A DNA stretch of 64,000 nucleotides. Origin: Candidatus Bathyarchaeota archaeon. GTDB lineage: Archaea > Thermoproteota > Bathyarchaeia > Bathyarchaeales > Bathycorpusculaceae. Numbering within the stretch: the stretch's first letter is position 1; each line of letters starts with the position of its first letter. The stretch lies in assembly GCA_963768425.1 (NCBI GenBank), contig CAVYHV010000014.1:1-64000 (forward strand), in the 5' to 3' direction. The translations under genes and the position numbers were made by a program. Below the pieces are notes generated by a model. The model was not told the origin of the DNA. It was given only the letters and a program-made list of their open reading frames with translations, and did no database searches. Shown one piece after another: positions 1-64,000 of the stretch.

Positions 1-120
1 CTAAGCTATTTTCGTTACTCTGTGCTCTACAAGAACCTGAGAACCGTTTTTGTAAGTCACAATCCAAGAGCTAAATCGGGTTTTAAATTTCTCGTTTGCC
101 GCCCTTTTTTGTTCTGCCAT

Positions 121-690
121 TTACTTCACCTGCCTATAAATTTGAAATGCTGAAGTAAACGGCATCAATGTTGATATGACGCGGGTTACTTCAGTTGCGT
201 TACTGTGAATCGGCTCTCCGGTTACCACATAGTTTGGGTCTTGCAAGTGTACGATGCGGGTAACTTCAGCCTGCAAGGTCTCCAAAGTAGATTCTGCAGT
301 CGCTAAATCAGCCGAGTTTTGGCTAACGTTAACGACAATTATGTCGACAACGAGTTTTTCAGTAACCAGATAACATTCGCGACTAAGCGCATCGACCTGT
401 TTGCTTGGGCTCGCGTAGTAGATGGCTATTTGTAAGGGTCCTTTTCCCTGAGTAATCCCAATTGCATCCATGCGAGTTGTAGGCCACAAAATATTTGCGG
501 CGGCCATAGGATTTGAAAGCCCCCAATTCTCCTGCAGCAGCTCCGAAATTGCTGAGGCTTGATTAGTTGAAATATAAGCATTCCTCCGCTTTCTGCCAAA
601 ACAATAAAGAAGCCAACCTATCAGGAAAAGCGCTATAGCAACGGGAAGAAGCAGAAGCCGAAGTTTTCGTTTTGCCATTCCTAACCCCAC
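121..690 (-). CDS. Putative virion neck/tail-completion protein, possibly fused by an indel to a small N-terminal TM peptide
   Basis: Position after adaptor. N-terminal 35 aa hydrophobic/basic segment looks like a separate small membrane ORF. Confidence 0.4.
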   Translation of the reverse strand: MGLGMAKRKLRLLLLPVAIALFLIGWLLYCFGRKRRNAYISTNQASAISELLQENWGLSNPMAAANILWPTTRMDAIGITQGKGPLQIAIYYASPSKQVDALSRECYLVTEKLVVDIIVVNVSQNSADLATAESTLETLQAEVTRIVHLQDPNYVVTGEPIHSNATEVTRVISTLMPFTSAFQIYRQVK

Positions 691-1142
691 TGCCCTCTGT
701 AATGGGGAACTTCATTTCCCAGGCGTACTTGAGCGCTTACTGCTCCAGTTGAAAGATTCGCTATATTTCGGTTAAAGCTGTCTTGGAAGCTTTGCACTGC
801 GTTTTGAAATGAGAATTTTCCAACGGTGCCTTTAGTTACGAATAAGTCGCCAAGCTTGTAATCTGCCGCGCCCAAAAGCATCCCGCCGCTCGCAGCAACT
901 AAAACGCTCATGCATGCAAGGTCAAGTGCGGCAAGCTGCGCAAAGGGGTAACGCGGATCCATCGGTGTTACACTGGGCGCGAAGCTGCCTATGTAAGTGT
1001 TCGCGTGGTCAGCGTATGCTTGAACGCTATTACCTGAAACAGAAAGTCCGTAAACAAGATAATTGCCGTTGCCATCAGGTCCGGTAGCATTTAGAAAGCC
1101 AATAACCTCCTCTAGCGAGGTAAAGGCTAGATAGGTTGACAT
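681..1142 (-). CDS. Putative head-tail adaptor/connector protein
   Basis: 153 aa directly after MCP; helical with DYKLGDLFVTKG-type motif typical of adaptors. Confidence 0.55.
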   Translation of the reverse strand: MSTYLAFTSLEEVIGFLNATGPDGNGNYLVYGLSVSGNSVQAYADHANTYIGSFAPSVTPMDPRYPFAQLAALDLACMSVLVAASGGMLLGAADYKLGDLFVTKGTVGKFSFQNAVQSFQDSFNRNIANLSTGAVSAQVRLGNEVPHYRGQWG

Positions 1143-1219
1143 GAAAAGTCTCCGTAAAATTGGTTAATTTGAAGCCGGCTTTACGGTTCCAGACTCAAAA
1201 GACTGGAGCAAATGATTAC

Positions 1220-2119
1220 TTAACTGGTAGAGTAGCCCGTTGTTTTGCATATGCAAAAGCCGTTTGCGACGTAAGGTGTTTTGCGGTAGCTTGTGAAGGG
1301 GATAATTTTGCGTAGTCTTTTCTGGATGTCGATGTCGGTTGTGATTTCTTGTTTGGTTACCATGAATCCCATGGGTGCGTAGTTGTTGTTTGGGTTTTGG
1401 CCATCGCTGATACCGTAAACTGTGCCTGCTGGAACAAGGTTGCTGACTAGCAGTGTCCATATGCCGAGTTTTTGTTCAACTTCATTGGTTAAGGGGTTGG
1501 TGACTTCGCGGAATAAGTTGGGGTAAGGCAAGTTACGCAAAGATTCTTCCTGGATCGGGTTGACTGCGATGTATTTCATTATGAAGTTGTGTTGTTTTAT
1601 GAGTCGGTTCATTTTGTTGAGGTCTTCAAGGCCTACGCCGCCGCTGACTGTAATTGTTGAGCCTGTAACGCTGATTGTGTTTCCTGAGCCTCCGAAAGAG
1701 TTGCCGTTCGCTGCTCCCGCTCCATCTATGGCGGTCCAGCTGTCTAGCTCTATTTGGTACATCGTGCGGAAGGCCAGACGCATCATTTGAGTGTCGACTA
1801 CGCCGAGTTCGAAGTCGGTGATCATTTCTATGGGGATTTCGACTTCTTCGCCGTAAGTGTCAGGTGTGATGCTAACGCTGGTTAATGGTGTAAAGTCTAG
1901 TATTGCTGGTGCTGCGATGCCTTTTCTTTGAATGCCGATTGCGACGTTGCCTGCTTCTTTGACGTAAGTTCGGGTGCGTCCTTTTATGATTGGGTCAGGG
2001 ACAAAGAGCTTGGCGAAAATCATGGCGTTGGTTGCCATCTGCAGGATTTTTTGGTGTAGCTCTGGATATTGAATGGCTGGGCTATCATCCATTGTTACTT
2101 GATCTGGTGCAAAACTCAT
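1220..2119 (-). CDS. Major capsid protein (HK97 fold)
   Basis: 299 aa after protease/scaffold and decoration gene; YGEEVEIPIEMITD, IAVNP and LGIWTLLVSNLVPAGT motifs. Confidence 0.85.
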   Translation of the reverse strand: MSFAPDQVTMDDSPAIQYPELHQKILQMATNAMIFAKLFVPDPIIKGRTRTYVKEAGNVAIGIQRKGIAAPAILDFTPLTSVSITPDTYGEEVEIPIEMITDFELGVVDTQMMRLAFRTMYQIELDSWTAIDGAGAANGNSFGGSGNTISVTGSTITVSGGVGLEDLNKMNRLIKQHNFIMKYIAVNPIQEESLRNLPYPNLFREVTNPLTNEVEQKLGIWTLLVSNLVPAGTVYGISDGQNPNNNYAPMGFMVTKQEITTDIDIQKRLRKIIPFTSYRKTPYVANGFCICKTTGYSTS

Positions 2120-2188
2120 TTTTCGTTTCTCCTTTATTTTTTATTTAGAATTTCTCGACTTGACGAGTCCAAACTTGAAAGATTGGAG

Positions 2189-2557
2189 TTAGGGGATTAC
2201 TATTGCTTGGCCGCCGTTAGAAGCGCCAGTATCACAGAGGCAGTGTTTTGTGGTTGGGGTGTTATTGGTTACTCCGACTCCGTTTGCTCCGGAAACTACT
2301 AGGTCGCCTGGGTTGATTGTGCCGCTGGTTGTGATTCTGGCTTTTACTTTGCCCGTCATTACTGTGCAGATTTTGCCTGCCGCTGCGCCGACTTTAACGA
2401 TGCCTACCCATTCTTGTGCTCCGGTGGTTGGGGAAACCGTCCCAGGTCCACTGATGTAAACAAATTGTCCTGCTGTGACGCCGCCTGTGCCCGCGATAAA
2501 TGAGAGGTCTGTTGAGGATGGTTGCTGTACAAGAGGACCTGAATTTTCATAGGACAT
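2189..2557 (-). CDS. Capsid decoration/cement protein (DUF2190-like)
   Basis: 122 aa Gly/Thr-rich beta protein (VTAGQFVYISG, INPGDLVVSGANG) just before MCP. Confidence 0.7.
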   Translation of the reverse strand: MSYENSGPLVQQPSSTDLSFIAGTGGVTAGQFVYISGPGTVSPTTGAQEWVGIVKVGAAAGKICTVMTGKVKARITTSGTINPGDLVVSGANGVGVTNNTPTTKHCLCDTGASNGGQAIVIP

Positions 2558-2558
2558 T

Positions 2559-3635
2559 TTACTGCATTCCTCCTTGTGTTACTTGGGCGTCAAAAGTGCG
2601 TTTCTTCTGGGCGGCTGCTGCAAGCTCTTTGAAGTAAGGCGGCACTGCCACCATTCCTGGCTGACCCTTCTGTGGTTCCAGATGCTCGTTTAGGACTCCT
2701 GCGACTCCTTTTCCAGGAGTGCGTTGCTTTAGTGCTTGTTTTATGGATTCGTCGACTTTAGCTGCGATAGCAGCGGTTTCCAATTTGACTGCTTCTCTTG
2801 CGGCTTCGACAGCTTTGGTCACGGCTTCGGCTGATGCTTTGTTGCATACTTCGGTTAAGTTGTTTGCGTGCTTTTCGATAATTGCCTTTACGGCTTCTGC
2901 ATCTAAGGGTTGATTTGTTGACAATTTTCTCTCCTCCGAATTTTCATTTTTTTGGTTAGCTCCCTTTTGGGAGTGTACCTGTGAATTACAACTTAAACAA
3001 CTAAGAGTCAAAGCGCTTGCACATAGCCCACATGGAATTTTTTCCTGTACTGTTAGCGCTTTTCGGATGGCTTGCTGTTGGTCTGCTTTCATGGCAGCCG
3101 CAAAGCCAACAGGCTTAAACTTGGCATGTTCATAAGCGCCTATGGAAACAATGCTCAACTCGACAAGGCGCGGTCTGCGCATTATTTCCCAAGCGCCACG
3201 GCAAATGTGCACCAAATTCATCAGATCGTCTCTGGAGCGAGATCCACATAAGCTGCAGTAAGCTTCCCCAAGAATGCGTGGGCTAACGCTGTTAACGTAT
3301 TCACGCTCGATTTTTGCGAGCAGTTCTTCATCGCCGCTAACTTCCCCCTCGAAGGGAACAACGATTCTGCCATCAGCTGATGTCTGGGGCGAGTGTAAAA
3401 TATTGATGACGCCTTTGATGTCTTCCACGCGGTCGCCATGGTCAACACGAATCTGAGCATTTTGACTAACGGCGACGAAATAGGGCAGTTCTTCAGCGGG
3501 AACCTGCCAACCATTCTCGTTAACCGTGTCATCAATGGCTGTTCCCTGAATGAGCAGGACTTTGCCGTCGATGCTTCGCTTGAAAGTAACGGGCACATTG
3601 TAGTCTAGATGAATGTTGGGTTTAGAAACGCTCAT
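2559..3635 (-). CDS. Prohead maturation protease with C-terminal scaffold
   Basis: IQGTAIDDTVNENG, RVDH, NSVSP and VELSIVSIGAY motifs; CxxC clusters; Ala/Glu/Lys-rich coiled tail. Confidence 0.8.
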   Translation of the reverse strand: MSVSKPNIHLDYNVPVTFKRSIDGKVLLIQGTAIDDTVNENGWQVPAEELPYFVAVSQNAQIRVDHGDRVEDIKGVINILHSPQTSADGRIVVPFEGEVSGDEELLAKIEREYVNSVSPRILGEAYCSLCGSRSRDDLMNLVHICRGAWEIMRRPRLVELSIVSIGAYEHAKFKPVGFAAAMKADQQQAIRKALTVQEKIPCGLCASALTLSCLSCNSQVHSQKGANQKNENSEERKLSTNQPLDAEAVKAIIEKHANNLTEVCNKASAEAVTKAVEAAREAVKLETAAIAAKVDESIKQALKQRTPGKGVAGVLNEHLEPQKGQPGMVAVPPYFKELAAAAQKKRTFDAQVTQGGMQ

Positions 3636-3651
3636 TTTGGGCTCTCTTTAG

Positions 3652-3972
3652 TTACCAGTAAACATCATTATCACGAGCAACGAGGCAAACACAATTCGGA
3701 TGCAAATTCACCGCAAAAGTGTCCTCGTCAAGCCATTCTCCGTAAGGAAACATATCCGTAAGTTCATCCGGATCCTGCAGCTCATACACGTCATTGTTGT
3801 GGTCTTGGCAGTTTTGGCATAGATTGGGACTTGGCTTTAGGCCTTCAGTTACGTAGCGCCAAACAGTATATCTGATGGCTGGGTTAACGATGGCAGCCTT
3901 GAAAGCCTTGAACGCAAGAAACGCGTTGAGGGCGTCTTGCTGGTTATTGTCTTGGAATTTCGGAGATAACAT
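3652..3972 (-). CDS. Minor head protein (Mu gpF/SPP1 gp7-like C-terminal domain)
   Basis: CQNC...HPNCVC motif, located after portal. Confidence 0.65.
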   Translation of the reverse strand: MLSPKFQDNNQQDALNAFLAFKAFKAAIVNPAIRYTVWRYVTEGLKPSPNLCQNCQDHNNDVYELQDPDELTDMFPYGEWLDEDTFAVNLHPNCVCLVARDNDVYW

Positions 3973-5428
3973 AGCTTTTCCCGTTCATGCTTAGCTTTCT
4001 TTGAAAAGCACTAAGTTGAGGAGAAAGCTGTGAAGCAACACTCTTGCTAACGGCGTCGGCAGGCATTCCCTGGTTATAGCCTTGACCCATCGTTGCCAAG
4101 TTACCCCAAACTTCCTCAGGCAACCCAAGTTTAGCTCTCGCCTCTAAATCGCCTAAGAGACCAGCTTGGAAAAGAGCGATTTGCTGGTCAACCATCACGT
4201 CAGCGGAGGGCTCCCAAATTGGGCGCCACTTAATTTTAGGAATTTTGTCTGCAGTAATTAATGAGCCTGGGAAGTCGCCTCGCAGTATTGCGGGGAATAG
4301 TTCGGTTTCATAGGTGTATTTTATGTGTTCTTGGCGCATTCTTAGACGGGTGACAAATTCTTGCATCACAATATCGGCCGTGGCTCGGTTTGTTCCGCTC
4401 GCGTCTCCGAGAAAAATCTTCGGAACACCCAATTGCGCTTCACGCTGGCTAAGCAGGTAGTTAAGCCACCATTCGACTCGTAAGCCGCGAGTCATGCTGT
4501 CAATAGGTATAGGCGTCACATCGTGTTTGAATGCGAGATCGGTGCCCTGTTGCCGCTCAGCCATGCCATCAATAAAAGCTTGCAATTTGGCATCAGACCA
4601 CTCCGCTTTTTCTGTACCGCATTGATAGGCAAGTATAGGTTTAGTGTAAATCTTCATGATAGTTGCCATATCATGCTGGAAATCATCTGTTAGCGCTTGA
4701 ATCAGCTGGGTGCTTCTTAGCAAGCTCACGCCATAAGCGCTATTGTACCTACCTGAGCCTTGATTGTGCAATGTGCGCAGTATGTCTTGGGGCTCAAAAA
4801 TTGCAGGAGGCACAGATAGCAGCTGGATATAGCCGAAAACGTTCATGTAAGCATCTCGACGAATCCTAACATAAAGAGGATCCAGAGGCTTTAGCCATTC
4901 AACCCGCTGATTATCTTCATCTCGGCAAAGCTCAGTGACGCTAAAACCGTTCACCAAAGCATTGTTTTCTTGAATACGAGCCACCGATGGAACGTTATGG
5001 GAATCCAGCCACTCGCTCAGATAATCGTTGAATGTGGAGTTGCCGCCTTCTAGCTCAAGCCAATTACTAACCGTCAAGTTAACGCGAACATCTACTGATG
5101 CAGCGATGTATGGGTTGTACTCGTAGAGGGCTTGCAGTTTCGGCAGATCGTCAACTGGCGTGATTCCCCAAATTCGATCATATAGGCTGCTGTAGGGCGG
5201 AGTGACAAAGCCTATCCCAGCACTTTTCAGAGTGTACCTGCTGAGGTATTCTTGCAGAACCGCATCCCGAGTGGACCTGAAAGGGATCTCCTGCTCAATT
5301 TGCTGCTTAGCAGTATCCTCTGCCACATTCCTCATCGGATTTGGCAAAGAATCACTTTGTGGGGCAGGAAGTATTTTGCTTGCAACCTGACCAAATGCGG
5401 CTCTGAAGTTTACCATTACTGAGTACAT
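3944..5428 (-). CDS. Portal protein
   Basis: 494 aa after TerL; LKPLDP, YGVSLL and LGVPKIFLG..TNRATA motifs. Confidence 0.85.
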   Translation of the reverse strand: MYSVMVNFRAAFGQVASKILPAPQSDSLPNPMRNVAEDTAKQQIEQEIPFRSTRDAVLQEYLSRYTLKSAGIGFVTPPYSSLYDRIWGITPVDDLPKLQALYEYNPYIAASVDVRVNLTVSNWLELEGGNSTFNDYLSEWLDSHNVPSVARIQENNALVNGFSVTELCRDEDNQRVEWLKPLDPLYVRIRRDAYMNVFGYIQLLSVPPAIFEPQDILRTLHNQGSGRYNSAYGVSLLRSTQLIQALTDDFQHDMATIMKIYTKPILAYQCGTEKAEWSDAKLQAFIDGMAERQQGTDLAFKHDVTPIPIDSMTRGLRVEWWLNYLLSQREAQLGVPKIFLGDASGTNRATADIVMQEFVTRLRMRQEHIKYTYETELFPAILRGDFPGSLITADKIPKIKWRPIWEPSADVMVDQQIALFQAGLLGDLEARAKLGLPEEVWGNLATMGQGYNQGMPADAVSKSVASQLSPQLSAFQRKLSMNGKSYVISEIPRQ

Positions 5429-5431
5429 CCA

Positions 5432-6691
5432 TTAATGTCGGTTCGGGAAAGCAATTCCAACGCCTGAGGATGGCGAAGGTGAACGTTTTAGTTGCCAAGC
5501 GGCTAATGCAAGAGCGATAACTGCGTCGTCATGGTAGCCTTCGGGTGCTCCATACTGCACGTTGCCGCTTCGGGTAGTCTTGTACCCGTACAGCTTGAGC
5601 TCGTTAATCAACACTGGAATCGGCGGGATTGTGAGCTGGCGGTTTTCAATCATTATGCTGAGGTTTTCGATTAAGTCTTTTTTTGTGGCATTGGTGAATT
5701 TGTAGCCGTCCACATGTATTTTCTCTCTGCAAAGTTCGTCTTCAATTGGGTCGCCGACTCCGGTGCTATCGATCAGCAAACGGGCATCATAGTTCTGGGA
5801 TAGTTGGACGATGCGTTTTCTCTGAAATACCCAATCCAACTCGTTGAATCTGTCAAAAGCGCACAAGTGACCATCTATGTCTAGAATTATTAGGACAGTG
5901 AAGTCCTCTAGCTTTGCAAGATCGGCGCCCATAACGTACTTTTTATTTGGCTGATGAAGTTCAAAGCCGCCTTCAACAATGCGGTCAACGCCTCGGAAGA
6001 CACTGCCGACGTCTTCTAAGAACTGTGCCAGAACCTCTTGTCGATAAGCCAATTCAGGCATATCCCGAGCAAAGGAGGCAATTTCTGTTGGGTCCAAGTA
6101 TGGGTTGGTTGCACTTGGGAAGCTCCAGCTTTTGTAATCTGTCTGTTTTGGGTCTTGTCCGCGAGTCCATAGCTGGAAATACCAGTTGTGCCCTCTGGGC
6201 GTGCCAGTAAAGAATGCGATGCCTTTCTCATCCATCAACGCAGGCCTAAGAGCCAAAGTCCACGCTTCTTCAGCAATTTGTGCGCCCTCATCAACCCAAA
6301 GAACCTTCAAACCTTGGCTACGAAGCGAATCGGGATTGTCTGCACTCTTAAACCAAACATGCCGATTCCCCGAGAGAATGACGTGACGGTCTGCACGATG
6401 AATTTCCTCAATAAGCTCACCAGGACAATAATTAAAGAATTCACTCCATTGCCGCTGAGTATGCCAATAAGTGGGAGCAACAGCAAAACCGACAATTCCT
6501 ACTTTTTCTTTGCCTTCGCCTTGCTGCCACATCTGCCTTATGAATTCGTTGGCGCCCGCGACGGTTTTGCCCCAGCGACGTCCACAGTTGAGCACTCGGA
6601 ACCTAGCGGTACAGTAGTGGAATTGGCATTGTCCTGGATGAGGTTTGTATCGGATGAGTATTGTTTTTTGCATACTTCGGGATCTTCCCAT
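5432..6691 (-). CDS. terL: Terminase large subunit
   Basis: GRRWGKT Walker A, WVDEG Walker B, TGTPRG, GADLA..DFT and HDDAVIALALA nuclease motifs. Confidence 0.95.
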   Translation of the reverse strand: MGRSRSMQKTILIRYKPHPGQCQFHYCTARFRVLNCGRRWGKTVAGANEFIRQMWQQGEGKEKVGIVGFAVAPTYWHTQRQWSEFFNYCPGELIEEIHRADRHVILSGNRHVWFKSADNPDSLRSQGLKVLWVDEGAQIAEEAWTLALRPALMDEKGIAFFTGTPRGHNWYFQLWTRGQDPKQTDYKSWSFPSATNPYLDPTEIASFARDMPELAYRQEVLAQFLEDVGSVFRGVDRIVEGGFELHQPNKKYVMGADLAKLEDFTVLIILDIDGHLCAFDRFNELDWVFQRKRIVQLSQNYDARLLIDSTGVGDPIEDELCREKIHVDGYKFTNATKKDLIENLSIMIENRQLTIPPIPVLINELKLYGYKTTRSGNVQYGAPEGYHDDAVIALALAAWQLKRSPSPSSGVGIAFPNRH

Positions 6692-7056
6692 TTGATGCGG
6701 GTTTCTTCAGTTTGATTTTGTTCAGCAGGTTTGGCGCCGCTGAGTTGGGCTGATTCGACGTTTATTTGGCGCATAAGATTCAAAGCAGCAATTCTTGCGC
6801 GGTCGCTTTTGGCTTGGGTGTACATGAAGCTGGCTTTGCGGTAGAGCTGTTCATGACGATTCTGCACCTTAAGCAGCTGCTTGGCGAGTTCCTGCAAAAT
6901 AGGCTGCCACTCTGGCTTAGTGGCAAAATCATTGTAAGCTGTACTCCTAGAACAACCAAACTTCGCCATAAGATCTTGGACAATTTCATGGGTGTTCAAC
7001 CCATTTCCTTCGCCCTTTAGCAATTCTAAGCGTCTTTCAAGCGTATGTAGCTGCAT
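6538..7056 (-). CDS. Putative terminase small subunit
   Basis: N-terminal HTH (FGCSRSTAYND), helical core, IKW motif; directly upstream of and overlapping terL. Confidence 0.65.
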   Translation of the reverse strand: MQLHTLERRLELLKGEGNGLNTHEIVQDLMAKFGCSRSTAYNDFATKPEWQPILQELAKQLLKVQNRHEQLYRKASFMYTQAKSDRARIAALNLMRQINVESAQLSGAKPAEQNQTEETRIKWEDPEVCKKQYSSDTNLIQDNANSTTVPLGSECSTVDVAGAKPSRAPTNS

Positions 7057-7063
7057 AAAATAT

Positions 7064-7591
7064 TCACTTTTCCAAAGTTTCTGGAATTTTGCGCCTATAT
7101 TTTAGAGAGACGGTTAAGCGACATCTGCTATTCGAATGCACCAGTTCCCGATTTATTCGAGTATCCCCTTTTCCGTGGCTTCCGTGACCAACACGCTTGA
7201 TTATCCAGTTACCCAAGTTTCCCCTTACTAACTGAGGATTGCTTGTAACCAAATAAAATGGCAAATTACTCTGAGACGTGTAAAGCTCAGCCATGAAATT
7301 CAGCAGGCGTTTTCCAATCCCGATGCCCTGATAATCAGGCAAGACCACAAGACGGCTTACACGATAATAATTTGCCAACATATGCACATGTGCAACTGCA
7401 ATAAAGGCGACAGGTTTTTGCTGATAAAGAGCAACGTAGCATTTGACGCCGGCGCCAAGCTTCCCGTTTAGATAGTGATATTGCCTAAAGACCTGCCACA
7501 TGGAATTGCTGCATTTATGAACTGAGATGTCAATTGTTGGGTGGCTAACTTTTTTTTTATAAACTCCATAGCGTCGGTGCAAAACACCCAA
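7064..7591 (-). CDS. Mom-like GNAT acetyltransferase
   Basis: FRQYHYL and SRLVVLPDYQGIGIGK acyl-CoA motif. Real coding likely begins near the A9 run at 7550-7558. Confidence 0.8.
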   Translation of the reverse strand: MGVLHRRYGVYKKKVSHPTIDISVHKCSNSMWQVFRQYHYLNGKLGAGVKCYVALYQQKPVAFIAVAHVHMLANYYRVSRLVVLPDYQGIGIGKRLLNFMAELYTSQSNLPFYLVTSNPQLVRGNLGNWIIKRVGHGSHGKGDTRINRELVHSNSRCRLTVSLKYRRKIPETLEK

Positions 7592-8151
7592 TCAGGCTCC
7601 AACCAATCAATAACGTCATAATGACATGTGACTGCTATGAACTTCTTGCCTGATCTTCGAACTGCTTTGCTAATAGCGTAAGCACTGACTTTTGCTATCT
7701 CCCTATCTACAACGCTTGTAAACTCATCAAAAACAATTAGATCCTGATCTAAACTGAGCGCCCTTGCAATATCTACCCGCATCTTTTCTCCCTGACTCAG
7801 CGCCTCATAGTTTTTGAGCCAATCGGGAGGCGAGGCAAAGCCGACACTGCAAAGGTTTTTGGTGATCTCATTTACTTGAAGACTTGTTGGGAAATCATCT
7901 AAAATCGACTCATGTGAATAGTCAAAGCCTTTGATGTAGCTTTGAGGAAAAAGCGTTTTAGCAATGCTGGTTTTGCCTGTCCCACTGCGACCGACAATGA
8001 TGCCGATTTGCCAGAGCTCGCTCTCGATAGGAAGCTCCCCAGTAAAATGCTTCTCCATCTTGCAATCTGTTAATGTGAAGCTCCCGATAACAGACTGAGC
8101 ACGGAAGCTATCAGGTTTGGACCAGGTTTTTACAAACTCAAAACGCGGCAT
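7468..8151 (-). CDS. Phage-type ABC ATPase (partner of GNAT)
   Basis: GRSGTGKT, LSQGE signature, VFDEFTSVVDR, AVTCH; no membrane partner. Confidence 0.85.
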   Translation of the reverse strand: MPRFEFVKTWSKPDSFRAQSVIGSFTLTDCKMEKHFTGELPIESELWQIGIIVGRSGTGKTSIAKTLFPQSYIKGFDYSHESILDDFPTSLQVNEITKNLCSVGFASPPDWLKNYEALSQGEKMRVDIARALSLDQDLIVFDEFTSVVDREIAKVSAYAISKAVRRSGKKFIAVTCHYDVIDWLEPDWVFCTDAMEFIKKKLATQQLTSQFINAAIPCGRSLGNITI

Positions 8152-8669
8152 TTGTAACCTTCACCAATTAGTTTGTTATAGACTGCCTCTTGATGGACCT
8201 CATCTTCGCATTCAATTACCACTTCAAAGGACTCGTCGAAGTTAACGCCTTTTTCTTCTTGACCCAAAGCATTAGTTAACTTGTCGTCCGAGAGCATTAG
8301 CAGATATTTGAGATCATCTTCTTTTCCAGCTTCAATAATGCGTTCGTACTCTGCAAGGTCAAGCTCTTTTTGGTGCTCGCCTTTGAGCTTGTTTAGAACT
8401 TGCCTTAGTAGTCGACGATCCACATCTTCAACTGGTAAACGTATAATGGAAACTTCAGTCATGCCCAGGGCTTTTGCAGCTGTATAGCGCTGTTCACCGT
8501 CAGCAATTAAGAGATCCTTGTTAGTTATGATGGGAACGATAAAACCCCACTTCTTAATAGAAGCTTTAAGCCGCTCCAGCTGATCTTTGCTCATCTTGTT
8601 TGGGTTTTGCCCATCAGTTTTAATCGCGCTTACCGCTACGGTTTCAGCGGCTGGAATAATAATCGACAT
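8130..8669 (-). CDS. ParB/Srx-like N-terminal domain protein
   Basis: NPNKM..LKASIKKWGFIVPII...IADGEQRYTAAKALG. Confidence 0.85.
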   Translation of the reverse strand: MSIIIPAAETVAVSAIKTDGQNPNKMSKDQLERLKASIKKWGFIVPIITNKDLLIADGEQRYTAAKALGMTEVSIIRLPVEDVDRRLLRQVLNKLKGEHQKELDLAEYERIIEAGKEDDLKYLLMLSDDKLTNALGQEEKGVNFDESFEVVIECEDEVHQEAVYNKLIGEGYKCRVLSL

Positions 8670-8950
8670 TACTTGATCACAAACCTCTCAAACAAGATTA
8701 AGACAAGGCTAACCAATCCAACAAGGCTGGTACTGCCTAAAGCGATCAAGATTTTCTGAGTAACTTCAAGCTGATGCACCTTGGCTACCAACCCAGATTG
8801 AAAGTCCTCTCCCACTAGCGCATTTTCTATTCGGTTAACTTGCGCCGTATTGGTGTGGATGGCAGTTATGTAGGGACAAGTCGGGTTCTTGTTAGCATCT
8901 GGACAAACTTTGCCCATTTGTGTTTCATCTTCGTTTGTCTCCAACAGCAT
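8669..8950 (-). CDS. Small viral protein with C-terminal TM helix (holin/XhlA-like architecture)
   Basis: Coiled segment followed by hydrophobic C-terminus. Confidence 0.45.
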   Translation of the reverse strand: MLLETNEDETQMGKVCPDANKNPTCPYITAIHTNTAQVNRIENALVGEDFQSGLVAKVHQLEVTQKILIALGSTSLVGLVSLVLILFERFVIK

Positions 8951-8967
8951 TGCCTCGACAGCACTGA

Positions 8968-9231
8968 TTACATTTCTATTGACTGGAAGGCTCCTTCGCC
9001 TTGAGTATTGGTAAGAACCAGCCCACGCTCTACATTAGGCACAGCCTCGGGAACGGGCTCTCCAAACTTTAACGCTAAGTGACAAGCCACATCATCAACC
9101 GAGACCAAACAAACAGACTCTCCCTTAAGCCTATCAAAGAAAGCTCGTTCTCGAATAAACTGACGAGAATCTTTCAATTGAATCCGAATTTCTTGAGATT
9201 TAGGGTTTCTTCTGCCTCGTTTATGTGTCAT
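8968..9231 (-). CDS. Hypothetical first gene of viral late operon
   Basis: ORF starting MTHKRGRR just after conserved leader motif. Confidence 0.5.
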   Translation of the reverse strand: MTHKRGRRNPKSQEIRIQLKDSRQFIRERAFFDRLKGESVCLVSVDDVACHLALKFGEPVPEAVPNVERGLVLTNTQGEGAFQSIEM

Positions 9232-9461
9232 GCTATAAAACCGCACTCCCAACTTTTGGGTGAAGGGGGCGAAAACCGAAACAAACTTGAGCTTAGCGCT
9301 CGCCCAATATTTTTGCGCAGTAGATATAGCATCTAACTTAAAAAACTACCGATTGCTGCTAAAGCGACTTTAAAGCTGTTAGGCACTGAAAGAATGGATG
9401 TTCTGTTAACGCAATTAGACTTTCTAATGATGGACTTAACATATTTTGATTTTGTTCATGC

Positions 9462-10796
9462 CTATCTTAAGGAAGTGAAGGAGACAATCGATCGGCCATG
9501 AGTTTGTATTTTGCTTGCTCTATGCTTTTTCAGTTGCACGCAAATAGTTATCGTAGTTACCAAGATTAGAATTGCGATACTGATAGTTGCTGAAGAGAAC
9601 TCTGGTGCAGAGGGTGCTAGCGATGATGGGGCTGAGGGTGTGCCAAAAGCGTAAATGGTCCCGTTTGTGGATTGAGCATAGACTACTCCGTTTGCGTAAG
9701 CAGGCGAAGATAAAATCTCTCCTGTCTGATTGGAGTTCCAGAGCCAACTACCATCAGTAGCGTTGAAAGCGAAAAGGTTGTTGGTGCTGCCAACGTATAA
9801 AACGTCGCCCACCACTATTGGGAAAGGTTCGCAGTCAGTTGTGCTTGAACTCCACAGTTGCACCCCCGTCTCGGCGTTTAAAGCTTCAATCGCTCCGTTG
9901 GGGTAATAACTTAAAACATAAACCACATTGTTGGCGAACGCAACAGATGCTCCATCGTTTACCTTGACAAGTATGTTGCTGTTGCTCCAGACTTTTTGTC
10001 CGTTAGTCGCGTTTAAGGCATACAGGTCTCCATATGATGACGGAATATAGACTATATCATTGCCAACGGTGGGAGGCGACTCAACCCAGCCTTCTGTAGT
10101 GTAAACCCAGAGTTGACTGCCGTCTGTGGCGTTTAAGCCATAGAGGTTGCCGGCTAATCCGTTGTTTGAGCCAATGTACACAACGCCGTTAACAACTGCT
10201 GGAGACGAGTAAATACCTTCAGGGTCAAGGGGAATAAATTGCACGTTGACACTGTAATTCCAGAGCATCAGACCGCTATTAGCGTTAAAGGCGTAAACAG
10301 TGTGGCTGCCTGCAAAGTAAACCACGCCATCAACAATTGTGGGAGAGGAATTTATCCAATCAGTGGTGAAACTCCAGATTTTTTCGCCGTTAGTTGCATT
10401 TAAAGCGTTAAAGTCGCCGCCAATTGAGCCCACGTACACGATTCCATTGGCAACGGCAGGTGAAGAATCAACCGCACCTCCAGTGCTGTAGTTCCATAGC
10501 TTGATGCCGTCTGTTGCGTTTAAGGCATAGAGGTTGCCGTTAGAAGAACCTATGTATAATATGTCGTTGGCAACTGCTGGGGAAGATGCGCCAGCGAACG
10601 CGCCAGTAGTGGGGTAGCTCCAAAGCAGGTTGGGAGTAATCAATGTGCCGCTGGATACGTATCCAGTATGTGACGGGTCAGCGCCAAGCATAGTCCAACC
10701 TGATTGCCCGTTTGTTTGCCCACTGACCGTTGAAACCAATAATCCGCCAATAATCATAGCAATTAAAATTGGAGCCAAGGCGGTTTTAGTCTTCAA
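9462..10796 (-). CDS. Secreted, membrane-anchored PQQ-type beta-propeller repeat protein
   Basis: Signal peptide, repeated SSPAVANGIVYVGS...YALNATDG..LW, PEF motif plus C-terminal TM. Confidence 0.9.
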   Translation of the reverse strand: MKTKTALAPILIAMIIGGLLVSTVSGQTNGQSGWTMLGADPSHTGYVSSGTLITPNLLWSYPTTGAFAGASSPAVANDILYIGSSNGNLYALNATDGIKLWNYSTGGAVDSSPAVANGIVYVGSIGGDFNALNATNGEKIWSFTTDWINSSPTIVDGVVYFAGSHTVYAFNANSGLMLWNYSVNVQFIPLDPEGIYSSPAVVNGVVYIGSNNGLAGNLYGLNATDGSQLWVYTTEGWVESPPTVGNDIVYIPSSYGDLYALNATNGQKVWSNSNILVKVNDGASVAFANNVVYVLSYYPNGAIEALNAETGVQLWSSSTTDCEPFPIVVGDVLYVGSTNNLFAFNATDGSWLWNSNQTGEILSSPAYANGVVYAQSTNGTIYAFGTPSAPSSLAPSAPEFSSATISIAILILVTTITICVQLKKHRASKIQTHGRSIVSFTSLR

Positions 10797-11089
10797 TTAT
10801 GCCCCATCTCTAACTTTAACTGCGGTACTTCGTATATTTTAAGTTATTCTTATTTTGTTACTTATGAAATCTATTGAAAATTTTCTGCAGTGCCTGACTA
10901 TCGGTAAACCAGATAATCTAACATTCAAGAGTATGATAAGCCCTTTTAGCGTTAGGGTAAAGGACAGGTATTCTCCTTCAGCTCTAAAAAATAATAGACG
11001 TAAAAAAGCCGAATAAGGACTAAAATAGAAGAAAAAAGAGAGAATATGGTATTTTTGAGGGACATTGATATGCCGCAAAGCATAGTGAA

Positions 11090-13216
11090 CTAGTTGATGT
11101 TAATGCCCGAGTCACCGTACACTTCCATCATACCAGGGTAGTCATAAGTCATTGACACGCCATAACCCCCAGGCCAAAATGTACCGTAAAATGGCAAAGG
11201 ACTGCTGTCATACGAGCAACCAAAGACTTGATTTGAAGCATCATTTAACGCCTGATTAACAGTGTCACCGCATATTACGTAATAATAGAACCACTCTATC
11301 CAGTAGCCTGCAACTTGTGAGTATCCATAGAAACTAGCATAACTTATTGAAGGAGATTCGCCTAGAAAGCCTATGAAACAATGACCACTGGAATCCGAAC
11401 CGTACCATGATAAGCTGTTAGCAGATGTGCCAGTCCAAGCATTTGCAAAATTCTGATAGTAAGTGTAATACCAACCATCATCAGTCGGTGTAGCTGTTCC
11501 AGCCGTCTGACATGTCCACATCATGGTGAAGGAATTCGTCGTCATACCATCAGTGTAATAGGCAATACTCGGGTTACCATTCGAGTAAACATTACTGCCA
11601 GAGTCGTCAGCGTACTCATACGGGCTTCCTCCAGGACCAAAATGAAAGACCACGACATTACCGTAATAATAATCGTCATACATAGCATTATTGTATATGG
11701 CTTGATAGTTGGTTCCGCTTCCTTCATTGTTTGCTACAGTCGTTCCAGAATCATAATCTGCATAAAGCGTTTGAACATAGCTTTGTATATCAGTTGCATA
11801 TGTATTCTCAGCACTTTGAAAAGAGGTGTTATCTTCACCTGAGGGGTAATAGTCTATAGGTGCGTACAATTCCAATTTTAGACGCCCTAGAGTTTGTGCC
11901 TTAACATTTGGAATTATCGCAATAAGTCCTATGGGTAAAATTACTAGACAGAGCACACCTAATATTCGTTTATAGTGATTTATTTTCCAAAGTCGCTTGA
12001 AACCTGTGAGTCTGTTCTTATCGCTCTTGAGATACCCCACGGTTGTTGCTGACAGGCTTGCTGCAATAATGGGTAAAGTAATCAGCGCTAGTGTCAAAGT
12101 AGGCATTTGGTTGGTTTTTGACTGAATTGCTGAATCAGTTGAGGAAGATACCGAACTATTGTCAGGCAAGACAGCCTGGTTAAATATTATCGGTTCAACC
12201 GAACTTACATTTCCAGTGTCTGCCCAAACCCATATGTTAAGTCCCGTCACGCTCCCAGGATACACTTGGTCAAAGCCTACGCCAACATACCAAGCGGGAT
12301 ACAGTACGTATGGATTATTTCCCCGCGTGGTTTGTTGAGGCGTTTGTACAGCATAGTTAATGTATTCTAGTGTGACGTCGAAAACTTCTGCTACTTTAAA
12401 ACCTGTCACTGTATAATTGATTCCATTAGAGTTCTGTGCTGTATACGAGAAATTGTTTGCTGCCTGTAATGCTGTTGTTATTGCTTCTGGGCTGGATAGC
12501 GTGGGTACGCCCACTGTTTGGTAGATTTGCCAATTATCAAGGAAGCTCTCCAAATATCCATTGTAGTATGTTAAGACTACGTCCTTCATTGGTGCAGGGG
12601 TGTCATTGTTATCTACATATGTCCAGACTAGGTCTTGCTCATTTTGATTGCCAAAGATAGATACCTGTAACTTGATATTTCCCGTTGTTTCCGTCGCATT
12701 TGTATTAGGTGAGACATTGTTTATCATTGAACTTAATGATCCATAAAATGAGTTGCTAGTGTAACTTTGGTATCGTTGAAGGAATCCCTGAGCCATAACG
12801 AGAGTATTTGTTGCTGGCTGATTAAGGGCGGGAGAACCGACGTAATTACCTAGAGAAATTTGGTTGAGACTGCCATCTATAAATGTGACTCTTGCTCTTG
12901 CATTGCTATGGGCAGATGTTAAATTGAATATTAAATCATCTTGAGAAAGACTAGAAATAGGCGTCGTGGTTGCTGGAAGATTTATAGTTGTTGGTGGTGT
13001 GGGAACTGGATGCGCTGCATTGTTGCTATCTGAAACTAAACTCGCTGTGTAAACATTCATGTCAAATCCAACCACATTGCCCAAAATGCCTATTGCTTGT
13101 TGGCTGTTAGTTGTTACCGCAGCATGTGCCATTGGAGATAGAGTAACTCCAACAGAAATCATTAAACCTGCAAGAAGAACTGCTATTAAAAAAAGTCTTT
13201 TAGGTTTTTTAGTCAT
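11090..13216 (-). CDS. Large secreted two-module protein with internal TM segments
   Basis: 708 aa; N-terminal signal, two central hydrophobic segments, C-terminal domain with FHFG and WTC motifs; GGAGG RBS. Confidence 0.75.
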   Translation of the reverse strand: MTKKPKRLFLIAVLLAGLMISVGVTLSPMAHAAVTTNSQQAIGILGNVVGFDMNVYTASLVSDSNNAAHPVPTPPTTINLPATTTPISSLSQDDLIFNLTSAHSNARARVTFIDGSLNQISLGNYVGSPALNQPATNTLVMAQGFLQRYQSYTSNSFYGSLSSMINNVSPNTNATETTGNIKLQVSIFGNQNEQDLVWTYVDNNDTPAPMKDVVLTYYNGYLESFLDNWQIYQTVGVPTLSSPEAITTALQAANNFSYTAQNSNGINYTVTGFKVAEVFDVTLEYINYAVQTPQQTTRGNNPYVLYPAWYVGVGFDQVYPGSVTGLNIWVWADTGNVSSVEPIIFNQAVLPDNSSVSSSTDSAIQSKTNQMPTLTLALITLPIIAASLSATTVGYLKSDKNRLTGFKRLWKINHYKRILGVLCLVILPIGLIAIIPNVKAQTLGRLKLELYAPIDYYPSGEDNTSFQSAENTYATDIQSYVQTLYADYDSGTTVANNEGSGTNYQAIYNNAMYDDYYYGNVVVFHFGPGGSPYEYADDSGSNVYSNGNPSIAYYTDGMTTNSFTMMWTCQTAGTATPTDDGWYYTYYQNFANAWTGTSANSLSWYGSDSSGHCFIGFLGESPSISYASFYGYSQVAGYWIEWFYYYVICGDTVNQALNDASNQVFGCSYDSSPLPFYGTFWPGGYGVSMTYDYPGMMEVYGDSGININ

Positions 13217-13372
13217 TTTCTTATACCTCCTTTATTTATTGGGTTTTTCATGACTGTTCTCTTTCTGCCCTTCCCTTAGGGCTAGGCGGTGACACGCCTC
13301 CGAAACAGTCAGTCTCGGCGTCGTCAGCGCCATTCACCCAAAATAAATGTGATAGCGTTTCACACGACAATG
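13217..13372 (-). ncRNA. Candidate structured 5' leader with K-turn
   Basis: GUCG-UGU-GA...GA-CGAC K-turn pattern, UGACUGUU/AACAGUCA stem enclosing two hairpins, TATA-like GTATAAGC at about 13391-13398. Confidence 0.5.
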
Positions 13373-13630
13373 TGGATATGTTATCACTAAGCTTATACGG
13401 TTTATTGCTACTTACTAATATTAGTAATAATACGATTAATATTCCTATTCCGAATAGTTTTAGGAATAAAGATGTTGAACAGAATGCTGTTCGGATTCCA
13501 AAAATATAGTCATGATAAAACGCAGAAATTGTTCAAATAACGTTGAGGTTTTGCATTTGTGTCGAACGCCAAATTTTTACAGCTTTAATTTCGTCAGGTT
13601 CTTAAGCAGCCCACGTTTGGTAACCTTTAG

Positions 13631-13971
13631 GTGGTTTTGGTTTTGAATTTGGATTTGCAGCCGACTATTCAAAATAGAACTCTTAGGGCTTTTTTGGATC
13701 TTGCTGTGCTGTGCCAACTGTCGCACCGGCCTATGACTTGTTATGAGATTAACAAATCTTTTGTTGAGAAGTTTGGAATTATGATCGCTCCAAGTACTAT
13801 TTACTTGACGTTGGGTTCCATGGAAAGTAAGGTGAAGTAAAATGCGCTCGCAATAGAAATGGAAGGGTTTACAGTTTAACTGAAAAAGGCAGAAAAGTAA
13901 CCGATAATATGAACTCTATAATTGAGGAAATCCACCGATTCTCGACAATCTTGCTTGGCGCCAAATGCTGA
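13631..13971 (+). CDS. PadR-family regulator (one-base frameshift near 13832)
   Basis: LRAFLDLAVL..YEI..STIYLTL; continues as GRVYSLTEKG in the adjacent frame. Confidence 0.7.
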
Positions 13972-13991
13972 CTTACTAAATGGTCAGAAGC

Positions 13992-14471
13992 TTAAAATGC
14001 GGAACCGCCAAGGCAAGACAGTTCATCTTTTGTTTTGCTCCAAGCTTCAACTGCAAAACTTGTTAACGCCCAATGCCAGCCTCTTTGTTCCGCAACCTTT
14101 TCCCCAAATTCCTTCTCTAAACGTTTGTTCATTCGCAATATTCGGCGACTAACTTGATGACGTGTAACCTTAAACCTCTCAAGCTTAATGGCTAAATCTT
14201 TTGGCAACAAACCAAGACTACCAGCCTCAAAGAGTAAACGCAGAATCTCCCGGTCAATCTCATCCTCACAAGCAATCCGCTCGATGAGTGACTGCTCAAA
14301 ATTGAAAGAATCCTTCAGACCTGCAAAGATTGTGCGTAGCATAAGCTTAACCTCTTCAACCTCTGCCAAAGTCTGCTTGAGGAGCTGCTGATTATACTTC
14401 AAACGTCCAATCTTATCGCTTTGACTACGCTTCTTTTTGGCGTTTTGAACAGGTTTTTCAGCGGTTTCCAT
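13992..14471 (-). CDS. Viral coiled-coil + winged-helix DNA-binding protein
   Basis: DREILRLL..GLLPKDLA..TRHQVSRRILRMN..WALT. Confidence 0.65.
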   Translation of the reverse strand: METAEKPVQNAKKKRSQSDKIGRLKYNQQLLKQTLAEVEEVKLMLRTIFAGLKDSFNFEQSLIERIACEDEIDREILRLLFEAGSLGLLPKDLAIKLERFKVTRHQVSRRILRMNKRLEKEFGEKVAEQRGWHWALTSFAVEAWSKTKDELSCLGGSAF

Positions 14472-14784
14472 ATCAGAATGCACACTCCAAGAATTCTTGT
14501 CCATCAACACATGGCAAAATTGACAGCGGGTAATCAGGACCAACTAATTGCAGAAAAGTGACTTGTGAAAAGCATGGACTTTTCCCATGCAGCACCATGA
14601 ACGCTAAAAGTGCTTTTGAACAGGTTTTAACAGACATTAGACGCCGCTCCCATTTAATTCAGCCAGATAACTGTTGATTGCAGAATAGCGTTTCATGCTC
14701 CAAGTATCGTTTAATGAAGCTGCCTTTATGATGTGCCTGCAAGCTTTGGCTCTAAGAGCGCTAATTTCTTGCCTTAACACTTGA

Positions 14785-15729
14785 CTAAGCAATGTATTCT
14801 TTGCCCCCAGGACCGCTTGGAACCTCTTGATTAGTTTGAAAATCTGTGAGCTTGCCCAGGGCTTCGGCGACCTTGGCTAGGCTGTAACCCATTTTTTCTA
14901 GCTTTTCAAGGCTGCCTGAAATCTTCGCTAAATCAGTTAAGACATTGTCCACTTGACCCTCAAGCTTCTTGACTCGCTCCGGCATCAGCAAATACTCAAC
15001 CGCCGCATCTCGACCAACATGATCAAGCTCGCCCTCATCTTCTCCAGGACTGTCATCGATAACCCGTTTTGGAGTACTCACCGAAAAATAGCGATTCAAA
15101 AGATTGGCAACTGGATCATCAACGCCCAGTTCATGACGCTTGTTAATCTGCCCATCACCCAACACGCAGCCGTACTTACTCATCAAACCCTTAGCGACTC
15201 GATCAGCCAAATTCTTAGCCAAAGTCACAAGCTCCCCAGGACTCCGACCATAAAGCGTCTCCACATGAACAATCCAAGAAGTCGTCGTATGACGCACCTT
15301 CACACCCTGCTCTAAGCCCAAAAGAGCAGTCCAATTCTGCATCTCAATTCTCCGAAAATCCCCAGACGGATAAACGCCCTCACGCAAAACGGGAAACTTG
15401 AAAAAGCAACGATGCAGACGAAACACGCCCGAGCTAAACAGCACACCCTCACATGATATGAGAAAGTTTTGACCTTGCTCTGTCAACTCGTAGTCAACGA
15501 AGTTGCTGCGCTTTAATCTGCGAATTAACCCTGCCTTCTCAAGCTTCTTTACATAGTAGGCAACATGCTGTTTCTTCCATCCACGGGCACGCCCAATCTT
15601 GGCAGGATACATCTTAACCTCAATGCCCTTGAGTATCGGGATCACGCGGGTGCGAACGGTACAGAAGTCAAATTTGACTTTTGACTTTGAACGCGAAATA
15701 TTTTGACTTCTATCAGACGGACTAGCCAT
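14785..15729 (-). CDS. MarR-like wHTH protein with uncharacterised C-terminal domain (candidate replication protein)
   Basis: HVAYYVKKLEKAGLI..YELTEQG wHTH, then RLH and DDSP..ELD motifs, coiled-coil tail. Confidence 0.55.
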   Translation of the reverse strand: MASPSDRSQNISRSKSKVKFDFCTVRTRVIPILKGIEVKMYPAKIGRARGWKKQHVAYYVKKLEKAGLIRRLKRSNFVDYELTEQGQNFLISCEGVLFSSGVFRLHRCFFKFPVLREGVYPSGDFRRIEMQNWTALLGLEQGVKVRHTTTSWIVHVETLYGRSPGELVTLAKNLADRVAKGLMSKYGCVLGDGQINKRHELGVDDPVANLLNRYFSVSTPKRVIDDSPGEDEGELDHVGRDAAVEYLLMPERVKKLEGQVDNVLTDLAKISGSLEKLEKMGYSLAKVAEALGKLTDFQTNQEVPSGPGGKEYIA

Positions 15730-15737
15730 AAAAAAAT

Positions 15738-16091
15738 TTACCTCAGAGCTGGAAGTACAACTTCCCTAACTTTCTGCCGCAGACCCTCTATATCCTGATC
15801 CAGCTTTGCTGGAGCAAGCAAATCTGTCCCATTATACTCAGATAGTGCAGCATTTAATGACTCACGGTTCTCAACGCTATCTCGAATCCTGTAAAAAGGC
15901 GCTATACCGTTTAGTCCGTTAATTGAGACTCTGGCAATCATTACTTCGAACTCGGAGCTTTTTGGTGTTCCAGGCGTAAAGTAATAGTGCTCCAAAAACT
16001 GCGCGAAGCCTCCATAGAAGCTAAAAGCGATCCATCGCTCATCAGTCAACCAATCGACGGCATCTATCTTATCAATTTGTAAACTGCTCAA
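15738..16091 (-). CDS. Hypothetical viral early protein
   Basis: Distal part of ORF 15738..16229; TTG start overlaps stop of upstream ORF. Confidence 0.5.
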   Translation of the reverse strand: MSSLQIDKIDAVDWLTDERWIAFSFYGGFAQFLEHYYFTPGTPKSSEFEVMIARVSINGLNGIAPFYRIRDSVENRESLNAALSEYNGTDLLAPAKLDQDIEGLRQKVREVVLPALR

Positions 16092-16273
16092 TGCAGAACC
16101 TCCTGAACAGGTCTTGTGTTTTTGGGTGCGAAGCTGCCACAGGCATCGCTGGAAGCTATCTGATTGAGCTGTCTTCGCCCATTTAATAGTCGGTGGCAGG
16201 CACCGGACCAGTCTGCACAGTCCATGCACTTGGCTCCGTCCATTAAGTAAAAGCCTCCAATGGAGAAAGCCAA
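16088..16273 (-). CDS. Small Cys-rich (Zn-binding) viral protein
   Basis: CMDC..C..CGSF motif. Confidence 0.5.
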   Translation of the reverse strand: MAFSIGGFYLMDGAKCMDCADWSGACHRLLNGRRQLNQIASSDACGSFAPKNTRPVQEVLH

Positions 16274-16478
16274 AACCTAATTACCATTAACTCAAAGTTT
16301 TCATCCATTCCAAGAAACCTCTCACCATCTTTCTAGAGTGAAGAAAAAGAAAATAGGGAAATGGCGAACCCCCTATTCGCCATTTTACAAAGTATAAATT
16401 ACACTCTAGATGATGGTAGCCCGGGAGAGACCTATGCATATGCTCACATATACCATTTTTTTGAACCACCTAATTTCA

Positions 16479-17234
16479 TTATTCCGTTTCGATTCTTGGC
16501 GCCAGGAAGAAAGTTAGTTTTCCTCCTTTCGTCTGTTGAAAATCGATGAGCACAGGCATGTCGGTTGAGAACTCTAGTGTAGCGATGTCGGATGTGGCTG
16601 AAGCCGCTTTAATGATTTCAGACAGATAACTTAGGCTAAAAGTTGCCTTTGAGGCTTCTTTTACCTCAAAATCCAAAAGAGCATCATTTCCCTTCTGCAG
16701 AGTTATCGTTGCACCCATGAGATCGCCCATAGCGTTCAAAACCAGCTTTTCCGGGTCCGCTTCAAATCTAACATGGTCACTGACTAGTCCAGCATCTTCA
16801 ATTGCTTCGCTCAAACCGTGCGTTGTAATCTTAGCTTTTACGTTGAAGGTTATCTTTGGCGTTGGCACTTCTTCCTCCGAGGCTAACAGCGTGGGCATGG
16901 TGAAGTCTCGGTTGTACTTCCCTGTTATCTTAACCTGCAAACGTCCACTCTTATCATCAAGCAACAATTCCACTGCTTCGTCTTTCCCGGCTCTCTTCAG
17001 CAATTTCAGCAGTTCGCTTATTTTCATGCCTATTTTCATGGGTTCACTGCAAACGTATTCTTCGAAGATTGTTTTAGGCAATTCAAAATCGATCATGGCA
17101 ACGCGGGAGGGATCCATAGCCCGAAGTTTCAAGCCGTCGGGTTCAATTTTGAAAGTAGCTTCATCTACGAGTATTGAGATGGCTGTGGCCATTTCTCTTA
17201 AGAATTTTGAGTCAGCCACTTTAAGCTTAAACAT
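16479..17234 (-). CDS. pcn: DNA polymerase sliding clamp (PCNA)
   Basis: LRAMDPSRVAMIDF, FSLSYL and FFLAPRIE motifs. Confidence 0.97.
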   Translation of the reverse strand: MFKLKVADSKFLREMATAISILVDEATFKIEPDGLKLRAMDPSRVAMIDFELPKTIFEEYVCSEPMKIGMKISELLKLLKRAGKDEAVELLLDDKSGRLQVKITGKYNRDFTMPTLLASEEEVPTPKITFNVKAKITTHGLSEAIEDAGLVSDHVRFEADPEKLVLNAMGDLMGATITLQKGNDALLDFEVKEASKATFSLSYLSEIIKAASATSDIATLEFSTDMPVLIDFQQTKGGKLTFFLAPRIETE

Positions 17235-17430
17235 TCCAATCTTCCTCTTTGTATGCATACCCTGTTGCGTTATAAAGATTTACGAAATTAAGCGTGATGG
17301 CGTTGTTCGGATTGGGGTTCTTCGCGGATCTACTGTCCAGGAACAGCAAAAGTGATTTATCATCGACCTGTAACGGGTAAATCTGCCAATTGGTATCCTG
17401 ACCTCGTATTCAGCTCCAGCGCAGTGAGTT

Positions 17431-17462
17431 CGGGCAGCCCCCCAATCCAGAACTGAATAAGT
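17431..17462 (+). other. Degenerate att site (tRNA-Pro-like 3' end plus arm)
   Basis: CGGGCAGCCCCCCAATCCAGAACTGAATAAGT, closely matching 35126-35157. Confidence 0.6.
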
Positions 17463-17530
17463 GCTATTTCCTTTCAAACTTCTTCCCTTTTTCATTTACT
17501 AATTCGTTAAGGAATCTTCCTTTTTGGTGA

Positions 17531-19039
17531 ATGCGAACGGGGCGGGCGGTAAAAAGCGTGTTAGGTTTTTTGGGGAAAACTTATATTCACGGCTGGATAA
17601 TCCAACCAGCTAAAGGAGATGAGAGAATTAACCACAAAAAACTGATAATCCTTCTGGGGCTTTTGTGTTTAACGATGTTTTCAGCGTTTGCGCCAAAAGT
17701 GAATGCCCAACAGTCTACCGTGGACTGGTCACCTACATTCCATCATGACCTATCTCACACTGGATACTCTACTTCAACTGTGCCGCTGACAAATAAGACC
17801 CTTTGGATCTTCCCGACCGAGAACTCCCTTGAGTATCTTTCACCAGCCGTTGTCAACGGTGTGGTCTACGTCGGCTCGGATGACGACTATGTTTATGCCT
17901 TGAACGCTGCGACTGGTGCCAAAATCTGGAGTTACGCGACGGGCAGCGCAGTGGAGGATTCTCCTGCGGTGGCCAACGGCGTCGTTTACATAGGCTCCGA
18001 CGACAATTATGTTTACGCTTTGAACGCTTCAACCGGCAGCAAAATCTGGAGCTACAGGACTGGCGGTGAAGCCTACTCTTCTCCGACGGTTATTAATGGA
18101 GTGGTCTACGTCGGCTCCAACGATTTCAATGTATATGCTTTGAACGCAGCGACGGGCGGCAAAATTTGGAGTTACGGGACTGGAAATTACGTATATTCTT
18201 CGCCTGCAGTTGTTGATGGCGTGGTCTACGTTGACTCTTACGTCGACGTTTATGCGCTGAATGCGTCGACTGGCGACAAGATTTGGAGCTACGCGGCTGG
18301 CAGTCCTATGTATTCTTCCCCAGCTGTCGTTAACGGGGTGGTCTACACGGGATCAAACAATTATGTTTACGCTTTGAGCATTGCAAATGGCTCCAAAATA
18401 TGGAGCTACGCGACTGGCGGCGTCATCGAATCTTCTCCTGCGGTCGCCAACGGCTTAGTCTACATAGGCTCCGACGACGACAACCTTTATGCTTTGAACG
18501 CTGCAAGCGGGACCAAAATGTGGAACTTCTCAACTGGTAACATCATAGATTCTGCTCCGTTTGTAGCCGACGGTGTGGTTTGCTTTGGTTCGGAGGATGG
18601 TAATGTTTATGCTTTAAACGCTACCACTGGAGGCAAGATTTGGAGTTTCACGACCGAAAGTGCCGTAGAGTCCTCTCCTTCGGTTGTCAACGGCGTAGTC
18701 TACGTGGGCTCCGACGACAACAACGTGTACGCTTTTGGTTCAATTGCAGTTCCTCAACCGTCTCCAACCTTGCCTTCTCCGTCTCCTTCGTCCAGTCCTT
18801 CTGCTTCTTCAAAACCCTCAACTTCAACAATTAGTAATGGTCCCTTTTTGATTATCCTAGGCATTATCATAATTGTAGTCATAATCATAGGTTTAGTAGT
18901 TGGACTTAGAATGAAAAAAAGGACTTCAAAAACAATAACTCAACAATGCACACTGCACAAGCTAACTCAATGCGGACTTTATCTTCACACTTTTTCTTCT
19001 AACCAAGCTTCGTTTTACGTATGTGCCCTGTGGATTTAG
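17531..19039 (+). CDS. Secreted PQQ-type beta-propeller repeat protein (true start probably near 17619)
   Basis: About eight 40-aa repeats, signal peptide, Pro/Ser linker, TM anchor. Confidence 0.9.
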   Translation: MRTGRAVKSVLGFLGKTYIHGWIIQPAKGDERINHKKLIILLGLLCLTMFSAFAPKVNAQQSTVDWSPTFHHDLSHTGYSTSTVPLTNKTLWIFPTENSLEYLSPAVVNGVVYVGSDDDYVYALNAATGAKIWSYATGSAVEDSPAVANGVVYIGSDDNYVYALNASTGSKIWSYRTGGEAYSSPTVINGVVYVGSNDFNVYALNAATGGKIWSYGTGNYVYSSPAVVDGVVYVDSYVDVYALNASTGDKIWSYAAGSPMYSSPAVVNGVVYTGSNNYVYALSIANGSKIWSYATGGVIESSPAVANGLVYIGSDDDNLYALNAASGTKMWNFSTGNIIDSAPFVADGVVCFGSEDGNVYALNATTGGKIWSFTTESAVESSPSVVNGVVYVGSDDNNVYAFGSIAVPQPSPTLPSPSPSSSPSASSKPSTSTISNGPFLIILGIIIIVVIIIGLVVGLRMKKRTSKTITQQCTLHKLTQCGLYLHTFSSNQASFYVCALWI

Positions 19040-19047
19040 GGAAGACT

Positions 19048-19079
19048 TATATCGGTATAGACATGTCTATTTCGATATA
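19048..19079. promoter_or_regulatory. Palindromic operator (probable PadR site)
   Basis: TATATCG-gt-ATAGACATGTCTAT-tt-CGATATA overlapping TATA, upstream of padR. Confidence 0.65.
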
Positions 19080-19093
19080 CTGAGGTCTTCATA

Positions 19094-19545
19094 ATGTTGC
19101 AGGGGATTTTGAAAATGTGGATGCTAAAGATAATTTCAGAAAAGGAAGTTAGCGGTTACGAAATTATGAAGACAGTAAACGAGTTAACGGGTAAAAAACC
19201 CAGCACAGGATCAGTCTATCCTTTGTTGAAGTCAATGCAGAATGGGGGTTGGATAATTGGGAAAAAACTGGGTCTCAAGACTGTTTATCAAATCACTGAT
19301 TCAGGCAAGAAAGTTCTGGAAACACATGAAAACTTAAAAGACGACTATGTGCGAGAGAATTAGCAGGTCTTATTATCTGGCTCAAGATACTTTTACGGAT
19401 TTACACCTCGTTCTCAGCCATGATAGAGATTTGATAAATCCCCTCGTAACTGAAGTGTCAAAGTTGCTTGCAAACGGCATTCATCCACAAAAAATCAAAG
19501 GCAGTGCTTGGCAAGGCAATGATTGAGTTGGAAAAACTGGAATAA
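19094..19545 (+). CDS. PadR-family regulator (frameshifted near 19355)
   Basis: SGYEIMK..PSTGSVYPLL..YQITDSG. Confidence 0.75.
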
Positions 19546-19556
19546 TGTGACGATGC

Positions 19557-20522
19557 ATGGGAGATCCAATAATTTCAGTTGAAGGGCTCTGCTATAAATA
19601 CGATAAACTCGTTGCTGTTGACGATATCAGCTTCAATGTCGAAAAGGGAGAGATATTCTCGTTTCTTGGACCCAACGGTGCAGGAAAAACAACTACAATT
19701 AATTTGCTAATAACGTTGTTGCCGATTCAGAAAGGCAAGGTAACAATTGCAGGGTTTGATGCAGCAAAGGAACAGGATAGCGTTCGCAAATCCATAGGAG
19801 TTGTTTTCCAAGATCAAAGGCTCGATAGAGATCTCACCGTGTGGGAAACACTGGATTTTCATGGAAGAATATATAACCTTCCAAAAAACGTCCGAAGACC
19901 TCGAATAGATGAACTCATTGAGCTGGTCGAACTGACGGACAAAAGGAATGAGTTGGCTAAGAACCTTAGCGGCGGCATGAAGCGCCGTCTCGAAATCGCC
20001 AGAGGGCTTCTAATTAGACCAAAAATTCTGTTTCTCGACGAACCGACAATCGGTTTGGATACTCAAACAAGAAGGCGAATTTGGTCATACATAAAAAAAG
20101 TAAACGCAGAAGGCGTCACGATATTCCTCACCACTCATTACATGGATGAAGCAGACCAAAACAGCGACACCATCTGTATAATCGATAAAGGAAAGATAAT
20201 AGCAAACGGTTCATCCGAGAGCCTAAAGACCTCTCTTAGACAAGACCGAATCCAGCTCCAAACCGATAATGACGAGAAAGCTACCCAACTCATCAAAGAC
20301 GTACCTGGCATAAACCAAATTAGAAGCTCGTCTGAAGGATTGATTATTCATCTCAAAGAAAACGCACATTTGATACCGAAACTGATTGATATCCTAAGAA
20401 CAGAAGGGGTTGAAATCAGAAGCGTCAATCTGATGAAGCCCACTTTGGATGACGTTTTTATTCACTTCACGGGCAGGGGACTGGGCGACGTTGGCCAAGA
20501 AGGCTTTGGACCAAAACATTAA
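19557..20522 (+). CDS. ABC-2 exporter ATP-binding subunit (DrrA-like)
   Basis: GPNGAGKTT, LSGGM, LDEPT. Confidence 0.93.
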   Translation: MGDPIISVEGLCYKYDKLVAVDDISFNVEKGEIFSFLGPNGAGKTTTINLLITLLPIQKGKVTIAGFDAAKEQDSVRKSIGVVFQDQRLDRDLTVWETLDFHGRIYNLPKNVRRPRIDELIELVELTDKRNELAKNLSGGMKRRLEIARGLLIRPKILFLDEPTIGLDTQTRRRIWSYIKKVNAEGVTIFLTTHYMDEADQNSDTICIIDKGKIIANGSSESLKTSLRQDRIQLQTDNDEKATQLIKDVPGINQIRSSSEGLIIHLKENAHLIPKLIDILRTEGVEIRSVNLMKPTLDDVFIHFTGRGLGDVGQEGFGPKH

Positions 20523-20541
20523 CTGTAAAGGAGAATGATGC

Positions 20542-21381
20542 TTGATGGAAAACGGGTTTGTTGCAATTTATTGGCGGGACATGGTAAAATTCTTCCGTTC
20601 AAAGGCTCTTCTTTTTTCAGCTCTCATTCAGCCAGTGCTCTGGTTAGTTCTTTACGGGATATCGATGTCAAGCAACATCAACCTTTTCTTCCCCAGCGGC
20701 TCTAACCCACCCGGCGTAGTTTCTGCGAATTACATGACATTCATGGCGGCTGGCGTAGTAGGCATGACAATTCTCTTCACTTGCCTATATGCGGGCCAGA
20801 ACGTGCAATTCGATAAACAATACGGGTTGATGAAGTTGATTGTGGTTTCGCCTATGCCTCGTTCGCAGATACTTTTAGGGGTAACTTTAGGGGGCATTAC
20901 AAAAGCGTTGATCCAAACAGCCATTGTCATCGCGTTTGGATATGTTCTCGGAGTTCATTTCTTCTTGGGCTTAACAATTGCAGGTGCTCTAACGGCCATA
21001 GCAGGCGTGTTAACGTTTGCAGTATTGTTTTCGATGGGCTTGATGTTTCTCTCTACTGCTATCGCCATGAAGGTTAGAGATCATAATGTTAGTCAAGCCA
21101 TAATAACTCTTCTTACACTGCCACTCTTTTTTGCCAGCAACGCCCTCTATCCGCTAGATTCAATGCCGACAGCAATAAAAATTGCAAGCGACCTTAATCC
21201 TCTAACCCACTTCATAAATGGCATGCGCTATTTTGGGATAGGCTCGGATTTCTACTCTTTTGGAGTTCATTACTCCACTTCGCCTAAGACGCTTCTTATC
21301 TCGTTCGGATTTCTTGCCGGATTCACCCTTATCATGTTCTTAGCAGCAGTAAGGGCCTTTGAGACGACAAAAGAATTTTGA
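20542..21381 (+). CDS. ABC-2 exporter permease
   Basis: Six TMs, NPLTH motif. Confidence 0.9.
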   Translation: MMENGFVAIYWRDMVKFFRSKALLFSALIQPVLWLVLYGISMSSNINLFFPSGSNPPGVVSANYMTFMAAGVVGMTILFTCLYAGQNVQFDKQYGLMKLIVVSPMPRSQILLGVTLGGITKALIQTAIVIAFGYVLGVHFFLGLTIAGALTAIAGVLTFAVLFSMGLMFLSTAIAMKVRDHNVSQAIITLLTLPLFFASNALYPLDSMPTAIKIASDLNPLTHFINGMRYFGIGSDFYSFGVHYSTSPKTLLISFGFLAGFTLIMFLAAVRAFETTKEF

Positions 21382-21505
21382 GGAAAGTTGACAAAAAATG
21401 GTATACGTGAGCATATGCACGCGAACGCAGATTTTAAAGTGCTAACTTTTGCTGATCAGGAATAACTCTTCATCTGTCTTTTGCATGATTTCCCTGCCGG
21501 CTGCC

Positions 21506-21916
21506 TCAGCATGGTTGTTTGGAAGGTGATCTAAGAGATTCCAAAACATCGTTTCTAACAACTATGCTGATCCGTCGTTCACCTCTTACAAACTCTACTG
21601 AAACAACGTTGCTAGCTTTAACCTCAAGGTTGAACTTACCAGCGGTGCAGCCTGAGGAAAATTGAATACCATCTATGAAGCATGAATGTGGTGGATGAAG
21701 AGTGGTTTCCACTTTCGCGCTTAACTCAAAGTAGTCTTTACCGAGATAGTCTATGCCTGATAAGCCAGCTCTCAATCCTAAGATCAGAAAAGGACCGAGA
21801 TGACCATGAAACTTCACAGCACCTTCCAACAAATCCTTCGGCAACAATATGACAACCCTATTCTTTGAGTTAAGAACCAACTTTAATTTTAGGTTTTTCC
21901 CAGAGTGTCCTGACAT
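21506..21916 (-). CDS. FmdE-family protein
   Basis: FHGHLGPFLILG..SCFIDGIQFSSGCTAGK. Confidence 0.85.
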   Translation of the reverse strand: MSGHSGKNLKLKLVLNSKNRVVILLPKDLLEGAVKFHGHLGPFLILGLRAGLSGIDYLGKDYFELSAKVETTLHPPHSCFIDGIQFSSGCTAGKFNLEVKASNVVSVEFVRGERRISIVVRNDVLESLRSPSKQPC

Positions 21917-22464
21917 GGGGTTTCTGTAATTATATTTCTGGATTTTAGACCCCTAAGCAGTGAGAGACCTATAATAGCGCCAACTAATCCACCTAAAACA
22001 TGTAGCCCTGCAAATGTGACGAGTCCTCCTAAGAGAGTGATAAGACCCAGCGGCATGAATAGGACACCAATCACTGTTCCTGCTACCATGGATGAGAAAA
22101 GTGATGACGCTATTAGTCCTGCAGCGCCTATCTTTGATTTGACTCGTATGATTAGTCGGTAGCCCACAAGCCTTGTTGCTACGTCAAATACTACGCTGGC
22201 AGCCAGAAAGCCAAAAATGTAGGTAGAGGACGGGTAGACGATGAGAGTAATAAGCACCATAATTAATCCAGTTAATGTTGCCGCTCCAAATTTTCTTGTC
22301 AAACCTACGACTAGGATTAGAGCGGTTAACGCTACCATTTCGCATAGAAACGGTATCCCATTGAATATGCTGAAGAAGATTGGGAGAACAGTGTCATTCA
22401 TGGCTCCCCATAATGCTGCTATTATTGCTATAGTGGCTATTTCTCGAGTGCTGAAGTATGGCAT
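21889..22464 (-). CDS. ECF-type S-component-like membrane protein
   Basis: FSTREIATIAIIAALWG start, RKFGAATLTG, 5-6 TMs. Confidence 0.6.
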   Translation of the reverse strand: MPYFSTREIATIAIIAALWGAMNDTVLPIFFSIFNGIPFLCEMVALTALILVVGLTRKFGAATLTGLIMVLITLIVYPSSTYIFGFLAASVVFDVATRLVGYRLIIRVKSKIGAAGLIASSLFSSMVAGTVIGVLFMPLGLITLLGGLVTFAGLHVLGGLVGAIIGLSLLRGLKSRNIITETPCQDTLGKT

Positions 22465-22582
22465 ATTTACATTTCCTCCATCTAACAGTGTTACGTTTTT
22501 CAAATAAAGTGTTACCTTTATATTAATCTACCGCATAAATTACTCTTAAAATCTTTAAAAAGCCCAGGCAGATGACGAACAA

Positions 22583-22813
22583 ATGGATGATTTAATTACG
22601 CGAGAGGAAATGAAGGAAAGAGAATTAATACGAATATTCGAAGCTATTGAGGGAGAATTAAACTTAATTACAGCAAGCGCCAAACTCAATTATACAATAA
22701 ACAAAACCCACGAAAAAGAGACCGAAATCATACTCGCCTATAACGAGGACACAGAAAAACTTGTTCAAATTCTAAAAAAGCGAATAAAGCTCCTATGGGA
22801 AGTTACCAGCTAA
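22583..22813 (+). CDS. Hypothetical protein
   Basis: 76 aa ORF after TTTAAA box. Confidence 0.45.
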   Translation: MDDLITREEMKERELIRIFEAIEGELNLITASAKLNYTINKTHEKETEIILAYNEDTEKLVQILKKRIKLLWEVTS

Positions 22814-22919
22814 AAAACTTACCAACCAATCGTTAAGCCGATAAACTATGAATGGCTATGTGTCAGGAAGTTTGCGGCTTGTATTCTATTGTTGCCTAGT
22901 TTTCTTTTGGTTCAGCATT

Positions 22920-24017
22920 TTATTTAGTTGTCGGGCTGGTGCAGGGATTTATTGGAGATTGCCCCGCTTGGTTTAGCGTGAACTGCTTATCATATCGTTT
23001 GTATCGCCAGTATCCGTAGGCAACCACCCAAGATAGAACGAAGATGAGAACTATACCGAAACCTATCGATTCAAAATTCAGTCCGTTTAGCCAGCCCCAA
23101 AACAACCCGCTAAAGTTCAATTCACTCGAAAGCACCTGCAAAAGCTCCACGGTACCAATCGCCCACGCAACAAGCACGGACATGATCGTTACTGTCAAAT
23201 TATAGTATATCTTGCGTATGGGATTATTGAAAGCCCAACCGTAAGCTACTCTCATCGTAATGCCATCTGAAGTATCTACCATGACCATGCCGCACGTGAA
23301 CATTAACGGAAGAATCAGAATGTAATATAGAGGAATATTTGAGGAAACGCCTACTCCTACACTTATGGCGATGAGGGCAACTTCGCTTGCGGTATCAAAG
23401 CCTAAACCAAAAAGTACACCGATTGGGTAGATCTGCCAAGGTTCGGTTACGATTTTGAAAAGTGGACGGAAAAATCTATTCATGAAACCACGTTTTTCAA
23501 GCAGGTTGTCGAGTTCAGACTGATTTAGTTTACCTTGCTTTAGTGTTTGGAAGATTTTGTAGATTCCAACCACTATGACAGCGTTAATTAAGCCTATAAT
23601 CCAAAGAAAACCGCCAGATACTAGGGTTCCGATTACTGCGCCGGTACTTTGAAGAGCAGGAATATTACTTGCGATGGCCCGCGTTGCCAAGACTAAACCC
23701 ACTATGAGACCAACAACTATCGTGGAATGCCCAAGAGAAAACCACATTCCAACAGTGCAAGGGCGCTTCCCTTCCTGTATCAATTTTCTTGTCGTGTTAT
23801 CGATAGCTGCTATGTGGTCAGCGTCAACACCGTGACGCAACCCAAAGACATAGCAAATTAATCCGAGGCCTGCAAGAACCACAGCGATTTTTCCAATAAT
23901 GAATGATGTAATAAAACCAAACACGGTAACAGTTAGGATAGTAGCTAAAATTATGCCCACTTTGACTTTCTCGTTGCGTGAAAGACCGAAATCAGAGTTT
24001 TTTTCCGTTAACTTCAA
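22920..24017 (-). CDS. HoxN/NixA (NiCoT) nickel/cobalt permease
   Basis: GLRHGVDADHIAAIDN, FSLGHSTIV, LFGLGFDTASE. Confidence 0.95.
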   Translation of the reverse strand: MKLTEKNSDFGLSRNEKVKVGIILATILTVTVFGFITSFIIGKIAVVLAGLGLICYVFGLRHGVDADHIAAIDNTTRKLIQEGKRPCTVGMWFSLGHSTIVVGLIVGLVLATRAIASNIPALQSTGAVIGTLVSGGFLWIIGLINAVIVVGIYKIFQTLKQGKLNQSELDNLLEKRGFMNRFFRPLFKIVTEPWQIYPIGVLFGLGFDTASEVALIAISVGVGVSSNIPLYYILILPLMFTCGMVMVDTSDGITMRVAYGWAFNNPIRKIYYNLTVTIMSVLVAWAIGTVELLQVLSSELNFSGLFWGWLNGLNFESIGFGIVLIFVLSWVVAYGYWRYKRYDKQFTLNQAGQSPINPCTSPTTK

Positions 24018-24025
24018 ACTCCCCC

Positions 24026-24057
24026 CAGTAACACTTTCCTTCGCATTAGTGCTACTG
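24026..24057. promoter_or_regulatory. Candidate NikR operator
   Basis: CAGTAACACT-N12-AGTGCTACTG inverted repeat between divergent NiCoT and nikR. Confidence 0.6.
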
Positions 24058-24103
24058 AATGTATAAAAGCTTTTAGGTGCAAAACGCCCACATTTATCAG
24101 GCG

Positions 24104-24520
24104 ATGTCTATGTCAAAAATTACACGTGCAGGCGTAACGTTCCCACCTGAGCTCCTTAAAGACTTCGACGAAATAATAGGCAAAATGGGTTACGAAAGCC
24201 GCAGCAAAGCAATACAAGATGCGGTAAGGGTGTTCGTTTCTGAACGCAAATGGCTAAAAGAAGATGAAAACGCCCAGCAAACAGGAGTTTTAGTAATGGT
24301 TTACGACCATGACATACACGACCTTGAAAGCGACCTAACTGAAACACAACATCAACACTCAAACCTTGTAACATCTACAATGCACATTCACATAAGCGAA
24401 CGCGACTGCCTAGAAGCCATAGCCGTGAAGGGCAAAGCCGGCGAAATCCGCCACTTAAGTGATCAGTTAGCAACAAAAAGAGGCGTGAAAATTCTAAAAA
24501 ACGTAATCGTCACCACTTAG
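24104..24520 (+). CDS. nikR: Nickel-responsive regulator NikR
   Basis: RHH N-terminus, YDH, QH, HIH..CLE ligands. Confidence 0.93.
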   Translation: MSMSKITRAGVTFPPELLKDFDEIIGKMGYESRSKAIQDAVRVFVSERKWLKEDENAQQTGVLVMVYDHDIHDLESDLTETQHQHSNLVTSTMHIHISERDCLEAIAVKGKAGEIRHLSDQLATKRGVKILKNVIVTT

Positions 24521-25022
24521 CACCAAATTTAGCTTTTAGCACGCACTAGCGAGCGATAGCACAAATTAACACAAACTAATCGAGTTAGCAACAAGCTGGC
24601 AATACATTTGTAGGATTTTTGCAACATCTAGTTTAAGCAAAACCATCTATGTATTCCAGCCCTTTTTCCCTATAGCAACAGGCGGAAAAAAATGAGGAAA
24701 AGGATGCCTCATCTCTTTGTTGTAAGCACACGCTGTGTGTGTTGTGTTGTATGTGTGTGAGTGGGTGTGTATAGGTGGGTATGTTTGAGTTTGGTTTGTG
24801 GTCAAGATAGTAAATGTGTTTGTAAATGTCTTCCAATATACAGCGAACTAATAGATGGCAATCTTACTGATGCAGAAACAGACATTGTTAACGGCATCAA
24901 TGCTGTCAAGCAGAACGCTCCCCAAGCAGCACAAGAAGCAAAAAATGCAACAGGAACTTAGAATTTTCTCTTTTCTTTTTTTGTTAAACCAAGAGGTTAG
25001 ACTTGATTGAAAAAATAGTTGC

Positions 25023-25991
25023 CTAATCGGGCAACTCAAGATTCAATTGTTTTTTGAGTGTTTTGTAGCGGTTGCGTACAGTAACTTCAGTTACGCCAGC
25101 AGCTTCAGCAATATCTTTTTGAGTCTTTTTCTCGTTGTTTTGTAAGCAAGCAATGTAGAGAGCAGCGGCTGCTAAACCCATGGGGTCTTTTCCAGCTGCA
25201 GCACGCTTGCGCCTTGCGTCTCTGAGAATTTGGATGGCTGCACCTTGGGTTTTGCCTGAAATGCCAGTTTTCTCAGCGATCTTCGAGACATATGTTAGTG
25301 GGTCAGCAATAGGCATGTGCAAGTCAAGCTGACACAATAATAGTCTATAGCATCTTGAAACATCTTTCTTGTCGACGAGGCTGGCTTCAGCAATTTCCCG
25401 TAATGTGCGTGGGGTTCCGCTTGCCCGGCAAGCAGCATAAAGCGCAGCAGCAGCGATAGCGGCAATTGATCTTCCTCGGACAAGGCCTTTGTCTAAGGCT
25501 TTTCGGTAAACAACGGCGGCTTTTTCTTTGACTGATGGTGGAATGTAGAGTTTGTCTGAAAGCCTATCGAGTTCCGCCATGGCTTGGGCAAGGTTTCTGT
25601 CGATGGATGAGTGCACTCGGCTTCGTATTTGCCATTTCCTAAGACGCCACATCTGCAGCCTTGTCGCCAAGGGCAGTTTTCTCCCAAACGCATCTCGGTC
25701 AACTTGGCTGATGGCTGTGGATAATCCTTTGTCGTGAACGGAGTATGATGTGGGTACTCCAACTCGGCTTCTTGACGCTTTCTCCTCTTGGGTAAACGCG
25801 CGCCATTCTGGCCCTTTATCCATCATTTGCTCGTAGAGGACCAAGCCGCAGTCACCACAAACAGTTTCTCCAGTGTCATAATCGTGGACCAGTTTGTCGC
25901 TACTGCACTCTGGGCACTTGTCGGACAAGCGGGTCTGTGTTTTAGTTACTTCTTTTTTGCTCATTTTTTTTAACTCCTTTTCAACCTGCAT
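25023..25991 (-). CDS. tfb: Transcription initiation factor IIB
   Basis: CPEC..CGDC Zn ribbon, GPEWRAF, two cyclin repeats, TEVTVRNRYK. Confidence 0.97.
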   Translation of the reverse strand: MQVEKELKKMSKKEVTKTQTRLSDKCPECSSDKLVHDYDTGETVCGDCGLVLYEQMMDKGPEWRAFTQEEKASRSRVGVPTSYSVHDKGLSTAISQVDRDAFGRKLPLATRLQMWRLRKWQIRSRVHSSIDRNLAQAMAELDRLSDKLYIPPSVKEKAAVVYRKALDKGLVRGRSIAAIAAAALYAACRASGTPRTLREIAEASLVDKKDVSRCYRLLLCQLDLHMPIADPLTYVSKIAEKTGISGKTQGAAIQILRDARRKRAAAGKDPMGLAAAALYIACLQNNEKKTQKDIAEAAGVTEVTVRNRYKTLKKQLNLELPD

Positions 25992-26229
25992 AGAATCGTC
26001 TAGTGAGTCGTCTATGCAACAATTTTCCTAGAAAAACAGTATATTCGACCTACGCAAATTAGACGAATTTACTGTTTTGCCATTATTATGTTAATACTTT
26101 GGAGATTAATATGCATATTGTACCCAATATTTTCAAATTATCATAAACATAGGCTGCAATATGATGTAATTAGTATAAGCAGCTATGAGTGTGCCTTGAG
26201 CCTAAACTTGTTAAGAGAATACTGTAGTC

Positions 26230-26957
26230 TTACTCGTTTAACATTTCAGCGAATAGGCGCCGTTCCGCTCTTCTCAGAAGAACAGCTAAAGTAGAACTCG
26301 CAAGACCAAGCTTTGCTGCCAACTCATCTGCGCTTACTTTTCTGGGCGTATCAAAGTAGCCGAGCCTAAACGCTAAGGAAATGGCTTCTTGTTGTTTTTC
26401 GGTTAAGCGGCTAATCGGCGAATTAGGCGAGAATTTAGCGTCCGTTAGCGACAGCACCTTAAAGTTAACCCCGCGGTTTTCAAGGAACGCCTTAACCTGC
26501 TCGTTATCTCCGACAAGGGTAACTCTAACTTTTCCATCCCTGACAGCAAAAGGCAACAGGGGGTACATTCCGCTTCTGTTAGGTGACTCTGAACTTGGCT
26601 GAACCGTTTTTCCCTTGATAAAATAGGTGCAAGTGTCTCTATCCTGTTCTAAAAGCTGATATTCGACGTTGAGATTTTGAAGGAGTATTTTAAGAGTTCT
26701 TCAACTTCCAAAGAGTTATCCTTGGGCTCTAATCTGAATATTGCAGCCGTTTCAGAGGAATCAAATCTTAAAATGTGAAGCACCTCAAATGATTTGATTT
26801 TTTTAATTGTCTCAAGCCTGTTCAATTCAGTCAATTCAGCTTTTTTGACTAGTCCTGAATCGACCTGCTCTCCGTACTCTTTGAGTTTCTCGATTTCTCT
26901 ATCCTTAATTCTTTTAATTGCTTCGTTAATTGACCACTCTATAACTAACCTGCGCAT
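26230..26957 (-). CDS. HTH-10 (bacterio-opsin activator-like) regulator, split by indels
   Basis: LTEKQ..AFRLGYFDTPRKV..LRRAE C-terminus; N-terminal part in ORF 26649..26957. Confidence 0.7.
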
Positions 26958-27072
26958 ACGTTTTACATCATTCTGTTAAATAAATAATTATCGCAACAGC
27001 GAATAAGCTCGCTATAAAATTAATAAGACATGCCGCCATTTAGTTAAAGACAAAAAGTTCGGAAGATATAAA

Positions 27073-27927
27073 ATGAAAGAATTTGAGAAAATTAGCCCAA
27101 CTGCTAAACTTGTAGCTTATTCAAGAACGTTTACTGACATTCCCTTTGCAAAAGAGATTGCAATTAAAAGTAACGCTAAACAATCCTTCGAAGAACAGAC
27201 TGGGGATATTCGGGGATCTCCTATCTGGGAAGCACGGTATAAAGTCACTGACAAAATCATCAAAGAACATGGCATAACTCAAGTTTTAGAGATTGCCGCT
27301 GGACTGTCTCCTCGTGGTTTATCGATGACAAGAAATTCCGATGTCGTATATGTAGCAACTGATTTGCCTCAAATTCTGGAAGAAGAAAAGGAAATTGCTC
27401 AGTCAATTCTTGCTCAGTCAAATGAATCACATCCGAATCTCCACTTTCAAGCAGCAAATGCTCTTGACATGGAGAGTTTATCGAAGGCTGTTGCTTTTTT
27501 CAAAAAAGACAAATCTCTTGCCGTTATCACCGAAGGACTTTTACCGTATTTTTCAATGGAAGAAAAACATACCTTAGCTAAAAACATCCATAAAATATTC
27601 AGCGAATATTCTGGCTGTTGGATTACTAACGAGGTTTATAGCAAGGACACACTAAAAAAAATGAGTCAATCAGCAGATAATTTTGCTAAAAATCGTATGA
27701 AACAGGACCAGTACAATATTTTGTCCGGAAACAATGTTTTCGCCGATGAGGCTGAAATAAAAAGATTCTTTGAAAAAGAAGGGTTTAAAATTGAAAAATA
27801 TCCTCATTCAAAAATTTTCGGAGACTTAACGTCGGTAAAAAACTTGGGTCTTAGTGAAGAAGAGATAGTAAAAATAAAGCAAATTCTGGATATTAAAGAT
27901 ACACTGGTTTTAACGCCATCTTACTGA
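27073..27927 (+). CDS. SAM-dependent methyltransferase (LCM-like)
   Basis: VLEIAAGLSPRG, TDLP, ITEGLLPYF. Confidence 0.85.
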   Translation: MKEFEKISPTAKLVAYSRTFTDIPFAKEIAIKSNAKQSFEEQTGDIRGSPIWEARYKVTDKIIKEHGITQVLEIAAGLSPRGLSMTRNSDVVYVATDLPQILEEEKEIAQSILAQSNESHPNLHFQAANALDMESLSKAVAFFKKDKSLAVITEGLLPYFSMEEKHTLAKNIHKIFSEYSGCWITNEVYSKDTLKKMSQSADNFAKNRMKQDQYNILSGNNVFADEAEIKRFFEKEGFKIEKYPHSKIFGDLTSVKNLGLSEEEIVKIKQILDIKDTLVLTPSY

Positions 27928-28049
27928 TATTATGTTAATGTAATAAAGGTAAATTAGCACCTTTTTTTTATAAATTTAATTCAACATTGAGAATTCGATT
28001 TTTTCTCGATTCATCAAAAGGTTTATTAACACTATCGATTATTCGATGC

Positions 28050-28065
28050 ATCGATTAAACGATAT
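28050..28065. promoter_or_regulatory. Operator shared with padR promoter (30208-30223)
   Basis: Identical ATCGATTAAACGATAT downstream of AAAAGGTTTATTA in both promoters. Confidence 0.7.
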
Positions 28066-28082
28066 CGAATAGGCGATAATAA

Positions 28083-29123
28083 ATGTCTAACCAAACTGAA
28101 ACTCAGGTTGAAAACCTAAAGAAACTATCTACAACAAAAAGACAAAGTGCTCTGGCCGTAGAAGCAAAGGGGCTCGTCAAAATTTTTGGCGATAATCGTG
28201 CAGTTGATGGCGTAGATTTAGCCATACCGACAGGCAGCATATATGGCTTACTTGGACCAAACGGTGCAGGTAAGACAACAACCATCAATATGCTTGCGAC
28301 ACTACTAAAGCCAGACAGCGGCACCGCTAAAATATTTGGCCATGACGTACAGCGTGAAGCACAAATCGTTCGTCAGCTAATCAGTGTAACTGACCAAGAT
28401 GCTGCTCTTGACGAGAAACTATCCGCAGCCGAGAACTTGAGAATCTTTGGAATGTTACTTGGATTAAGTACATCTCAAGCACGCAAGAGAACCACAGAGT
28501 TACTAGAAGAATTTGGGTTAACCGAAGCTGCCAACCGACCAGTCGAGAAATTCTCGGGAGGCATGAGACACAAGCTCGATTTCGCAGCAAGCCTCATCGT
28601 GCAATCACCGCTCATTTTTCTGGATGAGCCCACAACCGGACTTGACCCACGGACAAGAAATCAAATGTGGAAAATTATCCGACAAATTGCTTCGTCTGGG
28701 TCCACGATTCTCTTAACGACTCAGTATCTCGATGAAGCCGACCAACTTGCTGACCGAATCGTCGTTATCGACCATGGACATGTAGTGGCTGAAGGCACAC
28801 CTAACGAGTTAAAAGCCAAAGTCGGAAGCGCAACGTTGCACCTACGACTCGAAAACGAGAAAGATAACGCAAAAGCAATGAGCATAGTTCAAACAGTACT
28901 TAACGCAAAAGCATCTACAAACGAGCCCACACTCATCACAGCTCCCATGGCAGATCCTGAACGAGTAACCGATTTACTCCTCGCTCTGCGTCAAGGAAAT
29001 ATTCGCCTTTCTAGAGTGAACGTGCAAGAACCAACTCTAGACGAAGTTTTCCTCACCCTTACCGGTGAAAGCAAACATGAACATGAAAGCAAGCAAACCC
29101 AAATAGGAGCGAACAAGAAATGA
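28083..29123 (+). CDS. ABC-2 exporter ATP-binding subunit (DrrA-like)
   Basis: GPNGAGKTT, FSGGM, LDEPTTGLDP. Confidence 0.93.
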   Translation: MSNQTETQVENLKKLSTTKRQSALAVEAKGLVKIFGDNRAVDGVDLAIPTGSIYGLLGPNGAGKTTTINMLATLLKPDSGTAKIFGHDVQREAQIVRQLISVTDQDAALDEKLSAAENLRIFGMLLGLSTSQARKRTTELLEEFGLTEAANRPVEKFSGGMRHKLDFAASLIVQSPLIFLDEPTTGLDPRTRNQMWKIIRQIASSGSTILLTTQYLDEADQLADRIVVIDHGHVVAEGTPNELKAKVGSATLHLRLENEKDNAKAMSIVQTVLNAKASTNEPTLITAPMADPERVTDLLLALRQGNIRLSRVNVQEPTLDEVFLTLTGESKHEHESKQTQIGANKK

Positions 29124-29938
29124 CAACAAAAATTGTTCCAGGCGTTGAACGCAAACTAAAGAACCGCACAAGCATTCCTATGACTATCCGGAACTCATTA
29201 ACCATGGCTTATCGTCATCTGCTTCTAATTCGCCGAAACCCTGAACAACTTTTTGACGTTATCATACAACCCATTTTGTTCACGCTCTTGTTTACCTTCC
29301 TCTTTGGAGGTGCAGTCTCGGGCAACATCATTAGTTATCTACCAATAATTATACCAGGCATCATGGTCCAGACTGCGTTAACAGCCACCATGGCTATGGG
29401 CGTGCAACTCCGCGAGGATATGGAGAAGGGCGTGTTCAATCGTTTCAAATCTCTTCCAATCTCACACGAAGCCCCCTTAACTGGAGCAGCGATAGCAGAC
29501 TTGCTACGCTACAGCATCGCCACCTCTCTGGTTCTAGTCATGGGTTATATTCTTGGTTTCCGATGGGTTAGTATTGGGGGTGTTGTTGGTGGCGGCCTTC
29601 TGGTTATTCTGGCTGCCTGGTGTATCAGCTGGATATTTGCTTTGATGGGCGTCATCGGTAATTCAGCATCCAGTGTGCAGGGAATCTCTTTTGCCATAAT
29701 GTTTCCGCTAACTTTCCTATCCAATGCCTTTGTACCTACCAACACACTGCCCAACTGGTTGCAAACATTCGTCAAGTTAAATCCAGTAACCTATCTTGTT
29801 GATGCTATTCGACAGCTTTTCAACCAAGGCACTATCGGTAACGACTTCTGGCTATCACTCATCGGAATAGGGGTAATTGTGGCTATATTCGTGCCCCTCA
29901 CTGTAGCCGCCTACATGCGAAAAATACAATCAGAATAG
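29120..29938 (+). CDS. ABC-2 exporter permease (DrrB-like)
   Basis: FDVIIQP, RFKSLPI, NPVTY. Confidence 0.92.
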   Translation: MTTKIVPGVERKLKNRTSIPMTIRNSLTMAYRHLLLIRRNPEQLFDVIIQPILFTLLFTFLFGGAVSGNIISYLPIIIPGIMVQTALTATMAMGVQLREDMEKGVFNRFKSLPISHEAPLTGAAIADLLRYSIATSLVLVMGYILGFRWVSIGGVVGGGLLVILAAWCISWIFALMGVIGNSASSVQGISFAIMFPLTFLSNAFVPTNTLPNWLQTFVKLNPVTYLVDAIRQLFNQGTIGNDFWLSLIGIGVIVAIFVPLTVAAYMRKIQSE

Positions 29939-30222
29939 GATAACTGAATCGTAATCCCAGACTCCACTATTTTTTTCTAATCATTTTTTACCCTTTTCTT
30001 CTGAATATCAACCAGTTTACTGATTGACTTTTGGCAAGGTGCTTGTGTAGCACGTGTGGTTGTTCCAAAATCAATTTGCAAAGTATCTGATGCTTCTGGA
30101 TTTGCTTATTTTGTTTATGTTTAAAGCTGCTTCAGCTGTAAGAAGCATGCGTGACGATCTATTTGTTGGCTTGAAAAGGTTTATTAGCGGCTTCGGATAA
30201 TCGATATATCGATTAAACGATA

Positions 30223-30717
30223 TTGGATCAAATGATGGAAATGTCTAGAGAAGATAAACGTCGTGAGCATCACCATTTAGGACGGGGAGTTCATCTGGGT
30301 TGGTGGGATCACCACAGACGAGGAGGCCTCCGGACATTGGTGTTCTCAATACTTCAACAGGAACCAAGAAACGGCGCTGAAATAATGAACCAAATAGAGT
30401 TAGCCAGCCATGGACATTGGCGGCCATCGCCAGGCTCAATTTACCCTCTGCTGGATCAACTCTGCAAAGAAGAAAGCATCAGCAAACGTGAAGACGGACG
30501 ATATGAAATCACTGAAAAAGGCAAAAAAGAATTCGAATGGCCTTATGAAATGTACTCAAAACAGCCACGTTCTGCAGATGGTGCAATAGAAGAATTGAAC
30601 AGCTACATCTCTTATCTCGAAGACCTAAAACGCATGGACCCCTCCAAGATTAACCCCAACATAGATAAACTCAAAAACGTCAGAGACCGACTAACAACAC
30701 TCATAGACACTACGTAA
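30223..30717 (+). CDS. PadR-family regulator with His-rich N-terminus
   Basis: WRPSPGSIYPLL..YEITEKG. Confidence 0.88.
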   Translation: MDQMMEMSREDKRREHHHLGRGVHLGWWDHHRRGGLRTLVFSILQQEPRNGAEIMNQIELASHGHWRPSPGSIYPLLDQLCKEESISKREDGRYEITEKGKKEFEWPYEMYSKQPRSADGAIEELNSYISYLEDLKRMDPSKINPNIDKLKNVRDRLTTLIDTT

Positions 30718-31386
30718 TTTCATAAAAAGTAAACTTTCTGAATACTCATTTTAGGCCATTACTTATGGTAGATTCAAAGCAGTATAGCACGCGCTATGGA
30801 AAACCTATTATAATTTCAGAAACTGGCAGCACCCGTCTCATGCAAAAATACATGTTGGGTAAAATGTGTCCCTACAATGCAGGTCAACGGATTGAGATAG
30901 TAAATCAAGCTTTGGGAATACTTAATGATAATCAGTGGTATCCGATTTAGAGCGCGCGAGAATACTATATTATGCTCCAAGGACAAGGATTTGGCATGAG
31001 ATCCGAGAAAGGGATAACGGATCACCCCCAGAAAAGTTCGTTTTCCTGAGGTAGGGAGAAGGTACTAATCCGACCTTGGTCGCCCCGAGAGATCATAGAT
31101 TGGACTTCGACACCTTAATTGAAATTTACAAAAGTAGCCTTAACAGGCAAGTTTGAGCAAAGGCACTCAGACCGTTTCGGGGGTAAGCTCGGTCCAGCCC
31201 ATTCAAACCACCTAGGAAAGAGTACGAACCCTGTAGAGACTCAAACGCAAATAGGTTAATGAGATTATTTTTTGCCCGTCGCGTTCTTTAGTTCAGCAAA
31301 GCATTAACTCAATAGACCTCCGCAATAGCGACATCGAAAATCACTTAGAGCTACGCTCCCCAAATATTGAGCACATAAAAGATCAG

Positions 31387-32511
31387 TTATGTAGTCCAAG
31401 AGCGCCTCATGAGGAATGCGCCAACGCCGACGCAAGCGATTGCATAAAGCGCAAGAACCAACAGGGAAAAAGGAAGCCCTGTAGGGTTGGGGTAGAACAA
31501 AGCCTGCCGCAAAGTGTCAATCGAGTACCGTGTCGGAATAAATGCGCTTAAAGTCTGGAGCCAGCGGGGAACCAATTCAATTGTTGTGAAACCTCCGCCT
31601 AGGAGGAATAGGTAAATTGCAGTTATTGAGGAGAGAAACGCTACGTATCTTGAACCTTTTATTAAGGTCCCAATTATTGCGCCGATGCCGGACGCACACA
31701 ATGCAGTTCCTAAAAATATCCCAAACAACGCCGGTAACTGATTAATTGGCAGGCTAACAAAACCAACCAGGGCTCCAAGCAATACTGCTGGAAGGACGAT
31801 TGCAAAACACGCAAGAACACCTCCCAAAATGCGACCAGAAACTAGCAGCCAAGAACGCTGCGGCGATAGAGCTAACATGTGAGCAGTCTTGCTCTCCCTA
31901 TCCAGCGCACACAAGCAGGCTGTTCCAACAAGACCCACGTTCAGAATCAAGAGCACGAAAGTGGGAACAAACTGATAATGGAACCAGTCAACATTAGTCT
32001 CCCTAATGTATTGCTCGTCCAGAGATACATGATACACGTTAGGTAAGGACGTATTTACCAAACCGTCCGAGATAAGGCTTGGAGCATCGAATTCCACAAC
32101 CGAGCGGTCAACGCTTCTGCGAATATCGTCCGAAAAATCAAAGTCTACGTTGTTAATCGTGAGAAGAACCTTTCCAGTTCCGTTCGCCACCTGCTCATCG
32201 AACGTGGACGGGATGGTAATGACGGCAGCGACCTTTTCATCCTGCAACATGGTATTTGCATTAGCCGCATTAGTCACCGTGAGATCATATGCCTCTGTAT
32301 CCGATCTGATAATTTGAGCCATCTGCATCGACGCAGGGCCAGTACCTTGGACAACTAAAGCAACAGGCTGCTGAGTGACCGACAGACTCAAAGTTACAAG
32401 GACCAGCGTCATGGCAATCGGCGGAATAAGCGCGCAAGCTGCAGTAAGAGGCATTTTCCTCCACCTCCTAAGGTCATGCAATGCGATCGTAAACAGCGAC
32501 TGAAGTTTCAT
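31387..32511 (-). CDS. ABC-2 permease
   Basis: Extracellular loop plus six TMs. Confidence 0.88.
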   Translation of the reverse strand: MKLQSLFTIALHDLRRWRKMPLTAACALIPPIAMTLVLVTLSLSVTQQPVALVVQGTGPASMQMAQIIRSDTEAYDLTVTNAANANTMLQDEKVAAVITIPSTFDEQVANGTGKVLLTINNVDFDFSDDIRRSVDRSVVEFDAPSLISDGLVNTSLPNVYHVSLDEQYIRETNVDWFHYQFVPTFVLLILNVGLVGTACLCALDRESKTAHMLALSPQRSWLLVSGRILGGVLACFAIVLPAVLLGALVGFVSLPINQLPALFGIFLGTALCASGIGAIIGTLIKGSRYVAFLSSITAIYLFLLGGGFTTIELVPRWLQTLSAFIPTRYSIDTLRQALFYPNPTGLPFSLLVLALYAIACVGVGAFLMRRSWTT

Positions 32512-33611
32512 AAAAAGCCCCTTCTGGAGAAAAACCACGCTAAAGCCAACGCGCCGATTCCCCACCCAACCAATGCGAGAGCAAGTAGGACGAGCGGCTC
32601 AGGCGTGACCTTCAAATTGAAAACGGCGTGTTCCATCAAGCCCACCGCATAGTATTCAGGGGAAAAGTGCGCTGCCCCCCAGATGAGGCTCCCGTCGAAC
32701 CGCTGCGGCTCGTACGAACCGCTGAAAAGAAACAAAGGAAGCGCAATTCCGAGAACGAACAAAGCCACCGGGAGCGTTTTTTTCATGACTGCGCCGAGTG
32801 CGGCGCCGATGCAACTGAAAATGGCAATGCAAAACAGAAGGGTTAACACCATTTCAAGTGGTTGAGCGGGCGAAATGCCATACCCCACAAGGGCCACGAA
32901 GACTGTAATTGCTATTGCCCCAGCCGAAACCAGAGCAGTTGCCATTACCCGCCCGATCAGCGGAATGAGTGGGGGCACAGGTGAAATCGCAAGAATCTTG
33001 GCCGTTTTCGATTCAAACTCTTCTGCAACTGAGAAAGCGCTCAAAGTACCAGATATTATGAGGGCATCCAAGACTAAAGCGCTCGCAATCATGTAGTTGA
33101 TGAAGCTTGTGTCATGGGCGTAAGAGTCGGTTTCGACCACACCAACGTTCACGCCTTCAAACTTTAGTCCATCACCAAAACTCATAACGGCCGAAGGTAC
33201 CGCACGCTGGATGTCTGCAGTTAGGTCACTGTTGATGTTGTCGATAAAAACAGTAATAGGCACGGTCTTTCCTTCACTGATGTTCTCCGAAAACCCTTGC
33301 GGAATAACGATCATTGCCACAAGATCACCCTTTGCAACCATTTCCCGCGCAGCCGTCTCATTACTCATGAAAATCAAGTTGAATGAGTGATGGTCATTTT
33401 CTAGGCTATTGATGAACGCTTGTGAAAGCGGACCGTTGTCGTTATTCACCAAAGCAGTTGGAGCATAAGCCCCGGTCATGCCGAAAAGCGTCACGAGAAT
33501 AAGAAACGTCACTGATTGAACCAAAACAAGTGCAATAAGCAGGCGTGATCGTCTCAATCTGCTTAACTCGGCATTCATTCCACCTAGCAATGCGCGCAGG
33601 TTCTTTTTCAT
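32508..33611 (-). CDS. ABC-2 permease
   Basis: Same architecture, translationally coupled. Confidence 0.88.
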   Translation of the reverse strand: MKKNLRALLGGMNAELSRLRRSRLLIALVLVQSVTFLILVTLFGMTGAYAPTALVNNDNGPLSQAFINSLENDHHSFNLIFMSNETAAREMVAKGDLVAMIVIPQGFSENISEGKTVPITVFIDNINSDLTADIQRAVPSAVMSFGDGLKFEGVNVGVVETDSYAHDTSFINYMIASALVLDALIISGTLSAFSVAEEFESKTAKILAISPVPPLIPLIGRVMATALVSAGAIAITVFVALVGYGISPAQPLEMVLTLLFCIAIFSCIGAALGAVMKKTLPVALFVLGIALPLFLFSGSYEPQRFDGSLIWGAAHFSPEYYAVGLMEHAVFNLKVTPEPLVLLALALVGWGIGALALAWFFSRRGFL

Positions 33612-33613
33612 GG

Positions 33614-34576
33614 TTATCGTCCAAGCGATTTGAACACTTCAGACAGATCGGGTGCGCGAAAACAGAACCCCTCAATGCTGCCGTACTTTGTAAACTCGCG
33701 TAGGGCCTCATCGGGGTTCGCGCCTTTGGCCAAGAATAATGAAATGCCGCTCAAAGTTATGTCGGTACGGGTGACCTGTTGGATATTTTGAACGCCCGAG
33801 GCGATTTTTTTGGCAGTTTGCTCGTCGCATTCGACGTCAATGCAGCTGCCTGTTCGCTTCACTAGTTCGCGAGGTTCCGCAATCGCTAACATTACGCCCT
33901 CTCCTAAAACTGCGACGCGGTCGCATAAGGCTAATGCTTCGTCGAGATAATTTGTCGCAACAATGACTGTCTTGCTCTTTGATCTGAGAAGGCGAAGGTA
34001 AGCCCAAAGTGCATGACGTGTATCTGCGTCAACTCCAAGAGTTGGTTCGTCGATGATGAACAATTCAGGGTCGTGAAGGAAAGCTCGTGCAATCGCAGTG
34101 CGTCTCTTGAGGCCTCCTGAAAGAGTGTTCACGACTTGGTCGCGTCGGTCTGATAGGCCAAGAATTTCAAGGACTTCAAGAATCCTCTTGCGCGAATTTT
34201 GCACGTCGTATAGACTAGCCGAAAATTTCAGGTTTTCAAAAACGGTTAATTCTTCGTAAAGCGCGTTTTCCTGAAGGACAAAACCCATTTTTCTTCGAAC
34301 CTCAGCTGTGTGCGCAGGCATCCTTTCGCCTAGTACATTAATATCTCCTGACGTATGGCTCCGCAACCCGGATATGAGGGAGAGAAGCGTCGTCTTTCCA
34401 GCGCCGTTTTTTCCAAGGAGACCCATAATTTCTCCGCGACGGACGTTTAGCGTAATTCCTCTAAGAATGTCTTTGCCTGAAATCCTGCAGTCGACGTCTT
34501 GAAAACAAATGACATTATCATTCACATTTTCTTTCACAATATCTGTAGATTCGGCAATGGTAATGTCAATACTCAT
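33614..34576 (-). CDS. ABC ATP-binding subunit
   Basis: GKNGAGKTT, LSGG, IDEPT. Confidence 0.92.
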   Translation of the reverse strand: MSIDITIAESTDIVKENVNDNVICFQDVDCRISGKDILRGITLNVRRGEIMGLLGKNGAGKTTLLSLISGLRSHTSGDINVLGERMPAHTAEVRRKMGFVLQENALYEELTVFENLKFSASLYDVQNSRKRILEVLEILGLSDRRDQVVNTLSGGLKRRTAIARAFLHDPELFIIDEPTLGVDADTRHALWAYLRLLRSKSKTVIVATNYLDEALALCDRVAVLGEGVMLAIAEPRELVKRTGSCIDVECDEQTAKKIASGVQNIQQVTRTDITLSGISLFLAKGANPDEALREFTKYGSIEGFCFRAPDLSEVFKSLGR

Positions 34577-35109
34577 GGACTAGACTGGCAAGTGCAATAA
34601 CTATAAGTATTGTGAATTTTCAAATATGAGCCATAAACATTATTCAAGATCATCAAAAAAGTCAGGCAGAATTTCGACCTCAAAACAAGATAGCTCAAAT
34701 TCTGTTTCAACCAATGTTCCAATGGAAAGCAGACATGATTTTGGATAATAAATCGTAACAATTTATTAGTAGTGTCAATACTTCTTTTGCTATCGCGCTA
34801 TGTCTTTTAAATAAGAAGAGTACAAATTATTTGAAGAAGGTTTTTAACCCATTTGGAAGGAGATGGAAGCTCCAAACAGTGCCTAACCTTGCGAAAAACG
34901 ACATAAGTCCAAATAATTTAGTGAAGTGACTCAGACCGTTTCGGGGGTAATCCCGGTCCGGCTCAGCCGCAATAGCTTTTTACTGGTAAAAAGGTGCTGG
35001 GATCCCCCCGTCCAACACTAGCTGAATATCTCCAATAACTTGGTGAAAATACTTTCCAACCGTTTGAAACGCGGATTAATTCTTTTCTTTTAGCTTCGGG
35101 TTTGAACCC

Positions 35110-36039
35110 TTTTTGGGTATGGGGACGGGCAGCCCCACCATTCCAGAACTGAATAAGTATTATTTCATCAAACATTCCCTTTTTTGTAATTTGACTTGGG
35201 ACTCGTGATCGACTAGTTTCTAAGCTAAGACAGTCTCCTTATTCTTTCTCGCTTGCTCCGCACATGTAACACCATCGCAGGTACATCACGCAATAAAAAA
35301 AGATGTTCTATTACTGGCGGAGTCGATATCGAACAGCGTTTTGGGAAGGTCGAAAATGATATAAACAGTTTTTGTCCTACTGGTCACCGTGGTAAGATGG
35401 CTGAAAAGCTGTTAGTTGTGTTTGAGTTTATTTTGTTTATTTGAGTACATAGGTTTAGAATACAATGAGCATAGGAAACTGTTCTGTAATGTTTAATATT
35501 TTAGGTTTTGGTGTTGGTTTAGATGGTGATGATCAGTTGAATTATTGATGATATTGTAATATGATTAAATGCTGCTTTGCGTTATGGATGTTGAATGTTG
35601 TAGCATTTAAGTTTTTGATGTTATATAAATGGCTATAGAATAAAGTGAAATTTTTTGGTTGTTGTTATTTGGTTTGAATTGCTATAGTTTGATTTAAGGT
35701 TAAGGTGAATAGATTGCAGAGAAAAAGATTTAACAGTTGTTTTTGGGTATGGGGACGGGCAGCCCACCATTCCAGAACTGAATAAGTATTATTTCATCAA
35801 ACATTCCCTTTTTGTAATTTGACTTGGGACTCGTGATCGACTAGTTTCTAAGCTAAGACAGTCTCCTTATTCTTTCTCGCTTGCTCCGCACATGTAACAC
35901 CATCGCAGGTACATCACGCAATAAAAAAAGATGTTCTATTACTGGCGGAGTCGATATCAAACAGCGTTTTGGGAAGGTCGAAAATGATATAAACAGTTTT
36001 TGTCCTACTGGTCACTGTGGTATAATGGCTGAAAAGCTG
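35110..36039 (+). repeat. ~300-bp near-identical duplication (35110-35411 / 35740-36039) with C-depleted spacer
   Basis: Direct comparison of the two copies; probably a read artefact. Confidence 0.85.
35126..35140 (+). other. att core: tRNA-Pro-like 3' end
   Basis: CGGGCAGCCCCACCA ends in CCA and resembles archaeal tRNA-Pro acceptor end; no 5' tRNA half upstream. Confidence 0.65.
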
Positions 36040-36477
36040 GATGGCGTAGATAGAACGATTTTGAATATGCTTCAGAAAGATGCTAGGGTTCCTTTTTCTC
36101 ATATAGCAGTTGAAGCAGGTGTAAGTGAAGCCACTGTTAGATACCGGGTTAAGCATCTGGAGAAAAACAATGTAATAAAGACGTACACTGCACTGTTGAA
36201 CCCTGCGAAAGTTGGTTTTTCAACTACAGGCATTATGATGGTTAAACTTGACCCGGCCATGTTTGAGCAGGCCGCCAAGCAAATAGGCGATTTAGCTGAA
36301 ACATACCACGTTTTCCAGAACACGGGCGAATACGACATCGTTTCCGTTGTGCACACTCGTGACCTTGAGCATTTGGGCGAACTCAGGAAGAAGGTACAGT
36401 CGTTTGTAGGTGTGAGGGAAGTTACTGTTTCGGCAGCTACGCGGATTGTGAAGATCAAGACTTCTTTCGATCTCTAA
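36025..36477 (+). CDS. Lrp/AsnC-family regulator
   Basis: LDGVDRTILNMLQKDAR..SEATVRYRVKHLE..TGEYD. Confidence 0.92.
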   Translation: MAEKLDGVDRTILNMLQKDARVPFSHIAVEAGVSEATVRYRVKHLEKNNVIKTYTALLNPAKVGFSTTGIMMVKLDPAMFEQAAKQIGDLAETYHVFQNTGEYDIVSVVHTRDLEHLGELRKKVQSFVGVREVTVSAATRIVKIKTSFDL

Positions 36478-36657
36478 TAGACTTTGCGAATTTCGATAAA
36501 TAACACGTGTTTTTTATCGTAAACCGAAACATTTTATAGCTGCCTCTCGAACTGTTGTTCAGGAGTTTTCCTGCCAGAACCCAAAGGAAGGAAACATATT
36601 GAACAACAACCAAAATAACAAACCAAGACTGGTAACAGTCTGCAAGAGGAAAAACAA

Positions 36658-36855
36658 TTGAAGTGGTATTATTGGCTTGTAATAGCTATCTTGGTTATCG
36701 TGGGAATTTCCACATTAGTTCCAGCGCCTGGAAGTCCATCAAACTTAATCGGGTACTCATCAGTAGATCCGGCTGCACCGGTAAGCGGAATAATACTTTG
36801 GGTAATCGCTGGGGTAATCTACTGGTTTGGAAAAAGAAAGGAAAAGAAGCTCTAA
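36658..36855 (+). CDS. Small 2-TM membrane protein
   Basis: Two hydrophobic helices, basic tail. Confidence 0.6.
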   Translation: MKWYYWLVIAILVIVGISTLVPAPGSPSNLIGYSSVDPAAPVSGIILWVIAGVIYWFGKRKEKKL

Positions 36856-36947
36856 TTCCCCAACTTTTTAGGTTTATTTTGGAAAGATTTTGTTCATAGA
36901 AAGCAAACAAAAAAACGTCAAGCCATGGTTGAGGAAGGTTCGTTGAA

Positions 36948-37376
36948 ATGACCGCAGCTCCCTTTGCAAGCACGATTGTTGCAGTAGCTCTAATCCCAGT
37001 GGCGTTCTTTTTTGTTCATGCCTTCCTAAGTGGAAAGCGCAAGAACCGTTTTCACCCAGTTACTGGAATTTTAGCAATTACATGGGACTTAACAGTTTCA
37101 ATTGGTTACATGATGTATCGAACATTTGGCGGAGCAGTAAACGGGTCAACTTTGCAGTTAACCCCTCTTCTAAACGCTTACTTCATGGTTGTCCATGTAC
37201 CTGTTGCTATTATTGTAATGTCGTTGGAAATAGTAGTTCTCGCCCTTGGCTTATGGCAGCTAAGAAAGAGAACTGCAAACCGATGGCACGGGAAAATAGC
37301 TAAAGCCCTGTTCTACATATGGTGGTTCGCTTTTCTGTCGGGAGAAATACTATACATCTTGCTGTACATGATTTGA
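36948..37376 (+). CDS. 4-TM membrane protein with three His residues (DUF420-like)
   Basis: RFH, VH and RWHG pattern. Confidence 0.55.
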   Translation: MTAAPFASTIVAVALIPVAFFFVHAFLSGKRKNRFHPVTGILAITWDLTVSIGYMMYRTFGGAVNGSTLQLTPLLNAYFMVVHVPVAIIVMSLEIVVLALGLWQLRKRTANRWHGKIAKALFYIWWFAFLSGEILYILLYMI

Positions 37377-37394
37377 GATCTTGAAAACAGAGAG

Positions 37395-37667
37395 TTGATT
37401 AAAGAGATGAATAAGCAAGAAGCGGCATCTTACCTGAAAGAATTCTTAAATAAATGTAATTTAGGGTCTGATTCCTTCATTTTAGAGGAGCCAAACCCAA
37501 ATGATACTCTGTCAAAGGGATATAAAATACGTATAATAGCTTCTATGAATAATGCTTGCAGGGAACAAGTAAAAACAATTACTAAGAAACATGACTTAGC
37601 GGTAATAGAAGAACAAAATCAAATCATAGTCTATAAACCTAAATCAACCCAACTGGACATTGTGTAG
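37395..37667 (+). CDS. Hypothetical protein
   Basis: 90 aa ORF. Confidence 0.5.
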   Translation: MIKEMNKQEAASYLKEFLNKCNLGSDSFILEEPNPNDTLSKGYKIRIIASMNNACREQVKTITKKHDLAVIEEQNQIIVYKPKSTQLDIV

Positions 37668-37771
37668 ATTCTTTATTTTGTCTAGCGCGCTTCAAATCAA
37701 ACTCTCATCCTTAGCTCTTCAGGATAAATCCCCACCTTCAAGGCGAACCCCCAGTCTTTGGAGACTGAAGG

Positions 37772-37864
37772 CTATTTTCTGAAAAGCTTGAGATAACCCA
37801 TTTCGCAAACGTACTCGTAGCCTGCGTCTATTAGTTAGCAAACTTCTTGTTCCAAGTGAGCTAC
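37772..37864 (-). pseudogene. C-terminal remnant of tyrosine integrase
   Basis: Translates VAHLEQEVC*LIDAGYEYVCEMGYLKLFRK*, resembling the LIEAGFEYV..KLFRK tail of archaeal (TACK) integrases. Confidence 0.55.
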
Positions 37865-37893
37865 TTATGCTGTATTGTTATCGATAGCTCTTG

Positions 37894-40069
<2,176 letters not shown>

Positions 40070-40307
40070 TCAAATTAAAACAACTCCTTACTGTTGGTTC
40101 TATTATGAGACCAATTTAAAAGTTAAAGTTATAACTAAATTAGATAAAATACGCTATTGAATAAGAGAAACAAGATTATTATTTAACAAACCTAGTTTCG
40201 GAATTGAATCAAAAAAACTGGATAGCTTAATGAGTTCTTTTCTGTGTCTCTCCAAGATTCAATTCGATAACTTACTGAATCACGTAATTTAGGGACAAGC
40301 CAAGACG

Positions 40308-42353
40308 CTAAATTAAAAGACTGAGAAGTCTAAAGGCTATTCCGCCAAGTGCCAAGGCTAAACCAATGTCGATAGCTGCCATGCCTAAGGATTTTTTCCA
40401 TCCGAACTCTCTCTTGCAAGCTGCAAGCGTTGCTAGGCAAGGGAAGTAAATCATCACGACTAATGCGAAAACAATCATCTGTACCGCGCTAAGCGACGTC
40501 AAACCCAAGCCAACAGCAGCCAACGTCGTAGCTAGTAAAATCAGTGTCAGTTCTTTGCGAAGAATCCCAAATATCAGCGGAATGGCACATATCGCAGGTA
40601 ACCCCAACCACCAGGTCATTAGCGGACTTGCACCTGCTACTAAATATGGCATCAAACCAGACAATGCAAATGCCTCTACGGCAAGGCTGCCTACAATGAT
40701 AATTGGGAAAGCCACGAAAACGAAGTCTTTGCTGCGACTCCACGTCTTTAGCACCACAGTCTTAGCTAACGGAAGCTTGTAGTTAGGCATCTCCATTATT
40801 AACCCGACAGGCTCGCCAGGCAAAACTTTGAAGGCAATTCTACCCATTGCGAAAACGAGCGCTACGTCGAACAGGTACAAGCCGACAACAGCAGCTAACC
40901 CTACATACTTGCCTACTAATCCCAGAATAACGACGGTTCGGGCTGCACAGGGTATAAGTAGAACAACAAATGCGGCTAGGAAGCGTTCTCGTTTTGTCTC
41001 CATTATCCGGCATCCGATGCATGCGGGCACGCTGCAACCGTAGCCAAGCATAAGCGGGATGAACGCCTTGCCGTGCAAGCCGATCTTATGCATAGCATTG
41101 TCCATAAGGAACGCGGCACGGGGCAAATAGCCGGTATCTTCCAGCAGAGAAAGAATAACGTAGAATGGTACAATGTAGGGCAATGCTATTGTTACACCGG
41201 CAGCGACACCCGCGACAACGCCTTTCACGATTAATTCGACAGCGATAGATGGTAAGAATTTGCTTAGCAAAGCCGTAGAACCCGCTGATATCCATGCGAC
41301 GCCTCTGTCTAACACGCCTGAGAGCAGGCTTCCTCCTGCGAAAATGGCGCCAAATATCGCCGTGACTACTCCCAATAGAATCAAGTATCCATACACCTTG
41401 TGTGTGGTCACCGCGGCTAACTTTTGTTCCAAACTTATTCGCGGGGTCGACTCAAGCGTGACAGCTTCCTTGGCTATCTTACTTGCCAAAGAGTATCTCT
41501 CAGAAGCCATGATCACGGCTGAAGTTTCACCATGTACAGTCTCAAGTTCGGAGTTGATTCCGTCAACGAGTTCCAACATGGCTTTTCCGTCTGGAGTGGC
41601 TTCGACTTTGCTCACGATATCTGTATCTTTTTCAAGCAGCTTGATGGCAATCCATCTAGCTGGGTAAATGTTTTTCAACTGAGAAAGTTTGGCAACAACG
41701 AGGTTTTCTATGGCTCGGATTCTTTCTTCGATTTCTTTTCCGTAAGTAGGCTTCATCAGTTTAATTTTGTTTGGTTTGTCTACTTGTTCTATTACTGCAT
41801 CGAGTAGTTCGGTGATTCCGGTGCCTGTGGTTGCCACAGTCGGAACTGTCCTTACGCCGAGTACTTTCGAGAGCTTTTCAGTATCGATTCTGAGCCCTTT
41901 TTTTGCTGCAAAATCCATTTGGTTTAGCGCTATAACAAAAGGGACTTCAAGTTCCAATAGTTGCAACGTTAGGTACAGGTTTCGCTCTAGAGCCGAAGCG
42001 TCCACCACGTTGATGATAACGTCTGGTTTCTCTACGGCTAAGTATTCACGTGAGACAATCTCTTCCATCGAATAAGCTGACAGAGAATAAGTACCTGGTA
42101 AATCCACGATGCGAATAGTGTAGCCTTTATAGTGTAATGTGCCCTCGGCACGTTCTACGGTTTTTCCAGGCCAGTTGCCCGTGACTTGATTTAGTCCAGT
42201 CAGCTGATTGAATATAGCGCTCTTACCGACATTGGCATTTCCAGCTAACGCTACGGTTAACTCTCCAGGGCATTTGCCTTCTTTTGTACTTGAAGCCGAC
42301 CCAGATTCGCAGCTGCAAGCTTTGTAGACTCTTCTTGGCTGGTTAGTTTCCAT
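40308..42353 (-). CDS. feoB: Ferrous iron transporter FeoB
   Basis: GNANVGKS, GNWPGKTVE, DLPG GTPase plus membrane domain. Confidence 0.96.
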   Translation of the reverse strand: METNQPRRVYKACSCESGSASSTKEGKCPGELTVALAGNANVGKSAIFNQLTGLNQVTGNWPGKTVERAEGTLHYKGYTIRIVDLPGTYSLSAYSMEEIVSREYLAVEKPDVIINVVDASALERNLYLTLQLLELEVPFVIALNQMDFAAKKGLRIDTEKLSKVLGVRTVPTVATTGTGITELLDAVIEQVDKPNKIKLMKPTYGKEIEERIRAIENLVVAKLSQLKNIYPARWIAIKLLEKDTDIVSKVEATPDGKAMLELVDGINSELETVHGETSAVIMASERYSLASKIAKEAVTLESTPRISLEQKLAAVTTHKVYGYLILLGVVTAIFGAIFAGGSLLSGVLDRGVAWISAGSTALLSKFLPSIAVELIVKGVVAGVAAGVTIALPYIVPFYVILSLLEDTGYLPRAAFLMDNAMHKIGLHGKAFIPLMLGYGCSVPACIGCRIMETKRERFLAAFVVLLIPCAARTVVILGLVGKYVGLAAVVGLYLFDVALVFAMGRIAFKVLPGEPVGLIMEMPNYKLPLAKTVVLKTWSRSKDFVFVAFPIIIVGSLAVEAFALSGLMPYLVAGASPLMTWWLGLPAICAIPLIFGILRKELTLILLATTLAAVGLGLTSLSAVQMIVFALVVMIYFPCLATLAACKREFGWKKSLGMAAIDIGLALALGGIAFRLLSLLI

Positions 42354-42654
42354 CAGGGTTTGCCTTCAGCTCTTGCACAAAAATCTCTGATGCCAATTCG
42401 TAGCCCAAGGCTAAGGACGCGCCCCTTACTTCGATTTCTATGGGTCCGTGGAAGCTGCATTTGCGCAGAATTTGAAGTTCGCATCCAGGGGTTAAGCCCA
42501 TCTCGCATAGACGTCGCACAACGTTCTCTTTGCCGGAAGAGTGAGTCATCACGGCTTTGGCGCCTTCCTTTACACACGTTAACGGGACTATGCCTTCCGA
42601 GTTTAAGCAAGGATCTTGTTTTATGCTATGACTTTGTCTACGTCTCAACTGCAT
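42343..42654 (-). CDS. feoA: FeoA
   Basis: RRLCEMGLTPG..GPIEIEVRG. Confidence 0.9.
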   Translation of the reverse strand: MQLRRRQSHSIKQDPCLNSEGIVPLTCVKEGAKAVMTHSSGKENVVRRLCEMGLTPGCELQILRKCSFHGPIEIEVRGASLALGYELASEIFVQELKANPDGN

Positions 42655-43321
42655 AGTCTACCCTCCTATTTCTCCTAAGAAGCACGCAATCCGCAACTAT
42701 ACGGCTTAGCTCTTGCCGTTTTCCATTAATGCGTATATGAACATGTTTTTCGTCTTGTTTCAGAACTTGGATTGATGCTTGGGGTTTGATTCCCTTATCC
42801 TTTAGCATCTCAAGGTTTACGTTTTCTTCGTTAATTATCCTGTCCACGATGTAGCTTTCATTTGAATTTGCCTCGGTTAAGGCTACAGTTGGCAGATCCT
42901 CAATCAATCCTGCGTCGGTGGGTATTGGATTTCCGTGTGGACAAAACTTTGGATGTTCCAATTTCTCTTCTAAGAGATCAGTGACGTTCTTTGACATCGC
43001 ATGCTCGAGTTTGCATGCGTCGGCATGTACTGTGCTCCAATCTGCTTTTAAAATATCGGTGAGGAACCGCTCAGCGAGGCGGTGTCGGCGAATGATGGTT
43101 AATGCGAGCCTTTCGCCTTCTTTTGTAAGCTTGACACCGTGATAAGGTTCATGCCTTACGAGGCCATGGCTTTCTAGATGTTCTATGGTGTTTGTTATGG
43201 AGCCTGGGACAACATGTAGGCTTTCGGCAAGATCTTTAGTTTTTGCAGTGCTGTTTCGTTTTTGAAGCTTGTAGATAATCTCTATGTATTCTTCAGCTTC
43301 TTGTGATAGCGCTATTTCCAT
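42638..43321 (-). CDS. DtxR/MntR-family metal-dependent repressor
   Basis: EEYIEIIY, RRHRLAERFL, ACKLEH, CPHGNPIP. Confidence 0.93.
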   Translation of the reverse strand: MEIALSQEAEEYIEIIYKLQKRNSTAKTKDLAESLHVVPGSITNTIEHLESHGLVRHEPYHGVKLTKEGERLALTIIRRHRLAERFLTDILKADWSTVHADACKLEHAMSKNVTDLLEEKLEHPKFCPHGNPIPTDAGLIEDLPTVALTEANSNESYIVDRIINEENVNLEMLKDKGIKPQASIQVLKQDEKHVHIRINGKRQELSRIVADCVLLRRNRRVDYAVET

Positions 43322-43344
43322 TTTTCTTTTCTTAGCTCCCTAAT

Positions 43345-43386
43345 TACGAGTACTCGTAGTTTATACGAGCTCTCGTAAATTACGAG
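43345..43386. promoter_or_regulatory. Tandem palindromic operators upstream of dtxR-feoAB
   Basis: TACGAGTACTCGTA, TACGAGCTCTCGTA and a third TACGAG. Confidence 0.7.
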
Positions 43387-43519
43387 AGGTTGTTGCATAT
43401 AAGCATTTTGCAAAGGAATTATGGCTTTCTGAACTCGATTTGAGTTTTCACACCTATGTGAAGTCTCTTATTTAGTTTACCTTTTCCATGTTTCGCTTCC
43501 ACTTAATTCCTCACTTTTC

Positions 43520-43642
43520 CTTTCAGTCGATTGAGGCATACACCTATTCGCCCACACTAAAGAGGCAATATGGCTACGCATCCAGGCTTCCTCAATCAGT
43601 CTGACGTCCACCAATGGGGACAGTGTGAAAAACGAGGAAAGT
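43520..43642 (-). ncRNA. Bridge/seek RNA of IS110 element
   Basis: Two stem-internal-loop-stem units whose loops match the target flanks and the donor junction. Confidence 0.75.
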
Positions 43643-44632
43643 TTAGGCCTGATCATAATAAGGGCGCTTATTCTTCAACACTGAATAACAGCACATCAAC
43701 AACTTACGAGCTGCCGCCACAGTAGCAGCTCTTCTTCCTCTTCTTTCTGCTATTCCCTGATACGCCCTCGTTATGGAAGTATTGTACTTGTGAACATGCG
43801 TCTGAGCGGCTTCCACCATTACCCAACGCAGCCAACGGCTGCCCTCCTTAGTGATCCCGCCATGCCTAACCACCCCACCAGAAGCATGAGTAGACGGCAC
43901 CAAACCAGCATAACCACAAAGCCTCTCACCAAACGGAAAACGGTTAACATCGCCAATCTCACTCTTCACTAGCAACGCAGAATAATAACCAATTCCTGGA
44001 ACAGTCATCAAAAGTTTAACATCTTCATCTTCCTTAGCCAAACCCTCAAGCTGCCTAGAAAGCACTTTTATTTCCTCATCAAAAATGTCCATGATCCTAA
44101 GATAAGAATCAACAGACTCAAACTTCAAAGAGCCCAACCACTCAACACCTTTCCTAGAGAATAAACCATGTTCAGAAGGCCACTTGATTCCTTCATACGT
44201 CAGAAAACTCTTAATCTTCACACGAAGTTTGACACGTTCTCGAACCAAGAAAGCCCTTCGCCTCACTTTCTCTCTCAAATCCGACGTTTCTTTGCTTGGC
44301 ACGTATGCAAGCGGCAACGCATCCAACCTCGCCAATTCAGCAATAACCTTGGAATCAACCCGGTCGCTTTTAATCCTAGCCTCCGCAATGTAACGAGTCT
44401 TCTTAGGATGAGAAACCACAACATCAAATCCCTCGCCCGCCAGTTGCCTATAAAGCGATGCTACAGAAGTTGAAGCTTCCATCGCCACCTTGCCCACCTT
44501 AAAGTGAGACAAATACGACAGCACCTTCTCGTTGGTCATTCTCATCTGGTTGATTATTTTTCCTTCAGAATTCAAAATAGTCGCATAAGTACTATCCTTA
44601 TGCACATCCAACCCACAAACAACGGCGCTCAT
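43643..44632 (-). CDS. IS110-family DEDD recombinase/transposase
   Basis: GLDVHK, AMEA, KSDRVDS, VPGIG, YAGLVPS..SGG. Confidence 0.95.
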   Translation of the reverse strand: MSAVVCGLDVHKDSTYATILNSEGKIINQMRMTNEKVLSYLSHFKVGKVAMEASTSVASLYRQLAGEGFDVVVSHPKKTRYIAEARIKSDRVDSKVIAELARLDALPLAYVPSKETSDLREKVRRRAFLVRERVKLRVKIKSFLTYEGIKWPSEHGLFSRKGVEWLGSLKFESVDSYLRIMDIFDEEIKVLSRQLEGLAKEDEDVKLLMTVPGIGYYSALLVKSEIGDVNRFPFGERLCGYAGLVPSTHASGGVVRHGGITKEGSRWLRWVMVEAAQTHVHKYNTSITRAYQGIAERRGRRAATVAAARKLLMCCYSVLKNKRPYYDQA

Positions 44633-45045
44633 AGTATGGCGTGAGCGCCGCCCGCCCTTAACACTTCCCATACCATCAGTCTCCTTCAGGCGCGAATCCA
44701 CGTATAAATTTCTCTGCTAACTGGTTCTTATTTATGCATTTAGTGTTTTCATGTTTTTCTTTTATGTGCCATGCTAAAGACCCGACTCCGCACCTTTTGG
44801 ATGAAGGGGGCGAACAAGAGAGGAACTTGAGCGGTTGCTCGCTTAAATTTCAGCGCAGAGATAGAAATTTTCGGCTAAGCGAGTTAGTTGGCACACTTTG
44901 TTTTTGGCCAAATTCTTCACTATTCATATGTTGGTGTTTAATTGCAACAACAAATGGATAAATCTGCCAACACGACTTTCTTGTTTGAATAATCTTAAGA
45001 ATCAACTTTTGAGAAAATCTTTGCAAGAGGAGCTTATTGTAAACG

Positions 45046-46083
45046 TTGGAACATGCAAAGCAAGATCTTGAAACCAAAACTGCAATTTCGAGGCATGGCA
45101 TCAAGGACCAGCAGATCTTTATTGAATGCGAGTGCGGAGCCAAAATACTGCTAACGCCTTCCTTGAATGCCATGAACCGTGCTATCGAAGCCCATGTTAC
45201 GTGGCACAAAAGAATGGAGAAGGTCGACAGAAAAAGAGCCAGCCATCTACGCCAAGTTTTGGCTGATCAAGCAATAGAGAAAGCAACTCAACTTGCGATA
45301 CTCACCGAACGCAAAAAAATGCAAGTTGAACTCGAGGAATATGCCAAGCATTTGGAAGAGCTTCTCATAGAACGAACTGAAAAACTAAAATCCGCTGAGC
45401 GATTAATAGCCATCGGCGAAACGGCAGGCATGGTCGGGCATGACATCCGTAACCCATTGCAAGCAATAACTGGCGATGTTTTCTTGGCTAAAACAGATTT
45501 AACGGCAATTCCTGAAAGTGAAGAGAAAAAGAACATACAAGAAAGCCTGTCGGAAATTGAGAAAAACGTAGATTACATCAACAAGATTGTGGCGGACCTG
45601 CAAGATTTTGCCAGACCTCTTAAACCAAACGCCGAAGAAACCGACATAAAACGCATAATTGACGAGTTATTGAAGAAGAACGGTTTGCCAGAGAACGTTA
45701 AAGTAAGTGTCAAAGTAAAAAATGACGCCCAAAAAGTTGTGGCTGACCCTACTTTCATAAATCGTATTATGTACAATTTGGTGACGAATGCGGTTCAAGC
45801 CATGCCTAAAGGCGGAAAACTAACCATCCACACCTACAAAGAAGCAAATGACGTTGTAATAGCCGTTAAGGATACTGGCGTTGGCATTCCTGAAGCAGTA
45901 AAAGGCAAATTGTTCACGCCAATGTTCACCACAAAGTCTAAAGGTCAAGGCTTCGGATTGGCAGTTATTAAGCGAATGACCGAATCATTGGGCGGCACCG
46001 TCTCCTTCAAGAGCCAAGAAGGCAAAGGAACGACCTTTAAGATACGTTTGCGCCAAAGGCCCCTCGCGAATGAGAGGGCTTAG
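45046..46083 (+). CDS. Soluble sensor histidine kinase with N-terminal CxC..H..H module
   Basis: GHDIRNPL H-box, NLVTNA, DTGVG, GQGFGL. Confidence 0.9.
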   Translation: MEHAKQDLETKTAISRHGIKDQQIFIECECGAKILLTPSLNAMNRAIEAHVTWHKRMEKVDRKRASHLRQVLADQAIEKATQLAILTERKKMQVELEEYAKHLEELLIERTEKLKSAERLIAIGETAGMVGHDIRNPLQAITGDVFLAKTDLTAIPESEEKKNIQESLSEIEKNVDYINKIVADLQDFARPLKPNAEETDIKRIIDELLKKNGLPENVKVSVKVKNDAQKVVADPTFINRIMYNLVTNAVQAMPKGGKLTIHTYKEANDVVIAVKDTGVGIPEAVKGKLFTPMFTTKSKGQGFGLAVIKRMTESLGGTVSFKSQEGKGTTFKIRLRQRPLANERA

Positions 46084-46199
46084 AGAGAACACAAATTAAG
46101 ATTCTTATTTTTTTATATGTTCTGATGATTAGCTTAAACCAAACAAACTTTCTCCCTCATGTACCCCCAAATTTTTGGGGGCTTTGGTTATCTCGGGAA

Positions 46200-46544
46200 C
46201 TATGGAGATTCCAAAAGAATATCTTTCCCTTCAACTTTCACTGAAAAGACTGGTTCATCTTTGATTTTTGGGTGAATCAAAGGAACCTTTGGACCGGAAA
46301 TTACTTTGCCGGTTGTAACGTCAAACTTTGACTTATGCTTTGGACAGGTTACAATATTTTCTTCCAATGTTCCTTTACCAAGTTCGCCGCTCATGTGTGT
46401 GCACCTATTTCCAATGGCGTAATAAGCGCCCTTTACGTTGGCTACCAAAACTTCTTTTTCGCCAAGTTTTACAGCCTTCATTTGCCCCACAGGTATCTCT
46501 GAGGTTTCCGCAACTTTAACAAAAGTCAATCCTTCCAACTCCAA
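46200..46544 (-). CDS. Rieske-type ferredoxin
   Basis: CTH..CPKH motif. Confidence 0.9.
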   Translation of the reverse strand: MELEGLTFVKVAETSEIPVGQMKAVKLGEKEVLVANVKGAYYAIGNRCTHMSGELGKGTLEENIVTCPKHKSKFDVTTGKVISGPKVPLIHPKIKDEPVFSVKVEGKDILLESP

Positions 46545-47133
46545 TCTTCATTATCTTCTAATTCTAAACTTCTTTAAAAACTCCAATTGCTTACTACCGA
46601 ACAAGCCTCTTCCCTCTATGGGGTAAGTTTTCGGAAGGCTTGGGTTTGCCTATACAATCTGGCCCCTATGAGAGAAAATTCTGAAGCCGTTTGGAGTTTG
46701 TTCAGGTTTCTACCAATGGCTCGCAAGCAGGCATCAAAAATTCAACCTTAGGTTGCCCCTTCTTTGTTTGCGCGAGTTCTTTGAGATCTTCGGCTTGCAT
46801 GTTTGGAAGGTTACACATAGCTCATCAAGAAATTATCCGCGTTTTTGGCTATTATCATTTTGTGCGTGTGATATTACAACAACAATCCCGAGAAGAACGC
46901 AGGCATACCAAAATACAGGTACAATGTTGGCGCAATCACGCCGAAACCTCAGCGCTATTTTGTTTCTTTTTATATTTGAAACTTGAATTTCAGGCGTCAC
47001 TATCAGTGTCTGTTGACCGTGTTCATGAAGTTGCTCGAAAAAAAAGGAAGAGGAAAAATTGACTGAGCGCCGCCAAGCTTCAACATTAATCGATGTATTG
47101 TTTTTTCGGGGCAAATTTCTGAGGAGAAATAAA

Positions 47134-47547
47134 TTAGCTGTCGCATTTGGAACCATTCGTATCTTCTGGTTTTGCCTCTGCAGTTGAACCCTTTTGATTC
47201 GCATCAGCCTGAAACGCTTGCCACTCGTCTATCAGCTTTTCAAGGTTTGCAAAATCTTCGTTAAATTGACGCTCATCATATCCTTTGGATAGGCTGCTCA
47301 TCACCATTCCAATGTTACTTGCTATTTGGGCCCACATTTGTCGCTCTTTAGGAGTTATATACTGCAATTTGTCTCCAACTTGTTGCTGGTCTATTTTTCC
47401 TTTAGCAATTGCAGTGGCGGTGTCAAACAAGTTGTCTAGTTCAGTTAGCCATTTGTTTCTTAATCCTTGCATGTCGAGCCTTATGTTTTCGTGAACATTG
47501 TAAATGCGCCGTTCAATCTGAAGACCGTAATTTGGTTTATGCCTCAT
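47134..47547 (-). CDS. Helical hypothetical protein (possibly TerS-like, mobile-element derived)
   Basis: GGAGGTGA RBS; all-alpha 137 aa; function is inference. Confidence 0.55.
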   Translation of the reverse strand: MRHKPNYGLQIERRIYNVHENIRLDMQGLRNKWLTELDNLFDTATAIAKGKIDQQQVGDKLQYITPKERQMWAQIASNIGMVMSSLSKGYDERQFNEDFANLEKLIDEWQAFQADANQKGSTAEAKPEDTNGSKCDS

Positions 47548-47876
47548 TTTTTGTCACCTCCCCTCCGCCAGTTTTCATGAATTGCGGGAAAACAAAAGAT
47601 GGAAAACGCAGAAAAACAATGATGCGGCAAAGCGAATAATGGAAAAAACGAAAAATTTATCGTTAGTTTTTCAGCCCATTTTTTTGCCTTTCGCCCTCCG
47701 CTGTTCGCCTCTTTTTGCGGCAAAGCAAGGGGCACTTTTACAAGAAAGGCAGGTTGTAGCATGGGTAAACGGTGCGTTTGAGCTTAAAAATTTTCTGGCA
47801 TCAACAAAAGACACTGTCGTTTGTGTAGAGAAATAGCTTTATATAGGGGTGATTTCGAAAACCGAGCTTGGATCAT

Positions 47877-48161
47877 TCATGCTGGTTCAATCGTCACGTC
47901 TAAGGGTGAACCTGTAGATTTTCCTTCTTCCGCATGCATGAGGTTTAGCGCCAATTTCGGAATCGTTATGCGGCCATCTTTGCGCATTTTGGTGTAAAAG
48001 AACTGCCAGCCCATGTGCGTACCCAAAAAATTAACGCCTATTTTTAAAGCTTGGTCGCCGTCAATTTTAAAACGCCATCGGATTAACTTTGGAATTTGTA
48101 CTTTGTTTAAGCTTTCAAGTGTTGTTGTGAAGGAAACTTTTTCTGTTAACGGCATACACAT
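47877..48161 (-). CDS. Tandem AbrB/MazE-like DNA-binding protein
   Basis: NKVQIPKLIR and DGRITIPK repeats. Confidence 0.7.
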   Translation of the reverse strand: MCMPLTEKVSFTTTLESLNKVQIPKLIRWRFKIDGDQALKIGVNFLGTHMGWQFFYTKMRKDGRITIPKLALNLMHAEEGKSTGSPLDVTIEPA

Positions 48162-48195
48162 TCAAGCTTTCTGCAGCGTGTACTTAAGCATTTAG

Positions 48196-48269
48196 AGTCG
48201 AAACTAGTCTTTCCGAGTCTTAACTAGTCATTCCAAGTCTAATCTAGTCAATTACAGTCATTTGGAGTC
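48196..48269 (+). repeat. Eight AGTC cores at exact 10-bp spacing
   Basis: AGTC at 48196, 48206 ... 48266. Confidence 0.85.
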
Positions 48270-48419
48270 GCAACCTGCAAATGATCCAGACCCTAAACCA
48301 AAAAAACAACCCAAAACAAACTGAACAAAAAATATCCTGAAGCCCAAAGGATAACAACTCAACCTGACATCCAACAGAAAAAGTTATAGCTCTAGCGAAG
48401 ATAATTAAGTTGTGGTTCT

Positions 48420-48851
48420 ATGCAGTTTTTTACTGTGACAGACAAATCGAATGTTAGTCATAAAATTCTCGCTGTACCTTTAACCGGCGAGGAAATGAAT
48501 GAACTAATGTCTGAGTGCAAAACGTGTATGCCTTCAATCTACGTTTCATCTATGGTTCAAAACGGACACCCATACGTAATAATTGACTTTGGAGCTGGCG
48601 GCTCCTACAAAACAGCTTTGGCGCTTGACGAGGAGTCTGAAGACGGCCACAAAATCGGTGACGAATTAGAAATTGGGGATCTGTTAACCGTTATTTTAAC
48701 CTCGAAGTCCAAAGCAGTTAAAGTTTCCAAAGACAAAGTATACTTAAACGTGCCTTTATCGGAAGTGTTGGCGTTCAGTTTCCTCTTCACAGCTGACATG
48801 GCGGAGAATTACGCGGTCTTCAAAATGTACAAGCAGCCAAAAGGCGAATAA
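48420..48851 (+). CDS. Hypothetical protein
   Basis: 143 aa ORF after GAAAAAGTTATA promoter. Confidence 0.6.
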   Translation: MQFFTVTDKSNVSHKILAVPLTGEEMNELMSECKTCMPSIYVSSMVQNGHPYVIIDFGAGGSYKTALALDEESEDGHKIGDELEIGDLLTVILTSKSKAVKVSKDKVYLNVPLSEVLAFSFLFTADMAENYAVFKMYKQPKGE

Positions 48852-49036
48852 ACCAGCCAGATTAACCTCGTTCCGATAATTCATTCTTGCGGATAATGAG
48901 GCGACTCAAGGCTCTTTCAAATGGTCGTTCTAAAAACACGCTGTCTTGCTTTTTGGGTTTCAACTCGAGGTGAACCGAAGCCTTTGGGATAAAAAACTTT
49001 TTAAACACATACTGCAATCATTCTTTCCGAACCTAC

Positions 49037-49654
49037 ATGATACCAAAAGCATTCTTTTTCACAAAAGGAGTTGGCAAACACAAAGAGCAACTTCAATCTT
49101 TCGAATTAGCCCTCAGAGACGCAGGCATCCAAATGTGCAACCTCGTAAGCGTATCTAGCATCGTTCCCCCAGGATGCGAACAGCTAACCTGCGAGAAAGG
49201 CCTCAAAATGGTTCAGCCCGGCGAAATAACCTTCGTCGTCATCGCCCGCAACTCCACCAACGAACCCCACAGGCTTGTAGCTTCATCAATCGGCGTCGCC
49301 ATTCCATCCGGCAAAAACCAGTACGGTTACCTCTCTGAGCATCACTCATACGGACAAACAGACGAGACCGCAGGCGACTACGCGGAAGACTTGGCAGCAA
49401 CGATGCTTGCAACAACCATGGGCATCCAGTTTGACCCAGAAACCGCTTGGGACGAACGCAAACAACTCTTCAAAACCACCGGGCTCATAATCAAAACAGC
49501 CAACATAACCCAGAGCGCAGCAGGAGACAAAAAGGGCTTTGGACAACAACCGTCGCAGCAGCCGTCTTCGTACCAGAAAACAACAAACCAAAAGAACCAA
49601 CCGCCTAAGCCAAGCATTTTGGCACCGTTTTTTGTTATCTTTTTAAAATTCTAA
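49037..49654 (+). CDS. pdaD: Pyruvoyl-dependent arginine decarboxylase (3' end frameshifted)
   Basis: [27 protein letters not shown]. Confidence 0.9.
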
Positions 49655-49824
49655 TCTCTTTTAAATGAATCTTTCACTCTCAGCGTTGAATGTTATTGTC
49701 TGGTTAGGTCTTGTCGAAATCATAAGCTTTAGTCAAGAAACTTTGACTAACTTTAGTCAAGAAAGCTTAACGAAAACACTATTTAACCGTGACCAACGCC
49801 TAAGAGTTGTAGAAGGAAACGGGA

Positions 49825-51285
49825 ATGAAGAAGAGCTGTTTAGGGTTATTAATTCTGGTTTTAATCACGTCTTCCTTGGTTTTAGGCGGCGCCGGGAATC
49901 TTGCCAAAGCCCAATCGGGTGTTAACGTGAGCACAGTAATAAGTGAAGACACTACCTGGACACTGGCAAACAGCCCCTACAATATTACGGGAAATGTTTT
50001 GGTAAATAGCGGAGCAACCTTGACGCTGTCGGCAGGAACCACATTAAACCTGAACGGCTACATGGTGGTAACTGGCTCACTCATAGTTCAGCCCGGAGTT
50101 ACAATAAACATAGTGAACGCGAGCGGCTACATCCAAGTTGACGGTAGCCTATTTGCAGTGGGAACAAGTTCCGAACCCATCCAAATCATCGGCACCGCAG
50201 GAACATATACGATGGGGTTGATAAGCGGCACATTTTACCCCTCAATAACCTTCAGCCGCGGTAGCACAGGTTGGAATCCGCAGACCTCCTCAGGATCCAC
50301 CATACAGAACACCGTCTTAAGCTCCGTCATCTTCAGCGTTTCTTCCTCTGTGGAGCTATCAAACGACATTTTCAACAATGGATTATCGCTAGAGGGCAAC
50401 TCTCCCGTAGTCACCAACTGCAAAATTGAGTTGGGAATAGGTGTCACTGGCGGGGCACCCATCATTGCAGGAAATACCATATCGGGAGGCATAACAATAA
50501 ACGGGGAATCATACGAAAGCCTTCAGACCACATACATCGAAAACAACGTTATCTCAGGAAACCCCGCGGAATCGACGGCAGGAATCACCTTTCTGGAAAG
50601 TGTGCCCACTGGCGCCGTTATAATCGAAAGAAACACGATAGGCACGGGAACCCTTGACGGAATCGACTTCGCAATCGCCGACAACTACAAATGCCCCGTC
50701 TTCATAGAAAACAACACCATCGCAAACAACAGTGTCGGCATAGACCTTCATTACGGGTACCCTGAATCTGTCAGCGCCAACAACATCTACAACAACGCAG
50801 TAAACGTAAAGGTGGACAACAACCATTCCTTCAACTGCTCAAACAACTGGTGGGGAACAACCGACCCGACAGAGATCAGCAAATCAATCCACGACTTCAA
50901 AAACGATTTCACCCTAGGCACAATCACCTTTGAGCCCTTCTTGGAAACTCAGAACCCAGAAGCCACTCCAAACCCTAGCCTTCCAGTGCCGACGCCGAGC
51001 CCAACGCTTCCACCGCATGTGTACACTCCGTCTAACTCAACGATGCCTTTGACACCGATACACCTGCAGACGGGACAGGCATTTCCAATGAGCAACTACA
51101 CGGCTCCAACTGCTCCCGCCAGTAGCCAAAACCCACATGCCTCCAGAAGCCTTAGCATTTCGGCGACGGGATTTTTGGTGATCATCGGGGTCTTGTTAGG
51201 TGTGATTGCCGGCTTCGTAGTGGCCGTTGTTGTTCTCTTGCGTAGGGCTAGAAAAGCAGCTCCAGCGGCCGAGTCAAAACTTTAG
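49825..51285 (+). CDS. Secreted parallel beta-helix surface protein
   Basis: Signal peptide, TTWTLANSPY, N..I repeats, NNWWGT, TM anchor. Confidence 0.8.
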   Translation: MKKSCLGLLILVLITSSLVLGGAGNLAKAQSGVNVSTVISEDTTWTLANSPYNITGNVLVNSGATLTLSAGTTLNLNGYMVVTGSLIVQPGVTINIVNASGYIQVDGSLFAVGTSSEPIQIIGTAGTYTMGLISGTFYPSITFSRGSTGWNPQTSSGSTIQNTVLSSVIFSVSSSVELSNDIFNNGLSLEGNSPVVTNCKIELGIGVTGGAPIIAGNTISGGITINGESYESLQTTYIENNVISGNPAESTAGITFLESVPTGAVIIERNTIGTGTLDGIDFAIADNYKCPVFIENNTIANNSVGIDLHYGYPESVSANNIYNNAVNVKVDNNHSFNCSNNWWGTTDPTEISKSIHDFKNDFTLGTITFEPFLETQNPEATPNPSLPVPTPSPTLPPHVYTPSNSTMPLTPIHLQTGQAFPMSNYTAPTAPASSQNPHASRSLSISATGFLVIIGVLLGVIAGFVVAVVVLLRRARKAAPAAESKL

Positions 51286-52203
51286 TGTCGCTGAGCAGGA
51301 AAGATGTTTTTCCAGCCTTCAATGCGGTCCAGATATTCTTGAACGGGTTGGCCACCATAAGTTCTAAGTTTTTCTATCAGTTGAGTCTGGGCAATTGCTT
51401 CTTTCTGGAAGTCTCGGATTTGGCTAGCGCCGTCAGTGAGATAAAGAAATCCGTCGGTTCCTGCCCTTGCGCAACGTGTACTAACTGTGAGTAGTTCTTG
51501 AGTTGTCGGTACGTCTTTAGGGTTGTCGCCTGGACCATACATGTAGAAGGCGATGTAGAAGGGCTTCTTGAGAAGTTTCTTGAATGCGCGTGACAGCATT
51601 TCCCAGTACCAAGGGGTAGCGTAGTTTTTGCTAAACATCACAACGCAAAATTTGTCCGCGTACTTGGCGAAGTCATCGAAATCTACGCCGTAACGTTCCA
51701 GCGAACTAACTGGATCAGGCTGAATGCACAGCACAAGCTCTTTTTTGACGCGCTCTCGGATTTGTGCGATGTAGTTGGTGACTTCCTGTCTTCGCCATTC
51801 GACCCAGCTTAAACCACTTTTTCCCCAAAGTTCTTGGCATCGGGGGCAGGTGCAGTGTCCATGGTCTGCAAAGTACTGGCTGTTAGCCAAATACCCTGAG
51901 ATTGAGAGTCAACTTCCGCAATGTAGTTCAACTGTTCAGCCCGATGCTCTGGCTGCGTGGCGCAAACTACGTCCCAGAAAATGTTAAAATTGTTGTTCCC
52001 CATTTTAGCTGGTCCCAGCGGCGACTGCGAAATCCAGTCGGGGTGATTCCGCACAGCTACATTGTCTGCGAAAACAGCGATGTTGCTGTACATGTCCTGC
52101 ACTGGCTGAAGTCTCAGCCCAGTTTCAGTTTTCACACGCAGAACATGAAAGTCAAATCCCTCTGCTTTTTCAGGCTGGAAGGTGATATGTTCCGAGTTTC
52201 ATT
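51282..52203 (-). CDS. Hypothetical TIM-barrel/glycoside hydrolase-like protein split by indels
   Basis: ORFs 51809..52135 and 51282..51890 join; HPDW and CTCPRC motifs. Confidence 0.5.
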
Positions 52204-52615
52204 TGGAGTGCCTTTTCCAGCCAAAGAAGCGGTTGAAAAGTAAATAAGGGTTTTGTGCACACGCAAAAGATGGAGAGTTTTGTTTTTTTAGCTGTTCGGC
52301 ACAAACAGCCAGGTGTATGTTATAGGTTCTGTGGTTTTTAATTGAACGTGTATATTTGTGCAATTGCAGCATAATCGAAGGTTTTTCCATGGGTTACAAA
52401 CTTCAAGTTTAAGCCCGAATTTTGAACGTTTTTTTAGCATAAGGGCTGGTTGCGAATTAAAAATTGGATGAACATAATGTAAAAGGCAGATTGAATCGAC
52501 AAGTGCCCAAACCAAATCAACAACATGTTTCATATGCACAGCTTTTAAATATAACTAGGTGTAGCTGTAGAGGTAAAAATCAACTAAGCAAACAATTGTC
52601 GAAAAGGATTGGAAA

Positions 52616-53910
52616 ATGTCAGTCGCAGGAACAGCAGACCCAGGAAGCATCGCATGGGTAATAACCGCAACAGCCCTAGTCATGCTAATGACCCCCGCCT
52701 TAGGATTCTTCTACGGGGGACTAGGTAAGAAGAAAGAACCTCGTATCAACCATCGCACAATGCTTCATAATATTTGCAGTCATAAGCATAGTCTGGGCTC
52801 TATGGGGCTACATGCTCGTCTTTGGCAACGCCTCAAGCACCCACATAATCGGCTTCAGCCCAAGCCTACTAGGCATGAACGGCCTCGGCATCAACGCCAT
52901 CAACACCAAACTTGCCCCCAACATCCCTGAACTACTATACTTCGCATTCCAACTCAAATTCGCAGCCATCACACCCGCATTAATCGTCGGGGCATGCGCA
53001 GAAAGAATACGTTTCAAGTCACTCCTTATCTTCATAGTTCTCTGGTCAACATTTATCTACGCACCAATAGCCTGCTGGGTTTGGAACCCTAGCGGTTGGC
53101 TCCATAACTTGGGCGCAATCGACTTTGCAGGAGGCATTGTCGTACACATTTCATCAGGTATCTCAGCATTAGCAGCGGCGCTTGTTGTGGGACGAAGAAA
53201 AGGATGCGCTGTCCCATGGCAAAATCATATGAAAGCATTAGACCAAAAAGACCACGCGACAGAGTTTAAGCCTACAAACATCCCCTATGTCTTGTTGGGT
53301 GCAGCGTTGCTTTGGTTCGGCTGGTTCGGCTTCAACGCAGGCAGCGCATTAGCCGCAAACGGACTTGCTGTCTCAGCATTGGTAACGACAAACTTGGCGG
53401 CAGCCGCAGCAGCAATTAGTTGGATGTTGGCGGACTGGTTCAGGAAAGGGAAGCCTTCAGCAATAGGCATGGCGACAGGTGCGGTCGTTGGACTCGTTGT
53501 AATCACGCCAGCAGCGGGCTACGTCAGTGTAGGGTCAGCCATAATCATTGGCTTGATCGGAGGCGTCATCTCTAACTCGGTGGCCAACTGGAGAGCGGGC
53601 AGATCGCGAATAGACGATGCGTTGGATGTGTTCGCGTGCCACGGCGTTGGGGGAATCTGGGGTTCAATCGCAACTGGAATGTTTGCGTCAGCTGCGATAA
53701 ATGGTGCGAGCGGCTTGATCTTTGGAAACGTGCATCAATTCCTCGTCCAATTAGCGGCGATAGGTGTAGTGGTGCCGTTTGCTTTCTTCGGCTCATACGC
53801 GCTGCTTAAGGTGGTGAACGTGTTTTCGCCGCTGAGGGTTAGCGAGGAAGCGGAAGACGCAGGCTTAGACATGAGCCGAGCACGGCGAAGAAGCCTACCA
53901 GCTAGACTAA
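52616..53910 (+). CDS. amtB: Ammonium transporter 1 (indels near 52725 and 53878)
   Basis: [45 protein letters not shown]. Confidence 0.93.
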
Positions 53911-54184
53911 GCAAACCCAAAACTCTTTTTCTTTTTTGTTCCTATGGGAATTTTCCGTTTTTCAATTTATTTGACAATTTTCAATTTTGTAGGGTTTGTT
54001 TTGGACAATTTCGTTATTCTTAGGCGTTTTTTGGTTGATTGTTTTGTAAATTAAAGTTTTCTGGCATTTGATTGGACATTTGTCGATATTTAACTCTGTA
54101 ATCGATGTAAATGTATAGCTTAAATACTAGTTCGCCGAAATTGGTGAACAAATAAGCTGAATAGAAGCTGTCGAGGGGACAAAT

Positions 54185-55471
54185 GTGGGAGCAGCAGACA
54201 TAGCATGGGTGTTAATGTCAACGGCGCTTGTGATGCTGATGACGCCAGCTTTAGCTTTCTTCTACGGCGGCTTAGTCCGAAGAAAAAACCTTGTCTCCAC
54301 CCTCGTACAGTGCATGATAATCTTTGCCGTCGTAAGCCTCGTCTGGTTCTTCTGGGGTTACAGCCTCGTCTACGGACCAAGCGTCGGCGGAGTCATAGGC
54401 AACCTTTCACTTTTCGGGTTAAACAACATAACGCTCTAACCAGCGTCTACCCATCCGCTCCAGCCATCCCCGAAATACTTTTCTTCGCGTTCCAACTTAA
54501 ATTCGCGGCAATCACGCCCGCGTTGATTCTGGGTGCATGCGCGGAAAGAATCCGTTTCAAATCTCTTCTGATCTTCGTCGTTTTGTGGTCTACCCTGATT
54601 TATTCGCCTATTGCCATGTGGATATGGAACCCAAACGGGTGGCTTCATGCGCTTGGCGCCGTGGACTTCGCAGGCGGAATAGTCGTGCACATAGCCGCTG
54701 GGGTATCTGCGTTGGCGGCGGCGCTTGGTTCTCGGGAGAAGGCAGGGTTGCGTTTACTGGAAAGACCAGCTTAAATCTTTAGACCAAAAAGGCACCAGAT
54801 AAAACAGTGCCTATGGGCTCTGAGTTTAAGCCAACCAACATCCCCTACGTGATTTTAGGCGCAGGTTTGCTGTGGTTCGGCTGGTTCGGCTTTAACGGTG
54901 GCAGCGCATTAGCAGCTAACAGCATCGCAGTCTCCGCTGTCATAGCGACCAACTTGGCGGCGGCGGCAGCAGCGGTAAGCTGGATGTGATGGATTGGCTG
55001 ATCAAAGGAAAACCTTCAGCAGTCGGCATTGCAGTTGGTGCGGTGTGCGGTTTGGCGGCGATTACGGCGGCTTCAGGCTACGTTAGTTTTTGGGCTGCAG
55101 TAGTCATCGGGTTAGCTGCAGGTATAATCTCCAATTTGGTGGCTAACTGGCGGGCTGGAAGATCAAGAATTGATGATTCACTGGATGTTTTCGCTTGCCA
55201 CGGAATCGGCGGAATCATCGGCGCCATTTCAATTGGTTTGTTCGCAACTGCTGCGGTTACTCCTGGTGTTACGGGCTTAATTTATGGCAACGTTCATCAG
55301 CTTGCGGTTCAGCTTCTGGCTGTGGGTGTGGTGTCTGCCTTCGCATTTTTGGGTACCTACGCGTTGCTGAAGGTAGTTGATCGTTTCTCGCCACTTAGGG
55401 TCAGCGCAAAAGAGGAAGAAGACGGCTTAGACATGAGCCAACACGGCGAAGAAGCGTATCATCTCGAGTAA
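54185..55471 (+). CDS. amtB: Ammonium transporter 2 (several indels)
   Basis: Same motifs spread over four ORF fragments; ends SQHGEEAY. Confidence 0.9.
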
Positions 55472-55586
55472 CGCCCGTTTTCTTTTTGCTTTAATTTTAG
55501 CTGCGGTCAGAGTTGTCAAGAAATCGTGTCTTAGCGCTACTTTTTTATCTTAAATTTCAATGATAAACTTTGAGGTTTACATAAAA

Positions 55587-56162
55587 ATGAAAGTTGTTGC
55601 TTTTAATGGGAGCGCACGCAAAGATGGAAACACCGCGGTGCTTCTAAAACGTGTTCTTAGCGTCCTTGAAGCGGAAGGCATCGAAACTGAGTTGATTCAG
55701 CTTGCAGGAGAGCAAATCCACGGATGCACCGCTTGCCGGGCGTGTTTTGAAACCAAGAATCAGCGCTGCGTAATCACCGATGACAACGTGAACGATTACA
55801 TTCAGAAGATGCTGGCGGCTGACGGCGTGATTTTGGGTTCGCCAACGTATTTTGGGATGATGTCGCCTGAGATGAAGGCGCTTATTGACCGCGCGGGATT
55901 CGTGTGCAGAGCAACGCCTGACGCTTTGAAGTACAAGGTTGGAGCCGCAGTCGCGGTTGCCAGACGTGCAGGCGCGTTAACGACTTTCGACGCGATAAAC
56001 CATTTCTTCCTAATCAACCAGATGATTGTGCCCGGCTCCTCATACTGGAACATCGGCATGGCAAACAGGAAAGGCGAAATCGACAAGGACGAGGAAGCCT
56101 TGAAAACCATGGATGACCTCGGCAAGAACATGGCGTGGCTGATCAAGAAAATAAAAGCTTAA
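55587..56162 (+). CDS. Iron-sulfur flavoprotein/flavodoxin family
   Basis: NGSARKDGNT, CTACRAC..C, GSPTYF. Confidence 0.9.
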   Translation: MKVVAFNGSARKDGNTAVLLKRVLSVLEAEGIETELIQLAGEQIHGCTACRACFETKNQRCVITDDNVNDYIQKMLAADGVILGSPTYFGMMSPEMKALIDRAGFVCRATPDALKYKVGAAVAVARRAGALTTFDAINHFFLINQMIVPGSSYWNIGMANRKGEIDKDEEALKTMDDLGKNMAWLIKKIKA

Positions 56163-56248
56163 GCGCTACTGATATTAGCGTCTGCCGTTTTTCGTGCCAG
56201 CTATAGGCAACTTAGCCATTGCAATCCTCAAGTCAATTATCGAAAGAT

Positions 56249-57133
56249 TTATCGGGAAACCAGCGCGATTGCGATTACAATGAAGAAAGCGCCTATTGTG
56301 GAGAAGACTGTGATGGGTTCTTTCAGCACCAGAATGGACAAGACAACTGCGACTACTATTTCGGACAGAAGCAGAACGGTTGAGGTGGAAGCCGACAGGT
56401 GCTTTAGCCCTTCAAGCCAAAGATAGTACGGTATAACCCAGCATACGATGGCCGTGTAAAAAACCGCCAGCCACGCGGACCCGCTTAAGGCAAAAAATCG
56501 TTGACCCTGCCAAAAAAGAAAATGGCAAAATTGAAAGCATCGTGAATACAAGAACCCAGGTCATGGATTGGAAAGTCGCCGAAGTGGAGCTGTTAAGCAG
56601 CCGCTTGTTGTAAACCATGAAAATCGCCCAAACAACGCCTGAAACGACAAGCATGACGTCGCCGATTATTTGGCCGCCCATTAAACTTTGGAAATCCAAA
56701 TTCGTGCTCACAAAAACAATTCCCGACCAACCCGAAAAGGACGCCGAGGATCTTTGTTCTCGAGAAACGTTCCCCAAGCAGCTTAGGACTCAACAGCGCA
56801 ACCCACATAGCGCTTAAGTTTATGAAAAGTGCGGCTTTCGCTGCCGTAGTATAATTCATGCCTACGTACTGCAGAAGGTAGCCGGCGGCGTTTGCGATGC
56901 CGAGGAAAACCAGAAGCCTGGTGTCCGCCTTCTTGAATTCAAGCTTCCTAAGAAGCAGCATGACAACTACCAGCGAAACGGAGGAAACTAGGAAGCGCCA
57001 GAAGAGAAAAGCAAAAGGGTCAGTGTATGCTAAGCCAATCTTGATTATCGGGAAAGACGTGCCCCACAAAGCCCCAGCCAAAATGGTGTAAAGACACGGC
57101 TTTGCTTTTTTGGCTAAACAGTTGCTTTGGCAA
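56249..57133 (-). CDS. EamA/DMT transporter (split by indels)
   Basis: LWGTSFPIIK, YTTAAKAALF and LKEP motifs over three fragments. Confidence 0.8.
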
Positions 57134-57297
57134 ATTCCTTCCCTTTTTGCTTTCTTCTACGCTTGTTATCTTTATAAAGAATTATTTGTCAGCTCAAAAG
57201 TTTCAAACATGGGGCTTCCGTTTTGAAGAAGCGAATTTTTTTCCTTTGTGTTTTAGATTGCTTTCTTGAAATAGATCTTGTTTTGGTTGCAGGATGA

Positions 57298-57370
57298 GAC
57301 TTTTTTTGACTTTATTTGACACAAATTGACATAAATTGACACATTTTGACTTTATTTGAAACAATTTGAC
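57298..57370 (+). repeat. GAC cores at 10-bp spacing (TTGAC array)
   Basis: GAC ending at 57300, 57310 ... 57370 (one GAA). Confidence 0.85.
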
Positions 57371-57580
57371 AATCTTGGAATAAAACAGAAGAATTCGCAA
57401 GCTGTTAACTTGAGAAGTAATTTTTAAAGACGCGCCCGAAAAAGAAAAGAGCGATTCTTGCCATATTGCGTCTGGAACGTTTAACCGCGAGTTTTTGCAA
57501 TATCTTTTGGGGTGCAGCAATTTTTCTTTGTGAAATGGGTTGCTTTCTTCGAACAGGGTTTGGATTGGTTGCAACTGGTC

Positions 57581-57630
57581 TCCCAAAACATCTCAAAACA
57601 TACCAAAACATCCCTAAACATCCCAAAAAG
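57581..57630 (+). repeat. Five degenerate 10-bp units TCCCAAAACA
   Basis: Direct reading. Confidence 0.8.
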
Positions 57631-57750
57631 TCGCAGAGGAAGAAGCGTTCAGAAGTGTGCCCCAAGTGGTTTTTCGGCGTTTTTGGCGGCAGATTTTTTT
57701 TGCGTTTTGGGTTGCTTTTTTGTTGAGAAGATTGAATAATCTGCAGGCTC

Positions 57751-57845
57751 CGTCCCTTAAAGTCCACTAAAGTCGTTTAAAGTCCATTACCGTCCCCTAA
57801 AGTCAACAGAAGTCCATTAAAGTCCTTTACCGTCACTTACCGTCA
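57751..57845 (+). repeat. Ten GTC cores at 10-bp spacing
   Basis: GTC at 57752, 57762 ... 57842. Confidence 0.88.
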
Positions 57846-58049
57846 AAAAACAAAGTGGGAGCTAATGGTTTTGGTGCAGAAATTTTCTTTGCGTTTTGTT
57901 ATGAAAAACTTTCTTTACCACTATCCAAACGGTGCATAGACAAAATATCCCGCACGATTGGGTTTGTGTTCTGTGCCGCGGAAGAAAGCCTGAGCGATAA
58001 GTTCCCAAGACATATGAGAAATAGAACGTTAGATCACTGCTTTTTCGGC

Positions 58050-58976
58050 TCAAGTCGCTGTTTTGTGTGGTTCCGCTGGATTTTTTCGCGTTTTTATTAG
58101 TCCGAATGCTCGACCTTCGTCCTTAAAGTTGACGGCGATTAAAACGGATAGAGTAACGAGTGGGATTAGCGAGTAATAGAAGAGCGGTGTTGCCACGGCG
58201 TTGGAGAAAACCATCGTTGCAAAGCTTGAGCCTATTCCTGAAAACAGCAGCATCCCGTTTGACAGCAGAAGCGATACTGCGGCGCTTGCGCTGGCAAGTT
58301 TGAGGTTTTTGCGGTTGTACGAGACGAAGAGTGGGATGGCTAGAAGCCCGAATCTGGGGTCAAATAGTCCGAAGGCGAAGGCTATTCCGGAGAGGACTGG
58401 TTTGTTGCTCCAGCCAAAGTAGAAGCAGAGCAGAAGCAGAAAGGTTATGAATACTTTGGCTTGTCCTTCTCCCCACTGCCAATAGTAACTTGGCGAAAGC
58501 CCCCACTGCGTTCCTGGAAGGGGCAGAAGAAGGGCAATAACTATGACTATGATTGTTACAGCAAGAGGTTTGCCGCTTAGGATTTTGTAGATGAAAAACG
58601 CCATGAAAGGAAGCATCAGGAACTGAACGATGTCAAAAGCTGTAAGAGCCTGCTGATAGCCTAATGCGAGAAATGGCGAAACAAGGAGCAGAAAGGAAGG
58701 CAGGTACTTGTAGGTTTCAGGGTGTGGGAGGATTATTGGTTCCCCATCGTTTAGTGTACCATTGGCGTAAATGTGGGATGGGTTGTTCCAGAGGCGCCAG
58801 GCGCCAATGTAGTAGGCGGAGAAGTCTTTTGCTAAGATTGGTGCGGTCGGGGTAATTCCATTTGATGGAGTGTAGGTCTGTGGGTAAGCTAAAATCAAAG
58901 TGTAGAGGTTCAGGGCGATGACGACGGCGACCGCTATGATTAGTATGGTTTTGGATGATGGTCGTTTGAATTTCAT
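58050..58976 (-). CDS. GT87-like membrane glycosyltransferase
   Basis: KDFSAYY, YKYLP, EGQ; polytopic. Confidence 0.7.
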   Translation of the reverse strand: MKFKRPSSKTILIIAVAVVIALNLYTLILAYPQTYTPSNGITPTAPILAKDFSAYYIGAWRLWNNPSHIYANGTLNDGEPIILPHPETYKYLPSFLLLVSPFLALGYQQALTAFDIVQFLMLPFMAFFIYKILSGKPLAVTIIVIVIALLLPLPGTQWGLSPSYYWQWGEGQAKVFITFLLLLCFYFGWSNKPVLSGIAFAFGLFDPRFGLLAIPLFVSYNRKNLKLASASAAVSLLLSNGMLLFSGIGSSFATMVFSNAVATPLFYYSLIPLVTLSVLIAVNFKDEGRAFGLIKTRKNPAEPHKTAT

Positions 58977-59180
58977 CGTTTACCCGCGTTTGACGATTTT
59001 TGTTTAATACTACTGTCGGAACTTTTATACTTTAGGCACTTCTACCGAACCAACTAGATATAGAGTCTATTTGGAAAAGGCGTTTAACGCAAAGAGGTGG
59101 CACTTTTGAGTAAGATAACGGACGAAATCCAAGCATGGCTACTCTTCTCCTTCGACTGCGAAAACAGCTAATCCGACTCT

Positions 59181-59564
59181 TTGAGCGTCATTATGCATAG
59201 AATTGTCATAACGAGAAAGTGTTTATGTAACTATCGATTAACCCTAAGGTTGAAGGAATGCTTTTTGTCGTCAGATGAAGAGTTAATGAGAAAAGCAAGG
59301 CTAAGAGCTTATGCGAAGCTTGGTTTCTACATCCACTTCGGAGTCTACATTGGTGTAAACGTGATGTTGTTTTTTGTTTGGTGGTTTACTCGTGGAAACA
59401 CTTCTATTCCTTATGCTTCTTTTCCGTGGTTCATCTTTCCACTAGTCGGATGGGGAATAGGAGTTGTCGCTCATTACATAGGAGTTTTCGCTCGAACAGG
59501 TGTCACAGACAGAATGACGGAGCAAGAATACAGAAGACTTAAAGAAGAACAAGGAGAGCAATGA
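59181..59564 (+). CDS. 2TM-domain protein
   Basis: GFYIHFGVYIGVN..WFIFPLVGWGIG..H. Confidence 0.8.
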   Translation: MSVIMHRIVITRKCLCNYRLTLRLKECFLSSDEELMRKARLRAYAKLGFYIHFGVYIGVNVMLFFVWWFTRGNTSIPYASFPWFIFPLVGWGIGVVAHYIGVFARTGVTDRMTEQEYRRLKEEQGEQ

Positions 59565-59776
59565 ATCGCAAGTTCTTCTTCCCAAACGCTTCATAGTCAA
59601 TGTATTGAACATGTTCCAGTCTACTTCTTAATCCTTGTTTCTGTTGGTGCGACAGAAGTGACTTAGTTGTTTTCCCATAATAATTGAGTAATGTATTACA
59701 GAAGTAATACGCATGAAAACGCTTTTATTCAATTTCTCCATTCCCAACCCGTAAAGCCAAATGTAGGATAAATTAG

Positions 59777-60403
59777 ATGCTGCCCCAAAAGCAAAGCAAA
59801 GCAAAACAAGCCTCAATAATGGCGATTGTAGCCGCCCTCTACGCCATCTTATTCTATGGATCAGCAATAGGCATGTTACCGGGATTTACGCTTCTTTACT
59901 TACCAGTCATCCTTCTAGGCGTTCTCCCAGTCTGGTTCGGCTGGCCAGGACTAGTCGGTAGCATGATCGGCGCTTTCATCGGAGGACTGTACGTTGAAGG
60001 AGTGCCTCCGTATGCCGCATGGGTAGAATCAGTTACCGCATTAATCATCTTCGGCTTAAACTGGATTCTCATACCGCGCAATGCTATAGAAGCCAGAACA
60101 AAAAGAAACCTACTTCTCCTAATGGTCGTTTACGCAGTCACCCTTTTCATAGGCACCACATACATCCTCTGGCAATACGTATACCTCTTCAACATCGGAA
60201 TCCTCCCATTCAATTTCATAGGCCAATTTTCCTTTTCAATCGTCCTGGTCTCCACATATAGCCTAAACTTGGTCATCCAACTTGCCGTATGCCCTGCTTT
60301 GCTTAGAACCGTGACGCCCAAGCTAAAAAGCTGGGGAATATATTCTGGGAACTTCGCTCAGTGGAGAAGCACAAGGGCTAGAACACAAGCAAACCAAGCC
60401 TAA
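59777..60403 (+). CDS. QueT-like ECF S-component membrane protein
   Basis: AIVAALYA start, multiple TMs. Confidence 0.55.
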   Translation: MLPQKQSKAKQASIMAIVAALYAILFYGSAIGMLPGFTLLYLPVILLGVLPVWFGWPGLVGSMIGAFIGGLYVEGVPPYAAWVESVTALIIFGLNWILIPRNAIEARTKRNLLLLMVVYAVTLFIGTTYILWQYVYLFNIGILPFNFIGQFSFSIVLVSTYSLNLVIQLAVCPALLRTVTPKLKSWGIYSGNFAQWRSTRARTQANQA

Positions 60404-60498
60404 AACGCACTTTGCCCGAAAGCAAAAAGCATTGCCACATACGTGTGGATAACGCTTTTAAGTTATCAATGACCTAAAGGCACCTTAAGTGCCAAGAA

Positions 60499-61047
60499 AT
60501 GAAAATCAAAGTTATCAAACTTACCCCAGAACAACTTATGAAGCTTCTGCAGGGAGAAAAATCAGCGTTTGCTTCAAACCTGCCTGCTGACGCCGAACTT
60601 TTAGATTTGAAGTTTGACTTGTTCTTCAGGCAGGTGCTCGCCGTGGTTAGAAGCGACACTTTTGAGGATGTCGCCGAAGGCTGCCCAACCCCCGAGTTGA
60701 AACTGGCAAAAACCATGGAGCAAAAAGCCGCTCTCAAACCCACCGCCACTTTCAAAGCCGAACCAAAAGTTGAGCCTAAGCAGGCGCCTGCGAAGACAAT
60801 CCAAGTCACGCAGCCTACCAAATCCCCCACGAAATGGGAAAACGAGTTCAGCCCTGACCAACGCAAACTGCTCAGCTTCCAAGTCAAAGAGGACTGCGTT
60901 GTGGTTAAGCCAATTCAGTTTTTGAAGGCCGAATGGGAAGACATAAACGAAGTGGTCCGAAGCTTAGGCGGCAAATGGGTCAAAGGAGACATCATAAGCT
61001 ACTGGGAAATACCCACAAATCTGGATTCGCAGCACGTTTCGAGTTAA
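60499..61047 (+). CDS. Hypothetical two-domain protein
   Basis: Lys/Pro linker; VRSLGGKWV..YWEIP C-domain. Confidence 0.6.
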   Translation: MKIKVIKLTPEQLMKLLQGEKSAFASNLPADAELLDLKFDLFFRQVLAVVRSDTFEDVAEGCPTPELKLAKTMEQKAALKPTATFKAEPKVEPKQAPAKTIQVTQPTKSPTKWENEFSPDQRKLLSFQVKEDCVVVKPIQFLKAEWEDINEVVRSLGGKWVKGDIISYWEIPTNLDSQHVSS

Positions 61048-61100
61048 AAACGAAAATTCTTTAAACAAGCTGGCTATATTCAGAGTAGGGTTGTACCAAG

Positions 61101-61661
61101 ATGTCTAAAACCGATAAACCATTAACTAAAAGTGCACTTGTCTCTATGCAGGTAATTGATTCTTCTGGTCATTTAGTTGGAAAAGTTAAAGATGTCGCCT
61201 TTGTCGTTGGACAACTGGGCATTTCACTTTCAGTGGAAAACGTGGGTGGAGAAATCCAATGCATCCAGTGGCAAGACATCCAGGCAGCCTCAGATTTCAT
61301 ATTGCTGAAGCCTTCATTTTCGGGTGGCAATAAGGGAGAATGCAAAAAAGATGAAGCTGAAACAGTCCAAGCTTCACAGGCAATGCAAACTCAGCCGGTA
61401 GAAGCTAAAAAACAATCTGCCCAGCCGCTTTGTCCAACCTGCAATAAACCGCTTACTTGGATTCCACAGTACAGCCGATGGTACTGCTACAACGACAAGA
61501 AATACGTTAATCCCCCGGAGGATTGGGAAAAAGTATTCAATGAAAAGTCCACATCCAACGCCCAAAGCAGCCAGCCATTATGCCCAACCTGTAACCAGCC
61601 TCTCACATGGATCCCACAGTACAGCCGATGGTACTGCTACAACGACAAAAAATACGTTTAG
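61101..61661 (+). CDS. PRC-barrel protein with two Zn-ribbon repeats
   Basis: VIDSSGHLVGKVKDV PRC motif; QPLCPTCNxPLTWIPQYSRWYCYNDKKYV twice. Confidence 0.8.
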   Translation: MSKTDKPLTKSALVSMQVIDSSGHLVGKVKDVAFVVGQLGISLSVENVGGEIQCIQWQDIQAASDFILLKPSFSGGNKGECKKDEAETVQASQAMQTQPVEAKKQSAQPLCPTCNKPLTWIPQYSRWYCYNDKKYVNPPEDWEKVFNEKSTSNAQSSQPLCPTCNQPLTWIPQYSRWYCYNDKKYV

Positions 61662-61726
61662 AACCAGCCCTCAACATTTTCTATCAGAACTTTCTAAACA
61701 TTTATTTCAATTATCTTAGATCGCAT

Positions 61727-62152
61727 TTAACGTATAATTTGAAGAAACTCAGTCACAGAAATAATCCGCGTTTTCTTATAGGAGGCTAGTTTGAGAAGGT
61801 GCTTATCGCCGCTGACTAAGTATTGGGCGTGAGCTGTGTGAGCACATTCTAAGAATTTGTCGTCTGAAGGATGTTCTTTTACCACTTCAATCTTTTTGGT
61901 AACATTAACAAATTTGCTTATCTTCAAGATGGCTTCAATTAAATCTTCGCCGCTTAAGCCTTGAGCTCGGTAGATTTTGCTGAGTTTAGGATAAATTAAG
62001 ACGCGACTGATTTCAGCGACTATCTCTTCAGAGATTAACAAGGCGATTTTGCCTTGCTCGGCCGTTTTTATTATATCTGCAGGTTTGCCGCCCCAAAGGA
62101 GCGCTGAAACCCAAACGTTTGTGTCAAGAACTGTTTTTGTCTCTTGCCTCGT
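61727..62152 (-). CDS. PIN-domain toxin (no canonical start before VLDTN)
   Basis: VLDTNVWVSALLWGG in frame upstream of ORF 61727..62041; DDKFLECA, VSGDKHLL. Confidence 0.85.
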   Translation of the reverse strand, partial: TRQETKTVLDTNVWVSALLWGGKPADIIKTAEQGKIALLISEEIVAEISRVLIYPKLSKIYRAQGLSGEDLIEAILKISKFVNVTKKIEVVKEHPSDDKFLECAHTAHAQYLVSGDKHLLKLASYKKTRIISVTEFLQIIR

Positions 62153-62384
62153 CGATGATGGCGTTTATGCCTTCCTCCGAAAGACCCATCTGCCTGACTC
62201 TTGTCCACACTGGCTTCATGGTTTCTTCAAAAGATTTGTCAATTATTTTTTTGAGAACAATAGTATCGTCAATTGCTATTGCTAAGATTTTTTCGCCTTT
62301 CTTGAGGTTAGCCGCTTTTCTCACATTAGCAGGAATAACCACTTGTCCCTTGGAGGAAACCTTAGTCGTTGAAGCTTCGATCAT
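62124..62384 (-). CDS. AbrB/MazE-family antitoxin
   Basis: TKVSSKGQVVIPANVRK. Confidence 0.88.
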   Translation of the reverse strand: MIEASTTKVSSKGQVVIPANVRKAANLKKGEKILAIAIDDTIVLKKIIDKSFEETMKPVWTRVRQMGLSEEGINAIIDEARDKNSS

Positions 62385-62585
62385 GTTTAGCATCACACAG
62401 AAAACGGTAAGAACATTCTTACTTATAACATTGGCGGATGTGGAGATAGCCTTCGCCTCAGTTTCCTGCGTTTGTTGTTGTGCAGTGGCAATCACTTAGT
62501 TTTATGAACCTTGAAAACTAAGCAAGTATGCGCAGACTGCCCTGTTTCTCGACCATACAAATTAGCCTGTTACGAACGATCTGAA

Positions 62586-64000
62586 ATGCAAAACATAATC
62601 ACCTCAAAATCGGTAATTTCAAAGAATATTGAACGCAAGACTGGAAAGGATGTTTGGCGGGACAACCTGCGCTTAGCCGTTTTTGCAGCTGACAAGGTTC
62701 GAAGCACCTTAGGTCCCAAGGGCGCGTACAAACTTATCTCTTATAATCGTGGTCCTGAGCAAGTTGTTAAGGTGACCAAGGATGCCATCGCGATTTTGGA
62801 TGAGCTCGCATTACTGTATCCGCCTGCCGTTGTAGTTTCTGAAGCGGCGAAGATGCATCGGGATGAAGCAGGGGACGGAGTGGCGTCTTTTGTTGTTTTT
62901 TTGTCAGCGCTGCTTAGGAACGCAGACGACCTTTTAAACATGAAAATTCACCCCAACACCATTATCCATGGCTACTATTTGGCTCATCAACAAGCGCTGA
63001 AAATAATAGATAAACAGGCGAAACCGCTAGGCAGCGTAACCAGCCACGTCTTAGATATTGTGGATTCGAAAAGAGGCCTATTAACCCCTCAAACTCGCAC
63101 AATGATTATGGAGGCATACCGATCTGCATCCAGACAAGGAAAATTCGACAAAGACAACATCAGATTTATAAAAAAGCCAGGCTGCTGCCGCGAAGAATCA
63201 GCCTTAATCAAAGGCGTAGTGCTGAAAAAAGAAAAATCGCACCCTAACATGCCCGATCGACTCAAAGCGTTGCGAATAGCTATCACCAGCGAGAAACCGG
63301 GAATAAACCGATTGGAACTCAAAATGAAAAGTGAAGGCCCAACCCAGATTAGGCTGAAAATCAAAAGCGCCGATCAACTGGCGGCATACAAGGAAGCTGA
63401 AGACAAACTGAAGCTGGAACCGCTGAAGAAGCTGGCTATGCATAAAGTTAACGTTTTGATGTGCGAGCAGCTGCTTGACGCGAGTTTGAAGGATAGGTTA
63501 GTCGCGGAAGGCGTTTTCGCTTTGGAGCGGGTTGACAAAAAAGATACTGAAGCGGTTGCAAAAGCCACTGGAGCCCGAATTGTCGGTCAACTTTCAGAGC
63601 TTGCAGAAGAGGATTTGGGCGCGGCGGATGAACTTTACATTGACCAAATTGGCCTCGAGAAAACAGTCACCATTCAAGGCTGCGGGGGAACAACTTTTAT
63701 GCTAAGGGGAACAACGCCCCAGTCGATTGACGAATTGGAAGCTGCAATTCGAAACAGCCTAACCATCTTGAAGCTGCTGGGCGATGACAGTAGGGTTTTG
63801 CCTGGCGGCGGCGCAACAGAAACCGAAATGGCGCAAGAACTCAAACAGTACGCTAAAACCTTCGCAGGTAGGGAACAGGTTGCGATTGAGTTTTTCGCCG
63901 ATGCCTTGATGGAGTGCCCACGATGTTTAGCGGAGAATTACGGTTTTAACCCAGTGGACACAATGATTGAGCTTGGAAACCGCCACGCGAATGGTTTTTG
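62586..64000 (+). CDS. Divergent group II chaperonin (thermosome) subunit, runs off window
   Basis: Hand translation: STLGPKG, VTKDA, AGDGVAS, AKATGA, LPGGGATE; absent from ORF track because no stop in window. Confidence 0.88.
   Translation, partial: MQNIITSKSVISKNIERKTGKDVWRDNLRLAVFAADKVRSTLGPKGAYKLISYNRGPEQVVKVTKDAIAILDELALLYPPAVVVSEAAKMHRDEAGDGVASFVVFLSALLRNADDLLNMKIHPNTIIHGYYLAHQQALKIIDKQAKPLGSVTSHVLDIVDSKRGLLTPQTRTMIMEAYRSASRQGKFDKDNIRFIKKPGCCREESALIKGVVLKKEKSHPNMPDRLKALRIAITSEKPGINRLELKMKSEGPTQIRLKIKSADQLAAYKEAEDKLKLEPLKKLAMHKVNVLMCEQLLDASLKDRLVAEGVFALERVDKKDTEAVAKATGARIVGQLSELAEEDLGAADELYIDQIGLEKTVTIQGCGGTTFMLRGTTPQSIDELEAAIRNSLTILKLLGDDSRVLPGGGATETEMAQELKQYAKTFAGREQVAIEFFADALMECPRCLAENYGFNPVDTMIELGNRHANGF

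Follow-up and report, generated by a model that had tools for sequence, protein, structure and literature searches.

RNA-guided recombination by IS110 and IS1111 elements has been known since 2024. On the minus strand of the 64,000-nt stretch of DNA analysed here (the window) lies a candidate archaeal member of this family, and the question it raises is whether the RNA of such an element can be read against its own target and its own joined ends, and at which bases the crossover would take place. RNA guidance as such is already established for the family, and in NCBIfam the protein already goes under the name of an RNA-guided transposase. A catalogue of archaeal IS110 recombinases lists 662 homologues (bioRxiv 10.1101/2024.06.21.599552). 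Among the papers listed by full-text search, we found by title and abstract opening no archaeal element whose RNA had been read against its sites, and the term Bathyarchaeia was absent from the papers listed; the supplementary figures and tables of PMC11187229 and PMC11208160, with predicted RNAs and targets of ISfinder elements, may have archaeal members among them.

The insertion sequence and its transposase

The ends of the element were placed where constancy across relatives stops, the adjoining 2 nt and the flanks being variable, and between them lie a left end of 44 nt, a transposase gene of 329 aa and a right end of 190 nt (Table 1). In the protein, PF01548 (N-terminal, E 2e-21) and PF02371 (C-terminal, E 2.8e-22) were both found over their cut-offs, and NF033542, 'IS110 family RNA-guided transposase', scored 233.2 bits over profile positions 1-343 (cut-off 140). 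Residues D9, E52, D90, D93, S251 and G252 are invariant across six relatives; in an alignment to ISCro4 they fall on the motifs GIDV, MEA, KTDAVD and ESG, and in IS621 the serine of the ESG motif is the counterpart of S251. The alignment to IS621 covers the C-terminal half only (E 5.9e-13), and the residues were equated with IS621 D11/E60/D102/D105/S241 by motif position, the N-terminal half being without alignment to IS621. The IS1111 motif GL-P----S(T)G is present as GLVPSTHASG at residues 243-252. Judged by its domains the element belongs to the IS110 family, and its layout, subterminal repeats, guide order and motif are those of the IS1111 subgroup. The window element is thus a real IS110-family, IS1111-type insertion sequence in a Bathyarchaeia genome, and a preliminary description of this DNA had held it to be an archaeal IS110/IS1111 element; the two domains, the 233-bit match, the position of the RNA downstream of the gene and the order of the guides all agree with that identity, and the compact size then described also stands, at 329 aa for the enzyme and about 110 nt for the RNA.

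All labelled relatives at 54-78% identity are Bathyarchaeia or Bathyarchaeota archaea. The best named relative found is an ISHvo10-family transposase of Haloferax volcanii (35% identity over 98% of the length), and the window transposase is less than 40% identical to any named element compared. ISHvo10 is described as a 'more diverged IS' with long non-coding regions on both sides (PMC11187229), in contrast to the 44 nt and 190 nt found here.

Table 1. Positions of the features discussed, in window coordinates.
Feature	Position	Strand	Content or basis
Whole insertion sequence, 1224 bp	43453..44676	-	ATGGTATGG... to ...CACATAGG; constant part across relatives
Left core dinucleotide TG	44677..44678	-	equals donor-loop core, 25/25 readable left flanks
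Right core dinucleotide TG	43451..43452	-	equals donor-loop core, 29/30 readable right flanks
Left target half AGAC	44679..44682	-	matched by 3' side of target loop
Right target half TGAAAAC	43444..43450	-	start of shortened miniature-element inverted repeat (to ~43421)
Left end, 44 nt	44633..44676	-	subterminal inverted repeat TATGGGAAGT (44672-44663); hairpin 44650-44642 / 44631-44623
Transposase gene, 329 aa + stop	43643..44632	-	DEDD RuvC-like and Tnp domain with GLVPSTHASG; domain searches
Right subterminal inverted repeat ACTTCACATA and terminal GG	43453..43464	-	<=2 mismatches in 21/26 related sequences scanned
A/T-rich box TAAATAA	43468..43474	-	~15 nt inside right end; similar box by eye in all classes
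Putative seekRNA / bridge RNA region	43534..43643	-	target-binding, then donor-binding loop; covariance model and structure support
Target-binding loop	43588..43639	-	outer stem 43639-43634 / 43593-43588; inner hairpin 43621-43606
Target-loop 5' guide	43632-43623	-	complement of core G and right target
Target-loop 3' guide	43602-43597	-	left target and core; then AU 43596-43595 = first two bases of left end
Donor-binding loop	43536..43579	-	stem GCG(UA) 43579-43575 / UGC 43538-43536; inner hairpin 43566-43550
Donor-loop 5' segment CCAU	43573-43570	-	complement of ATGG, first bases of element
Donor-loop 3' strand		-	AUAGG 43547-43543 (right end), UG 43542-43541 (core), UA 43540-43539 (handshake-like)

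The subterminal inverted repeats agree at 9/10 positions when 44672-44663 is read directly against the reverse complement of 43464-43455. The pair is absent from the repeat-finder list (1,251 nt examined, seed 6), its exact runs of at most 5 nt being shorter than the seed. Its 10 positions fall within the 7-17 bp given for IS1111 subterminal repeats (PMC11208160), and the extensions beyond the repeats are 4 and 2 nt here (6 and 4 with the core) compared to 7 and 3 for IS1111 (PMC11187229). The start codon lies inside the left-end hairpin (9 nt, 100%), which shows compensatory variants in relatives, and the TAAATAA box in the right end could possibly be an archaeal TATA box facing outwards, from which the gene would be expressed in the circle alone.

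The window's genome holds two copies, the second at G000 C13:102303-103554 being 97% identical and frameshifted, with an RNA region identical to that of the window copy. A 96% identical copy sits at a different site in G016, and contigs from three sequencing runs carry new flanks joined at the same element ends. No circle junction or excision joint was seen in the contigs of runs X1, X2, X3 and X15; all 20 sequencing runs were covered as contigs, in which an uncovered stretch is uninformative.

The predicted right-end RNA and its guides

The right end encodes a predicted RNA of about 110 nt with two internal loops. Covariance model R1 matched this region with E 9.5e-22 and 95.9 bits; its match begins at the stop codon, and the plus strand gave none. 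Across 35 sequences, 93.7% of 668 cells were paired compared to 40-52% when the partners were slid by 1-3 columns, changes on both sides were seen in 14 of 20 pairs (57 cells) and none of 500 shuffles reached any of five measures, these counts being drawn from an alignment fitted to the covariance model's own structure. Three invariant U.G/G.U pairs are compatible with the minus strand only. Folded as a single sequence, the right end does not stand out (z -1.70, equalled by 11 of 200 shuffles), and Rfam gave no family above threshold in the region, its sole match being enod40 within the coding region (15.6 bits, threshold 45). RNA-library contigs of run X15 span parts of a copy about 95% alike, among them the right end and a read-through that comes from a different left flank, and were not taken as expression since an RNA library can contain DNA.

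Both loops of the preliminary description were confirmed: two guide segments face each other in an internal loop closed by UUCCUC/GAGGAA and GUCC/GGAC, and a second loop with CCAUAUU and AUAGGU follows. The guide matches were likewise found exactly where they had been placed and on opposite strands, the minus-strand segment 43623-43631 (TTTTCACAC) being the exact reverse complement of 43445-43453 (9/9) and 43595-43602 (AGACTGAT), which decomposes into AGAC, TG and AT, being identical to 44675-44682 (8/8). The guide for the top strand is thus placed 5' of the one for the bottom strand. When the 190-nt right end was shuffled 200,000 times under a first-order Markov model, the 8-mer arose 1,368 times and the 9-mer 82 times, and no shuffle contained the two at once. 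Perfect 9-nt inverted pairs as such are not rare, with four (I15, I19, I21 and I22) in 1,251 nt, the guide pair being I15 and the start-codon hairpin I19. Since neither such pairs nor the fold are exceptional, the weight of the argument rests on the position of the matches in the loop and on covariation. Read in the register of the family, the window copy matches at 4/6 on each side, among the poorer matches, and its right flank needs a slip of 2 nt within a TG repeat to reach 9/9.

For comparison, some 30 relatives of the element were taken from genomes and metagenomes of Bathyarchaeia, and these fall into nine guide classes; L039, L043 and L047 were left out before counting (contig ranges the same as those of L010, L012 and L013), L121 and L023 have no rows, and L024 and L044, with identical flanks, may represent one insertion. 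The six bases left of the core matched the 3' guide at 6/6 positions in 13, 5/6 in 9 and 4/6 in 3 of the 25 readable elements, and the six bases right of the core matched the 5' guide at 6/6 in 8, 5/6 in 9, 4/6 in 10, 3/6 in 1 and 2/6 in 1 of 29; L011 was a poor match on both sides (4/6 and 2/6). Since class members share ancestry and targets, only the nine classes are near-independent. With one representative per class, own-flank scores were 8-12 of 12 (mean 10.6) compared to cross scores of 0-8 (mean 3.9), and the own-flank total of 95/108 was reached by 1 of 362,880 permutations, which is the true pairing. Guide-target covariation in other copies, on which the first reading had been staked, was therefore borne out. 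Tracking is also seen within classes, L044 having TTCTTC in both guide and flank compared to TTCTTT in L040 and L013, and L055 having CGCTAA in both. L046 was read by eye outside the count table; its left flank CAGAC-TG fits class A, yet its guides are of class B (2/6) and its right core is CG, making it the exception to the agreement between left core and donor-loop core.

The two bases that follow the core in the donor loop equalled the first two target bases at both positions in 24/30 elements, at one position in 5/30 and at neither in 1/30, and the core together with these two bases covaries with the flank between classes. The AU bases of the putative 'handshake' never vary and so show no covariation. 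Two registers can be drawn for the donor 5' segment, and for either of them one class speaks in favour and one against. In L130-L132, the change to GCAU/ATGC is compensatory for the pairing of CCAU with the element's first four bases, whereas a G-to-A change at left-end position 9 (L010, L038 and L124) is uncompensated. CCAU more probably pairs with the first four bases than CCAUAUU with GGTATGG, and this register is preferred because it fits more classes than the GGTATGG pairing with its two G.U pairs. The original proposal that the second unit matches both donor strands thus holds in that the donor loop matches both ends, while its G.U-wobble form is the less probable one. Taken together, the right end is predicted to encode a two-loop non-coding RNA complementary to the target and to the joined ends.

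Crossover core and target

The position of the core follows from the relatives, in which the dinucleotides adjoining the element agree with the core of the donor loop on both sides (Table 1), the sole right-core mismatch in the table being L126 (GG compared to CG). The core is set by class, being TG in some guide classes and CG in others, and thus YG across the family. L009 splits one of the two inverted repeats of a miniature element; the intact repeat of the pair has the sequence AGAC-TG-TGTGAAAAG, and deleting L009 together with one TG gives the split repeat the same length. Likewise, the class B flanks of L123, L055 and L125 form perfect palindromes of 14-16 nt that are rebuilt only by removing the element and one CG. 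The comparisons support a YG dinucleotide, TG in the window copy, as the crossover core rather than GGT; with TG as core, ATGGT belongs to the left end of the element and GG to its right end. The empty target AGACTGAT-GGT-GTGAAAA and the circle junction CACATA-GGT-ATGGG, as first reconstructed, are therefore off by 2-5 nt, and show that short duplications beside such elements (here GGT) can mislead core assignment. For the window copy, the corrected empty target would be AGAC-TG-TG(TG)AAAA.

For the guide class of the window we propose the target AGAC-TG-TGTGAAAA. A DDE insertion sequence of 1.63 kb and its miniature derivatives of about 115 nt carry this sequence in their terminal inverted repeat, and the element therefore lands inside other mobile elements. 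A 15-nt end motif occurs 35 times at <=2 mismatches compared to 9 times in the shuffled genome, many occurrences being paired about 1.63 kb apart around a DUF772/DDE gene, and the intact inverted repeats of the target element read AGACTGTGTGAAAA. The right target half of the window copy resembles the repeat ends at C19, C15, C33, C10 and C13, and on the left side other same-class insertions (L009 and contigs of X3 and X15) share (C)AGAC-TG with the window copy, the sequence further to the left being unrelated. Other guide classes have unrelated targets, either short palindromes or A/T-rich sites; in uninterrupted form, the class B palindrome was found in 4/120 genomes and its reversed control in 0, which by a rough estimate is little over chance for a 14-mer. 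An orthologous empty site for the window copy was not found, its right flank being present in 3/119 other genomes of the genus; in G113 the left neighbour differs. Nor was an orthologous empty site for L009 found in G000, because there a tRNA gene on C32 is followed by unrelated sequence.

Proposed mechanism, alternatives and relation to known elements

Very probably, the locus holds an intact IS1111-type IS110 element that moves by RNA-guided recombination with a two-loop right-end RNA and a YG core. The right end would be transcribed with, or processed from, the transposase message to give the RNA of about 110 nt. In the target loop, the 5' strand would pair, on the right target half, with the top strand over the core G and about 6-7 nt, and the 3' strand with the bottom strand of the left target half and the core, followed by two more bases, AU, that match where the element begins. 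For the donor loop, a 3' strand of AUAGG, the core and 1-2 right-target bases is proposed, with the 5' CCAU complementary to ATGG. A tetramer of the DEDD/Ser enzyme would then join a circular element, with the putative junction ...CACATAGG-TG-ATGGTATGG..., to the target, strands being exchanged at the shared YG core by a chemistry taken from IS621 and ISEc11, and the extra bases may act as a handshake.

An unlikely variant, though the least so among the alternatives, is that the element is of the proposed kind and the window copy itself is stranded and immobile, its site being near-cognate or altered since insertion. Within its class it has the weakest flank matches (4/6 and 4/6, compared to 5/6 on both sides of L009 and 5/6 on the right at C13), the miniature element around it breaks off after about 30 nt, synteny with G113 resumes only at 43419, and the sister copy on C13 is frameshifted. 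However, the window gene is open, of full length and has all catalytic residues, both ends and the RNA region are intact, the latter being the same as on C13, and the genome offers seven or more unoccupied sites that differ from AGACTGTGTGAAAA at no more than one position.

Highly improbable is the same mechanism in the earlier geometry, with GGT as core, AGACTGAT-GGT-GTGAAAA as target and CACATA-GGT-ATGGG as junction. GGT does stand at both ends of the window copy and of classes A and C, and the 8/8 and 9/9 matches are natural in this frame. In contrast, 14 class B-type elements have GGT on the left and GGC on the right, and it is the outer 2 nt (CG..CG) that agree mutually and with the donor loop; the left ends of L049 and L130-L132 read ATGTC... 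and ATGCG... and hold no GGT; the intact repeats of the target element have no ATGGT inside; all classes have the 'AT' of the 8/8 match, irrespective of their target; and the class B target in GGT geometry was found in 0/120 genomes at <=1 mismatch. Scarcely credible, finally, is that misplaced ends or internal repeats produced the matches, the enzyme finding its site by protein-DNA contacts and the right end having no role beyond termination or regulation, for although copies of one element always share adjoining bases and so imitate a 'target', and chance 9-nt inverted pairs and a non-significant single-sequence fold would suit this view, nine classes with enzymes 54-96% identical have different flanks with both loop strands changed to match, sequence more than 6-9 nt from the element differs among insertions of one class, the stems are held by compensatory changes while the loop strands vary, and RNA dependence has been shown for family relatives (PMC11187229).

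A longer element as the explanation of the left-flank match was also considered, and was ruled out by the independent flanks and the intact inverted repeats of the target element.

IS1111-type seekRNAs are encoded in a long non-coding end downstream of the gene, with the top-strand guide before the bottom-strand guide (PMC11187229). As in ISEc11 and ISXne4 described there, the window element has a downstream non-coding region, subterminal inverted repeats, the GL-P----S(T)G motif and a predicted short RNA, with the top-strand match 5' of the bottom-strand match and the two overlapping in the target; natural re-direction by replacement of guide segments is also shared, in that study between relatives about 72% identical. 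The host here is in contrast an uncultured archaeon, nine natural guide classes compare to the one pair of that study, and the system is known from its sequence. Like IS621, the element would use a two-loop RNA for target and donor, each loop reading opposite strands around a shared core dinucleotide (PMC11208160, PMC11208158), 'handshake' bases matching the partner DNA after exchange, and a DEDD and serine active site. Unlike IS621, its RNA lies in the right end and not the left, the guide order is reversed and the core is YG compared to CT. The handshake-like bases here extend the bottom-strand guides (the 3' sides of both loops), whereas they follow the top-strand guides in IS621; in the doubtful wider reading given below, strands would, if true, be exchanged in the reverse order compared to IS621. 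A preferred site in repeated, partly palindromic mobile or repeat sequence is shared with ISPpu9 (PMC12288879) and elements cited in PMC11208160, although the invaded element here is an archaeal 1.63-kb DUF772/DDE insertion sequence with its miniatures.

In a wider reading that we hold possible but rather doubtful, Bathyarchaeia harbour a radiation of their own of IS1111-like bridge recombinases, at less than 40% identity to named elements and with at least nine natural re-aimings, in which the window lineage has specialised on the inverted repeats of the DDE element and its miniatures and uses a bottom-strand handshake and a circle-only TATA promoter. If true, the window lineage would be a transposon living inside other transposons, with its gene on only in the excised circle. 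The word 'programmable', used in the preliminary description, would rest on the natural re-targeting between classes. With one compact enzyme family and nine guide classes, the elements form a natural series from which it may be read which RNA positions read which DNA positions, and since this specificity series covers the core and the two following bases, it could guide bench work on an archaeal orthologue. A guide class aimed at the ends of another transposon bears, moreover, on the competition among mobile elements in Bathyarchaeia genomes.

Transposase gene and family assignment

The single long open frame of the element encodes 329 aa, counted from a conserved Met-Ser-Ala start, and leaves 44 nt of non-coding DNA inside the element 5' of the gene and 190 nt 3' of it. 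Its product has the two-domain make-up of IS110-family enzymes, with PF01548 (E 2e-21) and PF02371 (E 2.8e-22), and scored 233 bits against the NCBIfam model NF033542 'IS110 family RNA-guided transposase' (cut-off 140). Residues D9, E52, D90, D93 and S251-G252 were unchanged across six relatives (71-96% identity) and aligned with the GIDV, MEA, KTDAVD and ESG motifs of ISCro4, with S251 opposite the ESG serine of IS621; D9, E52, D90, D93 and S251 match the active-site positions named in Hiraizumi et al. (PMC11208158). The closest named relative found, the ISHvo10 family, shares 35% identity with the transposase. Every defining feature of the IS110 family and the IS1111 subgroup that was tested was present, and the assignment is made by these features.

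The RNA region lies 3' of the gene with the top-strand guide first, a layout shared with ISEc11 and ISXne4 and described for IS1111-type elements in Siddiquee et al. (PMC11187229), where natural re-direction between ISEc11 and ISXne4 is also reported and the family is stated to be abundant in bacteria and archaea. A bridge RNA is predicted at the right end of 93.0% of ISfinder IS1111 elements (Durrant et al., PMC11208160), and 662 archaeal IS110 recombinases have been catalogued (bioRxiv 10.1101/2024.06.21.599552).

Three further observations concern the element's ends. Starting at an in-frame ATG within the left end would lengthen the transposase by 13 residues, most of them basic, and the frame from this codon was also open in relatives inspected by eye. 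A 9-bp hairpin holds the start codon in its 3' arm; it is kept in relatives by compensatory changes in both arms, despite the 3' arm being coding, and may block translation of read-through transcripts. In the right end, an outward-facing A/T-rich box, TAAATAA, lies about 15 nt from the element's edge, and an A/T-rich box is present at equal distance in all guide classes (elements grouped by loop sequences); the box is a candidate archaeal TATA box that could drive the gene only from a circle with joined ends.

Element boundaries and core dinucleotide

The preliminary description had placed a GGT core at both sides of the element, a reading at odds with class B elements, which have GGT on the left and GGC on the right at that position; the core is a YG dinucleotide. 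All classes read xx-AT-GGTATG on the left and CATAGG-xx on the right, except that the left side continues as ATGTC in L049 and ATGCG in L130-L132. The bases xx are identical on both sides and equal two bases of the donor loop, being TG in the window's class (class A) as well as in several further classes, and CG in class B. Core and donor loop agreed in 25 of 25 elements on the left and in 29 of 30 on the right (the right core of L126 is GG). L009, a class A element, sits in one of the two inverted repeats of a miniature element; the uninterrupted repeat reads AGAC-TG-TGTGAAAAG, and the original repeat length is restored only by removing the element and one TG. The flanks of the class B elements L123, L055 and L125 form perfect 14-16-nt palindromes, rebuilt only by removing the element and one CG. 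This palindrome was present in 4 of 120 genomes, close to chance for a 14-mer, and the class B target in the earlier geometry in none of the 120 at up to one mismatch. Judged from these alignments, the element is taken to have the boundaries listed in the table, and its circle junction would be expected to read ...CACATAGG-TG-ATGGTATGG... No such junction was found among contigs of the sequencing runs X1, X2, X3 and X15, nor was an orthologous empty site found for the window copy in the 119 other genomes of the genus or for L009 in the source genome, G000, and no RNA ends were recovered.

Positions of the element, its parts and related loci (C, contig of G000)
Feature	Location	Strand
IS1111-type element	window 44676-43453	minus
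Flanking TG, left	window 44678-44677	
Flanking TG, right	window 43452-43451	
Transposase gene	window 44632-43643	minus
In-frame upstream ATG and extension	window 44671-44633	minus
Left-end hairpin arms	window 44650-44642 / 44631-44623	minus
RNA covariance model match	window 43643-43534	minus
TAAATAA box	window 43474-43468	minus
Remnant of target repeat	window about 43450-43421 and 44699-44679	
Second copy of element	C13:102303-103554 (contig end)	
1.63-kb insertion sequence (DUF772/DDE gene)	C15:28750-30383, C19:3622-5252, C14:276693-278327, C6:217869-219495, C8:199689-201491 + 201498-203122, C9:236282-237913	
Miniature forms (~115 nt)	C19:5319-5446, C15:52269-52396 + 55153-55280, C10:87311-87438	
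Distant IS110-family gene	C30:117286-118254	
Distant IS110-family fragment	C6:173447-173836	
Decayed RNA-model match, 59 bits	C11:313-418	plus
Decayed RNA-model match, 51 bits	C9:204609-204716	minus

Guide RNA and its covariation with the flanks

The guide matches first noticed in the window copy proved exact in their coordinates: 43623-43631 and 43445-43453 are reverse complements of each other (9/9), and 43595-43602 is identical to 44675-44682 (8/8), although the AT in the latter, read earlier as target, is the start of the element. When the right end was shuffled 200,000 times, the two matches never occurred together, the separate counts being 1,368 for the 8-mer and 82 for the 9-mer. Since lone 9-nt inverted pairs were not rare (four perfect ones within the 1,251 nt examined) and the single-sequence fold of the right end was not significant (z -1.70), the case rests on comparison with relatives. 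In the register of the family, the window's right flank matches its guide at 4/6, and the 9/9 match is obtained only after a 2-nt slip within TGTGTG; either this target was from the outset 2 nt short of the usual repeat end, or it lost a TG afterwards.

A covariance model of the RNA built from 28 sequences matched the window on the minus strand only, and 34 further places. In an alignment fitted to this model, and thus biased towards the modelled structure, standard pairs filled 93.7% of 668 cells compared to 40-52% after partners were shifted by 1-3 columns, changes on both sides were seen in 14 of 20 pairs, and none of 500 shuffles reached any of five structure measures. Three invariant U.G/G.U pairs are compatible only with the sense strand. 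An earlier, unfitted RNAalifold run found both inner hairpins, with 5 of 14 predicted pairs compensatory. No such RNA family was found in Rfam.

Loop strands and flanks were extracted from 33 sources after removal of three duplicate contigs, giving 31 rows (L121 and L023 were unparsed). Over the six core-adjoining bases, the left flank matched the 3' strand of the target loop (the first internal loop) at 6/6 in 13, 5/6 in 9 and 4/6 in 3 of 25 rows, with none at 3/6 or 2/6; the right flank matched the complement of the 5' strand at 6/6 in 8, 5/6 in 9, 4/6 in 10, 3/6 in one and 2/6 in one of 29 rows. L011 fitted poorly (4/6 and 2/6). Nine guide classes are distinguished, and elements sharing a class are non-independent. 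When each class was represented by a single element, scores were 8-12 of 12 against its own flanks and 0-8 against those of other classes, and the total of 95/108 for the true pairing was equalled by no other of the 362,880 permutations; with the window copy representing its class the total was 93/108, again reached by the true pairing only. Covariation of guides and targets in other copies, proposed as a check in the preliminary description, was thereby observed. Tracking was also seen within classes, L044 having TTCTTC in guide and flank compared to TTCTTT in L040 and L013, and L055 having CGCTAA in both. L046 (JBEKPM010000137.1), a class B copy with an internal deletion of ~85 nt and its left junction near locus position 1456, has a left flank, CAGAC-TG, that fits class A (2/6 against its own guide) and unequal cores, TG left and CG right; it may have arisen by rearrangement between elements or by insertion at a half-matched site, or be a chimera of the assembly. 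Half-match recombination is reportedly the topic of a 2026 preprint.

The 5' strand of the target loop complements the core G and ~6-7 nt of the right target half, after which come a U and the stem, and its 3' strand carries the left half (4-9 nt), the core and AU. The donor-loop 5' strand CCAU is complementary to ATGG, the element start (GCAU with ATGC in L130-L132; UCAU with ATGT, 3/4, in L049), and its 3' strand reads AUAGG (the element end), the core and two further bases. These two equalled the first two right-target bases in 24 of 30 elements, with one base agreeing in five and neither in one; the AU bases are invariant in all elements and outside the reach of covariation. Each 3' strand would cross the core into partner DNA, as in the product junction. 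Such extensions recall the handshake guides of IS621, here on bottom-strand guides, and by analogy we infer that they may have a handshake-like role.

Target repeats, copies and host range

The window's right flank is similar to repeats elsewhere in G000 (33 contigs, 2.96 Mb). Allowing up to 2 mismatches, 35 occurrences of their end motif were counted, compared to 9 in a shuffled genome; they lie at both ends of ~115-nt palindromic units and in pairs ~1.63 kb apart flanking a DUF772 gene (E 5.9e-19; DDE_Tnp_1 weak, 21.1 bits against a cut-off of 23), a combination that we take to be typical of IS5/IS1182-type elements. The ~35-nt inverted ends are common to the 1.63-kb element, whose transposase frame was broken in the copy examined, and its miniature derivatives, and these ends often adjoin a GGxTTTGAACC-like sequence. 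The window's class thus aims at the inverted termini of another insertion sequence and of the miniature forms derived from it. G000 has at least 7 unoccupied sites with 0-1 mismatch to AGACTGTGTGAAAA, and contigs of other runs had this element next to different left flanks ending in ...CAGACTG. In G113 (C12:20474), the closest genome with the DtxR-like gene, similarity starts only at window ~43419, 33 nt past the element, and the upstream neighbour differs, and thus the insertion site coincides with a gene-order break.

The second copy in G000 is 97% identical and its frame is broken by a 1-bp deletion. The 33 differences, this deletion among them, are confined to the first 929 nt, and the last 295 nt (the gene end and the entire right end) are identical, a pattern more suggestive of a mosaic or gene conversion than of even decay. 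Matches to the protein query (E <= 1e-20) were found in 13 of 36 further genomes of the genus and in none of 24 from other families of the order. Additional elements, 54-78% identical, came from scanning genome and metagenome collections, and since their record titles, where present, were all Bathyarchaeia or Bathyarchaeota, the element was rightly called archaeal.

G000 also carries a distant IS110-family gene and a fragment (32-34% identical), and the RNA model had no match at either locus. Two transposase-less, decayed RNA-model matches were seen as well, and the one on C11 resembles a 3' class B fragment directly after a host gene stop codon. L050 (a Nitrosotalea sp. MAG) and L051 (an uncultured archaeon) showed 43-48% protein identity and weak RNA-model matches (25-26 bits) 3' of the gene, suggesting that this RNA architecture also occurs in other archaeal phyla. 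In conclusion, this kind of element is already known, and this new member contributes a correction of the anatomy, a natural set of guide classes that is of use, and a target at a transposon end.
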